A stretch of DNA of 64,000 nt from Oculina patagonica (Eukaryota), in NCBI RefSeq assembly GCF_052425735.1, contig NC_135768.1, forward strand, positions 62,001 to 126,000, written 5' to 3'. Position numbers and translations under genes: made by a program. A model generated the notes under the pieces. The model was not told the origin of the DNA. It did not search any database and worked only from the letters and a program-made list of their open reading frames with translations. Shown here one piece after another: positions 1 to 64,000 of this stretch. Every line of letters begins with the position of its first letter. The first letter of the stretch is position 1.

Positions 1-880
1 GCATTTAACAAATGAGAATATGTTACTATTCTTTCTTGTACATGTGTACTTCACAATAAAGATTTCAGATATGAATTATTTGTGGAAGTTGTCACCTAAA
101 AACAAGTTTTGTGGAGATCTGATTTAAGCTGAAAATTATGAAAAATAAAATTCCAAAATTACATGAAAAAAATGGATGGGTTGCAGGCAGTGTGTGCCCA
201 CTGGCCATACTGTTCTATATAAAAATTGTTAATTATTCCAACTTTTATTACCTTGATAATGTGTGTAAAAAGGCGGTCAGGAGGCCATCACTCCAGACTA
301 GATGCACGACATGAGGAAAGTTCCCCCTTCCCATCCTTGCAGTCCCCTCCCCTGTGTTGCTGTTCCAGAAAGTATCCAAAACCATATTTCCCCGACCCCT
401 GAGATGGTTTTTGGATCTTATACAGCCCCGCCCATCCTCCGTTTTTGGAAAATGCCAGTTTAGCTTCATACAATAAATCTTGCACATGTATTTAGCCACC
501 CAGGGGGCGTATTTATTTCAAGGAAGTTTTATAGGGGGGGCCTTTTTAGTGAGAGCAGGCTTTATAAAGAGCTGGGAACTCATTTAATTTAGTGAAACAC
601 CAGCCGGTTTAATACAAATTTATCAGATCATCTGAAATTTACATGTAAAAAATTCTGTTAAGTTTGCAAAGTGAACTAAAATGTTAAAAATAACTTGACT
701 TTACAACATTTACAATACCACTGGCAGTCATCGCCCTGTTTTTGCTTTTTTTTGTTTGTTTTTTGTTTGCTTAACAAAATGAAAAGCTTAAATCGAAATG
801 TTTACATGTAGCAATGTAAGAAAAATAACATGATGATAGGATTGAAATGGGGAGGGGGGCCGAGGGAAATGGGGAGGGGG

Positions 881-1085
881 CTGGGGTGCTTAATAAATTA
901 TTTTTTGCCTCAGAAATTCGGTGTGGTGGGGGGAGGGGCAAAAACATGCTAGTATTATTATTAGGAATTTAGAGCTCAGACTGGGGTGCTTAATAAATTA
1001 TTTTTTGCCTCAGAAATTCGGTGTGGTGGGGGGGGGAGGGGCAAAAACATGCTAGTATTATTATTAGGAATTTAGAGCTCAGACT
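881..1085 (+). repeat. Local tandem duplication, 2 x ~100 bp
   Basis: ctggggtgcttaataaatt...ggaatttagagctcaga occurs at 881-980 and again from 981, differing only in G-run length. Confidence 0.9.
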
Positions 1086-1340
1086 AAATTCATTTTTGAT
1101 CAAGATTCGAAAGAAAAAGATTTTCGCACGTTCTAAAAACCGGTCTCCTCCTTCAGTTTTTCCACTGTACTCGTCACCAGTAGACCAATCCAACCAGTCA
1201 CCGACGGCCATGTTACAAAGAAGTCAATAGCCAATCAAATGTCGCCAGGTGAATTTATTCGCGTGTCACTAATACTTCCGTTTGGTCACGGCAGTTCAAT
1301 CTGTCATTTTGCAAACTTACTGCAGAATAACGGAGTTTTC

Positions 1341-2417
1341 ATGGCGAACCGAAAAAGCTTATTCCTAACCTATGTTATTTGGTTGATTTGGGGATGGTTT
1401 GGCCTGCATCACTTGTATCTGGGCCGAGATATTCAAGCATTTGTTTGGTGGTCAACCATCGGAGGTGTATTTGGCCTGGGATGGTTTCGCGATCTTTGGC
1501 GTATTCCAGAATATGTTGACGACGCGAATGAGGAACCTTACTACGTGGAAGAACTCAAAAGAAAGATAAGACTGAGAAAAGAACCAGCTTTTAGCGTAAC
1601 TAGATTCTCAGGACAAATGCTTGTGGGTTATTTTTATGGGATCTTGGTACGATTAGCGATACCCGAGGATGCGAAATGGCTACCGGCGCTGTTGGTTCCG
1701 CTTGGAGTAGCGATCGGTGTTTATCTTGTAGGAAACATTGGTCGTGAGAGGGGTGATTTTAAATACCCTTTAGCAGGATCTTTCATTGCTAATATTACTT
1801 TGACATATCTCACTGGGGATGAGGCTGGTGCGATGTATGTTGCCCTAGTTGCTGCGATATTTTTTCAAAACCACCGCGAGTTCAAGAAGGAGAAACCGCA
1901 GAGAAAGACGTTGTGCAAGCGACTGCAGTACCTAGCTCTCGGCGGATTAATTGTTTGTTCTCTCTGGGGATCATTCCTTTACTTCAATGCACAAGTCACA
2001 ACTGAGGACGGAGAAACCGTGAAATTACGCGATGCAGTAAATCACTTCTTTAATTCGCCAGTGTGGTTGGAGTTCAAAGATGTGTTTTGGGGTCTGTATG
2101 AAGAAGGTCAAAAAAATGGCTGGGACAATTTCTACGACGAGTTTGTCAAGGCTTTGGATCCAAGAGGAGAAAAGAACGCTTATCGTGTGCTTGGACTAAC
2201 AGAGGACGCGACACAAGAAGAAATAAAACGACGATACAAGAAACTTGCTGTAAAATGGCATCCTGACCGAAACCCAGACAACAAGGAGGAGGCACAGCAG
2301 AAATTTATGGAAATACAAGAAGCTTACGAAATCCTCTCTAATATCAAATCAGCGAGAGCTTCTAGAAACACAAGAACAAGAAGTGATTATAATGAACACG
2401 AACACAGAGAGTTTTAA
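1341..2417 (+). CDS. DNAJC22: DnaJ homolog subfamily C member 22 (TM2 domain, multi-TM, C-terminal J domain), intronless
   Basis: N-terminal [26 protein letters not shown] (TM2), DLWRIPEYV, several TM segments, C-terminal J domain AYRVLGL...WHPDRN...[12 protein letters not shown] with HPD; ATG 1341 fits the family start better than 1239. Confidence 0.93.
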
Positions 2418-2804
2418 CAAAGGATAGTTTATAGACCAACTAAATAAATATTTTAGACTGATCAATTCGACCAATAACAGGTGGTCAAATAGCGTGTAAT
2501 TATATGTTGGTGTTTGAATTGTGATTTCTGCACCACCTGTGAACTTGTTTTCGAGAAAAATCTTTTACTTACCGACAGTTATGATTCTCTTTTGTTATTT
2601 ACAACTGTGTTGTTCCAGAAAGTATCCATATCCCCCCCCCCCCCCTTTCCCTCCCAACAGTGGGTTTTTGGTTTGAACCCCTCCTCTGGAAATTCCAGTT
2701 AAGGTTCACAGTTTTTTTTTTTTTAAATTCTGGTCTTAAGACCCCATTCCCCCTTAAGGTTTCCAATGATCCTCCACAAGGAGGGTGTAAAACATTTAGA
2801 AGTA

Positions 2805-3016
2805 CCTTATTGTTACTTATTTTCGCGGGAACTTAATTTCGCAAAAATGGAACGGGTATATTTCGCGGGACTTAATTTTCGCGATTTGGCCAAAAATACG
2901 TAATTAACATAAAAAGTACAATAGAAACGTTTAAAATAAATTTTCGCGGGTCTTTAATTTCGCAAAGTTTTGAAAATCGCGAAAATTAAGTCCCACGAAA
3001 ATAAGTAACAATAAGG
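2805..3016. mobile_element. MITE, Tc1/mariner-pogo type (TA TSD)
   Basis: TA|CCTTATTGTTACTTATTTTCGCGGGA ... TCCCACGAAAATAAGTAACAATAAGG|TA; internal ttttcgcg repeats. Confidence 0.85.
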
Positions 3017-4844
3017 TAGACAAGGTACTTGTTAGAAATCTGTTTAGGTTCCCAAAAGTTGTCCTGCCAATTTCCTGTGAAATGAACCATGGAAATTAAA
3101 CTTTTCAAGTACTTACCTTGAAAATTAACCTGCCTAGTAAAGATCAACCAGAACTTTAAAAATGTGTTGGTAATTTAGGTCCTGGTAATTCAATGGGCAC
3201 ATAACTTTTTCTTACCCTGATTACTTCAACCCAAAATTCTGAACTCTCTGTTTGGCATATTTCATTAAGTAATCTTTTACAAGATTTCAAGTTGTTTTCT
3301 TCTATTCCTTTAGACATCACAGAATGTTTTATATTGTTCCATTTAATTAATTACTGTTAATTACCTTTTTCAAGAATGTTGTGTTTCTATTTATAGCTAT
3401 GTTAGGGTTACTATGAAAGCCTTATTAAACCTGCGGGTGGGGGTAAAGAACACCTTTTGAGTGTGCTCAGAAGAGGGGGAGTGTGGCTTATAAGAGAGGG
3501 AGGAGTTGATTTAACAAATTGCATATAATTTATGGTACATAAAAGAAATACAGTGAAACCTCAATCTAACAAACTTCCATTTATCGAAGGCCTTGGTAGA
3601 AGGAACTATATTATTCCTCCCAGTTTATAGTAAAAAAAATATGGAAAAGAACCCTAATTTTTCATAATTAAGTACGACAAATTGGAAATCTTGGTGACTT
3701 ATACAAAAGTGTATTTACCCCTACATGCAAGAAAAATTACCCAATACTTGCTTCCTTGACTGCTGATGGGCAGAAGGTCTTCAGTAAATTTCCATTTGCT
3801 TAGTAAAAATGTTTTAATAGTTGGCATTGACACATGTGGTACTTTCTAACAGAAAAAAAGATGTTGATTTAAAGTGTTTACTTTCCATCACGTATCATCT
3901 GTTTATGTATTGTGAATTGTTTTTGATGAGTCAGTTACAGTTAAAAAATATTTAAGGGTGGATTCTGTAAATAAGAATATTTTTGTATCTTCTGATGAAC
4001 TAAATAAATCAGTTAACAGAGCCACACACATTCATTTACAAATGAAGAATGTTTTACTTAGTAATTGAGTATGTACCAAAAAAAAACAGAAAACTACCAT
4101 AGTTCGGACTCTCGATTTACTTTCCCTAACATCAAGTTCTTAACATTAGTGAGTCCAAGTTCAAAGTGTAAACAACTTGACTTCCCTTTGGTGAACATAT
4201 ACTGGTAATTGTACTATTGAGATTATAAGTTAGCTATTTGCTACTTTTGGGGAATTTCCTTTCTCTTGAATAATGATCATAATGACATATAAACTTAAAA
4301 AACTTAAGGCACCATGCAGGGTGTCACATCCTCCTTCCTATGGCTCTTTTCGTTTCTCTTAGGCTTCTGGCACAAGAAACCAACAGCTCTGGAGACACAG
4401 AATTTCTAGGACTTCTGGTCATGATGTTTCAAAGAATGTATGAGAGAGTCATTGCATTTTTTGACTTTGGTTCAAGAATTCTTTGCTTCAAATAGCCAAT
4501 CAAAAAATTTCGAATTACATTCAAAACCCTATGTGCCCAAAGCCCTTTGTTTTTTGTGCCATGGCTTTGCTGGCTAAGAGAAGCAATAGGGGCTATGGGG
4601 ACAGAATGGTAACCAACGGCACATTCTTGTTCCCAGAGCCTGCATCCCCCTAGACCAGTGGTCGGGAAACACAACCGACTGGTCTTGGTGGAGGTGGGCT
4701 CTGGGAAGGAGAATGCTACTGACTGTTTTATGGAAGGTGGTAAGTTCAACTCTCGTTCCAAAGGAGAGCTAAAAAAAGCTTACATGTAATTTTCTGAGTA
4801 CATGATTGCATCACTAACCTAAAACTAAGGCAAAACAGTTCTTT

Positions 4845-6364
4845 TTAGTTTTGATCGTCCACATAAAGTCTAACAAGTTGTTTTGATGCACTTGGTAAAT
4901 GAGTAACTGGGCAGCAGCCATGTTGATTGAGGTATTTGTAGATACAAGGGTAACAGAACACATAACCAGATGAAGCCAGTGCTGTAGGATTAGTACGAAC
5001 TTTCTTACACAGAGGACATTGTGCTGGGTGTGGAGGAAGTTGAGCTCCATGCTGGGCAGGCTGTGGAAAGAGAACATAGAAGTTTAATTTCCTTTCCAGT
5101 TTAACCATCACTCAGATCATGAACACTGATAAATTATTCACATTAACCAGTGAAAGATTGCTATAAGCGTGCACATATTTTGCATGTCTGCTTTTAAATG
5201 AACAGATGTCTGTCGTCATCATTCACATCCATGACAACTTGCCCGGATTATCCAGGAGTCTCCCAGATACAGGCCAAATCTCCCTGTCTACTGTATGGGT
5301 CACCAAACCTCCCAGATATGAAGGAAAGTGAAATAAATGACTTCACATTTATTTTGGGAGAAAACTTAAAAATATTTATAGCACTTTTGTGGATGACTCA
5401 GTGGATATTTTTTTTAATGCCGTTTTGGGGGTTGAGAAGAGGTATCTTTACGCAACATTGGTGGTCTCCCAGATTCCTTCTCTGGGTGGAGGAGGGCAAA
5501 TTACTCCAATGCATATCTCACCTTGGGCTGGGGTGGTGGAGGAGGGACTGGTAACTGCATCACAGACTGCACTGCACCTTTATTATCACTTGAATACCAC
5601 CAATCTATGAACTTGAGAAAGAACACTACCACAGGAAGACCATTGGCTAAAAGTGATGTTAATAACTGCATTACTGAACTTGGAATTGCAGCCATCCTTT
5701 GAGCCACAGTCTTCCCACTCAATATACTGAGCAGACTGTTGTGCATGCTGTGCGCAAGAATGTCTTGTCTAGTGAGCCTTTGCAGTGAGACTCCAATGAC
5801 ATGCAGGAGAGGAGAATGGACTCCAGAGAATCTGAAGACATATAGTAGGTGGTAGCATAAGAAGATCGTTTCCCAAGTGAAATGTAAGAATGGATAAACA
5901 TAAATAAATGTCCTCTTCAGGTGAAGAAAGTACGACCGCTTTCGTGAAGAGTTAGTGAACAAATATCCACTCACATACTCCTCCCTCACTCTTTCAAACA
6001 GTTGATCAAGTTTGAGTTTTGCGTATGGTATTCCTACAAGCATTATTAAAGACAAGTACTTCTGAAAGCTTGGAAACTCTCCTTTTCTGTTTACTCTTTT
6101 GAGACCATAAAAATGTTCAGAGATTGAACCCCCGAAGTTCTTCAAGTAATAATTCTGAACAATGTAATCCAGACATAGGTGAAGTTCGTCTCCGAAACGC
6201 CAAATCCATCCCCATCTATCAGGATTGGAAGTTGCTAGCACTTTTAAGGCATAAGAAACAGCCGGTCTAAGAACTGAAGCCATAGATTCCTCGGCAACTA
6301 TCTCGAATATCGTAGGGTTGGCATTTGTAGTCCCTTGGTTCAAATGAGCTGCAAACTCCGCCAT
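4845..6364 (-). CDS. PEX12: Peroxisome assembly protein 12 (RING E3), 2 exons: 6364-5522, 5060-4845
   Basis: MAEFAAHL...PTIFEIVAEESM, GGSISEHFYGLKR, VFFLKFIDWWYS, LPVPPPP, degenerate RING CPLCKKVRTNPTALASSGYVFCYPCIYKYLNQHGCCPVT; phase-0 GT-AG intron 5521-5061. Confidence 0.95.
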
Positions 6365-6456
6365 TTTGAATTTGCTGGGTAACCAGGTGATTTGACAAGC
6401 GTGGTTACAAATGCACAGAGTAACCATTTTGTTGACAGCTTTGTAGAGATGAGACG
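6365..6456. promoter_or_regulatory. Compact bidirectional promoter/5' UTR region between PEX12 and RJL
   Basis: Divergent ATGs at 6364 (-) and 6457 (+); X-box-like GTAACCAGGTGAT at 6379-6391. Confidence 0.55.
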
Positions 6457-9400
6457 ATGGACAGAAAACCCGGACATTTGACAAAGTCTGTTCAAGAGAT
6501 CGCTGGATCTTTGTTCTGGATAAAGGTAAAGATCAAAATGGCCTCAGTTGTACTTTCAAGTGATGGTGGTGTTGTTCCATTTGTTGATAATCCTGGGAAA
6601 TGTATCTCGATCATTTTACATGTACTCTGGCTCAGATGTTTATTTATTTTTGTAAATTTTAATGCTTAACTTTCTTTCCAGGTTGTTGGAATAGGGAACG
6701 ATGGTGTAGGAAAGACCTGTCTTGTTAAAAACTTTTGTGAGAAAAAGGTATGGCAGTGACTGTATTTTACTGTCTAAACATCTCCCTTGGTGATCAGATC
6801 TTTACTTAAGCTTATGTACCAGTCAAATCGAAGGTTCAACATCCCCCCCCCCCCGGCAACACCCTGGGCATTTGAATTTTTGAAAAATTTGTGTTCAAAT
6901 TTCCCCCTCCCCGGGCCAAAAAGCCATTCAAATGCCCCACCATAGTTCTATTTCAGGTCATTAAAAATGCCTTTTTTCCAAGAATTAATTCACACGCCAA
7001 GTCTGCAGATAAGTCTAAAATACAGGAAAAAGCCTTTGTAACCCTTCTCTTTTTATCCAAGTTGTTGCATTCTTTTAAATCCTTAAACTCGCCATTTTGG
7101 ACCTTATTTCGGTCTCCGCCATGCCCCGGGGGGGGGGGGGGGAGGGGCACTCAAAAAAGTTTTATACGGGGAGGCTCCGCCCCAAGCTCTTACCCCTTAC
7201 CCTTTTATATACCATTTTCACAGAAATTGTACCCCTTTTGTATACCTGTTTTCACTCACTGGGATGTATAGCACAAAATCCTGGTTGTAGAGATCAAATT
7301 CCCTACCCCATATGCATTGTGATCAAATTCCCCACCCCAAGGGATGGCAAAGGCGTCAAATGCCCGGGGTATGCCCGGGGAGGGGGGGGGGGGTGTTGAA
7401 CCTTCGATTTGACTGATACATAAATCATGACTGTGTGTTCATTATTAATTAGGAGAATTAAGACATTCAATGATCACTGTTATGTTCTCTTTTCAGTTTT
7501 CAAAAAGCTACCACCCCACTGTAGGAGTAGATTATGGTAGGTTCAGTTCTTTTACAAGTAAGCTTATAAACATGGCCCTAACTTCGAAACCTCACAATTT
7601 TTTTTTGGCATCAGCTCAAATTCACTGTTTTCCTCCAGTATCCAAGAAAAAAAGAAATGTCCAATAAATTATGTAAAAAAAATAACTTACCCCAAGATCA
7701 ATCCTGTCTGAGAAATGCTACTCAGTCCTTCTCATTTCAGCATGTCCATATTAGCTTGCTGTTCATCGTTATTGCAAGTGCAACATTATCTTTTTCCTAA
7801 TTGTTGCTGTCTATTGCTTTCAGGTTTCAAGTTACACAAAATTAATGGCACTGACTGTAAGTATAAATTTTAAATGATGTTGGTAAACAAACCGAATCAC
7901 GTTTATGCACAGAAGAGAACCTTATGAATTAATTCATGGTTGGTGCACCTATACTACATAATTATGTTCCATCAGTTCCATGCCATATAACAATAATTAT
8001 TAATATTCAAAAATTTAATATTCAATACAAGTCCTCAAAATCCATCGAGTTTGATTCTCTCAATTTTGATGAAAAGTTGAAACTTTGTAATACATGTAAG
8101 TCATGATAGTAATAAAATAATTTATTGTTTTATTTTTAGATAGGATAAACTTCTGGGATTTTGGTGGTCATGCAGGTTATGATGAGATAAGGGTTGAACT
8201 ATATGGACAGACACAGGTTAGAGTGCAGCTTGACTTCAGGATTTTACTTCTCGCTCCCAAAGGTGTCCATGGTAAAAATTGAAAGTTAAATTAATTCAGA
8301 AACTTTTAAGGTGGCTCATGAACAATGGTTTAGTAAGATCTTCCCAACTTCAGCTTCCGGGCTAGATCAAGGTGATGTCAGTTTGTTACTATGACAATAC
8401 CAGGTTTATGGTGCCCTCTATCTTTTGAGTATAATATTAAAAACTGCACCACTATCCAGTTAAAGCTTTTTTTCTTTGATAAATATTTCTTTAATCAACA
8501 AAATGAATTTTTACAGGTTTTAAAAATAAGCCCTACCTAACAACAACAACAACAACAACAATATTTGAATGTTTAACATGGTCTGTACCAATGCTTAGTT
8601 TAAAAAGCAAGTTTATAGGCATGCCACAATTTTAATTATTTATTAATCATGATATATTGTGTTACTTAACCAGGCCTGCATTCTGGTGTTTGATGTTACA
8701 AACAAGTTGTCATTTGACTCCCTTGACTACTGGTTACAAGAATTTACTAGTAATGGCGGCAAACAAGCTGTAATGGCTGTGGTCGCTAATAAGGTGAGAA
8801 TCATTCATTTAGCTGTATAATAAACTAAAAAAGATTTTTGCTCTTCTGTTAGGCATTTAGTAGTATAACATTTAGTTAGTATGCTGTGGTGGAAGGTGAG
8901 GTGGCCTAATGGTTAGTGCACTGGACCCAGCCCTGGCCGGGGTTATTGTGTCTTGTTCTTGGGCAAGACACTACTATCACACTGCCTCTCTCTACCCAGG
9001 TGTATAGATGGGCTCTGCCCGAAACGTCTGTTTAATATTAATTTTTTGACACTTAAAAGAGTTTTTTCTCAAATTTCTTTACTATGATCCAAAGTGTCAC
9101 GCATCACTGACTGTTTATTTCATTCTATGGAAGAACAGTTTGTTAGGCAACCATCTTAAAATTCATACATGGGACCTGACCAATAATACTAAATAATTCC
9201 TTTGACTGAGCTACGATTGCAATTATGGAACTGGAATCTTTTGGTGTCAACACTGCAATGTTTAAATCCTCCAGTGTACTTAATTGCAGTTTCATTTTAT
9301 TTTTCATTGGGTCAGACTGACTTGTCTTCCAAAAGAGTTATTAGCAGCAAAGATGGACAGAGATGGGCCAAGGCACATGATCTGAGGTCTGTATGAAAGT

Positions 9401-9969
9401 TTTACACCTTACACCCGTGTTCAGTGTTACGTGCATAACAGCTTTCTATCAACATCCATCTTTTGACATGCTAAACAAACAAGATGGATCAATATCCGCC
9501 TATCATAACCCACTGGCATAACCTTCTAAAATTGTGGGCTCATTTGCATTAATACGACACCTGTATGCATTGGTTTTGATTAGCTCATTTCAAACAGCAC
9601 ATCAAAAGACAATGTTGAAAAATGAATGAAAAGATAGCTATGCACGTAACACTGAAAGCGGGTGTAAATAGTGGCATTACAAAACCTTTAGATGGTAAGA
9701 AGGACTAGGCCAAAAAATTATACAAAACAACCTGGATAGAGGACCTGCATGAAAACCAGCTGGAGCTGATGTGGCTTCCTCTCTAAATATAGCAATTGAT
9801 TTAACCTACATAATCCTTGTTGTTTTTTAGGTATTATGAAACGTCAGCAGGCACTGGTCAAGGAGTGCATGAGATGTTTAGTGGAGTGTTAGCAGCTGTT
9901 GTGGAAGCAAAGCTTGTGAAAGCCAAGCCAGTCATCAGTACAGAGCAAAGTTCTACTAAACAAAAATGA
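6457..9969 (+). CDS. RJL-family Ras-like small GTPase (DNAJC27/Rbj-like GTPase domain, no J domain), 8 exons, 204 aa
   Basis: Exons 6457-6525, 6682-6747, 7497-7536, 7824-7856, 8140-8216, 8674-8793, 9316-9386, 9831-9969 join in frame (615 nt) via GT-AG introns; G1 GNDGVGKT, FCEKKFSKSYHPTVGVDYG, G3 WDFGGH, EIRVELYGQTQ, G4 NKTD, G5 ETSA. Confidence 0.88.
6812..7423. mobile_element. Non-autonomous DNA transposon/MITE in RJL intron 2
   Basis: TIRs ttatgtaccagtcaaatcgaaggttcaacatccccc / gggggtgttgaaccttcgatttgactgatacataa. Confidence 0.8.
8893..9012 (+). mobile_element. Truncated tRNA-derived SINE
   Basis: gtggcctaatggttagtgc (A box), ttcttgggcaagacac, ctctctctacccaggtgtata; same family as the copy at 31608. 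Confidence 0.7.
9409..9667. mobile_element. MITE in RJL intron 7
   Basis: TIRs ttacacccgtgttcagtgttacgtgcata / tatgcacgtaacactgaaagcgggtgtaa. Confidence 0.75.
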
Positions 9970-10092
9970 GTCTTGTAATACTCATTCAAAACATGAAGAC
10001 CTTTCTGGCAACCAGATGCGACTGTGTCCAACTTTGCAAATTTAATAGTAATAATAATAATTTGTTGTCATAATGTTCGCTAAAAAGATAAA

Positions 10093-10323
10093 AATATTAT
10101 TTACAAGGCTAAAAAAGTTATAAAATTTTAAAAAGGAACCGAACGTTTTCGACTTGTTGTCATCATCAGTCAAAAAGTGCTCTTTTTTAACAGTCAGAAG
10201 TCAAATAAAAACAGTTTTGACTTTTTTTTTTCAGCCTTCTGGCACCCTGATGATGACAACAAGTCGAAAACGTTCGGTTCCTTTTTAAAATTTTATAACT
10301 TTTTTAGCCTTGTAAATAATATT
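10093..10323. mobile_element. Inverted pair of Penelope-like pLTR fragments with a minimal hammerhead ribozyme core, enclosing a copy of 10982-11050
   Basis: Perfect 77-bp arms 10093-10169 / 10247-10323; CTGATGA-T-GAC-AACAA-GTC-GAAA-ACGTTC at 10247-10275; loop 10177-10245 matches 10982-11050. Confidence 0.7.
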
Positions 10324-12269
10324 AATAATAATTTGATTATTACATTTGGATTATGGTCTTAGGAATTACTAAGAACTTTGGAACACTTTGTTGGGTTATA
10401 ACTGGGTTGTGAACAGTTTCCTTGTTCAGGGATATGTGAACCCACAGGCCACAAGCCGAAGGAGAAAAAGAAAAACTCGGGAATGTAGAGCACTGAACAT
10501 TGAAAACTTACAACATAGCCTTTTCCAGGTTCTTGGTAGTTGGGGGAGAGCAAAAAAATGCAGGCAAAATATAATCCCCCTTTCAATGACCTAAAATGTC
10601 ACTCAAAAGACATCCTGTCAAACATAAGCATCTTTGCTGGGATTGGATGGAGTTTCAAGGTTAGGTTATCTTTTACCTCTGTAAATCAAAAAAAACAACA
10701 ACATAAGAACCAGTTCTGTGCAACCTTTTTTGTTTCTTTATTATTTGTGAGAACCATTTTATCTTAAAAAAGTACATTAGTATTATTCCATCCACCTGGA
10801 TTCAGTTACTTGCAATCTATACAGTACATGATTTTGCCAAACTCAGTCAAAAAGTACAATGTACATATTAATATTTTGCTGGTGAAGCAGTTTACAATTT
10901 TACTGTACTGTGTTACATGTTTGTTTTAGTTTTCTGTTTACTGCATTATTGGTTCCAAACATTAAATTAAGCTAGCACAAGGTGCTCTTTTTTAACAGTC
11001 AGAAGTCAAATAAAAACAGTTTTGACTTTTTTTTTTCAGCCTTCTGGCACTAGTTTAATTTATGTTTCTGTTTTGGGTTCTGACTGGTTAAGGTTAAATA
11101 TGTACATGTACTTTAATGTAGTATAAGTGATACCGTTAAAAATAAACTGTACATATGGGTTATTTAAATTGCTACCTAGAAATATATTTATCAAATATTA
11201 AATAGTTATCAAATAAACTGAAAGTTCACAAGTTGTGATGTGTGAATATCTTGGGTCTAGATTAATGACACACCCCGGCCAGGACTTGGTTTCTCAAAGT
11301 AAGGAGTACTACAACCATTGGGTTCAATTTCCAGTCATTGTGTAAGTCCAGTTTTATTCATTTATTCTTACAATAGTGTGTGGAGAACTTAGGGTGTGAA
11401 AAACAGGTGAAATTAGATTACCATATAAGCTAATATAAAACGACCAGCAACTTTGAATCTTGGCCTGGTTATTCAAAAGAGGGTGTCTCCAAATAAAAGG
11501 AGGACTTATGGAAGTGGAAAATAATTACATATTCATGTAAACTTTTAAAGTCCTTTAACAAGGGTTATCTAACTGGCAAATTAAACTTAAGCCTGCCTTT
11601 AATAATGTTACCCTCACGTTATCAAATGTAGGGTTAAGAAAATTTAACTTCCAGACCCTCTCCTGAACAACTGGCCCGTTCATTTTTCAAACCTGCTGAA
11701 GCCAGTCTGTGCCTAAAAAGCCATATTGTTTGAACGTTTTTGCCAACAGAGATCCAGTTTGCCTTGATTTTAAAAGAAAGCAAAGAAACCCAACATTCAT
11801 AAAACATAAAGGTCTGGTGTTTGGCCTCAACTAACATGGCATTTGATAGAAATTGAAGCTTTAAAAACCCTTGTGCCTGAAATGGCTTTGGGAGGTTTGA
11901 GAAACCTAACCTAGGTAAAAAAAATTATTAAAATGATTGCACCACAGCCATTTATTTTGCTTGACACTCCTAGAAGAGATGCAAAGTCATTTTAAAAAAG
12001 AAACACTTCATGTTCATTTGAGTCTCGGTGAGTTTACTAAACCTTTATCTTGGGTTCACACTATGAATCTTGAGTTCTCCCAGACTCACCCTTGTGTTCA
12101 CGCCAGCCTTATCCAAACACAAGCAAAATATTTCTTTTCTCTGATTACTTTAAAAACTGTCTATTTAAGATTTGAATGAAATTCACTCCCTGATCTAAGA
12201 CAAAATATTTTGATCAAGTAGCCAGTATGTATGATAATTAATATTTATAAGGAAAGTTCCACCAGAGTC

Positions 12270-12407
12270 GGATCAATAGTCATTTCTGGGAAACTGCCCA
12301 CCTACCCCTCCCCAAACCTAACATTTTGCCCAAAGAAAGAAGTCAGTGTTAATGTTAGGTTAGGGGGAGGGGTAGGTGGGCAGTTTCCCAGAAACGACCA
12401 TTGATCC
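12270..12407. mobile_element. 138-bp MITE with GGATC termini and 8-bp TSD (Merlin-like)
   Basis: ccagagtc|GGATCAATAGTCATTTCTGGGAAACTGCCCACCTACCCCTCCC ... GGGTAGGTGGGCAGTTTCCCAGAAACGACCATTGATCC|ccagagtc. Confidence 0.9.
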
Positions 12408-14607
12408 CCAGAGTCCAACAAGTTCCCAACTTCGTGGTCTTTTCTGTGACCTAAACAAAAAGAAAGGAGCAACAAATTCAGTTTAAATTATGAATGTCTT
12501 CTGAAATGATTTCCCAAATTTAAAAAGAAATCTTTCCAATGGTTCTGTACCATGCAAGGACCAAACAAAATTTTTGGCCATTATTTTTAGCAATCTCATT
12601 TAAATATACCTTGCTGGAATATTCTGAAGTGCACACTCCCAGCATCTGCCAGCAAGACAACTGATTTTACTTAAGAGGGCGTCTTTCTTAGAAACACCCA
12701 CTCAATTTCGCGTAAAAAATAATTTTGCCTGAAACTCTGTCAACTGAAAGACTTTACCGAGGTAAGAACTAAAACAGATTTGGTTTGATTTGAAATGATA
12801 TTCTGGCCGCGTTAGAAGCCATAAAATATTTTCCCTTGTCAGCCCCCGTCACAACGTCTCGAAAATTGAAAAAAGGCACTTTTCGTAACACTGTAAAATA
12901 TTTCTTTCGCATCATCTAGCCGCAAATTTTATATCAACTTGCTCATAAACCTTTCTAGTTTTCCAAGAAAGTCACAATTTGCCTCTCAATTCTCCTGAAA
13001 AGGCAAAATGGAGCGTAATATGACCACTACTAATCGCCTTCGAGCGAAGACTGTAAATTGGCTTCGATTTAGAGGCTATTTTTTAAATTTTGGGATCAAC
13101 CTAATACTTCTAGCCTATACAGCCGACTAGAGTAGTCGTTAATCTGCAAATATGTGCAAAATCCCATGTACGTTTTTAATATTTCAAAAGTTGTGACCGT
13201 TTTTATCAGCACATGTACCAGCATTTTCGATTTTTTCGCCTATATTGAAATCGAACTCTCTCGAACAGATTTTGACACACATGCAGCCTACCTGCTTCTC
13301 ATCTCGGTTTATGTCCAACGTTAGACGGTTAACAATCCCCAGATGGCTAAATCCCATAATAACTCCAACAAATTGGTAGGTATTGCCTTCAAAACTTGAG
13401 CACCACGGCATCTATCGAGTCCCTTGTTAGCGAGCGAAAGCCTGAATCCAAGGCTACATTTCGCACTAAATAGCCCATTGAACACCGTTTCAGAGCCGTT
13501 TATCTTCAAGAATCAGTCAAAAGACTCTCTGAGACTGGTATTCAGAGAACATAGCCGCGATTTGAGGTCTGAATTCCGAAGAAACATCACCATTTACAGC
13601 GTACATCTTGACAATATCGAAACTGTGTGATGCTGCTTCCGCAGAGGTCCGCATAAATGGGGAAACCGCTGATCGCTTGTGCCAACAAGGCAATGTGTTT
13701 TTTTTTTAATCAAAATTTGGAAAGCATGCGCAATTTCGAGTTTTAAATAAATCAATCCAATACAAACAGGATGGGCCTTAAGCAAACCGAGGAGCAACGT
13801 TAGAATTTCGCAGAAGGTTAAAGAATACCTTACGGCACGGTTTACACTAGGAGAAAGAACTTGGCGAAAGGCGGACCCTTCCCCGCGCCTCTCTTTTTTA
13901 TTTTTGGAAAAGTTAGAACGAACAAAAACCCAACAATATATGTTTACTTTCACTTTGTACGGAGTAAGACATGGCTCAGTTTGTCTGCGTTTAATACAAA
14001 CTAAGGCCCAAAACTTTAAATCCTTGTTACACTAGGTTTGTACTGGATAGGTCAATTACCTTGCAGGATTTATTTTGGAAGTTCGCTTCTGGCCTGGAGA
14101 ATTTGACGATGGAGGAAAAAACATTAGTGTCACCAATAGGTGTTTAACGCGCTAGAGCGATTGACACTTAAATCAAGTTTACTACTACTACATCAATATT
14201 CACATATTCGAACAACACAGGTATGGAATGCAACAGAAGAAATCGGGACGAGAAACATTGTTTTTTTTTACTTGGCCTAAATTATTACTTGCCATCGCAC
14301 TTATTAGCATTTAATGGGCATATTCCAACACTGTAGTCAACAATGACATGGATTGCATGGTTGATATCTTCGGCCGTCGAATTGGTAGAGACAGCTATTT
14401 CTTTTAACGTGCTGTATGAGCTCATATAATAGATTCTTATATAAGAATTTTTCACTTCATTTGAAAGCCTATGTTAGTGCATCGTATGAACCTCGTTTCT
14501 TCTCGACTGTTTCATAAAAATTTGGGCATGCAACTTGCGAGAATTGTTTGGGCAAATGTCTCACCGCCCCCCCCCCCCCCTGGCAAAAATTGCCCGTACG
14601 CCTATGC

Positions 14608-15045
14608 CCTTCCCAAGTTGCAGTAGACATGCGAAATGCCAAAATCAAAGACAATGAACGTATGTTTACAAGAACAGAGTGGCTGACGAAGAGCCAAATC
14701 CAGCGCTTTTTCTCCCGACTAGCAGCAAAACGTCACAAGGATCAGGGTGTGGTCGGAATGTCACCCGATGACGAGGAAGATGTCCAATGCCTCCAGAAAA
14801 ATTCCGACAGACAAATTCTGGTAGACAAGGTTAATAGAGAAATCAACGTCTCGCATCCCATCTGCTACGACACGTATGACCTCTGTGAGCGTTACCACAG
14901 CAACACGCTTCAAAAATTCAATGTGGTCATGCTGAAAGCCATCTGTAGCCACTTTGAGATGTATGTAAAATCAAAAGAAAAAAAACAACTTCTGATAAAC
15001 AAGAGGACGGATATGATTCGTGAATGTGAATGTGTTTCTGACTAA
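14608..15045 (+). pseudogene. C-terminal remnant of the Sola3 transposase
   Basis: PSQVAVDMRNAK...MFTRTEWLTKSQIQRFFSRLAAKR inside the element; 5' part replaced by unrelated repeats. Confidence 0.6.
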
Positions 15046-15589
15046 ACCATGTTAAACATCCTGTAAGAGTAACAGACAGTCGTTGAGTAGTCTTGGCTCC
15101 ATGCCTTGACATAGCTGTGCTTTTATTACGTTAAGTTCTCTCATCCCTCTCATCAAAAGGCAGGCAGGCTAAGAATACTACATCCTATAAGTGGTTTTCA
15201 CTGTCACGCCGCCAAAAATAAAACCAAAACTATTAAGTAAAAAAAATATTACAGGTTGTAGAAAACTGCTATATAAACTACCGTTACTTGTCCAAGTCTC
15301 AGATCTGTACATTATTCTGTACTCTAGTTATTCGTCAAATTGTTTCACGCAAATTTGAAGAGCACAGACATGTGATCTGGCATTAAATTCTGCTACAAAT
15401 CCGATCACCCTCACGAAAAAGTAAACATTCAAATAAACTCTTCCCGCAAAACCTCAACGCTCAAGTGTTCAGAGTATTAAAAATGGCGAGATGAGGATTT
15501 TTTTTAAGAAAACGCGACAGCCTTCTGGTGGCCATCTTAGGTCTTGTGTGGCGTGAACTCCGAAATTCAAAATGCTATATCTTACAGTC

Positions 15590-15866
15590 GGCCGGACTCC
15601 AGATCGAACTTTCCGCGGTTCGATCCCTGGCCAGGGTTGCTGTATTGTGTTCTTTAGCAAGTCAATTTTCTCTCATAGCGCCTCTACCCACCCGGGTGTA
15701 TAAATGGTTACCGGCGAAATAATTATGTGTGTGTGTGTGGGGGGGGGGGGGGGACTGCGATGGACTAGCATTCCATCTAGGAGGGAGTAGAAAAATTCTT
15801 AGCCGCTTAATGTTATCGAAACCGGGATAAGCTGTGACAGTATGGGCCATTTGGCTCGAGGCTTCG
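15590..15866 (+). mobile_element. tRNA-derived SINE nested in the Sola3 element
   Basis: ggactccagatcg...ggttcgatccctggccaggg (B box) ... cgatggactagcattccatctagg...gggataagct; homologous to 31608-31895. Confidence 0.7.
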
Positions 15867-17075
15867 CTTTTAAAATATATTTATTTATAGGATTGATTTC
15901 TTTAAAACTCGAAATTGCGCATGCTTTCCAAATTTTGATTTTAAAAAATTATAGTGATATTGCCTTGTTGGCACAAGGCGGTCTCCCCATTTATGCGGAC
16001 CTCTGCGGAAGCAGCATCACACAGTATCGATATTGTCAAGATGTACGCTATAAATGGTAATGTTTCTTCGGAATTCAGACCTCAAATTGCGGCTATGTTC
16101 TCTGAATACCAGTCTCAGAGAGTCTTTTGACTGATTCTTGAAGATAAACGGCTCTGAAACGGTGTTCAATGGGCTATTTAGTGCAAAATGTAGCCTTGGA
16201 TTCAGGCTTTCGCCCGCCAACAAGGGACCCGATAGATGCCGTGGTGCTCAAGTTTTGAAGGCAATACCTACCAATTTGCTGGAGTTATTATGGGATTTAG
16301 CAATCTGGGGATAATTAACCGTCTTACGTTTGACATAAACCGAGATGAGAAGCAGGTAGGCTGCATGTGTGTCAAAATCTGCTCGAGAGAGTTCGATTTC
16401 AATATAGGCGAAAAAATCGAAAATGCTGGTACATGTGCTGATAAAAACGGTCACAACTTTTGAAATATTGAAAACGTACATGGGATTTTGCACATATTTG
16501 CAGATTAACGACTACTCTAGTCGTCTGTATAGGCTAGAAGTATTAGGTTGGTCCCAAAATTTAAAAAATAGCCCCTAAATTGAAGCCAATTTACAGCCTT
16601 CGCTCGAAGGCGATTAGTAGTGGTCATATTACGCTCCATTTTGCCTTTTCAGGAGAATTGAGAGGCAAATTGTGACTTTCTTGGAAAACTAGTAAGGTTT
16701 ATGAGCAAATTGATATAAAATTTGCGGCTAGATGATGCGAAAGAAATATTTTACAGTGCTACGAAAAGTACCTATTTTTCAATTTTCGAGACGTTGTGAC
16801 GGGGGTTGACAAGGGAAAATATTTTATGGCTTCTAACGCGGCCAGAATATCATTTCAAATCAAACCAAATCTGTTTTAGTTCTTACCGCGGTAAAGTCTT
16901 TCAGTTGACAGAGTTTCAGGCAAAATTATTTTTTACGCGAAATTGAGTGGGTGTTTCTAAGAAAGACGCCCTCTTAAGCTTTCTTTAAAGAAAATCACTA
17001 TGAAATAAGATGTAGCCCCTGTGTTAAAGTTTTAACTCAATTGACAGCTTAAGCAACCCATTTGCCTCACCACTT

Positions 17076-20000
17076 TTATGAAGATGAAGAATGTTCATCA
17101 TTGTGTTTTCTCTTTCTCTTCTTTGTCTTAGGCTCATCTGTTGCATTGTCATTCACTGTACGTTTTCTCTTCTTTTTCTTCTTTTTGGTCTTTGTTCTTC
17201 GCTGCACATAATTGAAAAAAAAAATTAACAACAGGAAGGGGTATATAGGTAACTTATGGTGTAGAACACCCCTGCAGAGCCACAGTACACCCACTAATTA
17301 AAATGTCGTGGATAAAATGAAGTATGCAAGCAGTAATCCATGTAATATTTACACTCTGGGAATGACTACCACATTTTTTAGTATATCAATTGTCAATATC
17401 TTTTCATTGTAACTATTCTGACCAACAATTGCTTTAGACATATTTAAACACATTTTATTTGTTTAAGTTTCCTGTCTCACCCCCAAACACTATGGTAACT
17501 AATGAGAATCAATCTGTCAAAATTCTCACCTTGTATTCTTCCTCAGATTCACTGTTGTCAGAAGTTGAAGTTGATGATGAAGATGAAGAAGGACGCTTAA
17601 AACAAAGCAAAGGAAATAAGCTCTGTTTAGTTTTATTAAGACATTTTGTTAGCAACGTCTTAAATGATGCAGACTAACCACTTATGCACTTGCATTGCAT
17701 CCAGAAAGATTGGGGGTGGAAGGAGGGGGTGGAAACCCATGGTCGACTAACAGCCCATCCAGGGGGGAGGGTGGGGTGAGGGCCGAGGGTAGCCTGCAGT
17801 GGACTAGCAGGAGGCAAAGCAATGACTCATTTTTATGATAAACAAAAAAATTCACTTTGCCACCAACACAGATGAGGAACCAAACAGAGACATGTACAAC
17901 CAGCAACAGTAGCTCACCCTTCTCTTTTTACGCTTGCTTGACTTCTTTTTCTGAAAATAAATATCAAGCAAAATGTAATCAAAATATACTAATGAACGAA
18001 GCCAAGGCAGAAGCAACACCGAAAAAGTAATGATAATTGTAAACCATAGTATAATTTTAATAATTTACAGTAATGTTAGAAAAACACAAATATCTCAAAG
18101 TACAGCTTGTGATGCTTATTCAACACATGTACCTCTTTTCTCTTTGTCTTTGAAGAACCTTCTGAGGTACCCAGTACTTTTTCTCTGTTTTTCTTTAGCT
18201 CACTTCTAAATTTCTGAGAATCAATATGAAGTTAATTAATAAATAAGTTAATTATCAACCCTAATAGCCAATGAGCATGGTTCAGATTTAAACAAAAGTC
18301 TTGTCCAGTCATCCTGAGAAATAACTTTTCTTGCCAGACAAGTAATGGACAAGAGCCCAGACATGTCATCTGCCACTAAATCACGACTTTACAAAGAAAG
18401 TAAAAGCAATACAAGCATGCAAATGCCCTGGGCAAACAAAAAGTGTCTGAAGAGCCAGCTGGAATTCACCTTTTTTTTAAGCCCTCACGGCTGATGGTTA
18501 TATATAGCCCATTGCCTAATTCTTTGTGCTAAGCTGGTTACCTGGTTTAAATGTTCTTCATATGCAGCTAGTGTCTCTGAGCCTGTCTTCTTTTTGTTGA
18601 TCATTTCTTTCACCTCATCCCTTTCAATCAGAATTTAAGATGAATTTAAAAGAAAATTAGTAAACATTCTCCAATATAAAATATATTAATTAAAGCAATA
18701 TGTACACATGTACACTTTTGAGTGGTAGTCCTGCAGTGTTACACCAACAGCATACCCCAGGATACCAGGGCTGCAAATAACAGTCGGTCATCGGCTGACC
18801 AAAATTTGTTCATGTCTGACGAAATCCCAAGTGTGGTCGGACATGATGTCAGGACAATTTTTTTATCGTAAATCATTTTATGGCAACAATGAATAAAATT
18901 AAACCTTTTGTTTTTAGTGATGTCCGACCAAAATGTTGTTTTGTCCGACCATGATGGTGTCTGGGATACCCACATTAATCAAATTCAGACTTGAGAACGT
19001 ATTCCAATCAACTAGCTATTCAAATCAAAAGGCCTTCCAAGGGGTAAGAGCAACAAGTGACATGACCCTGAATACTAACGTCACAGGAACATTTTAACAA
19101 GGACAAGTGGCATCATTACGGCACTGAAATGCAACAGCGACACAATGCGACAGCAACACAATAGGGGGGGAAATGACAGCGACATTTACAGCTATTGGCT
19201 AGGCAACACTGGTTCTCAGAATAATTTGCAACACGGCTACCCCCTTGGAAGGCCTTAAATCAAGTTAACTGTTTCACATGAAAGAACTACTCGGTGGACT
19301 TCAAAGTTAAGTGTAGTTGCAATTTACCATAGTTTGAGAAAACCTGTGTGTTTAATTATTGAAATTATAAATATATAATCATAATGAATCACTTACAGGG
19401 TTGGTCTATTTCTGTTGAGGTAGTCCCTTATTGTTGGTCCCGATACAGCAGGTCTACTTGCCCGTGCCATGGCTATAGGATTCATACATGCCTGAGAAAA
19501 ATTGTATCATTGAAATGTGAACAGGTGAACACAAAATTGTGTTAAAAGGAAAACACGCACAGTGACGGCGTACTGGGGGTTGAAATAATGCAAGTTACTA
19601 ACTAACAATGTAACCTAGAATTAAGCATATTAACACGAAATTAAATGTGAGCCTCAAGGGCTGGATAATTTACAAAGTGCTTTGCATTATAAAAAGGCAG
19701 CGCACATTAGATCAGACTTTTAAATTTAAGAGCCAGTCTGATTGTCTGTCTATAATCCATTTTATACTAATTAGCCTTCATTAAGGGTTTACAGACAAAT
19801 AACACATGATTTTTATGGCATCTCTGTGCACAGCTGGTGAAATTCAGATTCCATCACCCCAGTAAAGCACAGTTTACAAGAAAGAAGCTAAGTACGGTTC
19901 GTAGTTTTGCAGCTATTAAATTTGAAAATAAAGTTGTAAACGGTATTCATTTTAAATCAACATGTATGATCATTTAACAAGGTAATCTTGTTATCGATGC

Positions 20001-20107
20001 AGGGGTTCTATTTCCATATTGCACAGTTTTATCAGGCATATTATCATCACTACAAACTATTAAGGTAACCTTTTAAACCTTACCACTCGGTTGTCTCTTT
20101 TCCCCAT
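17076..20107 (-). CDS. FAM133: FAM133-like Lys/Ser-rich protein, 7 exons
   Basis: Exons 20107-20084, 19491-19397, 18620-18542, ~18213-18133, 17950-17918, 17595-17530, 17201-17076 give [81 protein letters not shown]..., the FAM133 N-terminal signature. Confidence 0.9.
19029..19256. mobile_element. MITE in a FAM133 intron
   Basis: aaggccttccaaggggta ... tacccccttggaaggcctt flanked by the direct repeat aaatcaa. Confidence 0.7.
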
Positions 20108-20574
20108 TTTCGTTTTACGGCAAATTTAAGTATCAAATGGTTTCAAAATTAGTAATCATACCAGCTGCATTTTCGCTGTGTTGGAATTTCGTTTGACACT
20201 ACATAACGTAATGCTTTCTATGCAACGAAACCGCTAGCATTTTGACAGTCAACTCAAGTACGTTCCAGTCTCTCTCGACTTCGTCACTGGCATTATTTCA
20301 ACCCCAAGTACTAAGTACGCCGTAATTATCACTGTGGGTGTTTTCCTTTTAACCTTAGCGCCCTACTTTAAACCGTGATGAAGGGCGTTGTAAAAATAAA
20401 TTGGAGGGTTTGATAAAATAATTAAAACCCTTCCCGGCTTGCTGGTACATTGGAGGATAACGCCCTTGGCTGAATCGGGAAGCGTACTTACCGGCGCGTG
20501 CGAATTTCAAATTCTGAATGTTGCACTAATGTATATTCAAGTAAACTATTTGGCAACATATTTCTCTTGTTAAA

Positions 20575-20964
20575 TTACTGATAATATTGCATTGCTGAAG
20601 ATTCAAGTCCTTCATCGTTATCAAACACATCTTTTGCCTCGCTTACGTATGTTGAGTGATCTGGCTCTTCGTTCTCTACCTCTCTCTTTCTTTTCTTTTT
20701 TTTTCTTTTTTTCTTCGCTTCTTTTGCCATCACAAAAAGTGCCTTCTTTCTGCCATTCACGTTATTTTCAGACATCTGGAAAAATTATCATCCATTATTT
20801 CTCTTGTATCATCTCATTGAGTTTTATTTCGTTTATTTAAAACAATTTTCTCTCCCGTTCGTGACAATTTTAAAACTATCCTCGATTCCTCTTCTGACTT
20901 CATATAGCGGCTGAGAGAATGGAAGAATGACTATAACCTCCCTTGAGCTACGTTTATATTGCAT
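20575..20964 (-). CDS. Possible small 2-exon ORF (20964-20938, 20775-20575), ~75 aa basic/acidic protein of unknown function
   Basis: ttttttccag-type acceptor directly before MSENNVNGRKK...; NLS-like KKKRKKKKRKR then acidic tail; upstream exon MQYKRSSRE joins in phase 0 through a weak donor. Confidence 0.3.
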
Positions 20965-21514
20965 AATAAAGTGATGTTGTAGAAAAAAAGTCGAAAAAAA
21001 GTAAAAAATCTTTTGGGTCGGCATATACAATGCAACTTATATAAGGGTATATATATAAGTTTCCCACATGCTTTGACGTCGCAAAATAAAGTTAACTTTA
21101 TTTTTTCAGCGTAGGACGGAGGTTTTATTCAGGAAAGTATGATTTGTAAAGACATTGATTGGATCTTTGAGGGGAGTGAAGTTCCACGAAGCTAAAGTTT
21201 ATTTACGGATTCTTGATTCGTAATTCTGTTATTTTTCTGCCATTCAATTGATCTGTTTTGTCGCCATAAACATCTTCAGAAGTCCTTCATGTCGCGTACG
21301 CAATAAAACAATTAATAATTCAATGATATTTAGCATAAAACATCCAATCAAAATTTTCGTCAAAGTCAATCTGCTAAAACGTATGTTTATGCTAGGACAG
21401 ATCGCGTCTAAAAGCTGCGATACTAACGCATTCATTGACTGAAATTCATTTTCAAAGCCGGTCACAACTTTTCAGTGCCCGAGTGGCATATTTCAGAGCA
21501 AAACAACTCGAAAT

Positions 21515-23632
21515 ATGGTTTTTGGAAGCGAATTCCACGAAAAGACAAGACGTCGCGAATTCAAGACAAGCTACAGTGTTGAAAGTTTAACATCAGGAAG
21601 TAGTGATGGGGAATCCTATTCACCGAGATTGCGTCGTGAAAGGAAAAATCAATTACAAAGAGCGAAATCTTTTCATGAAATTATACACGAAATGAGCTCA
21701 AGTACAAAGAAATTAGAAGAAGAAACGTCTGGACTTTTACGCGATATGGTAAGGGTTTCTGTCGCTAACTAAAGGACAACTTTTTAGTGCCACCATAAAC
21801 TAACCTTTACGAAAACAATGCGGTTTTCCTTTGTTAATACATTGCAGAATGAGGAAAATGAAAACAAAAAGAGAGAGAGATTTTGGCCAAAAAATAACCT
21901 GAAAAAATTGATTAACTAGTTAAAAATTGGTTTTATACCAAATAACGGAAAATACATGGAGTATACGTCGCGACCGGCAAAGAGAATTGTGTGGATTTTA
22001 AGGTGCAATGTTTTATATATTTTGAAGCCTACGTGACTAATTAGTCCAGTTGTAATTCTTTTGTCGCTGGCAGCGTTAACTGATGTTTCAAATTAATCGC
22101 CGAATCGTCGAATCGTCCGGTGCAAATATTGCAATTAATTTATTTCTACACACATCACTTCGGCATCAATATAATCAGCCCAAACACTTGACTAATAATC
22201 GCGGGATTAAATATTCTTTTCAGAATTAAGTTTTAATTTCCACCTGTCATGGTAGTAGACTACTGCAGCACCCAGTCAGGTTATTTAGAAATTTCTAATC
22301 GTATTAAGAAAGAGTAATGATTGAAGGCTTAAGGTTGGAAGTACAGTGCTGTAGCTGACAATGTCGCAGTATTAAATCGAGTAGACTGAGGATCAAGCTT
22401 TTTACGACTCGGAAATATTTTTATAGTTAAGGAATTCACGCTGCTTATGAGTGCAGTCTTGTAAACACTAGCTACAGTAGAACCCCGGTAACTCGAACTC
22501 GGATAACTCGAACAACCCCGCTAACTCGAACTTACTTCCATTTCCCTTGGACCCACTTTTCAGTCATTTTTACTCGGTTAACTCGAAAACCCCGCTAACT
22601 CGAACTGTTTTTCGTTTCCCTTCAGAGTTCGAGTTACCGGGGCTCTACTGTATTGTGTGTCTAGTGTTTTAAAAGCTATTTCAAAATTACTATGTATGTA
22701 GGGCAGTCTAAATTTCATTCCAGCTGCCTTATCTAGTCACTAACTCTAAGCTAAGTGATCAGAGCCGGGGGCAACTGAAATTTAGTCTAACTTCGGACCT
22801 GTGAAATCTGCCGAATTAGTCGTCTAATGTTCAGTTTGCCAAGAGAGGATATTAAATCTCATCCTTTCTTGGTCATGTAAGCGGCTTTTTAACTGTTTTG
22901 AATGTTTTTCACATTACTGAGAGAAAAATATTAGAGTTGAAAGTCCTTATCCGTTCCACACCGTGCAATCTGGCTCTCCTTGATCATAAACTAGACCACA
23001 GTGATAGAGAAAAACATAATGTCACGAGTTTTAAAAACAGTATTGGGAGAAAAGACCTCACCCGTCTTATACAAACTGAGTGTAAATGTGACATATGCAG
23101 CTAGCCGTTATACATTTTTAAATTTTTAATTTTTAACTCTTAACTGCAATTTTTATCTTTCACCTACTTTTATAATAAAATTTTATATTCTATTGTAATT
23201 TATTTATTTATTTATTTATTAATCTATGTAGTACGATTCTTCAGTTTTCTTCTTCTTAGTAAGTGTAAATATTTTAACTTTAAATAGCTTAGATATATAA
23301 TAATGTAAATAGTGTCCACAATTAGTTTTTTTTTTTTTAAGCTAAATACTCCAGACACTTTAATAAAGTATTTCATTCATTCATTCATTCAACAATATAA
23401 CATTTTTTTTTCATTAACTGTAGTCATCTGTTTATAGGAAAGTCTTCGTCATCAGAACCTCAGCACCGGCAGACGACTCCAGCGCCTGCAGAAAGTGTCA
23501 GGCGCCATGAAGGAACAGATACAGGCCTTCAGTCCCATGCGGTCAGCAAGCCAAAGACATCTTAACAGCCTCGCAAGTATAAATGAGACAAGAAACTGTT
23601 ACTCGTCAGAAAACCTGCCGGCGGAAACTTGA
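21515..23632 (+). CDS. Uncharacterised protein, 2 exons (21515-21748, 23438-23632), ~142 aa, predicted helical/coiled-coil
   Basis: ATG in good context, donor ATG|GTAAGG, acceptor tttatag|GAA, in-frame join ...LEEETSGLLRDM-ESLRHQNLSTGRRLQRLQKVSGAMKEQIQAF; may instead splice on to the SH3 exons. Confidence 0.6.
22475..22650. mobile_element. pogo/Tigger-like MITE (TA TSD)
   Basis: TA|CAGTAGAACCCCGGTAACTCGAAC ... GTTCGAGTTACCGGGGCTCTACTG|TA; a degenerate one-ended copy ends near 56983. Confidence 0.88.
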
Positions 23633-26101
23633 TGTCCTGACCGTGTCCTGCGCACTGTCGAGCCTCCTCTGCACAGGGGCCTGGAGAACAAGAGACTGGG
23701 GAGGAAGGGAGAGACAATTTGGTTCTCATTCCAACTAAAAAGTGTCGGCTACGAATTTCAATATGAAATGATTTTTTATGTTCGCGCAAAGAAAAAAGCC
23801 GTAATGTTACGATGCCCTATTCGCGCTGTGGTCCATTCGTCCATGTTCCACGTGAACTGTTTTCACGTCATTCATATTTTCGAGTAATAGTTTAGATATT
23901 GATGCAGGATAGATTTTTTTCAATAAGTTGTTTTCTCTGTCCATTTTGTTGTATCATTCAAACATTTTCATCCCATGCAGAAATCGAAGGAACGTTCCCT
24001 TGCTTGCACCTTGTACATGCAGTTATGATGCGTTTAAGCACCTACCAAGGTGCTAATTAAGTGATAATCTTATGCAAACAGATGAAATAAATCATACAGT
24101 GTGAACGTACTGCAATATAATTTAGCAGTTACAAGAGAAAAACACACAAAAGGGTTTGGGGCTTCAGTGGGACTCCGACCCAGGACCCTCGCGATATCAG
24201 TTCCATTTATTAAAGAGCCCCTCCCAGGGGGGGGGCCATAAAATAATTGGTAACATGGAAACAAAAAGGAAAATAAAACTGTAACATGGTAAAAACGCTG
24301 TCTTTCTGATATTTTGGGGGGAACAAGGGAATATGGACCAGCCTTCCCTCCCAGGGAGGAGTTCATGTACCCGGGGTCCAATCTCATCTCTTGAGCCTGG
24401 CGTTTTTGGTCAACGGTGATCAAATTCTTAAACAGTTTTGGAACAAAAAAGTCCATAGCCTCAGGCTTGTTTGTCGCTCATGGGTTGCCTGGGACCAGCC
24501 ACTGACCAAACCAAACAGCCTGTCTCTTTCGCGCCGTACCGTGCGTGATCTTCATCAGACTAAAACAACCGCACGCTTCCTGAATCACTCTACCGGGACA
24601 GCGGTACCACTTTGACATGTGACGTATGCACTTGAATAGGTTACGTGAATCCTTGTTATTATTGGTCCTTTGTTTATCACAAGCTTATTTTTCCGTTTTA
24701 TGGATATTCTCTCAAGATTTACCACTAAAAAGGAAAGTTCTGGGCTACTGCTTAAAGGAAAGGCAAATAATACCCTCTTTGAGAACTTTGCCTACGTATT
24801 GAGTGCACTGGCGCGACACATGAGCAATGTTTATCGGCAGGCTTTTATGTAACAGAACAGTTTAGAATCGTCTATATTGTTATACATGTCAAGCCGCTTT
24901 GATCACCTTCTTTGAACACATTCGGCCATAACGCCTGACCAATATACAATGTTGGTTTCTCAGCTCCGACAGAAAAAAACAAAGACACAGACTGTAAGGA
25001 TAAAATACTTTAAAGTTTCATAGACCTGTTTTTGAGTGGAATGTCAACTTCTAAGGAGCTGTGATATTTGTAAATAAAAAGGCCGACGACTTTGCTCTTA
25101 TCGACATGTTCTTGACCTTTGTTTGCGGAAGGCAAGAGGGAGCTCTCATAGCAGAAGTGTTGCTCTGCTCATTGCTATTTTGAGACATTTTTTTTTTTGT
25201 TAAACCGAAAGACTAACATTACCAAAACAAGCGGCTCTGGAAGCAACCAGGAAAATATATCACATTGATGAGTCGAAATCCTTTTATAGGAAAAGTTCGA
25301 TTTTATTTTTACTCATTTACTTTCCGCTAGTGACCAACTCATAATTTCTCCTTACTACACGCCATACAGTAACAAGCTCACAGGTGAACAAGATCGCAGA
25401 ACTAAAAAAGCTACCAACCGAGAAATATGTCTGTAGTTTTTTTTTTAAAAAAAAAGACACCGAAGTCTAACGTAAGAGTAAACAATCGCGCAGTTAAAAC
25501 AACTGATTTTTTAACATTAAGCTTGGTGCTGATTTTAGGCGTGTTCAGCAACAATATAACAAAGCATTTAATGTGGGTTGTGTATTGTTTGTCTGTTGAA
25601 TCATGTGCTTGCACACTTGTGACCCTCTCAAGAGTTTGACGGTGCGTCAAAACTGATAATTAGCATGTGAAAAGTCCTGAGGTGTTAACGAAAGGTAATT
25701 ATCCCTGCTGGAGCCCTTTCATATAGTGTGAAAACTGTACAGTCTTTAGCTCAGGTGTGTTATTGGACTTCCCTCAGGGATAATTTAAGTGTAATTAATC
25801 ATTGAGTCTCGTGACACATGTACTGCTTGATATTTTGCGACAAGCCAGGCGATATATCACACTGTCAACCCACGGATTCCTTAGACAAGATTTAGCCATG
25901 AAGCGGGGTAAGATTTGTTTTGTATCCTAAAAACAAATATGTCTCTGAGCTTTAGGCGATTCTGTGACTTTCATATTAGTGACATGAGCATTGTTTATCA
26001 AGACAAGCCATCGTTTGACATGTTAAGTCAAGTTATTCAGAAATGTTATAGTGACAAGGAATGACTTTGTTTTGTTTTGTTTTTTCTTTTTTTTTACTCA
26101 G

Positions 26102-29087
26102 AGTACACTGTTGTTCAGCCAGATGACGACTCTGGGTTTCAAGATGACTCGAGCGCCGCATTTAGCGAGGAAAGCGATTACTCAGAGCAGATGCCGACCG
26201 CACACAAAACCAAATCCTGGAGCTGTTTTAAGTCGAGAACACAGAGCATCAAACTCAAGAAACAACAGGAAAGTTATGGCACTTCTGGCTGGCCACAAAA
26301 AGAAAACTTCCTTCAAAAGGCGACCAGAAAGATATTTGGAAAGACCAAACAAATATTTGCCGGGAGAAAGCAGGGAGGCGAGAAAAAAGCTACTTCCCCA
26401 AAGCCTGAAGTGAAGTTGAAAGAAAATCACACAGAACAAGTGAATATCATCATTCCAGCAGAAAGCTACACCAGTGTCTACGAGGAACCAGCGTACGATG
26501 ACAGGACAACTTTCGTTCGGGCCGATCAGATGCGATGCTCTATTCGGGAATCCCGTGGCATGGACCCGCGGGAAGCCTTGCAGGTTCGCAAAAGGCAGAC
26601 CATGCTCCGCGTCTTGTTTGACTTCCAAGCGTGTGATGATGATGATATTTCCGTGGTGAGAGGAGAGTTGATCAAGGTACTCAGCAAGGATGATAATGAT
26701 TGGTGGTGGGTGGAGAATGTACATCGGGAACAAGGATTTGTACCGCGTAATTTCCTGTGGCCTTGTGGCTGTTACGGTAAGTAAATAACTTCGTTAGATA
26801 ATTCGACTTTTTCAATTGCTTTACTAAGCTTCGAGAAAAATAGGACATCACATCTTAAGACACGTTCGATGCACTTTCAATAGCTTAATAAAATTGTTGT
26901 TAGAGGCTCGAACTAAGCGATGTATATATCGAACGTCCGCGATTTGACAGTTTTATTAAGTTATTTTTCTAACAACCGCGATTTAGTTCGTTTTATAAAG
27001 CTATTTTAAGTGCGTCGAACTCGTCTAACAGGCGTGAAGTCTTATTCTTCTCGTTGTTCTAACAAATTCTTGGCTTCAGCGATTAAAATTTCTCAGAAAA
27101 AATTACATAGATTAAATACGCCTTTTCAGCATCAGTTCAGCACAGGCTGACAGAATACCTTGTATATTTTCAATTCAGTCGTGTATCATTGTACATTTTA
27201 ATGAGTTGTATATACACCAAGAGCACCAGTCTATAATATAACCATGCAATATAGCAATGTTCTTAAATTCCTAAGCGATTTAGTGGTGATATGAAATTGG
27301 CATTTTAAAATCGTTGGCAAAAAAGGCCAGACTTTAACAAAACACAATTGGTTGGCGCAGGTTGTTTATCAACAAAACATCTTCTAAAGTATATAGCTCT
27401 CGTTAAAAATGATAAAGCCATGAACTAGCCTGTTATATGTTTTTTAGCCGCGGGTTAAACATTTTGTGAATCTTTCTCGCAAGCTCATTTCGTTTGGTCT
27501 GCAGAACTTTGTAGTCAGAATAGAGAGTTTGTAACTGCTGTGAAGTCTAGCTAACTGTGGTATAGCTGGGCAGCTGGAGTTAAGACAAGTCTGAGATAAA
27601 CTATCAAAGGAACGAGCAGCGAGCTTCCTTTGTTTGAGTTGCTCGGTTTTCAATGAAAGGAATCTTGCTTTATCAAAAAGTCAGTCTAGCTGAACATCTC
27701 AGCGATACACTTAAGATAACAGGCTAATTAACTTCAAAAGGCAATATCACTATAGTATTGTTTAGAAAAGCAAGTTTTACAAGAGACACAGAAGATGAAT
27801 CAGCGGAAATATAATATGAACTGTGGTTAGAGTGGCTTACAGACCGTGAAATTTCTCCTCCATTTACTTTCTGCGCTAAGCAACACGACAAACAAATAAT
27901 TTATAGCGTCCTTTATAAGCACAATACCAAAACAATTTTTTTTTGATAACAACTAAACGTCTGTTTTATGACCTTTATCTTAATCTCACTTTCAGAAATT
28001 CCATTAACGTATCAATGGTAAAGAATACTGAGCTAGCATCCTTTTTCACCATTAATGGTTGATATTGCAAGATTGAAGAATAATGACCGAGCCGGTTCAT
28101 AAAATGAAGGAGCACATTTGTAACATAATTTAGACGAAGACGTTCAACACATACTCTGAATTAACCTTAGTGAATGGATAAGTCTAAAACTTATAACTGT
28201 ATTCTTCAAGGGGGTTTATGTAAGATGTACACATGAAATGATTGCAGAGAAATTTCGATGCTGGTTTCAGGATTTAAATACGTGGCGATACACACAGAGC
28301 ACAGAGAATCATTCTCAATAATATGAAGCTGATATTGCATTTGGGATCATTTTCAGGATATTTGGGATCATTTTCAGGATTCTTTTCACGCATCACGTAC
28401 ACACTGGTCTTGTATTGCCCACAGCTATTAACGTAAAAATGTTTTTACGTTTTCGCATCTCAGTGTCCAAAATAATATAGTAGTTGATCGCATTTACTGA
28501 GGGTCCCCCCCTCCCCCTTGAATTATACAAAGGGAATCGAAACCCTACCCCTCCGCTGAAAAACGTTCAGAGTAAATGTTTGCCACCAGTTGAATAGACT
28601 GTGCCTCTCCGCCCCTCACCCCCTCGCGCCTCCCGTTTTGCGCTGGCGTCCAGTTCTCTCGCCGTTCTTTCCCCGCGCTCATCGATCGGAAAATTACGAA
28701 AAAATAGGGGGCTGTAAACAATCTACCAGTTGCATGTTTTGCTGTACTTGCTACCGGTCACCGATTCCCTTACTTGCCTGTTCACGTTTTCAGCTTTAAG
28801 TTGTAATTGTCTCTTTAGTTTTACTATACTGAAACATTAGAAAAGTACTTCGATTTATTAACCTTTCTTACGAAACCGCCTAACTACTTCATTTCCTCTC
28901 CACAGTGTGTCAAAAGTTTATATTGGAGAAAGTTTCTAATGTGGGCCCAGTCCTCCACGACCAGCATTACATGGAACAAGAAAGAAGCCAATCAAAGAGG
29001 GAATTTGCTGAAGAGGAGGAGTTATACAGCTTTGATGAGAGAACAAGACTCGTGGGGAACAAAAGATATGTTAGCACTTGGTGCTAA
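26102..29087 (+). CDS. Uncharacterised SH3-domain protein; exons 26102-26776 and 28906-29087, first exon not identified
   Basis: SH3 RVLFDFQACDDDDISVVRGELIKVLSKDDNDWWWVENVHREQGFVPRNFL; phase-1 GT-AG join ...WPCGCYVCQKF...YVSTWC*. Confidence 0.8.
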
Positions 29088-29892
29088 AGGACTGGACTCG
29101 TGTAGATAGAAATTATATAAAGAAATAGTGATGCAAAGTAAATGGATGCTTGGAATCTATTTTCAGATAGTTTTTTAGTGCATGGGCCGCTGAAATAATG
29201 GAGAATAATATTTTAATCCCACAATTGGCATATTGGGTTAAAGGCTAAAACAGAGAGACTTTTTATGGCATTTTTTGAGCGTTTAAAAATATAAAAATAT
29301 AATATATGCAAATGCACTAAAATTTAAGAAAGCGCAGGTAGAACTTGTTGTGCTGTTGTTTTAAATTAAGTCTTGCACCTGGTCTCTGTACGCCAGGTAA
29401 GGAAAACATGATGTAACAGTGCAAAGTAAAAACTGACGACAGAATGTTTTTGTTCTGAGTTTTGCACGTAAATAAATTTATGTCATGATCAATACTATTG
29501 CTGACCCAGTTTCTTTAGATACAAGATAGCAATTGTGAAACAAGTGCTATTCTTTGCACATTTCCGTTGAAGCTCTCGTTAATGAAATAATGCGTTTTTT
29601 TGCTGAACCGTTCCGATTTTTTTCCTTGCTCCTTTCCGTTTCGTTTTTCTCTGCTTTCTTATTCTCTCTATCTTTTACTCTGTGCATCCCTTCTACTGGC
29701 CTGAAAAGTTTTGATCTTAATCAATGGAAAACCCTGGAGAGGAGACCATGATCAAGTACGGGTATATTGGCCTGTTTTAGCACCAATTTTACACCAAAAA
29801 CTGATCACGTTTTTTCGATTAGCTCTGTCAGAATGCAGTCAATAGTCAAGACGGACAGTCCTGTGGAAAGATCTATCCAAACTCTGTATGTT

Positions 29893-29934
29893 GCACGTCA
29901 CAAAAATCTGCTGACGTGTAAATTGGTGACGTCA
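29893..29934. promoter_or_regulatory. Cluster of three ACGT-core bZIP (CRE/ATF-like) motifs upstream of Hsp70
   Basis: gcacgtca, ctgacgtgt and a perfect TGACGTCA (29927-29934) within 42 bp. Confidence 0.35.
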
Positions 29935-30717
29935 TAAGTGGTTGAATGGCCTTTCCTCCAAATCCCGGAATAATCCGGACTAAGCATGCGAATCCCGCGC
30001 GTCCTCAGTTTGGCTTTATTATGACCCTTTAGCCTAGCGCTTGCGTGCTAATGACTCCTTTGCTCCCTTTTTTGTCCATTTTAGACCATATAATTTTACC
30101 CTTGAGAATTAAACGAATCAACATAGATGATTTTTTTGACAGACAAAGGAACAATTCTCTAGAGTGCATCACATGATTTTAAATGGGAAATTTTTTCCAA
30201 GCTAAAGAGGACTTTTGCCAGTGAAACCAATTAGCTACAATAGGCTCAATTGAGCCCTTTGACTATGAGTAACTGTGTTTGTTTGCCTTGTCCTTGACTA
30301 TATCAGGAGCCCATTTTGTGCGTTACAAGGCTACAAACAAAGAAACACCTCAAATGCCACAAATAATAAAATGCAGAAGACCTCCCATCTCCACAAAAAA
30401 ATAAAATAAAATAAAAAAACGATACCAGACAAACAGATGAACAAATTATCATGTCCCAATAATTTTAACAAAAACCCTGTACTTGATGTCATCCAGGAAA
30501 GCCGTTTGATCAGTCGTTTATACGGGACTTACAACCACTTTTTACAATGAACCTCGCGTGAGGCCGTCTTTGTCGCGTGATGCACTGGGAAGGGCGCGAA
30601 ATCTAGTCACGTGATGTTGTCGTTTTCACGGAAAGGGAAAGCACTGGAAAGCTTTGCTTCGGTGGACATTTTGAGTTGCCAACGTTTTGTGTGGTTTTCT
30701 TTATCTCGTGTGTGAAC

Positions 30718-33700
30718 ATGTCTAAAGGGCCAGCAGTTGGTATCGATCTCGGTACCACCTATTCCTGTGTTGGAGTTTTTCAACATGGGAAAGTGGAAAT
30801 TATCGCGAACGACCAGGGAAATCGAACAACTCCGAGCTATGTCGCTTTTACAGACACTGAGCGGCTGATTGGTGATGCAGCTAAGAATCAAGTGGCTATG
30901 AATCCCAACAACACTGTTTTTGGTAAGTTATACAATCAACTGACGATAGAAGGGATGTTACATTGAAGAGATGCGACTGAATTTTTTTTTTGCTTGCGTT
31001 CGTTTGTAGATGCAAAAAGGTTAATCGGTCGACGTTTTGACGACCCCTCTGTACAAGATGACATGAAACATTGGCCTTTCAAGGTATTTTAAGCGTGTTT
31101 TGGCAAATTGAGGAAGTAATATATTGGAATACCTTAGGCTATTAGATATCAATACAAGTAGCATGTTGTACATTTTCTTATGCTCTGTACATGGTAAGCT
31201 TAATAGTGATGTAAAATTCGATCCATATAGTAAGCAAGTGATTTTACTTTTGACAGATTATCAACGACTCTGGGAGACCAAAAATACGAGTGGAATATAA
31301 AGGAGAAACAAAAACGTTCTACGCAGAAGAGGTATTTAAAAGATTAACTTGAAAATGGTAATCCAGGTGATCAGATATTGTACCAAATATTGTTTACTAA
31401 TGTACATATTTCTCAAAGTACAGAAAAGGACTAGGGTCTAGTTCGTTAAGCTATCAATTGTAGTTTATCAAACATGAGAGGGAGTGTTTCATCACATTTA
31501 CGAACACTGAGAAGGGAGTTGAAAATACAACACACATTATTTTTGATGGACTTCACTGAGGTGTGGGTTTTTTTTTTGGTGTTGGAAATATGTTGTTACA
31601 CTCTCTTGGGAGGCGTGGTGGCCTAATGGTTAGTACGCCGCACTCCGGATCAAGTGATCCGAGTTGGACCCCCAGCCAGGGTCACTGGGTTATGTTCTTG
31701 GGCAAGACACTTTACTCTCATAGTGCCTCTCTCCACCCAGGTGTATAAATGGATACCGGTGAAATAATGCTGGGGGTACCCTGCGATGGACTAGCATCCT
31801 ATTGAGGGGGGAGTAGAAATATTCCTAGCCGCTTAATGCTACGGAAACAAGGATAAGCTCCGGCAGTGTGGGCTGCATGGCTCTTGGCTTCCCTTACTCT
31901 CTTGAGTGTGAAATATATCTTCCCCATTCAAAACTAAAACTTAAACATGCATGTCATTGAGATTGAATCCTGATTTTATTTTGCACTGTTGTCTTGGATT
32001 TTGTTTCTGGTCATTTGTCAAAGTCATAAGTTTTATTATCTTTTCACAGATCTCATCCATGGTGTTGACAAAGATGAAAGAAACAGCTCAGGCTTATCTT
32101 GGCAAAACTATCACAGATGCTGTGGTGACAGTGCCAGCTTATTTTAATGATTCTCAGCGCCAAGCAACCAAAGATGCAGGTAGGGTTCATTGCTGTCAAC
32201 GTATACAAGCAATTATTTGACTTCTATTATGGATCACCTGCCTAGATAAAAACTCTCCCTACAGTTAGCTTTCCTATATTCCACATAATAACCTCTCCCC
32301 TTTTTCATTGTCAGTAAAATCAATATCAAAATGGAAAGAGTGGAACAAAAGTCCAGTGACAAAAGTTGAGCGTCTCAGTGACGATAAATTCAATAAAACA
32401 CTCTAAAATTATGAATAAATAAAAAAAGTCTGTTAATGAAAATCAAACTGGTGAAAAAAATTTCAAACCAAAAGAAAAAAATACATCACAGTAGATTCAT
32501 TCAAACTCTGACCAAAAATAAAATAAATCACTTTGTTTTCTTTTGGATGGCGCATTTAGTTCAAATGTGTATGTGTACATAATGCGAAGCTTAGTTTATT
32601 AGAGGAACACATTTGTGAATATTTTTGGCCCTCGTAGGATATGCTGATTTTGCTCTATATCAACCCAGTTTTAAGCATACTGCACGAGGTCCCTACAATA
32701 AAAGGCGTGGCAAACGTTATTCAAGACGGAGACTCTTCTGAGAGGCTGAGATTTTCTTAGCCTTGCAAAAGAAGTCAAGACTCCAAAGATGACTGCGTGA
32801 AAAAAATTGTGATGGTGAGACCCATGGAATTTGGAAGGATACACATTTTTTAAAGGTCTATTCACAAACCCCATACATGTAATAAATGAAGTTAAAAAAA
32901 TAACTGCAATGTCCTTTTGTTAATAGTATGTACCTAAGGAAACTAAAGGATATGCCGGGGGGGGGGGGGGGGGATCCATGCTTAACAATAGAGGAAAATA
33001 TACTTCACATCATAATTTTTACAATAAAATATTTTCTCTTTTCAAGGTGTGATAGCTGGTCTCAATGTTTTGCGCATTATCAATGAACCAACTGCAGCTG
33101 CTATTGCATATGGTCTTGACAAGAAAGTCGGTGCTGAGCGCAATGTTCTTATCTTTGACCTCGGTGGTGGCACATTTGATGTCTCTATTTTGAGCATTGA
33201 GGAAGGAATCTTTGAAGTGAAGTCCACTGCTGGAAATACTCATCTGGGTGGAGAAGACTTTGACAACAACGTAGTTGACTACTTTGTCGAGGAATTCAGA
33301 AGGAAGTATAAAAAAGATTTGTCAACCAACAAACGTGCATTGCGTCGCCTGAGAACAGCTTGTGAACGTGCAAAAAGAACACTTTCCTCCAGTACCCAAA
33401 CAAGCATTGAGATTGATTCCCTGTATGAGGGGATTGATTTCTACACGTCACTTACCCGTGCCAAGTTTGAGTCCTTAAACAGTGCTTTGTTTGAGAGCAC
33501 CAAGCAGCCAGTTGAGAAGGCACTGCGTGATGCTGGTCTTTCAAAAGGCCAGGTGCATGAGGTTGTGCTGGTTGGAGGATCAACTCGCATCCCAAAGATT
33601 CAGGAGATTCTGCAGAAGTTCTTTGATGGCAAAGAGCTCAACAAGAGCATCAACCCAGATGAAGCCGTGGCATATGGTGCCGCTGTTCAAGCTGCTATTT

Positions 33701-34188
33701 TGAGTGGCGATAGGAGCAGTGAAGTCCAGGACTTACTGCTGCTTGATGTTGCACCATTGTCCCTCGGGATTGAGACTGCAGGAGGTGTCATGACGGTCCT
33801 CATCAAGCGGAACACGACTATACCAACCAAAAAAACTGAATCCTTTACAACTTACTCAGACAATCAGACCAGTGTTCTTATTCAGGTAACCAGACTTAAT
33901 AATCATGATGTAATTTTATATCCTTTAGGTTAATCACAAGAATAATTTCTAATTCCTGGACCAAACATGACCAGTGACCCTGTGCAGTATTGTATCTAAG
34001 GAAAAACTAACCTCAAATTTCCCCAAGGTGAGAATCTGTTTGTGAGGTGGTCCATTCACCTTTAGGTGAAGAAGTTTGCATTTCAGGCTGGCCAGTGTCT
34101 CAGTGTACTTTAATTTTGTGTTCGTGTCTCCATTTACAGGTGTTAAACTTTGCAAAGACAATTTCTGTAAAAAAACGCGCCCCCCCAC

Positions 34189-34219
<31 letters not shown>

Positions 34220-35492
34220 ATTGGCAGATAAGTTTTTTTGTCACATTTTTTATCCAATTGACAAAGCCCATTATTTTTTGTCGAGGAACAAAATTGCCAA
34301 ATACTGTAACTTGTTCTTGTCATACTAGGAGGTTGCTCGGTCAAAAATTTAAGTATGTACTTGTTGTTTTTGTGTCTTAAAACACTACGACTTTGACAAC
34401 TTGGTAACTATATTTTAAATCTGTGGCTAAACTGCCCCTTACTGTTTTGTTAAGGTGTTTGAAGGTGAGAGAGGTGTGACAGCAGGCAACAATCTGCTTG
34501 GAAAGTTTGAGCTGTCTGGAATTCCACCAGCTCCTCGTGGGGTGCCGCAGATTGAAGTCACGTATGACATTGATGCAAATGGAATCTTGAATGTCTCTGC
34601 TGTTGACAAGAGCACTGGGCGTGAAAACAAGATCACCATCACGAACGACAAGGGCCGCCTGTCCAAAGATGACATTGATCGCATGGTGCGGGAGGCAGAG
34701 AAGTACAAAGCAGAAGATGATGCACAACGTGACAAAGTCCAGGCCAAGAATTCACTTGAGAGTTATGCATACCACATGAAGAGCACAGTAGAGGATGAAA
34801 AGGTTTGTACTTGTAATGGTTTTTATGCATGTTATTTAGACAGGTTTTGAAAAGTACCATATTTATTTGGTTGAGTGCTGTGGTGCTCTTTCAATTTAAG
34901 TTTTTCTGTTGCAGCACTTATTCAACCTAGGTGGCGCCTAGTTGAGGGCAGTGCTCAAACAATCACATTGGCATATGATAATGACAGAGGGTGCAGTGAA
35001 ACATGCCCATTTGAAACTGAAAAACATTGTCTCCCATATACCTAAACTCGTGAAATCCCTACCCTTTTATATGCCTGAAGCCTGAAAAAGGTACCCCTTC
35101 CAGGCAGAGCCCCCCATATAGGCCATTATAGGGAGTACCCCCTTGGGATTCAAGGTAGGGTTAATTAAGTTTTCGGGCATATCCATACTGATGTAGTTAA
35201 TAATTAATTCATTCATCAGGTGAAAGATAAGATTTCAGAGGATGACAGGAAAAAAATTGTTGACAAATGCAACGAAGCAGTCAACTGGCTTGACTGTAAC
35301 CCTGATGCAAGCAAAGAGGAGTATGAAAGACGACAGAAGGAGCTCGAGAGTATCTGTAATCCAGTCATAACAAAGCTGTACCAGAGTGCTGGTGGTGCCC
35401 CGCCAGGAGCTGGGGGCTTTTCCCAAGGGGGTGGGGCTCCTACTTCTGACTCAACCAGCTCTGGGGGACCAACAATTGAAGAGGTTGACTGA
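30718..35492 (+). CDS. HSP70: Cytosolic Hsp70/Hsc70 family chaperone, 7 exons
   Basis: Exons 30718-30922, 31010-31083, 31257-31331, 32050-32179, 33047-33885, 34455-34802, 35220-35492; [37 protein letters not shown], linker DLLLLDV, C-terminal GPTIEEVD. Confidence 0.97.
31608..31895 (+). mobile_element. Near full-length tRNA-derived SINE in Hsp70 intron 3
   Basis: gggaggcgtggtggcctaatggttag (A box), degenerate B box, conserved core ttcttgggcaagacactttactctcatagtgcctctctccacccaggtgtataaatgg; flanking direct repeat actctctt. Confidence 0.85.
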
Positions 35493-37097
35493 ACTCTTAA
35501 AAAATTGAAAATCCTCAAAATCCTTGTATGTTAACTGGAGACTGTAGATTTGTATGATCTCTAAACCTTAGCTGTTATAACCTTGATCAAGGTATAAAAA
35601 CAAGGCTCCTTAGTCCAAAGGTTGCATACTAATTGGAAGCCATTTCTCTCTAGATTTTAGAAGGAGCCTCATTACAAGCTAATAAACCCAGGGTCTAAGT
35701 CTAGGATAATTTGGCAAAAAAAAAAAAAATTTCCCCCAATTTGTTGGGTTTCAAAATTTTTAGTAACACGATTTTGGTAGGTTGTTGATGTGTTTTCTTT
35801 CTGAACTTGAGAAGCTTCCTTTAACAATGCAGGCTGAAAAGCATTGAGGTAGCTGAAGTGTTTTGGCTCAGCATCATAAAACTGATCAATAATCAAAGGT
35901 GTCATGTCTTGGGCAGATGTTTTGAGATCAGAACTTTAATAGAGGTCTTAATTTATAATAAGGAACATTGAAACCAGTGTTCTGGAAGAATTTTAAGGAA
36001 ATATTGTTATACAGGTTAATGCTCAGACTGAGCATAAACATTTTAGAAAGAAAATAGATGTTATATATTGTAATGTATAAGTTAAATGGTTTTTAGTATG
36101 CGAGAACATTTTAAACTATGACAAGTGACAGTATGAGATGGTCACTTTTATGTTAAGACCCTCAGAGATTTAAAAATCTGAAAGAGGCATTAAAGTTAAC
36201 ATGGTTCACAAATCTGTTGAGGATTTTTACTCACTGTGTAATAAATTGATAATGTGTGATGGTGCAAAAGTAAAAACTGCATGGAAAGGGCGGGATGGGG
36301 GGGGGATATATTTTATACGGGGAGGCTCCATCCCGAGGTCCAACCCCTTACCCTTTATTATTAAAAACTAACAATGGTATATTTCAATTCCCGCGTTTTG
36401 ATTGGTTAACAGGCAATGGTATATGAGCTCATATACCATTTTGACAGAAAAGGCACCTTTTTCTTATATCTTTTATTGAAAAAAGGTACCCCTTTCATAT
36501 ACCTACAGGACACGACATATACTTAAAACAGGACGTTTTCTTGACATATAAATGTAGGGCTTAATAAATTAAGACGATACAGTCGTAAGTTGCGTCTGTT
36601 CGAAATATTTAATTTAAAGGCCTTTTTAAATATCTTAATGACAGAATTTCCTACAATTTCACATACCTAAACGTGCGAAATCCCTACCCTTTTATATACC
36701 TGAAGCCCGAAAAAGGTACCCCTTTCGGGCGGAGCCTCCAAGTTGCGCGTATAGGCCATTATAGGGAGTACCCCCCAGGGGATGTCAAGTTTGGATATCA
36801 AAAACAATCTTCGTGGCAGTGGTCCTGTTTAGAGTTGTCATCCATAATGCTATTTTTGAAACAGAAGTGTTTCTGGATGTCTCTATTACTGTTAAAATGA
36901 CTACCAGATGAGGGAACGATAATTTCAAATGGTATGTCGTATGACAAATAAACACAAGCGTTCAATTTCTAATGTTTTTCTTTGTGTTTTATCATTCCCC
37001 TTTTCTGGGAATTTAAAGGGTCAGAAATTCAGAATTTTTTGGAAGGGGGAGGGGGGTTAACTTTTGGTCCAGGGATTGTTTGGGATTTGTTGGAAGC

Positions 37098-37661
37098 TAG
37101 GGCTTTCCACAAGTTGCTCGGCAACTTTTTGGCAACTTTTCATGTTTCGAGCAACTTTTTCCCTTGGAGCAACTTTTTTCCTCTCAAGCAACTTGTTACA
37201 TTTTGAGCAATTTCCAGACCGAAGATCTCCGAAGATTATCCGAGTGTTGTTCAAAGGCAATACGAACGTTTCCGAAGATTTGCGAAGTTTGCCGACGATT
37301 TTCGAGGAACGTCTGAAGTCGTTTCAACTTTCGGCTCATTCTGCATTAAAGCATTCCAAAACTGTCATCGACATCTTCACGATTTTTCTCATTTAAAGAA
37401 ATCCTTTTATTAAATTTTCACCTTTATATGTTATTTAGATTCTTCTTTTGCTGTGAAAATGCATAACCCTGCTTAGAAATCTTACCATCAAAAGGAAATT
37501 AGCATGATATTTAGAGAAATTCTCTTGACTAGAAGCAGCGTTTTGGATCTTTAAGGGCAACTTTAATTATAAAAAGCAACGTTTTTGGATCTTTAGAGCA
37601 ACTTTTTGAAAAATTACGGGCAACTTTTTGGGAAATCTCGAGCAACTTGTGGAAAGCCCTA
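37098..37661. mobile_element. hAT-like non-autonomous element, 8-bp TSD
   Basis: ttggaagc|TAGGGCTTTCCACAAGTTGCTCG ... CGAGCAACTTGTGGAAAGCCCTA|ttggaagc; subterminal gcaactt repeats. Confidence 0.9.
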
Positions 37662-37897
37662 TTGGAAGCCCTGGGGATTTTTTGGGGTATTGATTTTGCC
37701 CCTATTCAATCATCCCTATCACTTGAAATCCGGAGTACCCCACCCCCCACCCCCACCACTCAGGGATGAAGTCACGCAATTTTTTTTCCTCAACAGTTAG
37801 TGAGGAGATGCCCTAGGTTGCTGGCGACGGCCCAAATAACGGGGGCTTTGATAGAGGCTACTTAAAATTTTTATAGTACCTTTTGTTTCCTCGAGGT

Positions 37898-38224
37898 TAC
37901 TATTGTTAGCGGCTTCTAACTTAAGAGATTTTTTTCTGAGCAAGATTTAATTTAGCGATTTTCCGAAAATTAAATTTTAAAAAAACAGCTGGAAATACAG
38001 GTGTTCAGTAAAAAAACAAAAAAACAAACTCACTTGAAATTGAACAAACATTTGCATTGCCAGAAAGAACAAAGTTAATTAAAAAAGTCAGAAAAAATGG
38101 GTCCAGCATCCATTTTTAAAAGAATTTTTCAAGTCGACTATGTCCAATTTGAATTTCCTTTGGGGTAGTGATTTCTCCCAACTCGCCAAAATCGCTAAAA
38201 TTAGTAGCCGCTAACAATAATGTA
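37898..38224. mobile_element. MITE with TA-flanked TIRs
   Basis: tattgttagcggcttctaa ... ttagtagccgctaacaata. Confidence 0.65.
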
Positions 38225-38241
38225 GGTGATCAGCGAATGAA

Positions 38242-38415
38242 CCTCCTCGGAGACCCAGGGGAGTTAGTGGGGGCGGGGAAAGCAACGGGGAAAAAAAAAT
38301 GGAAGAAAAGTCAAGAACGAAAATAATAGGGGCTATTATTTTCGTTCTTACTCTTCGCCGAATGCGCCCGTATAGACTTCCCCGCCCCCACTAACGCCCC
38401 GGGTCTCCGAGGATG
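38242..38415. mobile_element. MITE with 8-bp TSD just upstream of the aminotransferase gene
   Basis: cgaatgaa|CCTCCTCGGAGACCC...GGGTCTCCGAGGATG|cgaatgaa. Confidence 0.85.
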
Positions 38416-38643
38416 CGAATGAACAAAAGACGCGCTGCTTTTTGCGAGGGAGGGGCTGAGCTGCGGGGGTCCGAAATATGGAGGCGTTCGCTACTAGTCC
38501 CAGTCTTTTCAAGTTCTTGAAAGAGAGAGTCACTGGGAAGTTGCGACACACCTGCGGAATTTTCAGTTTGTAGAATATATCGACTGTTTGAAGCTTTGTT
38601 AACTTAGTTACCAAACTACAGCTTCGCATTTGGAAGGGTTTCG

Positions 38644-41600
38644 ATGGCAATATTACCTGAGAAATATGCTTGTCTTTTTATTGGTAAGTACTGATTACTT
38701 GAAAGTTGGTTCACGTTGATGTTTTGCGAGCGGCGTCATTTACAGACGATCGCCAAACTCTCGGTTTGTATTGGGTCCGGTATAAATTAAACATTCCGTG
38801 AACTTCAAGCGAACCCAGCGAACTTACGTTAATTCCTCCCTTATAAAGTTTCTCGGTTATTTAGTCATTTGTAAAGAAACACAATGAAGTAATCATCAGT
38901 GTTAAAAGGTTTCCCATAAGAGCGAGTCGCTATGATGTCGAAGATCAAGCTAGATCGCCCTTCTGTATAAATGCTTTCAGCCTTCACAAAGTGCCAGAGC
39001 TCAGATGTATTGTTTAGCCTTGTGTTTAGCAGTGTTCCGCGAGGGCGTTTTCGCTTGAAAGGCTTTATTTTAATGTAACCATCAAGGATTGTGTTAAACT
39101 ATTCCATGAATATTTCGCAGTTGCATACAGATTTTATTTCGAAATCGTAAGTTATCGAGCGAAGCTTGCATGCATAGTGAACTAATTAGAGTGGACGTTG
39201 TTGTACACAATATCGGAGAGAAATTTTGAAGACAATATACTGATATTCTTTTATGTCGACATTTTCTACGTTACAAAAGTTTTAATTCGTCGATCAGTGA
39301 TGGAATTTTGAACCCTGCTTAGCTTTTGGTCAGTTTGTGGTCTAGTTTGTGGCAAGAACAGATCACATGTTGCTATAAAATATTATGTACCTTCTTCCTA
39401 GGGGTGGGGGGGGGGGGGGTGGGGGTACCCAGCGACGGGGATGAATGAATGGGGGCAAGAATCAAGACCCCCCAAAATCCCCAAAGCTTCCAACAAATCT
39501 CAGAAAAATCCAAATTAAAACCCCTTCATGCTGAATTTCTGACCCTTAAATTTCCAGAAATGAGGAATGATATTACTACAGAAAAACACTAGAAATTGAA
39601 TGCTTATGTTTGTTTTTTCATCATACCATATGAATTTATCTTTCCCTTATCTTCTAGTCATTTTAATAATGCTAGAGACATCCAAGAACACCTCTGTTTC
39701 AACAAAAACATTATGGATGACTACTCTAAACAAGACCACTACCACAAATCTTTGACTGTTTTTAATACCCAAAAAATATCCTTACTTAAAACAAGCCACC
39801 CCCAAAGGATCATGTGTACTTACGGCACCCCCGATCGAGTGTCGATCAACACTAGCGATCGACCACGATCGACACTATCATCGACACTCGACCGACCCAC
39901 GCGGCACTCGATCGACACCGATCAACATATCGGTTGACCCGCGATCGACACACAGTTGACAGACTTTCATTTTCTTGACACTCTATCGCGACGAAGCGAC
40001 TACACTCGAGTGTCGAGTCGATCGGTACTTACGGTCGGTGTCGGTAGCGTGTGTCGTCTGTCGGTAGCGTGTCGGTCGTCTGTAGTGTTTCGTTGTTTCG
40101 GTGATCCAGTATCTCCTCAAAAGGGGGTCGATGAGTCGACGGTCGAGAAGCGATGGAGGGCCGTGACGATTTAACTCGGAAAATGGTTTGTCATTTCAGA
40201 GCTTTCGAAAGGCTAATGTTACTAGTTCGCTATGTTCCTGTAATACTAGACTTTCTAAAAGTCGTAGCATGTATTTTTCATCAACGAGGATACCTCCTTA
40301 CATTTCATACATCCTTCTTTCTTTCTTTCCTTCTTCTTTCTTCTTTTTTCTTAAATAAACATGCACCCGTTTTAGTTAAACAAAAACAAAAAAATACTTG
40401 ACCGCCGAACATTGTCGAGAGTTAAAACCTTCACCGATGTCACTTATCTTTTAAAATACTGCTTAAATTTATACAGGAGAGTCAAACTGTGTGTTTCGAT
40501 TAATATAAAATTCGAACTTTGCGACTCGTAAAACAAGACAACATTTGAGCACTTTTTAAGGAAAAACATTTTATAGTACATGAACAACAGCAACTTATTA
40601 TTTTTTATCTGTTTCGATAAATAGTTTGTGGAATGTTGATTATACACAGTAAAAGGTTTATTGCTTGTAAGCTTGTACAACTTAAAATTTAATATATACT
40701 ATTCAAATTTCATTGCTAATTACATTTTAACCCTTTAACTGGCAAATTTTCTCAAAAATGCCGTTTTTTAACCGTTAAATCAGTTTTTTGGTTACCATGC
40801 TCTTACATGTTCTTACATTTGCTGTAAAACCAATTTACTGAGGAGCTAGACTTTCTCAACGTTAAAGTACAAAATGTACACCATTACTCTGACGCATGCG
40901 TATAAGCCACAATTTGGACTTTTTGTTTTTGATTTTCATTTTTTTTCTTCTTGTCTTTTTCCTTTCTTTTTTCTCGTCCCTTTTATTCTCCCTTCCTTTT
41001 GAACTTCATATCCCTGACAGCCTTAAAATTTTGGTTGAAAGGATAATAGGCCATTTCCGAGTTACCCTTTGCCACTGTTTCAAAACGAGTCTAGGCGCGA
41101 AACAAAATAAAAATGAGTTTATTGCATGAAAATGGACCCGGACTCCCCCATGGGTTTTTTTGCGACGCAGTATAACAATTTAAATTTTTGCTCTAACCAG
41201 CATGTCTTGAGAGATTGCCTCTCTTATAAAATACCATCAGAGGCCTTGTGAATTATTTTCACAAGGCGATTTTATTAACTAGTTTCATATTTTAATTGGT
41301 CGCGAACACTGGGTTGTATGTGGTAGTTACAAAAGGCAGTATTTTTTTCTTTTTTTTAATTGTTTGCTGGAGCGCCGATCGACTTCTATTGGCGAAATTG
41401 ACTCCTGTTAGAGACCTCTTTATAAAGTTGTTTGGGTAGCCGCGCGCTTTAGGCGCAATTTGAAGTTAAAGAAGTTATCTTCAAATCTTTTTTTTTTTTT
41501 GAAGAGTTTGTTGCTTCGCCTTTAATAAAAAAATCCTCTTTTAACACCCAGTGGATGAACGTGGTAAAGTGAATTATTGGATTTTTTTCGGCTTATAGTG

Positions 41601-44600
41601 TGTCTTGATGTCAAGGATATATTCTTTTAAATCTATCTCCTTTATAAACTACTGTGTCCAGGATATTAAAAATAAGTTAATTCTTATAATTTTCAGCAGT
41701 AAATTTAATTGTGGGGTGGAGTTTTTGTTGTTTAATAAATTGACAAATGTCTTGTCGTTCATGACCCCAAAGGGATTATACAACGTCAAGTACAACCCGG
41801 TTCAATTGTCCACACTGATCAGTGGGCAGCATATCGCCAGATACAGAGACGACTGTTTACTTCACCGAAAGTCAATCATTCTCTGCATTTTGTTGACCCG
41901 GTCACTGGGGTACATACACAACACGCTGAAAGCAATTTATTGTCCACAGCGAAAGAAAAGTTCAAGAAAATGAAGGGAAATACAAACCCGAACTTTCTGA
42001 TAGAATACCTGCATGAATTTATGTGGAGGAGATGGTATGGCGATCCTCACCCAGATGGATGTTTTCAACGTCTTTTGCAAGATATTGCTGAGCAGAATCC
42101 CCTTTGAAAATAACGCTGACTGCATTCCGATTTAAGATATACCAAGAATCCCAGAAAATTGAATAGGTCTATAATAATTAGCTTAGACTATACTAGTCTT
42201 AGTTGATTTTCATCTTCTGATAGCGCGAGGAAGCTTTAAGTTACAACACACGTTACAAACCTCATTGATCCTTTATCGTTCGATTGATAAGCCGGAGAAA
42301 CCGGTTTCAACAGGTTTCTAAAGTTATGTGTGGTCTTGGGATTATAAACGAGAGTACCCAGGCGATGTTGGAGTTCGATTACATGTGCGACTATAATGCG
42401 TGTTACTAAAAACGGTTTGAAACTGATCAAAAAAATCTAAAAGTTAAAATGATGTTGTAAAAACTTATAAGAAGTTAAATTTTCGAAAAGTCTCTGTTGC
42501 TTTAGTCAGTATTTTTTTTTAAATCAGCCTGAGTTTCAAATTGTTTTAATAAAATGATTAATTTGATCGCCAGATAACACGACGACTCGATTGATTCAGT
42601 ATTTTTCGTCAGATGTTTGGTTCGATTGATTACGCGGGGGGTACTCTATGTCTTGTACGTTGAAAGTATTTTTTTTAACAGCAGCAATTTTCATTTCAAC
42701 GTTGTTCATCAGTTATTCTATTTAACAATTAGACTACGAGCCCAAAAAATTCACCCTTAAAAAAGCAACGCGAGCGCGATTGTTTCTATGTTGTTGCGAT
42801 TGTTTTCTACGTTTTTGTATGTGCGCAGGAAGAAAATCTAGTGGAGAACAAAAAGACAATACAGTGTCTGCCGGAACATCAGTCTGATAGTTGCCCCGGA
42901 TATGTTCTACAGATCCCCGAAGCCGCTCCGGGCAGAGTGCTGCAGATAACCGAAACGTGCCCTCCCTCCCTACTACTGATTCGAAAAAGAAAAAAAAACG
43001 CCTGATCGCAGGTTGGTCAGGAGCTACAGACAAAAAAAAAACAATTTAATGCATTAAGTGGGTTTCTTGTCTGGTTATGTTTATAAGCCCTCCCGGATAT
43101 AAACCCCTCCGCTATATAAGCCCACCCAAAACTCCTTGTATAAGCGCAGGGCATCCGGATTTTACGGTTGAGCTCGACTGCGTGGCGACCGCTATGACGA
43201 TGTATGGATATCAATCGACACCGACCGTGTGTCAGCAGAGCGCGATAGAGATCGACCGAGTATCGGCCGAGTGTCGACCGACTAGGAGGATACTATCGCC
43301 CGACCGAGCGGTCGACACTCGACCGACTATCGCCCGTTGTTGGTCGAGTGTCGATCTAGTACACTGAGAGGTGAGACTGTCGATCGCGGGCGACGCTGTG
43401 TCGATGACCCGTCGGGGGTGCCGTAAGTACACATGATCCCCCCCAAAAATAATGGCAAATTTTCCTCCAGAATAAAAAATTTTGTATTTCAAATATTTTC
43501 ACCAAAGGGGATAGAAAATTAGGTTTTTGTCTTTACTGCTGTCTACTCCTGCATGTTTTGCCATCAGAGTTTTGCTGAAATTTGATGTAGGCACCAGCTC
43601 AGTCAGCAAACTTATGCTCACAAAATGTTGAGGGCTAGCCTCCTACACAGATGTTCTTTTATCTGAGGGCTAACCTGGCATTGGATTGGTAGCACACTCT
43701 GCCAGAGTGTGACTTTACTATATCTCATTATACCTGTTTTTGATCATTATTCCTTTGTCATTTTTACACATTCCTAGTCTAACAATCATTAATATATTTA
43801 ACATCTTCTGTGTTTTTATTTAGATGCAACATTGAAAGACATTCTTACTGCCTTCAGCTATTCAACAACCAGAAACACCTCTCAAGAAAGAAAACTACTT
43901 CAAAGCAAACTTGAGGACTTGTTTGGTGGGTCTGAACAATGGCTTGCTGCTTTTTCAATCCGAACTGCTCTGGACGTCTTTCTGACTGTCATGAACTTTC
44001 CAGCTGGTTCAGAAGTAATTTTCACAGCAATAAATATTCCAGACATGGTGTCAGTAGTGGAAAGTCATGGACTAAAGGTTGTACCTGTTGACCTTGATCT
44101 CGACACGCTTGCACCTAAACCTGAACTTGTTGAACTTGCTGTAACTGACAAGACAGTAGCCATTGTAGCTGCTCACTTGTATGGCAAGTGGATCAATTTG
44201 GACAAAGTGTTCCAAGTAGCACGTGCACATGGGCTGTACGTATTGGAAGACTGTGCTGAATCATTTCAAGGCTTGAAAAGAAAAGGTCACAAACTCTCTG
44301 ACTTGACATTTTTTAGTTTTGGATCGATAAAGTACTATACATCTTTGGGTGGGGCAATGGTTAGAGTTAAGAATCCTGAAATTCTAAAGAAAATGAGAGC
44401 CAAGCTAGAAGAGTTTCCTGTTCAGAATCAATGGACCTACTTCAAGAAACTCACTTGCTATTCTTTGCTTATGATGGCTGGATTTAATAATTTTTTGACA
44501 AACTGGCTGTTTATAAATACTTTTCATCTACTGGGATTCAATTATAAAGAGTATTTCATTTCTCTCCTGCGCGCATTTCCCGGAGGTGTAACTCTTAATA

Positions 44601-46158
44601 AGCTTCGATATCGACCATCAGCCATGCTATTGAGGTTCATGCTCTACCGACTGAGAAGAGTGAGTAGCAAAGACTTCCGCACTGTCAAGTTGAAAGGAGA
44701 CTTTGTGAGCAGAAATCTACCAAGTAATGTGTTTGTTCCTGGCCAAAAAGCAGACATCAAAAGCTATTGGCTCTTTCCTTTGGTAGTGGTGAGTAGTAAT
44801 GGTAGTTGTAAAATTCATTAACTATTCATGAAGGTGCAAACCAATCCCAGCACAGTATTCAGATCACATGTACACAACTGTAAACCACAATACAAATCAA
44901 ACAATAGAATAAACTTTTGATAGGAACTCCTGCTCAGCTAATTAGTATTCATTAACTTTTGATACAGACATCTACCGATTTGCATTTCAATACTTTTCCT
45001 TTAATTTCCTTGTTTTCATTTCACAAGTAAAATAAAATATTTGTGTCCAATCTGTATGGCCGTTTACATTGGCTCGCCTATCGGCTCGCCATTGTAAACA
45101 CCCATACAGATCTCCCGCTTATATTTATCTACTACTAATGAATGACTCTTAAAAAGTTTGAATGTGAATCACTGACATTGATGGATTGACACTTGAAAAG
45201 CCTGTAAATCACTTGACTTAAGCACATGATTTCAGTGTTTTGTTATGTTCTTCTAGTGGGAGACATGCGGCCTAAAATAATATGGTTAGCGAGCTGGACT
45301 CTGGATGGAGCAGTTCAGGTTCAAGCCCTGGCCAGGGTCATTGTGTTGTGTTCTTGAAAAAAAAAAAAACAGTCTTGCACTCAAAATGTCTCCACCCAGG
45401 TGCATACAAATTAGTACATGTGAATTGAATTGTCCCATTCAAATGAAAATGCCAAAGATAAGTTCCATCCTGATCAGCCAGGAGGCTCAAGTGCAAAATT
45501 TTTTGTCTTCACCTTGTGTTCTTCTACCATCCCAATGTGGTTTATTGAACCAACAAAATAGAAATATGTGTGGTATACGGTATCTTTAATCAGTGCTTCA
45601 CCAATTTTTTTTCTCCTGTTACAGGACAACCCAGATGAAGTTGTAAAAGCACTGGAAAAAGAAGGTGTAGAGGCGTACAAAGGAGCAACACAACTTTCCA
45701 CTGTCTTCAGAACAAAGCAGAGTGCAGTAGACCAAGCAGATGAAGCCAAGACGAGGCAGGACATCAAAACAATGGAACCTATTTATTCTACATTGTTGCC
45801 TCAAGCAGAAGTTGGTGCTGCTATGGGAATGTCGTCTTCAGCTGGTGGCACAGCTAAAGCAAGTGGCTCCCCCAAGGCAAGAAATGTAAATGAAACACCA
45901 ACATCTGCAGAGTTCATGTGCTCTCCGCCCATCAGCACAACTGGAACGAATCATGCCTTTAGCAAGGAGAAGGATGACATTCTGTTTCCACACAACGCTA
46001 AATACTTGATAGATCATGTGTTGTATCTTCCTGTTCACAAGAGAGTTTCATTCTGGTATCTTGAACACATCTGTAATGCAGTTGAGAAAGTTATGAAAGA
46101 CAGAGTGGGTGTGAAAATTGCTGATTCCAGGAATGTCTTGTTTCAATCCAAGTTGTAG
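38644..46158 (+). CDS. DegT/DnrJ/EryC1/StrS-family PLP-dependent aminotransferase-like protein, 3 exons (38644-38683, 43824-44788, 45625-46158)
   Basis: In-frame joins MAILPEKYACLFID-ATLKDIL and ...WLFPLVV-DNPDEVV; motifs GSEVIFTAINIPDM, VPVDLD, AIVAAHLYG, VLEDCAES (PLP Asp), FFSFGSIKYYTSLGGA (PLP Lys), YWLFP, VLYLPVH. Confidence 0.88.
41150..41770 (-). mobile_element. Degraded Penelope-like retroelement fragment (end of RT to linker) nested in the Merlin element
   Basis: Frameshifted minus-strand peptides LHPTIKFTAE, LDTVVYKGDRFK, LDIKTHYKP, HPLGVKRGF/IKGEA, FKLRLKARGYPNNFI, ILPFVTTTYNP. Confidence 0.75.
41772..42107 (+). pseudogene. C-terminal half of a Merlin/ISXO2-like DDE transposase
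   Basis: One open frame lacking its start: IIQRQVQPGSIVHTDQWAAYRQI...KVNHSLHFVDPVTGVHTQHAES...KKMKG...EYLHEFMWRRWYG...LLQDIAEQNPL*. Confidence 0.88.
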
Positions 46159-46285
46159 ATTTGAACAGTTATGTACAGTGAAACCCCAATATACAGAAGT
46201 GCCTGCTGGTAAATGTGTTCATTATTAATGACGGTTCTTTTTACTGGGATTTTGTTTTCATACATTTTACGTATTACTGGGAACT

Positions 46286-46304
46286 TTTTATAAGGTTTTT
46301 TTTG

Positions 46305-46358
<54 letters not shown>
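46286..46358 (+). repeat. Long poly(T) tract 3' of the aminotransferase stop
   Basis: Uninterrupted T run from ~46306 to 46358. Confidence 0.9.
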
Positions 46359-46363
<5 letters not shown>

Positions 46364-47941
46364 TTTTGCTGTTTGTTTTTTGTGTGTGAGGAGTTGTTGA
46401 TTGTTATCATAGTCATGTCTGATGGCAGTGATAAAGTCATTAATAAATGTATGACTAGGTTTTGAACTTTGAACTTCAGAGTTTGTGTGTTACTGAAAAG
46501 TGGATACGTAGTCGGGGAATTTTATCCTTCATGGAACTATAAGTTCCTGTTTTCTCAAAAACATTAAGTTTTTGTTAATGCAAATTATGCAAAAAGCATG
46601 GACATGTTCTTAACTCCAGTTTAATATGGATAACAGTGGATGAAAAGCCACCCTGGACATGCCACTGCAAATTCCTTATTATTTTTTATTTTATTTTTTA
46701 GTCATCTCACATCTGATCAATCTTCCCTAAAGAGATGAAAACAACCTTCCACAGACAATATTATTTTTAGTACTGTAGTGCTGTTGCTCTTTTGATTTGC
46801 ATGGAAATTTTATTTAAGTTTTACTATATTAAGATGTGAATAATTCAAAGTAAAAATCTTGCATTAATGATGGCAAAATCTGTCTGTACCTCAAAACTGC
46901 TGTATTAAGTAAATTTTTTAATTTTTAAAGCCAAAACAAAGTATTAAATATATGGCTGTAATTTTAATTGTATCAGAAAATATTCTGGACAAATTGACAG
47001 TATTTACAGAGTATAAAAATGTGTATTTAAGGTATAAAATTATCTGGTAAGCATTAGCTTATACATTGCATGCAAATGTGAGATTCCAGTTGTTTATTTA
47101 TATCAGGGAAGAGTCAACTTTAGCAACTGGTATATTTTAATGGGCGGTTATTTTTAAGAATTGCCTCTCAGGGCTTATAGATTTCACTTTTGTGACAATC
47201 CCCCTACAAGGTTTTTAGAGAAAAATAGAGACTGTGTGCAGTCTGAATATCAAATTGTATACCTGGGTAATACCGGTAATTATTAAAACAAACTTCTACA
47301 TTAAGTATTGCCTATGACATAAAAATGTACTTTTGCAGGAGTGGCACACACTGCTGCTAATTTGTATTAATTGTATATCAATTCAGACGAAATTTAACAT
47401 AATTTCTAATGTATCATTAAAAGTGTTCGCACCATTGGTGTCATAGCACAGTGTAATGATAAAGATGATGACTCATTAAAACGTGTAAAAAAATAATTTA
47501 TTTAAAAATGGTCTGTTGTTTATTTTCTCTAGTAGGATTTTTTTCAAACCTAGCATGGGAACATGCTTTCAATTATCACATTTTGCACTATCTCTTCTGA
47601 TGGTTTCCTGTTCAACTGGTCAGCAACAGGGAGGAGGGAGGGCTCTGGGAATAGAACTGGATTGAAAGTTGTACTCATACTTCTGCCCAAAGGTCTCAAT
47701 ATTGTTCAGTTCAATCCCAAGTATCGTCCAGTCAAGATAAACATAGATTAGAGCCCAAACCTTAAGCCCGATTTTAGTCAGACTCTAGGTCCAAAGTTTG
47801 AGCATGGAAAGGATGGTTTTATAACATAGCTAGCAAAGCCGTGCAATCAAATTCAGTATACGGTAAGCGTGCACCATAATCAGTATCAGTGCCTCTCTCC
47901 ACCCACGGTCTGCAGGCTGTTCAAAACCCAATTAATGCTAG

Positions 47942-48851
47942 TCAAGAAAGGAATGTCAATTGACGTTTTTCAAAGCTAATTTCGAAGTCCATAAACAACA
48001 AGAGAAATTTTAATTCGGTTTCATCTAGTTTAAGGACTTCAAAATTAGTTGAAGTCAAAAATTTTTTCCAACAACTTTATTGCAAAAATAGAAGAGAATG
48101 CAAAAGGGTGTCGGCAGAGGGGAACATAACGGCTCACGTAGAGCCGACCCTAGACTTGCCACGAGTTGCCTAAAGAAAAAAAAAACCTCTACAAGATCTT
48201 AGTTACAAAACGGCAATCAAACTTAAGCCTGGTTTCCATATCATCGCAGACAATCTCAAAATCGCAGAAATTTACTGAACCGTGTGATCGCAAAGATCGT
48301 AGAGCGAACTGTTTCCTAATCCATATGATCGCAAAAGATCGCAGACGATCGCAGAAGTGGTGAATGATGGGATTGATTTATATCAATATCGCAAACGATC
48401 GCAGATGCGTGTTTCCATATGATCGCAGATCGCAGAACCTACAATTCTGCGATCGTCTCGATCCATTGGGGCGTCTGCGATCTATGGAAACCAGACTTTA
48501 ATGCAAATCCAATATTAGTCTAATCTGGGGAGGACTAGCATTTCGTCAGGGGTTGTAGCATAGTAACAGGCTGGTCTACTGACTACTTGTTAACTAAATA
48601 ACTAATCAAGAATGGAATGTCAATTGAAGTTTTTAAAACTAATTTCGAAGACCTTAAACAACAAGAGAAATTTTAATTTTTCTTTTAGTTTAAGGACTCC
48701 GAAATTAGTTGATGTCAAAACCGAAAGATCCAAGTTACAAAATGGCAATCAAACTTAACGCAAATCCAATATAATTAGTCCAACCTGGGGAGGGCTAGCA
48801 TTTCATCCAGGGGTTGCAGCATAGACAGGCTGGCCTACTGACTACTTGTTT
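47942..48851 (+). repeat. Diverged tandem duplication (copy 1 ~47942-48592 with two insertions; copy 2 ~48606-48851)
   Basis: tcaagaa.ggaatgtcaattga...aaacaacaagagaaattttaatt...ggcaatcaaactta...caggctgg.ctactgactacttgtt present twice. Confidence 0.85.
48226..48497. mobile_element. PIF/Harbinger-like MITE, TTA TSD
   Basis: TTA|AGCCTGGTTTCCATA ... TATGGAAACCAGACT|TTA; empty site caaacTTAacgcaaatcc in the duplicate at ~48750. Confidence 0.9.
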
Positions 48852-49240
48852 ACAACGTTAAATTTATTGAAATAGGAACAGTCAAGCATTAGGATATAAT
48901 ACAAAACTTTATTATACATTCAAGTAATAACAAGGTACCTCAACATTTTAAGGAGTCGAGGAAAAGTCGAGGAAACTCAGATTCAGATCCTTTCTATAAA
49001 CATCATCTTTAAAAAGTAAAATTCACTCTGTACAGACCAAAACTAATGTTAAATACAACACTGATGCAACGTACACCATTCATTTTAAAAGGTTTGGGTT
49101 TGGGTTTTTGACGACTGTCATTACAGCTAATGCATTGGCAATTTGTATCACTGTATTCCTCCTCAGTTGACTTTTTTTTGCAGCAGGGAAATAATTTACT
49201 TATTTACAAGCTTCCCATGCAATATGACCGTTATCTTGTG

Positions 49241-52200
49241 TTATCTTGTAGACTTGTTAGTTCTATTGGGTGGCAGGGCTATCACTCTAGTCCGTGATGT
49301 CAAGTTAACCTCGCCATGATTCGCTTCAGTCAGGAGGTTGAGAAGTGAATTCTCAAGAATGGACTCCACCAGTGACTCGAACTCAGGCAATCTGAAAGAT
49401 ATATTGTGGCTAGCTACAGATTAGAAAATAAGGTATGGGACAAGGAAGAGAGTTCTTGCTGGATTTCTAGATGAGGCCGTGCAAATGGGCCCAGAAAACT
49501 CTTGCTCATTCATGACAAAATCAATGCTGATAACCCTCTTCCAGATTTAAAAATAACACAAAGATCGATTTCCTTGCCTTAAAAAGATTTCTCAGCTCCA
49601 GACGAAAACACCAAATTTTTACACGGTTTTCCAGACTACAATTTTGCAAGCCATATACAACACAGAAGCACGTGCCCTGTCATGGAAAATTGACGCTATT
49701 TGTTTTCTTTGTTTTCTTACTGGACTCAACGACAGTTAAAGATAACGCAAAATCATTCAAATTAACGCGAGAAGAAGGAAATTTAGGCGAACTACAGAAA
49801 GGAAACACCATTTTTAACTTGACAACAAAAATTTGATCTCAAAATTTGTAAGGATAAAATAAATCGCGAGATACCTGTGAGAAAGTGGAGGAACTTAAAA
49901 TTTAATACGCCAAAAGGAGGAAGCCGTTGATGTTGTTGTGTTGTTTTTAATTTATTATACGGGGTCGTAATTTCATGTAAATTTTATTGAAGGGTTCGAT
50001 CACACCGTTTTATTTGTACTTATTTTATTTTGAAGTTCTGTACAAGTCCGGCCATTTCCTGAATAATTGATTAGCTGACTGCTAACTATACCAACCTGCG
50101 CACTGTTTGTCTCTGTGCTGTGATTGTTTCAGGCTCGCCATCAGTGACCATCAGTCTGTCAGCAGTTATGGACAGTGACGAGTCTGAGGAGCGCTGGATT
50201 ATCTGATGTGTTCTGCTCAGGACTCTTTCTTCTGCAGCACCACCTGGGTGAGTATGGGCACCACCAGGAGTCTGCTACACAACACAAATACAGATAACAT
50301 TACAACACTGTTATGTACACAGGATTATGACCTTACATAACAAAAGGAAAAGAAAATAGTAGCCTGTAGCTGAACCCAGAGCGATTTCAGTCTATCCGGT
50401 TGTTCAATCTGGGTTCACAACTAAGAAAACGACCACGTTATTTTTGTCAAAAAACTTATTAAAAGTACATTTGGAGTAATTCAAAATTCCTTATGTAAAT
50501 CCTTGCTGGAGGCCAGCTCAAGGTCACAAGAACTTTCATCTTTCCCAAACTCGTGCAATGTAAAAACAGCGTAGTTGGAATAACAACAGTTCTTCTTTTA
50601 CATGGTCAAAAACATCTCCTTTACCTATTCTGTTTTTGTAACTACTTTTTTAATTTTCCCGTTTTCCGCATTTTCTGTTGTTGGTATTTAATAGCACTGA
50701 ACATGGCATCCCTAACTGTTCATTACTGTTCAACTGCAATTTTAATGCAACTCTGCAGAAAAGATTTTTTTTTTAACTTCAAGCGCCATGCAGCTTAGGT
50801 CCCACCATTTCCTGAGCAATTAAGTATGTTCCAAACAGTACGTTCTTGAGTGCACACACACAAAATATGCTTCTTTTACAAAGTAAAACTTTTACTTTTT
50901 ACTAAACAGCACTCTTGCAAGCCACTGTCATAGAAACATAGCTGAAAGTCACAAAACTCATTTATTACTCCCCGGTAAGGTTTTCTTTGTCACTTTCCTT
51001 ACCTGTTTAGTACGAGGCAGTTGTTCCAGTTCACGACTGACCTCCTCACTAGAAGAAGACGGGTCACTGCTTTGACTGCTGGCAGAGGAGGGCCTGGAGC
51101 TGGTGGTGTATTGTGTTTCACACAGCTGTCTAAAGTAGGGCACAGGCTCCTGGTTTATCTCGGACATTCTCTGATAGAAATTGTCATCATCCAGAAGACC
51201 CCTGTATCAACAGAAACAACGTACAGTAATGATTTGATTTGGCACATTCCTTACAATAAGTACTCTTCTGTTTGTACTTTACCATAAGCGAGATAAAATA
51301 GGCGTTCAAGATGTCTTTGTCACCTCTTGGAGGAAACAAGGAAAGAAATTTCCATTTAGCTCAAGCTCAACGACTTTGCGGTCAGCATTAATAAGTTTTC
51401 GTAGGTACCCCGCGTCCGTCTAGGAACCTTCGCCCTCCCAAAATTAAAATAACACCCTATGAACCAATAGAATATCACTTTTAGACAGTAACAGGCGTAA
51501 GCACCCCATTGCATAGTCTAAACAATGAAAGTATGATGGGATAAAGATTGAGGTTACCTCAAAATAACAGAGAGTACATCCTCGATGATTGACATTTCAG
51601 GTCTTGAGCAGGAGACTAATGCAGACAGCTCCTCTTTGTCTTGGTCACCAGTCCCTTGAGACAACACATAGCGCCTGCAAAACATCAAGTAACATGTGAC
51701 ACTAAAGCTACCAGTAAAGCGTATGGAAAAAGGATCAATTTTTAAAAGCCATAAAATGCTGTCTCCTCAGACAGCTTCCAAGCCTTTTCTTCACACTACA
51801 ACAAATCCTCTTTTTAAAAGAAAATACTATTGAACAAGTAAATTGATTGCACTTTTAGTTTAAATGGGACTACTCACTGGTCGATCAGGAACTTATCCAC
51901 TGCTGATGGGAAGCTCGCATAAAACCCTCCTATCGCATGCGTCTTAGCAGTGACTCCCAAATGAAGCAAGAATGATTCTGGAGGGACAGGTTGTGGTGGT
52001 GTCTCTTGTCGAGATGATCTGCTTGTCTTCTTCCTTTTTGTTTCTTTGGGTGAACCTATTGGAGGTAGAGCCTGGTATTTCCTCAAGTCTCCCTCAGAAT
52101 GAGACATGGAGCGGCTTGGGTGGCTGATTGATTTAAGGTGCGGTCCGGACTGAGGTCTTTTCAAATCATCTTCAGTTATTGTGAAGGTGTATTGTTTTTC

Positions 52201-54716
52201 TTCCTTCATGTTGGTCCAGTCTATAAGCCGCTCGTTATACTCCGCCATCTCTGTTTCATCAACAATCTGCAAGACAAGACGTGTCACTTAGCTTAAAGAG
52301 CTCGAGCTGAGCTGAGCTGACTGAACGTGCAACTGACTCAGAGTCTCAAAGGATAGTACTGAATCAATGCGCTGATAAATTGACAGCACGACTGTTTTAA
52401 CATCGATACCCTCACTAATTTGCAAATCATTTTCCGCATAAAACAGAAAACGTTGCCTCCAATACCAGAGAGATTTGACCGATAGAGCAGTTGCTTCACA
52501 ATGCTCACAAACATAAAATCCGAAGAGATTGATTATTTTGAAGCAGTTTTCCTTCCTAAACATTTTCGAAAACACGCCACTTCTTTCGCGAGCTATTTTT
52601 AACCTCCAGGCGTTCCACGCATCTTTTTGGAATGTCCAGTTTCGTCTTGTCTAAATAAAGGAACTTTCACTTTCACATTTGTAAGACAGACATGTCACTT
52701 GGCTTAAAGAGCTGCGAGCTGAGCTGACTGAATGTGCAAAAACGGCTTTTCTTCATTGAAAACTAAACGATTAGTTCATTACTACCTCGCATATAATGTC
52801 CATGTCGTAAAGCGATGGTGCACCACAGGAAAAGAACGAAACCTAGAAAATAAACAAAGTATACTGTAAGACCGAGCAGAAAGCTATAAAATAAACACAG
52901 TATACTGTAAGACAGAGCAGAAAGCTATAAAATAAACACAGTATACTGTAAGACAGAGCAGAAAACTATAAAATAAACACAGATACTGTAAGACCGAGCA
53001 GAAAACTATAAAATAAACACAGTATACTGTAAGACCGAGCAGAAAACAAAAATAAACACAGTATACTGTAAGACCGAGCAGAAAACTATAAAATAAACAC
53101 AGCATACTGTTAGTCAGAGAAGAAACAAGTTCGAGGAAACGATTTCAATTCATAAATATCAAGCAGACACAACAAACGTTATGTAACCAACCTTCAGCAG
53201 CACATTTTGCTGTGGTTTGAGGAAGCCATGATCGGGTTCTATCATTATCACCTAAAATTAAAATTTCACAGAACAATACGTTGAGAAAACAAGAACAAAT
53301 ACATATACGTTAAATAAATTACCGTCAAGGAACCAATTACAAGTTGGATAAAGAATCATGGTATAATGTACCTTAAAACTAAGTTAGCGAGCAACTCGAA
53401 TTTATACATTTTATAGTGTTTATGAAACAAACTGTAATTTTTGCAGCCATTAAAGAAAACAATTTGCTCTTTTTATCTATATCTTGACATCCCCAAACAT
53501 CAATGAAATACATTTTTAATTATTTTTTTTTTTTTTTTTAATTCCACAAAACCATATTTTAGATGTTCAGGACTTAATTCTCTCGCAACATTGCCAGCTT
53601 ATCCATTTATTCTTAAAGTGCGACAACAAACAAACAAACCTGATCCACAGCAGATCCCTCTAAAATCCATCTGAAGGATATAATGTGGTCTGGTGAAGAA
53701 TTGGTCAGGAAGAACATGCGATGAGACATTGTATACAGAGGAACATCGCCAAATGGAATGCATTCCACTGACAAGTATGATAGCTGAAAAATAATAAACA
53801 ATCTCGAGTCACTGTTTTGTTCCACATGGCACCTGCAGGAAAAGGCTATATTGTACACTGTTTTACTGTTAACTTGTCAACAAAGTACTATTTCTCCTTA
53901 CAACATTAACACATTGTTTGGTTGATCAAGCAATTGGAAAACCACCACAAATAGAGCAGTTTTTAACTGAGTTTCGTAAAACCAAAACCAAAGTAATCGC
54001 TCTGGCCAACCACAAAGGACACAGACTATCCAGTGAACCAATCAAACTCGAAGTAAATACATGTAGCAGGCGCAAAATGCGGGAGAACTGGGTGAGTGAA
54101 TCACGTTTGTTTTTAGTTCTACTTCTGATTGGATGAGGAAAGGGGGGGGGGGAATGAGACTTTTTTATCAATCACCTAGCGTAGTAATACAAAACCGAAG
54201 CAAGTGTGAATTACTTTAATTTCGATACTCAAATGAAAACGACTCTGCGTCAAGAATGAAATTCAAACTTTCCGAGTCAGTGTAACAGCCCATTGCAGCC
54301 CATTCACTGCAAGGGCTTGTACAATCTTTATAGCATAGCTGTTACTAACCTGTTTATGCACCTGGACTATCTGCTTATCAGGTACCGTGGTGCTACCCAC
54401 ATCCTTGACAGGAAGAGTGTCGCCCAAGATCCGCTGGTCATATCCTACACCAGTAAATGTAACCAACACTGTCTCTCCACCAATAATACGGACTGGAATA
54501 TCCACCTACAGGTCAACAAAAAACGTTATTAAGTTTAAAGAACGGGCGTTACTGGCACACATTACATCAGTGCTTATCTTCTATAGCATGAAGTGGCTGG
54601 AAGTATTGTTACTCCCCTTGGATTGGATGGCACACTTTTGGTATGAACAACAAGCGCTTTCTTCAAGGACAGAATACTCCTGCAAGGTTGTCTAAATACT
54701 TTTTGTTCCAAAAATG

Positions 54717-54768
<52 letters not shown>

Positions 54769-57700
54769 CGATTGAATGGCACCCATCAGTCTCGGAAGAC
54801 CTTATGGTGTCGCGTTCTGGATGATAGTTCTAGAACAGCGTTTGCTGTGGCTTGAAAGGCCGATTGGGAAATGTGAAATGTGAATAAAGTATTTATTAAC
54901 AAGATGGGCCACTAAGACAAAGAAAAGAACTAAAGATACTTGAAAGAAACTTGACTGACCATGTAAGTTCTTGCTTCAAGTGGAGCAAACTGCCAGTAAA
55001 TCAGAGCAGCACATCCAGGGGGGATCTCTCCTGATGGATTCAAACACTCAAAGATGCGGCAGCCATAGTTTTGCTGAATGGAAGATATCAAAATAACAAA
55101 GTCAAAGAAACTCCAAAATAAAAATCTTTGCAAAAACAAAAATTGATTAGTAATGGAGGCTCTATGAGTAGGTGCATATACTTCAACTGTAAAGTATTTG
55201 TTTAAAAAGGATGGGAATCCGGGTTTAGGGCAAAGATATTTTAAAATGATTGGGACATTTGATTAATTTAAAAGCCATTTTTGGGGTTGCAATAAATGTT
55301 TCTTATCGAATTGGAATTTAGAAGTGTTAGTTTTTGTAGAGGGAGGAAACCAGAGAAAATTCTTCAGAGCAAGGACAAGAACAAACAACAAACTCAACCC
55401 ACATATGACACCGAGTCTGGGAATTGAACCCTAAAGTCTGGCACATCCTGTTGATTACACACAAAAAAAAAAACACGATGGAGAAGTAACTGTACTTACA
55501 GCCTGGACTTGTGCTAGTGGTTCCATATCCAGCTCGTACTTAACAACCCTGGCTCCTCCATTGTAGAGCTCATACACTTGTACTGGTGGCGAGGTCCCTC
55601 CCACTGGGACTGGCTCAAACATGTGCCTTGTGTTTGCAAAGTGAACATAAAAGCTGTCTGGGTCCACAGTCACACCAATGAAATTCAGCTGTGGGAAAAA
55701 AGAAACAAACAAAAATTATAATAATTAAATATACAAAAACAATACTTTCAACAGTGCGCGGGTGCTTACCATTAATCAGAACTGGTCTCAAGGCCAGACC
55801 GATATATTCAAGAATGGAATTCCGTTGTTAGTCAGAATTGTCCTGTCAAATCAGTTAATGCATAAATATTATAATATACTGTTGTAGTAGATTTGTGGGA
55901 AAATCTCGTGAAAAAGGCCCATTTTGCAATTCACATTCAAAACTACCGCCCCAGCCGACCAGTTCTGACTAATGGTAAGCACCCTAAGTTCAAAGGTTAA
56001 CACCTCTCAAAGGATGCCTTCATTCTCTTAATGAACACCTCTAAGATGGTCTGACTTACAGTGCGACACGCCTTACCGTGGCCACCCAAAAAACCTTTTT
56101 ACAAGTGTCATCTTGTAATATTTTACGTTTTCACTGCGTTTTGTTAACAAATACGATTTAACAAGTAGCCATTTGATCGTATTCAACTTGAGAGTACACT
56201 TGTAAAAAAGTTTGTTGGGTGGCCATGGTAAGGTGCATCGCACCATATCAGGTAGTCGACTGAAATAAAACACCTTGTCTATTACAACTGTCATACCAGG
56301 ATTTCTCTTCCTCTCATGACCTTGAACAAGATTGGAAGTCTGTTGGTACCAGTGAACAAATGGCTGGCAATGCAATGCATAAACAGAAATCAGTAAGAAG
56401 AAAGTAACACAGTTAAGAAACCTAAAGGTCAGTACATTGTATTCCATATTGAGAGGCTTTAGTTTGAACTGGCCTCAGATTATTTTCTGTTGTGTTCTTG
56501 AGCAAGACACCAAACTCTCACAGTGCCCGTGCATCAAGGAACATTGGTTGCATGAAGTTTTACAAAAATGCTGAGTATAATCTAGCATTCTGGAGTTAGG
56601 CATTAGCTGCATGACCATCAGCGGGTGCCTATGATAGTTTACAGTGCATACTTATTTGCTGTGCAGTGGCCTAAGAAAAACACTCATGCTTTCTAGCAGG
56701 TACAGTATAAGCTAACTGAGTTCTCAGTCACCTGTACGTTAGAGTAACAGTGCAGCATTCTCCTGGTAACAATTTCCCTCTCCTAGGCTCAATGTTAAAC
56801 AGTTTATTATCCATGACCTGCATCTAAAGGATGATATAAACACACAGGACTGTTAATTATGGTAATTTACAGGGCTGTTTGAGTTAACCAAGTAAAAATA
56901 ACTAAAACGTGGGGTCAAATTCAAGGGAAATGAGACTTATTTTAAGTTAGCAGGGGTTTTTGAGTTACCGGGGCTCTACTGTATTCAACTTTATAATTAT
57001 AATACAGTGATGTGGGTCGTAACATCATCACTATATAGAATTTCTGATTCATTTTGCCATCTTTTTCACAACTTTCAGTGAGTTCTGGATGTTATGACCA
57101 ATCAAATAATTTTATATCAATTCGTGGGAGATCCAGACCACAACTCCAACCCTACCGAGACCACTCCTTATCCAGACACAGGACAGACCACAACTAACAC
57201 CAACCACAAATCCACAATGTTTCTCACCTCATGAAGTTCATCCTCGTCATACTCTCCTGTCTCTGCCCAGTACTCCAGTTCAAGCTGAAGATCACTTGGA
57301 TACAAGAATGCCCTGTAATGCAACAATTATGATCAGTTCTCAATATAATCCTAACTAGTGAGTCAAATACAAATATTTCAACAACTGTGACATCTTCTTA
57401 GAAATACATTGTTCAGCTATTCAACATTAGCATTTTACTCAGTGGTGTTGGGTAATTAACTGTGATACTATGTATTAAACTGTCTGCCTGGCTAGTAAGA
57501 TAAATAGATCCACTTACCATTCAGAAGGAACTGATCCTGTGTTCTGCAGGTTCAAATGCACTACACATGGGTCCCCACCCAGAGGTGCCGCTCCAAAGTT
57601 AAAGTCCATTATGGCTCTTGTGTTAACAGGGACTCTGCGCCTTGTGCTGTGAACATGGAAAAACAATCAAAAACTATCAATATACTAATGACCAACTGTC

Positions 57701-60700
57701 ATCTTCCTTGAGCATGATTTTGTCATCAATAAAAACTCAACAAAAATGGTCTGAATTATTTTGACAATTGCAGTGGATATCAGGGATCTGTGGTCACAAG
57801 TTACTGACCTGTGTCTAGTGACTGCAGCATAAAGGAGTTCTGATGGAGATGGATCAGACTCCAGACATTCATTGAGACTGCAAAGTAAAAACAAGAATGA
57901 TGCAATTTTTAGCATTATCTTCTAAGTCAAGTTTATACCCATTAGAATAATTGATTAGTCATTATTCATCAAAGTTCTCTCTCATCACAGTAGCAAGTGC
58001 CATAAAATAAAAGTTTGGGGCTTAGCCCTTCATCAGTGAAAAAGTCAAGGAGGGAGGAAGAGCCCCAGGGCAACACTGGACTCGAGATGCACTCTCATCT
58101 AATTTACATCAACAATTTCAAAATTAACTAGAATTCTTCATTTCAGAAGCAAACACAGTCGCAATTTACAGTCAACTGAAATCAGCCCTAGCTAGAAGTA
58201 ATGTTGTTAATCTCACCTGTCCAGGGAGAAGAGGTTCCATATCTGCACTTTACTGTACCCTTTACCACTTCCCAAGCACCGGGCATCAGTCACAGACAGA
58301 GTAGGATACACTCCCTGACACCGCAGTTCAACAAGTTGTCTCTTGGGGCAGGTGATGAAAGGTTGGCTATCAGCTAGAGGAAAAGAAATGGCTTGGTATT
58401 ACTAAGTATTTTCACTCAATATATTTTACAAAATACTATACACAAAGGTGGATGAGTAATCACTGGCAGTTTGTGCTAATGTAATCATGTAACCTACCAA
58501 ACATTGAAAACAGTTCATAACTGAGTTTGAACTTGTAGCAGACCCTGCGTGATGGATAAGCAGTGGCTGTGATCTTCTGGGAAGTTCTTGCTGGAATGAT
58601 TCCATTCTGGTCACCTATTTCCAGTGCTACAAGAGACGTCATAACAGTTTTAATGGTGAGGCATAAAAACTGGCATCAAACCAGCGTGTGACCATTCAAA
58701 TGAAAGCTATTGAGTAGTACTTTCATGTGGTACTGTTTATTATGCTGTGCACGGTGGCTTAATAGCTTTAAAGTCTGTGGTTGAAACCCTGTTTGATTTT
58801 TTTAAAATAAACAAAACTCTATGGGAATTTTTTTCAGGTAGCAGCTGCTTACCCATTACATCTCTTGCAGATTGCTCATCATCATAAGGTCCTGATATCT
58901 CCTGGTCAATAATTAGGTTATAGTGTAGACTGCAGTCACTGTTGTTGTGGATTGTCAGCTCTCGAGATGCAGAGCTTCCCACAATAATGTCGCCAAAATT
59001 TACAGCCTCTTCAGTGCACTGATGAAGCAAAAGAATAACTAAATTATATAACAGAAACCTCTATTTGTTGAACAACATATGCATGAAAATTTACAGCAAG
59101 GCGCCCAAATGTGTGACCACTTTTAATTTATTCACATTCTTTCGTGCAGATTTAATCCAATCAAAAGCCGTGGATAGCTTGCAGTTGACTTCTGATTGGA
59201 TTAAATCTGCACGAAAGAATGTGAATAAATTAAAAGTGGTCACACATTTGGGCGCCTTGCTGTAAATAGCAAACAATATTTTAATATCAAACATTCTGAC
59301 TAAAATACTTACCACTATTTCACCAACAGATCCCTCACCAATAACTCTTACTAGATAGGTCTTTTCTTCTGGTGCTCTGCACAAGATTAATGGACAGGTT
59401 AAATTTTGTAATGATTTGGTTTCATTCCTACAACAATAAACTTACACTTAGAGGTTTGAATTGAGTTAAAGGGTCACCCTTCAATCTTAATTGTCTGACC
59501 TTTAAAAATTTTCACCTCGTGATGTCTAATCATGTTAAAACTGAATGCAAGATTTTATACGGACCAATGCAACTAATAGTCAACAAGTAGTTTTGGTAGC
59601 ATTTTGTTGGAAAAAATACGGAACCTAGATTTATAATACACACAAGCTGCACAGACTTGCCATGTTATTATTCATAAACAGCCAAACAGTTAAGAGGAAA
59701 AAAAATTACAGGAGAAGAATTATCCTTACAGTTGTTGGTCATCTGCTTGCAATCCTTTGACAGTAAGTTTAGTCTTGATGACATACTTGTCTTCTGCATG
59801 AGGACTAAAGCTGAATGTGTGAGCCTATGAGAGAAACAGGATAGTTACAACATCAACCTGTATTAGACAATAATGCAAGTAGGTGTATACTGATTGGCCA
59901 GAAGCTCTGTTGTACCAGTTTCAAACCCGCTCACAAATTGCAATCATTTCATTAATAATTTATATGTCACTAGGGATGTCGGAAGAATGTCGAAAGCTTG
60001 CAAAAGTTGAAACAACTCTACCCATGGTAACAAGCTTACCTGAGTCTCATTAGGTAAGATGACATCTTCTGAGGGATAAATACTCATTGTTTTAACTTGA
60101 GGTCCAGGAACCTTCCAAGAAAACCTGATCACACAATAAAACTTGTTATTGCTAAAAAAATAACTTCAAGAGATAAGGTGTCAAGAATATTTGACAGACA
60201 AATTAAAGTAAACATAAAAGTATACTTAATAAATTAAATTCAATAAAATTTTTTTAAGAGAATTAAGCTTACAATGGCTCTCCCACTGAAAAACACCTAC
60301 AGACCAAACCTTTTTCTAACACAACTGAAAAAAAGTGGTAAAAGGGAAACTTATTTTAAGAAAATTCTTTGAGAGAAGTTTACTTAGAGACACACCTTAA
60401 TGGAATTCTGCAAGTGTTCTTGATTTCAAATGTCCTAGTAGATGCAGTTCCTAGACAGGTTGGTTTGAAATAAACTGTTCCCTAAAAAAAAAGAAGAATA
60501 TCACTTGTAACAAAATCTCTCAGTTGATTATGTATATATTAAATCATATCAATGTTTGATTCTTAGCTAATATACTGCAACTTAATAGAATGACTGAAGA
60601 TATCACATCAGATCTACCAAGACCCCTGATCACACAGGGCACTCCCATTTTTGACCCTTATCCCCTGTTCTAGATTATGACATTGTCATGCTATTCAGCA

Positions 60701-63700
60701 CAATTTTGCAGCTAGTTTTCTTTCATTTGTTGCAATGTTTATGCCTTTTTATGAATCTCCAGGTATGAGTAGAGTCACTGGTTTGTTTTGAAAATCTCCA
60801 GATCAGTTCATACAGGTTGGCAGTTCTGCTGCGTACACATCAATTTGACAACTACAACCAAAGCTTTAGAATCAGTGCAAAAGATAATCTATCCATTACA
60901 ATTGTAAATGTACCTGATTACTAAGTTTAAGAGATGGTGTCTCTGCTGATCCAACAAGGCTGATCTCCTGTACAAAATACAAAAGAACCACTCATGTTTT
61001 ACAAGAAATCATTGAGTTCTTATCATATTAAAATTAACTGACTTATGAAGTGCTCAAGTGATGTCATCATCATCACATCCTTTATTTAAACTTGACGTGT
61101 ACAGTGTATGTGTACATGCACATCACATTCTCAGCATCAAAACTTTTGTTAAATTTTGGTAGCTAAGCTTTTTTTCACATAAACAAGGAAAGAGTCATTA
61201 AGTTTAAATACCTGAGTAAATTTGTCAGCATCATTAAGCTTGCACTTGACAGTGTGTTTAAAGGTCTTTGCCTCTGTTGGTGTCATTTTAAAAACAATAA
61301 GCTGAAAAATTAAAAACAAATAAAAAAAATTAGCAACATTACCAAGTTTGATGATGTTTAGACTGATGTAAGCCACACTTGCCACATGTTTGCAAAACAG
61401 TCCCCAAACTTGCTATATATACTGATATAAATGTAATCACGAGTTAAATTTACAAACTTGGGACCCACCCACTTCCCTTGCGAAAAAGACTGTCTGAATA
61501 GCAGACTAAGCCTCATACCTTTATTGAAAATTTGAAATATATTGTCTGAAATGTGTTTAGAATGAGAAAGAAATTTAATTGTTAAAAAATCCTTCTTTGA
61601 CTGCAGTACAGCTTTGAATTTAATAAGTTACAATAAAAGAACCTGGTATTTGTCAGTGAGAAGTCCTGTTCGTGGTCTGCATGTAAACTCCCTGTGAGAA
61701 AATAATACTTACAGTTAGTATAAACTTGAGATCATTTAAAACTTTGTGAATCCTGAAATTTATATGAATGAAATAAAGAGAGAATTCTCTTTAACATACC
61801 CTGTTGGATCCTCATCAAATGCAAAATGGATCGGATTTTGTCCACTGTTGCTTAGCAACAAGGTTCGATATGACACACCATCCAATGTGACAGCTGGAAA
61901 GACCTGTTAAATAATGAAACAAGTTCAAGTTGTGGTGTTATTATAATTGAAATGGAGAACAAATTTCTAAAGAAACTGTTGGGTTGTATTAGTTACATTA
62001 CTAACACTGCTAGCAGAGTAATAGGTGTCAGCCTAGAAAACCTACAACAGCAAAGCACTCCCCTGGCAAGGTCCTGACAGGGGAGGGGAGGGGATCACTT
62101 TTTCTTACCAAGTGCTTGACATCCCACTGGCTTCTGGGTATAAATGTTTCAGTACCCAGTGAAAATGTGTGTCCTGAAAAATAAAATTGTATAGTGAGAT
62201 ACTGCATACATATACATGAAATTGACAGCAACAAGTAACAACTTCGTAACAGAGATCAGTGCTGATTTATGGATTTTGTAACTGTTCACAAACCTGTAGT
62301 GTTTAGTGACAGACACCAGGGAGGACACAGAGTAGTGTCCTCAACAAGTCGATAATCTCGCATACTCTATAACAGAACAGAAAATAAATTGTCATGATGT
62401 GTGTTTCAAGTTAACCTAACCATTATGTTAAGATCAAGAGATAAGCTGTTAAGTGGCAAACTGCTTTTGTACCATTTGTAAAAGGTATTTTTTTATAATT
62501 TCCAGGTAAACTAGCAATGGCACCAACATTTAATAAACTACAAATCTTTACCTTGTAAAACGTATAGCATTCCAGGTCAGCACTGAAAAACTGATTTGCA
62601 GCATTCTAAAAAAAAAGAATTCAATTCAGCTCTAATCAACAAAACCATTTAAACATGATTTATTAAAGTAAAGCAAAGTTAGAGGAAACCATTTGCAGGA
62701 TTTAGTGAGGTCTGTATGATAAATAAAGTAGGGTATTGGGAAAACTTGTGCATCAACGTTCTAGAATGTTAACAGATAGCTACAAATGGAATCACTTTTA
62801 ATTACATTAAAAGCATTTACTACTCCCAACACACTTATTGCATACAGCATTTACAGTGTATTTGTTTTAAGAGAAAACAGAGGTACAATAACTAGTTCAC
62901 ACTTACAGGTCTAAAGGTCACTCTAAATGAAGCAGTTTTTAAGGGAAGAATGTCACATTCCTCAGGAGAAACAGAAAATATCCCCTTTGTATCTGTAAGA
63001 AAACACATTGCAAGGTGAGACAATGATATCTTAACACAAACAAGCAGTAACTACAGTGAAACATTATCATTGACAGACTGTAAAGACATCCCTTGGCCTA
63101 AATGGGTCGACGACATAGCTTTACTTTTTAAATTCTTGACATCCCTTACCCCCACCCCAATTTAACAGGTCAATTATGCAAGATTACAACGCTTTCAACA
63201 AAATGTAAATTCCTAGGTGATAATATACATTCTATATTTCTGGTAACAGAAACAATAAGAAAAAACTGCTGACAATCGATGCCTCACTAACCTTTCATCC
63301 ACATGCATGTTATTTTTCCTTTTGTATGGTTTGTGATGTTGACCGTCTACAAAGATACAAGCACACACATAAATAGCATTTCAACATTTGATTGGTCTAT
63401 TGTAAAAATAGCTAATGAATGTTAATTTCATTCAAACTTTCGAGTGAAAATGAATGTTATTATAAGCAGTCCTTTCCATTGTCCTCATCAAGGTAACATT
63501 TCCTTGCTCTAAAAACCTCATTACTCAGGGCTGTCATTAAGGACCATAACCTGTAACAGCTGTTATGGCTGAGTTCACCAAAAGTTACAGGTGAAAATGT
63601 TATCTGGTGCTTTGTTACACTTATGTAAAGAGTGAAATACTACGGGTGATAACTCCAATGCAATGGCTTGTTAGAAAACTTGATGACAGCCCTGTTACAT

Positions 63701-64000
63701 GTAAACTTCCATTAGTAAGAAAGGTGGTTCTGCTGTAACTGAAGGTGGTTCTGCAAAAGTTATTGAAACATACTTTTAACTGTAAATGTCTTTGATTCAC
63801 AATTTTTGCAAACTGGTACTTTTAAATACAGTACTTAATGCTGTTTTTTTCTAATAATGGGGAAAAGAAAGTTTTAGAACTGTCTAACTGTTGTCACCTT
63901 CTGTTCTACTGCTTTAGGATCCAACAACTGCCCAAAGTCTGCATGGTGAATATCTAAACTGACATGAGGGACAACTGCAGTCTGAAATTCACAACACAAC
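49241..64000 (-). CDS. CFAP65: Cilia- and flagella-associated protein 65 (CCDC108), multi-exon 3' portion; 5' end lies beyond the window
   Basis: Many GT-AG exons, e.g. [106 protein letters not shown]...[11 protein letters not shown], last exon [41 protein letters not shown]...* (stop 49241-49243). Confidence 0.9.
52856..53110 (+). repeat. Minisatellite, ~6 copies of a ~41-bp unit, in a CFAP65 intron
   Basis: agtatactgtaagac(c/a)gagcagaaa(g/a)ctataaaataaacac repeated head-to-tail. Confidence 0.92.
54718..54775 (+). repeat. (GATT)n microsatellite
   Basis: gattgattgatt... about 13 units. Confidence 0.95.
59089..59267. mobile_element. Near-perfect hairpin MITE in a CFAP65 intron
   Basis: atttacagcaaggcgcccaaatgtgtgacc...ccaatca / tgattgg...ggtcacacatttgggcgccttgctgtaaat; ~75-bp arms. 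Confidence 0.85.
63526..63694. mobile_element. Old hAT-like MITE
   Basis: cagggctgtcat ... atgacagccctg termini; no clear TSD. Confidence 0.5.

Follow-up and report, generated by a model that had tools for sequence, protein, structure and literature searches.

The closest described relatives of the coral protein discussed here are the nucleotide-sugar and inosose aminotransferases of the DegT/DnrJ/EryC1 family (Pfam PF01041), such as ArnB, the GDP-perosamine synthase Per, QdtB and BtrR/BtrS. The coral protein resembles them in its fold-type I architecture over the whole chain, with TM scores of 0.73-0.77 by target, and in the presence of the Schiff-base lysine, the PLP-binding aspartate and a serine five residues before the lysine. 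In contrast to them, it has S-[IV]-R in place of the SGT motif, a peroxisomal targeting signal (PTS1), and an insert of about 50 residues and three helices after the lysine, to which anthozoans add a disordered loop of about 70 residues; moreover, the bacterial members of its sub-family are found outside sugar clusters. It is 13-19% identical to each of the DegT enzymes with a solved structure or a Swiss-Prot entry, and the fold nevertheless matches over the full length. Campylobacter jejuni Cj1437 and Bradyrhizobium RtxA are presumably DegT-family proteins as well. Cj1437 and RtxA's N-terminal domain catalyze the PLP- and glutamate-dependent amination of the C2 keto group of dihydroxyacetone phosphate (DHAP) to serinol phosphate (PMC11800397, PMC12096443, PMC3222319). 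This is the reaction type that we propose for the coral enzyme, and the likeness concerns the reaction. Cj1437 and RtxA serve bacterial capsule decoration or phytotoxin synthesis, whereas the pathway proposed for the coral is peroxisomal. A peroxisomal parallel is alanine-glyoxylate aminotransferase (AGXT), a fold-type I PLP enzyme with a C-terminal peroxisomal signal, which removes the carbonyl product of a peroxisomal oxidase. However, AGXT is a class V aminotransferase (PF00266) and thus from another family; the coral protein scores just 13 bits against the PF00266 model. We consider it slightly favored, with a probability of roughly 0.55, that the coral gene is of vertical origin and encodes a peroxisomal aminotransferase that does not act on sugars.

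The gene occupies positions 38644-46158 of the window, the whole 64,000-nucleotide stretch of Oculina patagonica DNA that was analyzed, and it lies on the + strand, as do all its features given below. It has three exons and exclusively GT..AG introns, and its coding sequence of 1539 nt specifies a product of 512 aa with no internal stops. Exon 1 (38644..38683) begins with the ATG, holds 13 codons and 1 nt (MAILPEKYACLFI), and ends in phase 1 at a GTAAGT donor at 38684. Intron 1 (38684..43823) is 5140 nt long and contains dispersed repeats. Exon 2 (43824..44788) encodes the PLP-binding large domain and contains the Pfam PF01041 match. It is followed by intron 2 (44789..45624; 836 nt, phase 0) and by exon 3 (45625..46158), which encodes the C-terminal small domain, the disordered anthozoan-specific insert (about 45724-45960, alignment A1), the PTS1 and the stop codon. 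The model agrees end to end with the transcript-derived proteins P0006, P0010 and P0012 of related corals (78-84% identity in exon 2), the transcripts of which also contain the exon 1/2 junction 'LFI|DA', and with the annotated proteins of Exaiptasia (510 aa) and Nematostella (509 aa). Four public runs, of which one is polyA RNA-seq, yielded contigs from relatives with about 92-95% identity. They start at 43823/4 and join 44787/8 to 45624/5 across the 836-nt GT..AG gap, so that the predicted exon borders are reproduced exactly. Close relatives thus express the gene in spliced form. In the 529-Mb assembly, the gene is present once, and PF01041 occurs at this locus alone. Exon 2 has a dN/dS of 0.058 in comparison with a related coral, and retains all 36 of the 36 residues that are invariant in the sub-family. 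The one copy of the gene is intact and subject to strong purifying selection.

Since the Pfam family is overwhelmingly prokaryotic, and the sub-family has bacterial members with identities of up to 34-39%, recent bacterial horizontal transfer into the coral lineage, or contamination of the assembly, has to be considered as the source of the gene. The surroundings argue against either. The flanking genes (DnaJ/TM2, Pex2/Pex12, SH3 and HSP70) are eukaryotic, and the GC content of the gene is the same as that of the surrounding window. Both introns contain host repeats: the region 41500-43440 of intron 1 recurs, with 84-96% identity, in about 10 or more other places of the genome, and intron 2 harbors a roughly 335-bp element of high copy number (at about 44803-45140), for which a first look found 2468 candidates in the genome and of which 39 other copies, when scored, were 90-92% identical. 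Together with the single copy and the spliced transcripts in relatives, these observations bear out the sequence-only reading in its view that the intact, intron-containing DegT-superfamily gene is not contamination.

The same reading considered the gene either horizontally acquired and domesticated, or patchily retained. Patchy retention stands, but a recent horizontal origin does not. Orthologues are present in at least eight animal phyla (Cnidaria, Mollusca, Annelida, Arthropoda, Echinodermata, Hemichordata, Cephalochordata and Tunicata) and in protists. Those with names come from Exaiptasia, Nematostella, bivalves, gastropods, Octopus, Capitella, Strigamia, Pycnogonum, Acanthaster, Amphiura, Antedon, Saccoglossus, Branchiostoma and Clavelina. 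Among the named hits there is no vertebrate, insect or nematode, in contrast to AGXT, which is universal in animals. Intron 1 (phase 1, '..FI|DA..') is shared in position and phase by the coral, Nematostella, Branchiostoma and Acanthaster, and intron 2 (phase 0, 'LFPxxV|D/E') by the coral, Nematostella and Branchiostoma; the Acanthaster comparison covers the first intron. In the maximum likelihood tree, the nearest relatives of the window protein are cnidarians, namely corals (support 100) and then Actiniaria (98), followed by other eukaryotes. The tree recovers a bilaterian (91), a protostome (95) and a mollusc (93) group, and sets the bacteria apart in a clade of their own (100). An AU test did not reject a tree with the animals forced into one clade (p-AU 0.605), the log-likelihood of which was 5.1 above that of the free tree. 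Hence, the tree and the shared introns agree with vertical inheritance across Metazoa, the outcome that the sequence-only reading had itself named as contrary to its proposal. In view of the orthologue spread, the introns shared with bilaterians, the animal monophyly that stands in the AU test and the dN/dS of about 0.06, the gene has descended vertically since at least the common ancestor of cnidarians and bilaterians, with patchy loss. Recent transfer or contamination is extremely improbable, and transfer on any post-cnidarian timescale is refuted. A much deeper transfer, before Metazoa and in one direction or the other, may have taken place.

The family assignment is clear. Exon 2 matches PF01041 with 106.9 bits (cut-off 19.8, E 1.8e-30), as anticipated from the EDCAES and SFGSIK motifs. 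The aspartate of the former, D156 (44249..44251), which pairs with the PLP pyridine nitrogen, aligns with the 'iedcaqs' motif of BtrR, and the lysine of the latter, K183 (44330..44332), with the BtrR Schiff-base lysine. In the alignment, K183, D156 and S178, the phosphate serine five residues before the lysine, coincide with the catalytic residues in BtrR (2c7t), and they do not vary among 21 eukaryotic and 10 bacterial members. The canonical Ser-Gly-Thr/Ser PLP-phosphate loop is absent: the window protein has S-I-R-T where BtrR has 'sgstal', and the motif is S-[IV]-R-[TS] throughout the sub-family, with an invariant arginine (R60, 43961..43963). R60 and D156 are invariant in alignments A1 and A2, which include the bacterial members. 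The protein does not reach any of the NCBIfam equivalogs ArnB, WecE, RfbH, PseC, LegC and DesI; its best score is 73 bits (ArnB, cut-off 631), and the remaining models give about 49-62 bits against cut-offs of 375-650. Judged by these motifs and scores, the sub-family is a distinct DegT branch that does not come up to any named equivalog, and the replacement of SGT by S-[IV]-R is a new point. In the coral, the gene at this locus is the orthologue that represents an ancient and uncharacterized sub-family of eukaryotic PLP enzymes, DegT-like and of fold type I. The lack of characterized members had been expected, but with a vertebrate framing that does not apply, the host being an anthozoan cnidarian.

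The AlphaFold2 model of the orthologue P0010 (81% identical, pLDDT 80) matches 7b0m, ArnB, Per and QdtB with a Foldseek E of 1e-18 and TM scores of 0.70-0.77 by target, and the DegT fold match extends through residue 487. The predicted fold-type I two-domain architecture is thus superposable on solved DegT members. All closest solved structures are sugar or inosose aminotransferases. A hydrophobic stretch (LTCYSLL...HLLGF, 44450..44539), for which membrane association had been suggested, is part of the three-helix insert of about 50 residues that is typical of the sub-family. In the model, the insert helices span residues 216-234, 237-249 and 254-262 (pLDDT 76-92). The Kyte-Doolittle maximum over 19 residues is 1.0-1.5 (1.01 for the window stretch), and the stretch contains 1-6 charged residues in orthologues. 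With this low hydropathy and these charges, it is not a transmembrane segment. Residues 369-440 of the model, which correspond to the anthozoan loop of about 70 residues in exon 3, have a pLDDT below 50 and are predicted to be disordered.

The protein ends in the tripeptide Ser-Lys-Leu (46147..46155), which reads as a canonical type-1 peroxisomal targeting signal. A strict PTS1, defined as [SAC][KRH][LM] at the C terminus, is present in 24 of the 26 animal orthologues (as -SKL or -AKL), in 4 of the 5 protist orthologues and in 15 of the 18 top-ranked unnamed sequences, but in none of the 65 named bacterial homologues. A literature search found no paper connecting DegT enzymes and peroxisomes. 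The conserved signal, predicted from the protein ends, points to an unstudied amine-forming step in peroxisomes rather than to sugar decoration.

The signal also makes the amino-sugar reading doubtful, according to which the protein would be a cytosolic nucleotide-sugar aminotransferase. Such an enzyme could act, like GDP-perosamine synthase, on GDP-4-keto-6-deoxymannose, the product of animal GMD, and could supply mucus or surface glycans with an amino-sugar not yet described. PF01041 membership fits this function, as do BtrR, ArnB, perosamine synthase and QdtB as top sequence and fold matches, and homologues have been automatically named 'GDPPS-like' or 'perosamine synthetase'. However, the PTS1 is kept across phyla, and nucleotide sugars are not known to be among the peroxisomal metabolites. 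The unreached equivalog models and the replaced SGT loop also disagree with a sugar substrate, and so does the genomic context in bacteria. At 67 bacterial loci, no NDP-sugar dehydratase, epimerase, nucleotidyltransferase or glycosyltransferase is found among the recurrent neighbor families, and these are likewise absent from the 25 commonest families of 53 immediate neighbors, beyond which families with a single occurrence are not listed. The enzymes to which members are fused belong to lipid or glycerol-phosphate metabolism. Altogether, a role in nucleotide-sugar metabolism is unlikely, although one of the bacterial partners, an oxidase of the DprE1 or sugar-lactone-oxidase type, would speak in its favor.

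The fusions and neighbors of bacterial and protist members are diverse; each fusion type rests on 1-3 cluster representatives, and most of the 67 bacterial loci lack a conserved neighbor. Fusions to a GlpD-type glycerol-3-phosphate dehydrogenase are found in P0173 and P0188 (E 2e-75), and fusions to a DprE1/ALO-type FAD oxidase in P0245 (61 cluster members, Acidobacteriota), P0247, P0175 and L082. An oxidase of the latter type is encoded directly upstream in four Planctomycetota loci (L026, L058, L060 and L065), overlapping the start in three and abutting it in one. The aminotransferases of these cassettes (the P0245 cluster and the four loci) belong to the coral sub-family and share all signature motifs, and the pairing with an oxidase implies a sequence from alcohol to carbonyl to amine. 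Unlike the coral protein, the cassettes have no PTS1; they are themselves uncharacterized, and the coral genome contains no close homologue of the partner oxidase. As DprE1/ALO-type oxidases are closest to enzymes that oxidize sugars or polyols, a carbohydrate-like substrate is conceivable. A PlsC acyltransferase is fused in P0169 and encoded by a separate gene immediately upstream in Mariniphaga (L068). P0208 is a fusion with an ACBP, and the fused protein itself ends in -SKL. In a Gemmatimonadota locus (L075), the gene abuts that for an alkyl-DHAP synthase (E 1e-130 to 2uuu), in the vicinity of an acyl-reductase-like gene, a ketoacyl synthase and a GNAT-like gene. However, full-length alkyl-DHAP synthase occurs in just about 5-6 of 50 bacterial genomes with the enzyme, which rules out alkyl-DHAP as the general substrate.

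Peroxiredoxin is fused to the enzyme in Chromera and is a neighbor in three loci, implying a partner that produces H2O2. Like the PTS1, this would also suit a peroxisomal PLP enzyme with another substrate or chemistry. The reaction could be the transamination of 2-oxo acids or aldehydes, assuming peroxisomal D-amino-acid, 2-hydroxy-acid or polyamine oxidases as their source, or of 3-oxoacyl-CoA, in agreement with the ACBP fusion. It could also be that of a decarboxylase or lyase, since related PLP enzymes of the C. jejuni capsule pathway decarboxylate, as in the conversion of serine phosphate to ethanolamine phosphate by Cj1436 (PMC11800397). Such alternatives are possible, but we regard them as rather improbable. 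The GlpD-type and PlsC-type fusions and the alkyl-DHAP synthase neighbor are more specific for glycerol-phosphate chemistry, and transaminases have the same triad of Lys, Asp and Ser that is kept here. In dehydratases of the DegT family, the lysine is replaced.

For the favored non-sugar aminotransferase, the following scheme can be envisaged. Pex5 would import the protein into the peroxisomal matrix by its predicted PTS1, and the enzyme would there convert a carbonyl compound to an amine. The fusions and gene neighbors of bacterial and protist members suggest a keto-phosphate or keto-lipid like DHAP, acyl-DHAP or alkyl-DHAP as the most likely class of substrate, which either an oxidase or the ether-lipid enzymes of the peroxisome would supply. 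The product would have a 2-amino-2-deoxyglycerol (serinol) phosphate backbone, rather than being an NDP-amino-sugar. The assignment of DHAP-type keto-phosphates or lipids as substrates is tentative.

The distribution of the gene in cnidarians, molluscs and oomycetes would also resemble that of ceramide-2-aminoethylphosphonate (AEP) lipids, and there is a PEP-mutase-family gene in the coral genome. Could the protein be the missing AEP transaminase of phosphonolipid-rich invertebrates and oomycetes, which converts phosphonoacetaldehyde to AEP? This is very unlikely, because a separate class V transaminase of the PhnW/AepZ type is already present in the coral genome (three exons with 190, 115 and 99 bits, covering model positions 2-355, cut-off 361), so that there is no gap to fill. 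Moreover, phosphonate genes were not seen beside the bacterial homologues.

A peroxisomal serinol phosphate-forming enzyme could, more speculatively, be part of an undescribed branch of ether-lipid and DHAP metabolism in marine invertebrates and several protists. In this branch, DHAP, acyl-DHAP or alkyl-DHAP would be aminated at C2, and the resulting serinol phosphate backbones would be N-acylated to ceramide-like 'serinol' ether or acyl lipids. If this is true, the serinol-lipid pathway has been lost from vertebrates, insects and nematodes, which would account for its never having been seen in model animals.

The gene at window positions 38644-46158 on the forward strand is an intact three-exon member of the DegT family, just as the sequence-only reading had described it, and the coordinates proved exact. 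Exon 1 (38644-38683, +) and exon 3 (45625-46158, +) were read from the sequence, and exon 2 (43824-44788, +) carries the Pfam DegT_DnrJ_EryC1 match (E 1.8e-30). By direct reading of the region, the donors are of the canonical GTAAGT and GTGAGT types, and both acceptors are pyrimidine-rich and end in AG. The coding sequence of 1539 nt specifies 512 residues. Both active site motifs are present, and in the alignment with the structurally solved enzyme BtrR (2c7t), D156 and K183 fall on its catalytic Asp and Lys. This locus is the only place in the 529-Mb assembly with PF01041. GC content is uniform in the window (~0.33-0.41), and the N count is zero.

The gene model agrees with the annotated proteins of Exaiptasia (510 aa) and Nematostella (509 aa), which are collinear with it from Met1 to the end, both exon junctions included. 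Three full-length proteins of related species, P0006 (495 aa), P0010 (504 aa) and P0012 (498 aa), come from short assembled contigs and are 78-84% identical in exon 2. When contigs from four public sequencing runs, one of them a polyA RNA-seq library, were mapped on 43700-46300, all four linked 44787/8 with 45624/5, leaving out 836 nt bounded by GT..AG. The exon 2 pieces start at 43823 in runs X1, X4 and X15, and at 43840 in X2. Since the contigs are ~92-95% identical to the window, they originate from relatives, and it is in these relatives that the orthologue is transcribed and spliced as modelled. Among public runs, none from this very genome was found. Comparison of exon 2 with a more distant coral (locus L001) gave a dN of 0.073, a dS of 1.27 (saturated) and a dN/dS of 0.058, and the family alignment's 36 invariant residues are all retained. 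The gene is functional.

The neighbouring open reading frames are eukaryotic. Long single-exon frames with domain matches encode DnaJ and TM2 domains (1239-2417, +), an SH3 domain (26077-26784, +) and HSP70 (33049-33933, +). The last of these covers model positions 158-437 only and may be an exon or a fragment. The frame with a Pex2/Pex12 N-terminal domain (5501-6484, -; E 2e-34) is a peroxin gene and lies ~32 kb upstream of the DegT-like gene, a proximity that is probably coincidental.

Dispersed host-genome repeats are found inside both introns. The intron 2 element (44803-45140, ~335 bp) has 2468 first-look candidates genome-wide, with an identity of 90-92% in the 39 other copies that were scored. 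The element's 3' third (query 233-343) also aligns to the opposite strand of these copies (72-79% identity), which implies an internal inverted repeat, so that the element resembles a MITE or SINE. In related corals, RNA and DNA contigs cover it at very high depth. Intron 1 contains a composite repeat (41500-43440) with ~10 or more copies on other contigs at 84-96% identity, and an open reading frame (41940-42107) that ends in EFMWRRWYG, similar to a transposase tail, with no Pfam match. Downstream of the gene, an uninterrupted poly-T of ~60 nt (46300-46360) begins ~150 nt past the stop codon, and contigs of related species have small indels around 46170-46270.

The closest named matches are from sea anemones (53-56% identity); further matches at 81-97% identity evidently come from close relatives. 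Named orthologues are present in bivalves, gastropods, Octopus, Capitella, Strigamia, Pycnogonum, three echinoderm classes, Saccoglossus, Branchiostoma and Clavelina, and, outside animals, in an oomycete, Chromera and other protists. Mapping of proteins onto genomic loci placed intron 1 (phase 1, between FI and DA) at the same position in the coral, Nematostella, Branchiostoma and Acanthaster, and intron 2 (phase 0, after LFPxxV) at the same position in the coral, Nematostella and Branchiostoma. In a maximum likelihood tree of 102 rows, rooted on canonical DegT paralogues of a cyanobacterium, a long and fully supported branch separates the sub-family from canonical DegT proteins. The window sequence clusters with corals (support 100) and then with Actiniaria (98), and a bilaterian group (91) includes protostomes (95) and molluscs (93). 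The bacterial sequences all fall in one clade (100), which is sister to the oomycete group. Holding the 29 animal rows together gave a log-likelihood 5.1 units above that of the free quick search, with a p-AU of 0.605; the intended outgroups L085 and L087, mis-extracted and with branches of 6-9 substitutions per site, were left out of the AU test.

Shared introns and orthologues across phyla thus amount to vertical descent, the pattern that had been named beforehand as refuting a transfer. From the two alternatives offered earlier, patchy retention stands, and horizontal acquisition is contradicted by the introns, the tree and the AU result. Contamination or recent transfer is excluded by the shared introns, the eukaryotic neighbours, the host repeats and the tree. 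The cnidarian-bilaterian ancestor already had the gene, introns included. The named matches include no vertebrate, insect or nematode sequence, which is consistent with loss in those lineages. The earlier framing in terms of vertebrates is inapplicable, because the host is an anthozoan. Far earlier, a transfer may have taken place, in either direction, between bacteria and the first eukaryotes.

The protein ends in -SKL, a canonical signal of type 1 for peroxisomal targeting (PTS1) that had been overlooked. Counting [SAC][KRH][LM] at the C-terminus, the signal is found in 24 of 26 animal orthologues, 4 of 5 named protist sequences and 15 of the 18 best-scoring further representatives. It is present in 2 of 70 lower-ranked representatives and in none of 65 named bacterial homologues. 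Conservation for more than 600 million years argues that the signal is in use, and from it we infer that the enzyme is peroxisomal. A literature search identified no publication linking DegT enzymes with peroxisomes, with Nematostella or horizontal gene transfer, or with animals. That a DegT-type enzyme bears a conserved PTS1 in most invertebrate phyla is an unreported property.

With respect to enzyme type, the coral enzyme is none of the named ones: the NCBIfam equivalogs ArnB, WecE, RfbH, PseC, LegC and DesI scored 41-73 bits against cut-offs of 375-650 in the four sequences tested. A profile search yielded 1,204 cluster representatives at E ≤ 1e-30. The sub-family signature consists of LSVR[TS], INIPDM, EDCA[EQ], FSFGxIK, a helical insert and YWLFP. 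In place of the canonical Ser-Gly-Thr loop for the PLP phosphate stands Ser-[Ile/Val]-Arg, whose Arg is invariant (R60 in the coral). In the HMMER alignment, INIPDM takes the position of ltwiata in BtrR, presumably the place of an aromatic residue that stacks on PLP. An AlphaFold model of an 81%-identical orthologue (P0010; pLDDT 80, pTM 0.81) can be overlaid along the whole chain on ArnB, perosamine synthase, QdtB and others, despite an identity of just 13-19%. The hydrophobic stretch, for which membrane association had been suggested, forms three helices in this model (216-262), presumably the sub-family insert. Hydropathy over 19 residues peaks there at 1.0-1.5, and the stretch contains 2-6 charges in orthologues; it is not a membrane span and could serve as a lipid-facing lid. 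Residues 369-440 form a disordered, anthozoan-specific insert. An ESM Atlas search again returned only bacterial DegT clusters. The gene encodes a known kind of enzyme in an uncharacterised variant and is already in databases as 'uncharacterized protein LOC…'.

Bacterial members, which occur in Planctomycetota, Cyanobacteria, Chloroflexota, Acidobacteriota, Proteobacteria and other phyla, are mostly encoded by stand-alone genes. When neighbours within four genes were clustered for 67 loci, no family occurred in more than five, and operon context is therefore anecdotal. Among 53 immediate neighbours, no nucleotide-sugar enzyme is found in the 25 commonest Pfam families, of which peroxiredoxin (three loci) ranks first. 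A role as nucleotide-sugar aminotransferase in an amino-sugar pathway, as first proposed and as family membership would suggest, is improbable: it fits poorly with the PTS1, the SGT loop is lost, bacterial members lack sugar-cluster context, and the fusion partners are of another nature. We put the probability of a peroxisomal aminotransferase acting on something other than NDP-sugars at roughly 0.55-0.6.

Gene fusions are more informative. P0173 and P0188 are fused to a GlpD-type glycerol-3-phosphate dehydrogenase (E 2e-75, nearly the whole model, positions 4-477 of 508). A DprE1/ALO-type FAD oxidase is fused in P0245 (61 members, Acidobacteriota), P0247, P0175 and L082 (7947-10577; Acidobacteriota). 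The same type of oxidase is encoded directly upstream in four Planctomycetota loci, where its gene overlaps the start of the aminotransferase three times and abuts it once. P0169 carries a PlsC-type acyltransferase, and in Mariniphaga a PlsC gene lies directly upstream. P0208 contains an acyl-CoA-binding (ACBP) domain and is probably eukaryotic, since it too ends in -SKL; a Chromera protein is fused to a peroxiredoxin. In a Gemmatimonadota MAG (L075:4818-12270), the aminotransferase closes a run with a ketoacyl synthase, a TPR protein and a GNAT-like gene, and abuts a convergent alkyl-DHAP synthase (AGPS; E 1e-130 to the Dictyostelium enzyme, 2uuu). Ahead of this synthase lies an acyl-reductase-like gene, whose domains are AMP-binding and FAR 'Sterile'. 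This run is a candidate bacterial ether-lipid cluster. A PLD-like neighbour in locus L002 was dropped as a phospholipid synthase, as NCBIfam identifies it as a NucT/ComEA-type nuclease. The P0245 cluster with L082, P0173 and P0188 are widespread bifunctional proteins with wrong automatic names ('decaprenylphospho-beta-D-ribofuranose 2-oxidase', 'perosamine synthetase'), and they would be good targets for finding the family function.

The oxidase and acyltransferase fusions and neighbours suggest a logic of carbonyl, amine and acyl transfer. An oxidase would yield a carbonyl and H2O2, the PLP enzyme would then aminate the carbonyl, and acyl-transfer chemistry would follow, on a scaffold that may be glycerol-phosphate-like. 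The eukaryotic peroxisome houses H2O2-producing oxidases, DHAP acyltransferase and alkyl-DHAP synthase, which fits the PTS1. By reaction only, the scheme can be likened to Cj1437, described in PMC11800397 and PMC12096443 as a PLP transaminase that converts DHAP to serinol phosphate, and to RtxA, which catalyzes the same conversion (PMC3222319). A DHAP-type substrate is a tentative proposal. Its standing is kept low by the few sequences behind each clue, the scarcity of AGPS, the DprE1-like partner, which would also allow a polyol or sugar-like substrate, and the lack of close partner-oxidase homologues in the coral. The fused GlpD-like and DprE1-like domains gave weak matches only, and no close homologue, in the coral genome; the sole long open reading frame matched (L097) is D-2-hydroxyglutarate/D-lactate-dehydrogenase-like, without a PTS1. 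Alkyl-DHAP was rejected as a universal substrate, because, of 50 bacterial genomes carrying the enzyme, only ~5-6 have a full-length AGPS. A different carbonyl substrate in the peroxisome, or a different PLP chemistry, is somewhat less probable than a DHAP-type substrate. Transamination of 2-aminoethylphosphonate (AEP) is very unlikely, as the coral has a separate PhnW/AepZ-type AEP transaminase gene (G000:C13:37041556-37046140, -; three exons, 190, 115 and 99 bits). Together with a PEP-mutase-family gene (G000:C3:15444729-15447032, +), it suggests that the animal makes phosphonates itself.

The inventory of animal peroxisomal enzymes has been drawn largely from mammals, flies and yeast. The gene described here is conserved, under strong constraint, across the majority of invertebrate phyla, from corals through to amphioxus, and is apparently missing from those model organisms. 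It combines a canonical import signal with a type of enzyme known otherwise from sugar and antibiotic pathways of bacteria. It also cautions scans for horizontal transfer: where an animal genome contains a 'bacterial' Pfam family, the gene can be ancient and vertically inherited. If the localisation is true, peroxisomes of most animal phyla would host an undescribed amine-forming reaction. If a DHAP-type substrate is also true, reef-building corals, molluscs and echinoderms would have amino-glycerolipids or serinol metabolites of a new class, and more than 1,200 bacterial protein clusters now mis-named 'perosamine synthetase' or similar would gain a function.
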